A stretch of DNA of 19,333 nt. Origin: Eledone cirrhosa. Taxonomy: Eukaryota. This document shows positions 1 through 19,333 of this stretch, one piece after another; position 1 is the stretch's first letter, and each line of letters begins with the position of its first letter. A model generated the notes under the pieces. It was given only the letters and a program-made list of their open reading frames with translations. It was not told the origin of the DNA and ran no database searches. A program made the position numbers and the translations under genes. The stretch covers positions 1 to 19,333 of the forward strand of contig CAXHJY010001007.1 of NCBI GenBank assembly GCA_964016885.1, given 5' to 3'.

Positions 1-77
1 AGTTGCTATTATAATGACTTAAAAATCCATTAAAATTACTCTATAGACAAAATAGCTTGGTTAGCAGCCAATATGAT

Positions 78-185
78 AAATCGAACTTCGTAACCTGCAG
101 ATTCCATTTGCTGCTCTCAACGTAGACTTAAATGTCATCTGACAGAGGTCGTTTAGCTCAATAGTTAAAGCAGTTAGTCGGATTC
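78..185. repeat. Degenerate inverted pair of tRNA/SINE-head-like segments
   Basis: The + strand has A-box-like TAGCTCAATAGTTAAAGC (154-171). The - strand reads GTTGAGAGCAGC...GGAATCTGCAGGTTACGAAGTTCGA with B-box-like GTTCGA (81-86). A central TGTCA-TC-TGACA hairpin lies at 133-144. No full cloverleaf. Confidence 0.25.
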
Positions 186-380
186 TTAAAGAAATGCCAA
201 TTGTCTGCCTTGTGGAATCTGGAGTACCCCAGCCGTCCATATGGGTTAGTTTATCCGAATTTTAAGGTTTTATTTATAGGAAACGACTGTGTTTACGGTT
301 ATTTCATTTTATATGGACTCTTCAGCACTGCGAATGTCCGATGCTTTACGTATAGTGTTGGGCATATATATATATATATA

Positions 381-672
381 TATTCTGTTCTACGCCATGT
401 TCTGTCATACGCCAAACAAGATGGCGTAGGACGGAATAAAGGAGAGGCACAAAAACAAAGAAAAGAATCCCAGTCACTGAAGAGGTCACATGTGTGAATG
501 TGTGACGAAAGAACTTTGACAATATATAAACAATCATCTGGTTGAGGAACCAACCAACCAACCGGAAATTTATAAATTCCTGAATTTATATATTTATTAT
601 AACAAATTGAAGTGAAAGTAACTGGTGCGTGTGTTTCTTATTTGCAACATGACCCTCCTAAAGTATAACAAT
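381..672 (+). mobile_element. Hammerhead-containing non-autonomous retroelement / Penelope-like pLTR remnant, family A copy 1
   Basis: Flanked by TA on both sides, with a 5' hairpin and a hammerhead motif. 517-672 is repeated at 13013-13164, and its 3' part is repeated inverted at 12893-12988. Confidence 0.65.
473..520 (+). ncRNA. Minimal type I hammerhead ribozyme
   Basis: Stem I GTCA(473-476)/TGAC(517-520); core CTGAAGA (477-483) plus one extra G; stem II GTCACATGT/ATGTGTGAC with GTGA (GNRA) loop; GAAA (507-510); tiny stem III G-AA-C; CUU cleavage triplet ending at 516. Confidence 0.75.
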
Positions 673-1038
673 AAATATATATATATAAATATATATATAT
701 ATAAATATATTTATATAAATATATAAATATATATATATATAAATATATAAATTTAAATATATATAAATATAAATATATATAAATATAAATATATATAAAT
801 ATAAATATATATAAATATATATATATATTTATAAATATATATATATATAAATATATATATATAAATATATATATATAATTATAAATATATATATATAAAT
901 ATAAATATATATATATAAATATAAATATATATATAAATATAAATATATATATAAATAAATATAATATAATATATAAATATATATATAAATATATATATAA
1001 ATATAAATATATATATAAATAAATATAAATATATATAA

Positions 1039-1069
<31 letters not shown>

Positions 1070-1577
1070 AATATATATAAATATATATATATATATATAA
1101 ATATATATATAAATATATATATATAAATATATATATATAAATATATATATTATAAATATATATATATATGAATATAAATATATGAAAATATATATATGTA
1201 TAAATATAAATATATATATATATATATAAATATATATATATATAAATATATATAAATATAAATATGTATAGATATAAATATGTATAAATATATATATGTA
1301 TAAATATAAATATATATAAATATATATATGTATAAATATAAATATATATATAAATATAAATATAAATACAAATATATATATATAAATATAAATATAAATA
1401 CAAATATATATATATATATATATAAATATATATATATAAATATAAATATATATATATAAATATAAATATAAATATATATAAATATAAATATATATATAAA
1501 TATATACATTTATATATAAATATATACATATATAAATATATACATATATATATAAATATATACATATAAATATATAT

Positions 1578-1610
<33 letters not shown>

Positions 1611-1619
1611 AATATATAC

Positions 1620-1650
<31 letters not shown>

Positions 1651-1695
1651 AATATATATAAATATATATATATATATAAATATATACATATAAAT

Positions 1696-1758
<63 letters not shown>

Positions 1759-1793
1759 TATACATATAAATATAAATATATATATATATAAAT

Positions 1794-1824
<31 letters not shown>

Positions 1825-2015
1825 AATATATACATATAAATATATATATATATAAATATATATATATATAAATATATATATATATAAATATATACATATA
1901 AATATATACATATAAATATATATATATAAATACATATATATATATATATATAAATATATATATAAATATATACATATAAATATATACATATAAATATATA
2001 TATAAATACATATAT

Positions 2016-2048
<33 letters not shown>

Positions 2049-2319
2049 AATATATATATATATGTATAAATATATATATATATGTATAAATATATATATA
2101 TATGTATAAATATATATATATAAATATATAAATATATATATATATATAAATATATAAATATAAATATATGTATATATATAAATATATATATAAATATATA
2201 TATAAATATATATATATATAAATATATATATAAATATATATATATATATAAATATATATATGTATATAAATATATATATATATATAAATATATATATGTA
2301 TATAAATATATATATATAA

Positions 2320-2352
<33 letters not shown>

Positions 2353-2363
2353 AATATATATGT

Positions 2364-2422
<59 letters not shown>

Positions 2423-2530
2423 TATAAATATATATATAAATATATATATATATAAATATATATAAAAATATATATATAAATATATATATAAATATATATA
2501 TAAATATATATAAATATATATAAATATATA
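673..2530. repeat. Interrupted (TA)n/TATAAA microsatellite array
   Basis: Direct inspection: TA runs broken by AAA and occasional CA/TG. Confidence 0.97.
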
Positions 2531-2790
2531 TGACTATTTAGAACACTGGTTTATATAGAAGCTATTTAGAACACTGGTTTAACCGCTTTACATCCCTCCG
2601 AAGAAGAGATATTATCTCGAAAATTAAGGACATTTAAATAAATCTAATGTAAAAGACTAATTCTCAACAATATCTTTACATTTGCATTCTTTATTCTATG
2701 TCCATACCTGCATTGTTTTGGCTAAATTATAAATATACAAACGTTTATACCTCATTACACATTGCTTAAAGTGAACTATAACCTTATCAA
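2531..2790 (+). mobile_element. Penelope-like pLTR remnant inserted in TA array
   Basis: Non-TA island with a 19-bp direct repeat (CTATTTAGAACACTGGTTT), a hammerhead-like motif and AATAAA at 2637-2642. Confidence 0.5.
2593..2630 (+). ncRNA. Minimal hammerhead ribozyme variant (CCGAAGA core)
   Basis: CCT/AGG stem I; CCGAAGA (2598-2604) plus an extra A; stem II GAGAT-ATT-ATCTC; GAAA (2619-2622); palindromic AATT stem III; UUA triplet. Confidence 0.6.
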
Positions 2791-5498
<2,708 letters not shown>

Positions 5499-5573
5499 TA
5501 TAAAAAAAAGAGATGAAATCGAAAATGCAACTGGAGCCTTATTTTTAAAAAAAATATATATTTTTATTTGGTT

Positions 5574-5611
5574 CCTTTACCGGTTTCGCAGTTCTTCTGC
5601 TTTTCAAAAGG
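5574..5611 (-). ncRNA. Minimal type I hammerhead ribozyme, U3-A8 variant
   Basis: Minus strand reads CCTT-TTGAAAA-GCAG-AAGAA-CTGC-GAAA-CCGG-TA-AAGG: perfect stems I and II, palindromic ACCGGT stem III, GUA triplet. Confidence 0.8.
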
Positions 5612-5683
5612 TGAGTTGAGAAGGAGGGTCTGTGGTTTTTCTCACATCTGTGAGAAAAACCACAGACCCTCCTTCTCAACTCA

Positions 5684-5721
5684 CCTTTTGAAAAGCAGAA
5701 GAACTGCGAAACCTGTAAAGG
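5684..5721 (+). ncRNA. Minimal type I hammerhead ribozyme, U3-A8 variant (mirror copy)
   Basis: CCTT-TTGAAAA-GCAG-AAGAA-CTGC-GAAA-CCTG-TA-AAGG; one substitution breaks the stem III palindrome. Confidence 0.75.
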
Positions 5722-5862
5722 AACCAAATAAAAATATATATTTGTTTTAAAAATAAGGCTCCAGTTGCATTTTCGATTTCATCTCTTTTTCTTTATACTT
5801 TCACTCGTGTAGGATACCTCGGTTATTTTTCATTTTGTAAAAAAAAACCTCACTTTCTAATA

Positions 5863-8850
<2,988 letters not shown>

Positions 8851-9574
8851 ATTAACCATATATGGTTAATTATGCTAATTGGGAGAAGAAACGGTATATA
8901 TTTTATGTAGTGATTCTATAGACATGTTTTATGATATATATATATAAATATATACAGAAGATCCCATTGTATATACTTATATATACATATATATTTATGA
9001 ACTGGTATATATTTATTTATATATATATATTTAACTATATATGATTGTGTATATATATATATGACCGAGAGAGAGATTTGTTTTGCAAGGTTTTTGATAT
9101 GAAATCGTATTTCTGGCTATATAACAATATGACCCTCCCAAGTATATTTATTTATTTATATATAGTAATAATAAATTTGAAGACTAAACTCCAAAGAGGG
9201 CTCGATGAGGATAAATATATATCAAATATATAAGAACTATAGAGCAAATATTTATTAAAATAATAGATTAAAGTTTAAGCAAAGAATCGCTGCTTTTACT
9301 CTTAACGGAATCTTCTGAAACTCAGAAGATTCCATTAAGTGTGAAAGCAGCGATTCTTTGCTTAAACTTTAATCTGTTATTTTAATAAATATTTGCTCTA
9401 TAGTTCTTATACATTTGATATTTGATATATATTTATCCTCATCGAGCCCTCTTTGGATTTTAGTTTTCAAATTTATTATTACTATATATAAATATATATA
9501 TAAATATACTTGGGAGGGTCATATTGTTATATAGCCAGAAATACGATTTCATATCAAAAACCTTGCAAAACAAA

Positions 9575-9626
<52 letters not shown>

Positions 9627-9711
9627 CAATCATATATAGTTAAATATATATATATATAAATATATACCAGTTCATAAATATATATGTACATATAAGTATA
9701 TACAATGGGAT
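8851..9711. mobile_element. Large palindromic element (family C), ~360-390-bp arms
   Basis: 8961-9318 is the reverse complement of 9322-9711 around an AAC spacer, with scattered substitutions and microsatellite length differences. Unique sequence continues left to ~8851. Confidence 0.75.
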
Positions 9712-9960
9712 ATATATAAATATATATGTGTGTGTGTTTATGTGGTGTAATGTAGCACTTCAACAAACAAGTTTGATAAAATAAGTATTAAACTTACAAA
9801 CATTATTTCTGCTCTATACGATATAATGTGGCACAACTTCCTATCTAGTGATCACAAGTATCTGATTTGTTAGAAATAGCAGTTAAATCTACATTAAAAT
9901 CACACCCCTTGCCATTTTAAACACAGAAAGAGAAATTAGATAATATAGTCCTTGACGGGA

Positions 9961-10114
9961 GACGGGAAAGCTTCAGAATTATTAGAATGTTCTGTAATAT
10001 TTGAACCAGGTCTCCTAGTTCAAATCCTACCAAAGTCAACCTTGCATTTCTTCCTTTTGTTGTCGATAAAAAAAAAAATATTCAACGACATACCAGTCAA
10101 GTACTGGTGTCGAT
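9961..10114 (+). mobile_element. Decayed tRNA-derived SINE with Nin-domain-like core
   Basis: B-box-like AGTTCAAATCC (10017-10027) followed by AAAGTCAACCTTGCATTTCTTCCTTTTGTTGTCGATAAAA...TACCAGTCAAGTACTGGTGTCGAT. This resembles, from memory, the Nin-domain SINE core abundant in Octopus. No database search was run. Confidence 0.55.
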
Positions 10115-11209
10115 TCTTCATCTATATCTCTTTGTAGCGTCCATTCTTTCACTCACTCTCTCTCTGACATTTTCTAGAAGAATCGTCTATGTTCAGACCT
10201 GGAATGGCGATGAGTTCAGCCAGATTTAAAATTCCCAACGACGTCCCTATTATTCCATTAGGATTTACAGAGTCATACATACAAACATACAACCCCTGAA
10301 TTACTATGTCTCAGAATTAGACCCTCGTAACCCTGACAAACCAATAATACCTCATAAAAAAGCACCCAGATACATTTGCCCTAATCCTAATTAATTTATC
10401 ATTTAAAAAAAAATCCTTTAAATTGTTGTTAGAAATACTGAATATCCGATGTTCAAAATATAACCGGTAGAGAGTATTTTATAAATTTATATCAATCGTA
10501 AAATATTTAATAATAAATTAAATTAAATTTTAAGTAGATAGATGTGACGTGTTAAAGGATTCGTAGGTTAAAATGTGTCTACAACAAATCTGCATTAAAA
10601 CTAAAAACTATTCTTAAAATAATTTTGAAGAAAAAATAATTAATAAACGAGTGGTTTCAACATTTAATTTATGTCAGATAATATATCATGTTATGTAACT
10701 ATTAAGTTAAGATTAAAGTACTGGGAGAGTTACCTTCTCCTGATTCAAACGGAATTTATCTATCACTTACTGAATGGCCGCTTGGTGACGCTCAGACCGA
10801 CCGTCTGGATGCCTGGCCGCTTTACAAGTGTTAATGATAAAGAATTTCGATAGCTTCACACACACATTGACGCACACACGTATAATACAGAATATGTGGG
10901 CTGACTAAAATAGAAAAAGAGACCAAGTGCCAAGTTACATAAGAGGATTTAGTTCCATCCATTTTCTTTCTTTTAAACAGTCATTGTTGAAATATTAACG
11001 AGGCCAAACATTAAGCTATTTTCTATCTATTATTCACCTGACAATAATATAATTGCGGCTTATATGCGATTACAAAACAAAATATTTAATATATTTATGA
11101 TATATATTATATTATAGATTTATTGTATAGAATAAATATCTAATGTTTCTACTGTTCCAACTCACAAGCATAGCATAAGTTAGTTTCTTTCATACATAAA
11201 AACAACTCT

Positions 11210-11680
11210 GTATATGTATATATATATATATATACTTATATATAGATATATACACATAGAAAAACATACATTATATATATATACATACATATATATATAT
11301 ATATTATATACGTACATATCTATCTATATATTTACATATGTATAGATAACATGTATAGTTATGTATTTAATTATATAAATATGTATAAATATATATACAT
11401 ACACCTTTATAGCTATGTGGGTATGTATACATATCAATATAGTTACATATATATACCTACATTTATATATATATATATAAATATATACGTTTATACATAT
11501 GTATACCTATATACTTACATACATACATACAAATATAACTTCATATATATATACATGTATAAATATAACGGTATATATATACATATGTATTTATAAAAAT
11601 ACATTTATATTTACACATATACATTCATACATACATATTTGTATATATTTATATATACATACATATGCATCCATCCATAT

Positions 11681-11721
<41 letters not shown>

Positions 11722-11735
11722 GTCATCCATCCATC

Positions 11736-11779
<44 letters not shown>

Positions 11780-11808
11780 CATAATGATCCATCCATCCAT
11801 ATATATAT

Positions 11809-11839
<31 letters not shown>

Positions 11840-12240
11840 ATCATCCGTCCATTTATATATATATATACATACATAATCATCCGTCCATATATATATATAC
11901 ACACACACATATTCATCCATCCATATATACATACATACATATCCATCCATACATATATGTACACATATTCATCCATACATACATACATATTCATCCATAC
12001 ATATATACATACATACATATTCATCTATACATACATACATACATACATATTCATCTATACATACATACATACATACATATTCATCCATACATATATGTAC
12101 ACATATCCATCCATACATACATACATACATATTCATACATACATATATACATACATACATATTCATCTATACATACATACATACAAATCCATCCATACAT
12201 ATATGTACACATATCCATCCATCCATACATATATATACTT
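11210..12240. repeat. Compound (TA)/(TACA)/(TCCA) microsatellite-minisatellite
   Basis: ATAC and ATCC units, with ~26-30-bp repeats such as TCATCTATACATACATACATACATACATAT around 11960-12180. Confidence 0.9.
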
Positions 12241-12547
12241 ATTGGTCCCTCTCAGGAGACGTGAATATCATCCAATGAAACAATATATATTTTCTGGCAT
12301 TCTTTACATGCCTATATATATATATATGTGTATATATTTATACACGCTGGTTAAACATACTGTATTTATACAGATATAGCTTTATCATACACTCTGCCTG
12401 CTAGTACACTTCTCTCTATATATCTAATTTTATTAAACAGTAACATGTATGTTAATGATATAGAACGCAGTAGTCTCTTTGAGAATAACATTGGTTTATA
12501 CACCCACTAAATACTGGTTTCCTTGTGGTTGGTTGGATAATATACAC

Positions 12548-12587
12548 ATCTTCTGATGACGGTTGAAAACGATTCGAAAATAAATAT
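12548..12587 (+). ncRNA. Degenerate hammerhead-like motif
   Basis: CTGATGA (12553-12559) and GAAA (12576-12579) are correctly ordered, but stem II is wobble-rich and stem I is mismatched. Confidence 0.3.
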
Positions 12588-12860
12588 ATTTCAATTTACA
12601 GGGAAAGGCCTACATATTATATATGTATATATAATTATTATACCCTGTATTCATACAAATATAGTTTTATTTATGTATAAATATAATGGCATATATATGG
12701 ATAAATTTAATGGTATATATATATATATATATATAAATGAAAAGTATAGAAATTATTATGAGCAAGAAGCACACAGTATTTCATAATATATAAGTGACTA
12801 TAGCGTCAAAATGGGAAAATAGTTAACGTAAGATGTGGCAAAAATAATTCAAATTCAATT

Positions 12861-12892
<32 letters not shown>

Positions 12893-12898
<6 letters not shown>

Positions 12899-13222
12899 AT
12901 ACTTTGGGAGGGTCATGTTGCCAATAAGAAACACACGCACCAGTTACTTTCACTTCAATTTATTATATATTTATAAATTTATAAATTTACAAATCTACAA
13001 ACTTATAAATTATGACTATATATATAAACAACTATCTGGTTGTGGAACCAACCAACCAACCAGAAATTTATAATTTATAAATTTATAAATATATAATAAA
13101 TTGAAGTGAAAGTAACTGGTGCGTGTTTCTTATTGGCAACATGACCCTCCCAAAGTATAACAATATCGGTTTCAACACACGATTTCAGATAAAGAATCTT
13201 GCTAAACAAATTCAGAAACGAA
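12893..13222. mobile_element. Family A copy 2: inverted short arm, filler, long arm
   Basis: 12893-12988 is the reverse complement of ~13071-13164. The long arm 13013-13222 is homologous to 517-672 and extends further. TA on both sides. Confidence 0.75.
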
Positions 13223-13243
13223 ATATATATATATATATATATG

Positions 13244-13435
13244 TATAACGAAAGAAATGTGGTAAGGAACCGGGTGGACCTTAACGCACCAAAGTACTCA
13301 ATACTTAGGGTAGTAGAGTGGGTAATAGGAACCAGTAAGACCCCGACGGCTGAGCTCAAGCCGTTTCGACGGCTAATTCAGAATTAGCCGTCGAAACGGC
13401 TTGAGCTCAGCCGTCGGGGTCTTACTGGTTCCTAT
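13244..13435. mobile_element. Family B copy 1: perfect 55-bp-arm palindrome plus one-sided tail, containing hammerhead 3' half
   Basis: 13325-13379 and 13381-13435 form a perfect inverted repeat. The long arm 13244-13379 matches 14973-15108 (9 differences in ~136 nt by eye). Confidence 0.8.
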
Positions 13436-13717
13436 ATATATGTATATATATATATATATTCAAAAATGTGTGAGATCCTTGGTACAGTTATGTATATTCC
13501 ACCACTAGATCTACCAACTCATAATATTATAAAATTAAATCAAATTATTGAGAACTACAACTGAAGTCATTCTTTTCCTTTTTTTCAAATATATATATTT
13601 TCACATCTCTCTCTATATATATACATATATATCTATCTATATACATATATATTTACATCTATAATATATGTATGTATATATATATATAAATATATATTTA
13701 TATATATACATATTTAC

Positions 13718-13754
13718 AATAATTGTTTCTACTTTAGGCACAAGGCCAGCAATT
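13718..13754 (-). mobile_element. SINE 3'-tail fragment
   Basis: Minus strand AATTGCTGGCCTTGTGCCTAAAGTAGAAACAATTATT resembles, from memory, the 3' end of the same Octopus-type SINE. Confidence 0.4.
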
Positions 13755-13854
13755 ATCCAGTGCATTACTGGTACAATAATAACATTAATAAAGACCATTC
13801 AACATATACATATTTATACACACTCTCTCACACACATATATATATTATATTATA

Positions 13855-13909
<55 letters not shown>

Positions 13910-13916
13910 TCGGATC

Positions 13917-13955
13917 TAGCTGTCAAAACGGCCGGAACTCAGCCGCCAGGGTCCT
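13917..13955 (+). mobile_element. Family B diverged fragment
   Basis: TAGCTGTCAAAACGGCCGGAACTCAGCCGCCAGGGTCCT matches family B TAGCCGTCGAAACGGCTTGAGCTCAGCCGTCGGGGTCCT at 32/39. Embedded in TA. Confidence 0.6.
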
Positions 13956-13961
13956 GAATCT

Positions 13962-14010
<49 letters not shown>

Positions 14011-14122
14011 AAAAAATAGAGCAAGTTTCGTTTACATATAAAAGATATTTGTGTATCGACCTGTTACGCGTATAGAGAGCTTGATTTGGTACCAACACCT
14101 GTAACTCACTAAATAACCTACA

Positions 14123-14160
<38 letters not shown>

Positions 14161-14309
14161 TTACATATCTATATATATATATATATATATACATATCTAT
14201 ATATATATATATATATATATATATTTAAAAGAATAGAGGTGTAACACACGAGTTATGATATATTGGTAAAAGGAAAAGATATATATATATATTCCGATAT
14301 ATCTATCTG

Positions 14310-14341
<32 letters not shown>

Positions 14342-14520
14342 TCCGTACATCTCTATCTATATATATACATATATATATATATACATATATATATATACAC
14401 GCATCCGTACATATCTATCTATATATATACATATATATAGATAAGTAGCTATGTGTATGTATATATTTTTATATACACATATAGATACCTACATATCTAT
14501 ACATTCATACTTTACTTTAC

Positions 14521-14556
<36 letters not shown>

Positions 14557-14850
14557 ACCTACATATATGCATACTTCTATATACATATAACAATATATAT
14601 ATACATATAACAATATATATATATATATATATATATAGTACATAGATGTGTTTGTGCATAGAACACATAAACAGAAGTTGTCGGTAGGTTGATAGTTCAT
14701 TGTTTTACGATCGTTTGAAAGGGTCGATTGATCGATGGAGATCGATGTATCGACTAGCTTGGTAGTGGTTAAGTTACTACCTATTCCTAGTCTAGAAATC
14801 CCCGTTCAATCGGCCGTATTCCTCAGAAACACTAAACTGATTTCATTTGC

Positions 14851-14881
<31 letters not shown>

Positions 14882-14886
<5 letters not shown>

Positions 14887-15108
14887 AACGAGTAGGACCC
14901 CGACGGCTGAGCTCAAGTCGTTTCGACGGTTATTCTCATATATATATATATATATATATGAATATATATAGCGAATTAGCCGTCGAAATGGCTTGAGCTC
15001 AGCCGTCGGGGTCCTACTCGTTCCTATTACCCACTCTACTACCCTACGTGTTGAGTACTTTGGTGCGTTATGGTCCATCTGGTTCCTTACCACATTTCCT
15101 TCGTTATA
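14882..15108. mobile_element. Family B copy 2: palindrome with TA tract in the centre
   Basis: Short arm 14882-14935 is inverted relative to 14973-15027, with a central TA tract. The long arm runs to 15108. Confidence 0.8.
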
Positions 15109-15195
15109 TAACTTTGAATAACTTTGAAATGTTTTGGCCAGTATTGGCCCAGGCCATGTCTAACTTAATAGCACCACCTGGCGAAGTCTTTCAAT

Positions 15196-18100
15196 TCAGG
15201 ATTTGGGCACCATGGCCCATTCGAGAAGAGAATTACTGTTTGCGGAGACATATCCGGGTGTGGGTGGTTTGTCCGGGATTACTTGGAGGAATTTGTCCAA
15301 AGACTTCTTGAATTTTGTGTGGTCAGTTTCTGTTTTGACGTGTCCTGGTGTGATGTTGAAGAGAGCAGGGCCGATTGAGGTGAAATAATTGTGCCGTATT
15401 GTTGTTATGAGTTGCGATTTAGATTTTTGAATGGGACGGATAGCACGGGGCCCAAGCCTTGGGTGTATCTTGAAGGCGATGCCAACATCATTTGGGCAGT
15501 GATGATGGAACATTTTCCACATCATGCAGATAATATAACGCTCACGGCGACGTTGGAGTGAGTAAAGTTTCAGGTTTTCCAATCGACCCCAGTAGTCAAG
15601 GTCTGACATGCCATCTATCTTTTTCGTGATTGCCCTTTGAGGAGCTTCAAGTTTCATGATACTTTGTTTCGTGTGGGGAGACCACAGTGGACAACAGTAT
15701 TCAAGGTGTGGTCGGGCGAAAGTAGAGAAGAGAAGGATAATGGTGCGGGAATCTCTCGACTGGAAGGTTCTGAGGATCCAGGAACACATTCTGCGGGCCA
15801 TGTCAACTTTGCTGCTTATATGCGTGGTCCAGCTTATGTTGCTGTCCACGGTTACTCCCAAGTCTCTGATGTTGTTAGATGCCACGAGAGTTTCCCCGGA
15901 GGGAAGGGAGTACGGGAGTTTCAGAGCATCCTCTTTTCCAAAGTGGATCAGTTCGAATTTGTCTTCGTTCAGTAACATGTTGTTCTTTTCTGCCCATTGG
16001 GTAACAGCCAGTAGGTCTGACTGAAGGCTTATCCGGTCATCCACGCCATTGATGACCTTTTGGAGCTTGGAATCATCAGCGAAAATTTTAATGTTGCTGT
16101 GTTTGATGATGTCAGTGATGTCATTAATATAGATGATGAAGAGAAGTGGGCCCAACACAGTGCCTTGTGGGACTCCACTACTGACTTTGGCTGGGCTTGA
16201 TTTGACTCCCTCAACTACAACATGTTGGGTTCTGTTTGACAGGAAGCTGTTGATCCACTGCAGCAGCTTTCCAGTGACACCAATATTGGACAGCTTTCTC
16301 AGTAGAATGTTATGATCAACCCTGTCAAAGGCCTTGCTGAAATCAAGGTAGATAACATCAGTGTTGGAACCCTCTCCCAAGGCTCTCAAAATGTCATCAA
16401 AGTGATGCAGTAGTTGCGTCAGGCAATCCCTTCCATTACGGAATCCATGCTGGTTGGAGTTCAGCATATTGTTACTCTCAAGGAAGTGGGTCATTCGCGA
16501 TCTCACCACTCGCTCAAATACCTTAATGATATGAGAGGTGAGTGAGATTGGACGGTAATTCACGGCAAGGGATTTGTTTCCCTTTTTGAAAACTGGGACA
16601 ACAGACTGGGATAGAAGGTTTTCTGGCACATATCCAGCATCCAGTGAGTTCCGCCACAGATTGGCAAGAGGAGAAGCAAGTTGGTGTTGACACGCCTTCA
16701 AGACACAAGCAGGGAACCTATCGGGACCTACTGCTGAATTATGCTTGATTTCCTTTATTGCCGCCAAGACATCAGGGGCGCCAAACGTTATGTCCGATAA
16801 GGTGTAATGGGGAGTAACATCGCCGATACAGCCCAGATCGGCCATATCAGGATTGCTGAAAACAGAGCAGTATTGTTTCTGCAGTATCTCACCCATGGTT
16901 TTAGCATTGTCTTGAAGAGTGCCATTTTCATCAATTAGAGGGCCAACAGTAGAGCCAGTGATTTTGTGTTTTTTTGCAAATGAAAAGAACACTTTGGGAT
17001 TGAGTTTGATCTTCTCAATGGCCCAGGCCTCTTCAGCTCTTCTCTGATTGTTGATGAGGGACATTATGTTGTTTTGGAGGTTATGTTTTTTAATCTCTAG
17101 TGATGAAATGGCAGTCAAGTTGATGTGTTGCTGCTGACAGTATTTCAGCTTGTTGATTTTTTTGTTCGTTCTCTTAATTTTTCTGATGAGCGTTTTTCTA
17201 TTTCTAGGGATTCTGCTCTTAGATTTGTTTATAGTTCTTAATGGGGTGTGTTTAGCACATATGTTTGTAACAGTGTCCACAAATGTCTGCCAGGACTTTT
17301 TGATGTTAGTGGGTGTATGAGTGTGCGTGAAGGACCAGTCGACATGTGCAAGATCATGACTGATCGCTTCCCAGTTTGCATTGTGGAAATCCATAGCGTC
17401 AAACGGATGGACAGGAGAGATGACATTGGGTTTGTATATTGGACGGTGGAATCTCAGATCACAGAGAACCATGTCATGATCAGAGAGTAGAGTTTTCTCC
17501 ACTGCAATATTGTGGATATTGTCAGTGTGATTGCTGAAAATTAAGTCTAGGACGTTTTTGTGGCACCTCGTTGGTTCGAGCACTAGTTGGGATAGGAAGA
17601 AATCATCCATGAAGTCAAGAAGCGATTCCACAGCTTCCCTGTCAGAGGTTGAGGCAGAAGAACCTGGTGGCAGGGTGTTTGTGGACCAGTCAACTCCGGG
17701 GAGGTTGAAGTCCCCCATCATTAAGATGTTGTCAGGGTGACACTCTTGGATGAAACACTTTATGCTGTTGAGGCATTCCTTGAAGCATGGTACAGGCGTT
17801 TGGGGTGGCCTATAGAGCCCAACTACTAATAGGTTGTTGGTTTGACTGAATACAGTGACTGCCTCACAGTATCCATTAGTGAATATGTTCATAGCCTCTG
17901 TTGAGAAAGAATTATGGACATAAATGGCAGTTCCGCCCTTTCTTCTGCCAGCGCGATCAGCACGGATGGCTTTGAAATTTTTCACTTTCACCTCGGCTTC
18001 CAAGTGGAGGTTACTGAGATGGGTTTCAGTGAGGACGAAGAAAGGGATGTGGTTTGGATGGACATCAATCCAGTCCTCCAGGAATTTGATCTTCCATTTT

Positions 18101-18216
18101 TGAGTATTGGTGGAAGGGCTGATGCCTTGGGCGTTAAGCAAAAATGTAGAGGCGAGAGTGGATGGTTTTAATTGTTTTGGTGTGTTGTTAATTTGTTTGT
18201 TTGTTAATGGCAGCAA
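15196..18216 (-). CDS. LINE ORF2: apurinic-like endonuclease plus reverse transcriptase (CR1 group)
   Basis: APE motifs NAQG, LTETHL, YRPP, GDFNLP, LDLIFSN, SDHD. RT motifs YRPISLTS, QHGFR, YLDFSKAFD, SGVPQGTVLGPLLF, FADD. C-terminal SLQRRRERY. The frame is open upstream to 18333, with no ATG before the endonuclease domain. Confidence 0.95.
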   Translation of the reverse strand: MLPLTNKQINNTPKQLKPSTLASTFLLNAQGISPSTNTQKWKIKFLEDWIDVHPNHIPFFVLTETHLSNLHLEAEVKVKNFKAIRADRAGRRKGGTAIYVHNSFSTEAMNIFTNGYCEAVTVFSQTNNLLVVGLYRPPQTPVPCFKECLNSIKCFIQECHPDNILMMGDFNLPGVDWSTNTLPPGSSASTSDREAVESLLDFMDDFFLSQLVLEPTRCHKNVLDLIFSNHTDNIHNIAVEKTLLSDHDMVLCDLRFHRPIYKPNVISPVHPFDAMDFHNANWEAISHDLAHVDWSFTHTHTPTNIKKSWQTFVDTVTNICAKHTPLRTINKSKSRIPRNRKTLIRKIKRTNKKINKLKYCQQQHINLTAISSLEIKKHNLQNNIMSLINNQRRAEEAWAIEKIKLNPKVFFSFAKKHKITGSTVGPLIDENGTLQDNAKTMGEILQKQYCSVFSNPDMADLGCIGDVTPHYTLSDITFGAPDVLAAIKEIKHNSAVGPDRFPACVLKACQHQLASPLANLWRNSLDAGYVPENLLSQSVVPVFKKGNKSLAVNYRPISLTSHIIKVFERVVRSRMTHFLESNNMLNSNQHGFRNGRDCLTQLLHHFDDILRALGEGSNTDVIYLDFSKAFDRVDHNILLRKLSNIGVTGKLLQWINSFLSNRTQHVVVEGVKSSPAKVSSGVPQGTVLGPLLFIIYINDITDIIKHSNIKIFADDSKLQKVINGVDDRISLQSDLLAVTQWAEKNNMLLNEDKFELIHFGKEDALKLPYSLPSGETLVASNNIRDLGVTVDSNISWTTHISSKVDMARRMCSWILRTFQSRDSRTIILLFSTFARPHLEYCCPLWSPHTKQSIMKLEAPQRAITKKIDGMSDLDYWGRLENLKLYSLQRRRERYIICMMWKMFHHHCPNDVGIAFKIHPRLGPRAIRPIQKSKSQLITTIRHNYFTSIGPALFNITPGHVKTETDHTKFKKSLDKFLQVIPDKPPTPGYVSANSNSLLEWAMVPKS

Positions 18217-18371
18217 TGGGAGTTTGTGCAGTGGGGTGATAGTGGAGGGTGGTGCTGGGTGATAGCTCGAATGTTTTTTTCCAGTTCTTTTGCCAGATTC
18301 ATTATGGCTAAAAAAGAGGAAGAAGTTTCCTGTTTAGAAGACTGTTGGTGACTGTGGTAGTGGTTATTTTT
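18204..18371 (-). pseudogene. C-terminal remnant of LINE ORF1 overlapping ORF2
   Basis: Open frame [42 protein letters not shown]...CCH* overlaps ORF2 (which is in the -1 frame) and is truncated by the TA tract. No domain is recognisable. Confidence 0.5.

Positions 18372-19333
<962 letters not shown>

What the first reader, a model, noticed from the sequence alone, without database searches (positions are those of the whole stretch)
13368..13421. Half a canonical hammerhead: palindrome pivots on stem II and the CUGANGA half is absent
Seen: a 12-bp hairpin GACGGCTAATTC-A-GAATTAGCCGTC, then GAAA, stem III ACGGCT/AGCCGT with loop TGAGCTC, a canonical GUC triplet (13413-13415) and GGGGTC. Where CUGANGA should be, the mirror image of the 3' half is found. 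Copy 2 (14882-15108) pivots at the same hairpin and the fragment at 13917 starts within it. Inference: cDNAs stall in, or anneal through, the self-complementary stem II, making ribozyme structure the junction hotspot. The parent should read roughly GACCCC-CTGANGA-stem II.
Basis: partly seen in the sequence, partly recalled or inferred. Interest (0 to 1): 0.7.

Follow-up and report, generated by a model that had tools for sequence, protein, structure and literature searches.

The report
Jumping-gene stubs record their RNA's ends
This hairpin is the joint between two back-to-back stubs of a very common Penelope-like jumping gene; across the genome such stubs stop at two fixed points, one likely the start of the element's RNA (inside its self-cutting ribozyme motif) and one exactly at the ribozyme's predicted cut, so the DNA copies would be a record of how the element is copied.

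Summary
The half hammerhead and its mirror image are real (perfect 55-bp arms, 13325-13435). It is a stub of a Hydra-clade Penelope-like retroelement with over 20,000 copies and an intact 717-aa RT/GIY-YIG parent. The 12-bp hairpin is not stem II; it is the joint of two head-to-head stubs. The parent does carry the missing half, as the U3-A8 variant UUGA(G/U)AA; none of 55 parsed hammerheads reads CUGANGA. The hotspot is real but lies in loop II: 52 of 57 arms that reach it stop within 13 nt, at initiator-like motifs. A second family in the window stops 30 nt after a TATAAAA. A smaller, single-base stop lies exactly at the predicted ribozyme cut (278 arms, against 31 one base short). Copies that run through the ORF ignore the main stop (0 of 16). 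Best reading: stubs are run-off cDNAs from the RNA's 5' end, likely the transcription start; some templates were ribozyme-cut; long copies come from circular or multimeric RNA. No RNA data were available. The stub layout is published, and earlier scan notes on other DNA reported it and hinted at an RNA start. I found no paper describing the two stops.

The parts
13244..13379 (-). Long arm of copy 1: last 136 nt of the element's pseudo-LTR plus tail (d136 to d1)
13244..13324 (-). 81-nt one-sided tail between the two fixed 3' ends (d81-d1); inferred to lie between two reverse-transcription start sites
   Evidence: inverted arm begins at d82 in 56 of 67 copies; two start sites shown in vitro for another PLE (PMC11167929)
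13380..13435 (+). Short inverted arm of copy 1 (d137 to d82)
13368..13392 (.). 12-bp hairpin: joint of the two arms, not ribozyme stem II; its right half is the 3' strand of the parent's stem II
13393..13420 (+). 3' half of a type I hammerhead: GAAA, stem III, GUC, stem I 3' strand; predicted cut between 13415 and 13416
   Evidence: sequence; single-base stop of other copies at this bond
13223..13243 (.). (TA)n target, left flank
13436..13459 (.). (TA)n target, right flank
14882..14936 (-). Copy 2, short inverted arm (d82 to d137)
14937..14972 (.). Copy 2, 36-nt TA-rich spacer between the arms
14973..15108 (+). Copy 2, long arm (d136 to d1), 93% identical to copy 1
13909..13967 (+). Solo short arm of an older subfamily (about d140 to d82), starting in the same stop zone
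   Evidence: matches the L007/L053 subfamily

Best explanation
The palindrome is a stub insertion of a Hydra-clade Penelope-like retroelement, likely made of two short cDNAs that started at two fixed internal sites of one RNA and ran off its 5' end, which is probably the transcription start inside the hammerhead's loop II. Shown: family identity, a full-length parent and perfect tandem arrays; fixed 3' ends at d1 and d82 in (TA)n; a main 5' stop at d135-146; a minor single-base stop at d101; ORF-spanning copies cross the main stop. Inferred: the enzyme nicks both strands of a TA repeat and primes one cDNA from each end; both reach the RNA's 5' end and are joined head to head, which creates the hairpin. 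Because the start site lies between the two halves of the hammerhead, such an RNA, and so the stub, holds only the GAAA half. A small share of templates (roughly 1-2%) had been cut by the ribozyme, giving the d101 stop. Long and tandem copies come from a template with no end at this place, a ligated circle or a multimer.
For: Survival of exact matches genome-wide: 38,820 reach d136, 20,071 d142, 8,859 d146, 5,240 d147, 3,687 d151; extending 15 nt the other way keeps 30,641 (79% against 9.5%). In 90 tail-anchored copies, 52 of 57 long arms and 48 of 51 inverted arms that reach d135 stop by d147. Of 30 ORF-linked copies, 17 have an ORF run of at least 1.5 kb: 16 cross the zone, 0 stop in it, 1 ends at d75; 12 short ones: 0 cross, 6 stop in it; 1 intermediate crosses (Fisher p 2e-10 against terminal copies with one array collapsed). 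Jumps from d141-145 to ORF +90 to +217 show ORF-linked templates. Arms share the subfamily block in 34 of 39 copies (13.9 at random), and 7 copies have non-overlapping arms. A146 and A142 each fit the initiator TCAKTY and a TATA with one mismatch lies in the functional window (PMC1538597). Family 2: 22 of 30 long arms end at -3 to +15 of a site 30 nt after TATAAAA, about 40 nt upstream of its whole hammerhead. Cut site: arms followed by A/T end at d101 in 278 cases, d100 in 31; d102 followed by T in 38, of which 34 are ambiguous; control site d107 has 11 true breaks against about 130 estimated at d101.
Against: No RNA evidence of any kind was obtained. No cap signature: G precedes A146 in only 254 of 3,619 non-C cases. 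The TATA-like motif varies among subfamilies and is absent from the oldest one; no DPE match by eye, and the MTE-like match (9 of 12) fails the first-5-nt requirement. A weak 4-bp hairpin is predicted at d158-155/d146-143. The hammerhead fold is not the lowest-energy fold (-21.2 against -27.9 kcal/mol; stems II and III about 0.3 probable), Rfam finds no hammerhead, and 13 of 55 distinct copies carry a mismatched C3-A8 core. The 90-copy sample is the first 90 matches on one chromosome. Family 2 was not linked to an ORF. Efficient repeated strand jumps could mimic a circular template.
Confidence: 0.65

Rival explanations
1. The main stop is an RNA 5' end but not a transcription start: a longer RNA is trimmed by a 5' exonuclease, or cut by a cellular nuclease, up to the edge of a bound protein.
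For: The stop is spread over 12 nt while the d101 stop is one base wide; no cap-G signature; promoter motifs are short and variable.
Against: Family 2 stops at canonical TATA spacing; the initiator-like TYAGTY is kept in a 73%-identical subfamily whose loop II is otherwise different; Penelope has a mapped internal promoter in its pLTR (PMC2377424).
Confidence: 0.15
2. One reading: the enzyme stalls at stem II, or cDNAs anneal through it.
For: The stop zone abuts stem II's 3' strand; 10 of 39 junctions have 2-7 nt of microhomology; a weak hairpin is predicted at d158-143.
Against: 4 of 61 ends in the stem II zone; 1 of 39 junctions on the AATT centre; ORF-spanning copies do not stop (0 of 16); family 2 stops upstream of its whole ribozyme.
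Confidence: 0.07
3. The second arm arises by fold-back or self-priming of one nucleic acid, as proposed for rotifer Penelope elements.
For: Arms are near-identical (34 of 39); 3 of 39 junctions fit a 4-bp snap-back from d146; model in PMC3846280.
Against: 7 copies have arms that share no sequence; 26 of 39 junctions are blunt or have inserts; 26 of the first 50 cut-site junctions have both arms at d101 with an untemplated insert, 12 of them a single base, too tight for a priming loop.
Confidence: 0.08
4. The element's own endonuclease cuts new DNA at an ATT in the AT-rich loop and discards what lies upstream.
For: d146 is the A of an ATT, the motif preferred by the anole enzyme (PMC11167929).
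Against: It would also cut ORF-spanning copies (0 of 16 stop); the family 2 stop is not at an ATT.
Confidence: 0.05

Closest known systems
Hydra-clade Penelope-like elements (Craig et al. 2021, PMC8557442), nearest named family Hydra-1_Obim
   Same: Single RT + C-terminal GIY-YIG ORF, RW[K/R], DKT, CxCx5C, CxxC, CxH, no GxKF/Y; (TA)n target; hammerhead near the 3' end; inverted 5'-truncated copy and one-sided tail.
   Different: Different family: our DNA and protein motifs give 0 hits in the held supplement text (long runs there are cut), and Hydra-1_Obim's core is listed as ctgaagag. Unit is 3.5 kb (paper: generally under 3 kb), tail 81 nt (paper: 30-40 bp), core U3-A8 with a loop II of about 35 nt.
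Poseidon element of the green anole (Frangieh et al. 2024, PMC11167929)
   Same: Two internal reverse-transcription start sites that define the tail, both target strands cut and extended, ORF-side sequence needed on the template.
   Different: That work found no RNA reads at the ribozyme cut and ribozyme mutants still inserted in vitro; the parts I read describe no 5' run-off stop. Here genomic copies stop at the predicted cut and at a candidate start site.
Hammerheads of PLE pseudo-LTRs (Cervera and de la Pena 2014, PMC4209133) and natural U3-A8 cores (Perreault et al. 2011, PMC3088659)
   Same: Type I topology, bulge after G10.1, palindromic loop III; the cut-and-circularise model was proposed there; U3-A8 is natural and active in vitro.
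   Different: Full 6-bp stem III rather than a minimal one; candidate promoter inside loop II; the 2014 paper states there was no in vivo evidence.
Inverted pLTR palindromes of Adineta vaga Penelope (Arkhipova et al. 2013, PMC3846280)
   Same: Head-to-head pLTRs, tail, TATA and initiator-like motifs in the pLTR.
   Different: Explained there by self-priming on an antisense template; junctions here favour two separately primed cDNAs.
Animal non-LTR retrozymes (PMC7229834; bioRxiv 10.64898/2026.07.22.740005)
   Same: Type I hammerhead, PLE-related, circular RNA intermediates.
   Different: These stubs are not tandem monomers and hold half a ribozyme; the parent is protein-coding.

Membership tests
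Hydra-clade PLE | Single ORF with RT and C-terminal GIY-YIG endonuclease | tested here: met
   717-aa ORF at L207:3957-6107 with QFD, YRDD, YIGLT. Pfam gave no hit; assignment rests on motifs and by-eye comparison with the Hydra alignment.
Hydra-clade PLE | RWK, DKT, no GxKF/Y, CxCx5C linker, CxxC and CxH | tested here: met
   RWR 37, DKT 117, CNCPDRSIC 572, CNLC 670, CKH 698, no GxKF/Y
Hydra-clade PLE | Insertion into (TA)n | tested here: met
Hydra-clade PLE | Canonical hammerhead core | tested here: not met
   Core is UUGANAA in 39 of 55 parsed distinct copies, CUGANAA 14, GUGAGAA 2, CUGANGA 0
Hydra-clade PLE | Placement in an RT phylogeny | not tested
   No tree with named references was built
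EN+ PLE insertion layout | Inverted 5'-truncated pLTR and one-sided tail | tested here: met
   Adjacent inverted piece in 67 of 90 copies, starting at d82 in 56; tail is 81 nt, longer than the published 30-40
Type I hammerhead (parent) | Three stems around the core with a 3-8 pair and NUH site | tested here: met
   ACCCC/GGGGT in 45 of 55; a G-C to A-U change on both sides of stem II in the L007/L053 subfamily; U3-A8
Type I hammerhead (parent) | Match to an Rfam hammerhead model | tested here: not met
   No hit at E 0.01 in 5 loci or at E 10 in one 181-nt stretch
Type I hammerhead (parent) | Self-cleavage | not testable with these tools
   Indirect only: single-base stop of copies at the predicted bond
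Type I hammerhead (window copy) | Complete core | tested here: not met
   5' half absent
Pol II core promoter | Initiator and TATA at functional spacing | tested here: inconclusive
   TCAKTY matched at A146 and, in one subfamily, A142; TATA with one mismatch in the window, not conserved; MTE criterion failed
Non-LTR retrozyme | Short tandem non-coding monomers each with a full hammerhead | tested here: not met
   Tandem units are 3.5 kb and coding; stubs are single and half-ribozyme

The most novel reading that the evidence does not exclude
A Penelope-like element whose promoter fires inside its own hammerhead: the capped RNA starts with half a ribozyme and yields strong-stop-like stubs, until the other half, supplied by the RNA's own 3' end, completes the ribozyme, cuts it and lets it close into a 3.5-kb circle that templates full-length and tandem copies. 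The genome preserves all three template states.
Probability: 0.3. Interest if true: 0.8.

Novelty: new variant of a known kind. Interest (0 to 1): 0.6.

Why it matters
How Penelope-like elements build their pseudo-LTRs and inverted ends, and what their hammerheads do, are open questions; the papers read here report no in vivo sign of cleavage. A family with tens of thousands of young copies gives base-level footprints of the RNA templates: a likely start site, the exact predicted cut, and an endless template for long copies. An intact ORF and near-identical arrays make each step testable with an existing in vitro system. The same counting can be applied to any high-copy PLE family.

Tried and rejected
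Rfam scans of the window, five loci and one parent hammerhead gave only hairpin-type chance matches. Pfam did not recognise the ORF. The protein search returned 17,291 unnamed relatives at E 0.001 and added no label. Sequencing-run search: no RNA holder listed; no reads or contigs were laid. Cap-G signature at A146: not seen. MTE: 9 of 12 at +18, rejected on the published criterion. A splice acceptor at d143-141 was considered and rejected because arms extend to d146 and are not joined to an upstream exon. A second ribozyme cutting at d146 was considered by eye; no conserved GAAA and stem III lie upstream. The first 30 loci were chosen by similarity to the whole arm and were not used for breakpoint counts. 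The raw d101 count of 248 was inflated: 14 of the first 30 were G-run slips. Stalling at an extended stem III was tested and disfavoured (d100 31, d101 278). An ORF link for family 2 was sought and not found. A look-up of earlier notes by sequence returned nothing.

Full report
Observation. The stated parts are in place. The palindrome is perfect for 55 bp each side of A13380; one arm continues 81 nt further to 13244, and both ends abut (TA)n. I use d, the distance from the element's 3' end: d1 is 13244, the hairpin's right strand starts at d136, the predicted cut lies between d102 and d101, and the short arm starts at d82. Copy 2 has the same arms but a 36-nt TA-rich spacer; the third fragment is an older subfamily starting near 13909.

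Identity. The genome is 3.0 Gb; the host is an animal, probably a cephalopod (my inference, not tested). The last 30 letters of the element plus TATA match exactly 20,817 times, control 0. Longer copies lead to a full element at G000:C3 with an inverted pLTR, a pLTR, an RT and GIY-YIG frame, a long 3' UTR and the tail. Two arrays hold about 4.6 head-to-tail units of 3,542 and 3,531 nt, with 7 and 1 mismatches between neighbours and an intact 717-aa ORF. Its motifs are those given for the Hydra clade (PMC8557442 section 11). It is not the listed Hydra-1_Obim.

The missing half. In 30 loci picked only for reaching d151, the core upstream is UUGAGAA in 17, UUGAUAA in 8, CUGAUAA in 1 and unparsed in 4; none has CTGANGA. 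Among 60 distinct full hammerheads from all fetched loci, 55 parsed: UUGAGAA 25, UUGAUAA 14, CUGAGAA 13, GUGAGAA 2, CUGAUAA 1. U3-A8 is a natural covariation that is active in vitro (PMC3088659 passages). The true stem II pairs G.TCGGCTA with the strand at d135-125 across a loop of about 35 nt, and a 73%-identical subfamily changes one of its pairs on both sides. Against: the fold is not the energy minimum, Rfam does not see it, and the C3-A8 copies should be impaired.

The main stop. To avoid selecting on the hairpin I took the first 90 of the 20,817 tail matches. Of 57 long arms that reach d135, 52 stop by d147; 4 of 61 stop in d124-134; 5 of 90 go beyond. Of 51 inverted arms that reach d135, 48 stop by d147. 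An inverted piece adjoins 67 of 90, starting at d82 in 56. Genome-wide exact counts agree: 38,820 at d136, 20,071 at d142, 8,859 at d146, 5,240 at d147, 3,687 at d151, against 30,641 for the same extension downstream. Of 39 resolved junctions 10 are blunt, 16 carry inserts (two inflated by point changes), 3 share one base and 10 share 2-7; one pivots on the AATT centre.

The stop belongs to the template. The tail-ORF junction has 308 exact matches. Of the first 30, 17 run at least 1.5 kb into the ORF: 16 cross the zone, none stops in it, one ends at d75. Twelve short ones never cross and 6 stop in it (two are one insertion); one with an 843-nt run crosses. With one array collapsed, 13/0 against 5/52 gives p 2e-10. 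A structural stall would hit both classes. Several short copies jump from d141-145 to 90-217 nt into the ORF side, one repeatedly, so their template was the ORF-linked pLTR, as the anole enzyme requires (PMC11167929, parts 1-2 of 4 read). Arms match in 34 of 39 copies, and 7 copies have arms with no overlap, which fits two cDNAs from one RNA.

Why a start site. A146 and A142 sit in initiator-like words, and a TATA with one mismatch starts 25 and 29 nt upstream (PMC1538597 passages); the ATG is 235 nt on. Penelope has an internal promoter in its pLTR (PMC2377424 passages). A second palindrome family in the window (8,840 tail matches) replicates the pattern: 22 of 30 long arms end at -3 to +15 of a site 30 nt after TATAAAA, 7 go further, 1 was unparsed, and its complete hammerhead core begins at +43. 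Against: no cap-G, variable TATA, failed MTE, no ORF link for family 2, no RNA holder listed. I put the start-site reading at about 0.65 and some kind of RNA 5' end at about 0.8.

The stop at the cut. A three-mismatch pattern for breaks at d101 gave 248 matches, 16 of the first 30 true breaks, 9 of them with both arms at d101; the control at d107 gave 14 matches, 11 true. Of 316 junctions with both arms near the cut, the first 50 hold 26 with both arms at d101 plus an untemplated insert, 13 blunt and ambiguous, 7 ambiguous GTC, 4 other (counted by hand). Arms followed by A or T end at d101 278 times and at d100 31 times; d102 followed by T occurs 38 times, 34 ambiguous. This is the 5' end expected of the ribozyme's 3' product. 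It is indirect but base-exact evidence of cleavage in the cell, and it shows that joining trims little, so the 12-nt spread of the main stop reflects the RNA ends or incomplete copying near them.

Mechanism. Shown: fixed 3' ends, two 5' stops, matched arms, long copies and arrays that cross the main stop. Inferred: two target-primed cDNAs run off one RNA and are joined head to head; the main RNA end is the start site inside loop II; cut RNA is sometimes the template; circles or multimers template long copies, as proposed in PMC4209133 (part 2 of 4 read). Speculative: the RNA's 3' end completes the half ribozyme at its 5' end. Circle, multimer and repeated strand jumps are not separated by these data.

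What is known. The inverted pLTR and tail are standard (PMC8557442 passages; PMC3846280 passages, which favours self-priming). Retrozyme papers: PMC7229834 passages, bioRxiv 10.64898/2026.07.22.740005 part 1 of 5; PMC7151607 one passage was not informative. Searches turned up no report of a run-off stop or of genomic copies ending at a PLE hammerhead cut; the library lacks most subscription papers, figures are not held, the supplement text of PMC11167929 gave no hits and long runs in that of PMC8557442 are cut. Earlier scan notes on other DNA reached the same stub reading and one hinted at an RNA start; they were read after the breakpoint work and are not counted as support.

Verdict. The structure is a known kind; the two template-end footprints appear to be new and make an open mechanism testable. 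New variant of a known kind, interest 0.6.

Noticed in passing
window 5510-5857: Second palindromic stub family with a complete minimal hammerhead, also with a U3-A8 core (5688), a tail of about 60 nt and a TATAAAA 30 nt upstream of its stop; 8,840 exact tail matches. One copy (L276) has its inverted arm ending at the predicted cut.
   Followed up: partly
window 9067-9584: Third palindrome, arms of about 260 nt, 93% complementary, nested with other TA-flanked pieces; may hold another half hammerhead.
   Followed up: no
window 12896-13161 and 522-669: Fourth inverted-repeat family with two copies in the window.
   Followed up: no
window 15196-18333 (-): LINE with a 1,045-codon open frame (Pfam RVT_1 and Exo_endo_phos_2) whose 3' repeats abut copy 2.
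   Followed up: partly
window 18874-19333: Exact inverted duplicate of 15397-15856 at the contig end; could be an assembly artefact.
   Followed up: no
L205/L206, G000:C1:91470000-91489999: The 5' side of a 4.6-unit array turns into at least 15 tandem 55-57-nt repeats of one ORF segment, like repeated template jumps.
   Followed up: no
L177/L178, G000:C1:27008136-27011418: 257-nt tandem unit running from d145 to ORF +112, a retrozyme-sized repeat born from this element.
   Followed up: partly
L081, L192, L195, L198 and others: More diverged subfamilies carry a mismatched C3-A8 core, and L125/L144 carry G3-A8, while the closest and the most distant ones carry U3-A8.
   Followed up: no
L207/L208, G000:C1:437196500-437216499: Array whose direct 3' end stops at d82 while the inverted piece carries the tail to d1, the reverse of the usual layout.
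   Followed up: no
L031, just 3' of the full-length copy on G000:C3: A different Hydra-type RT/GIY-YIG frame (523 codons) in the same TA tract.
   Followed up: no
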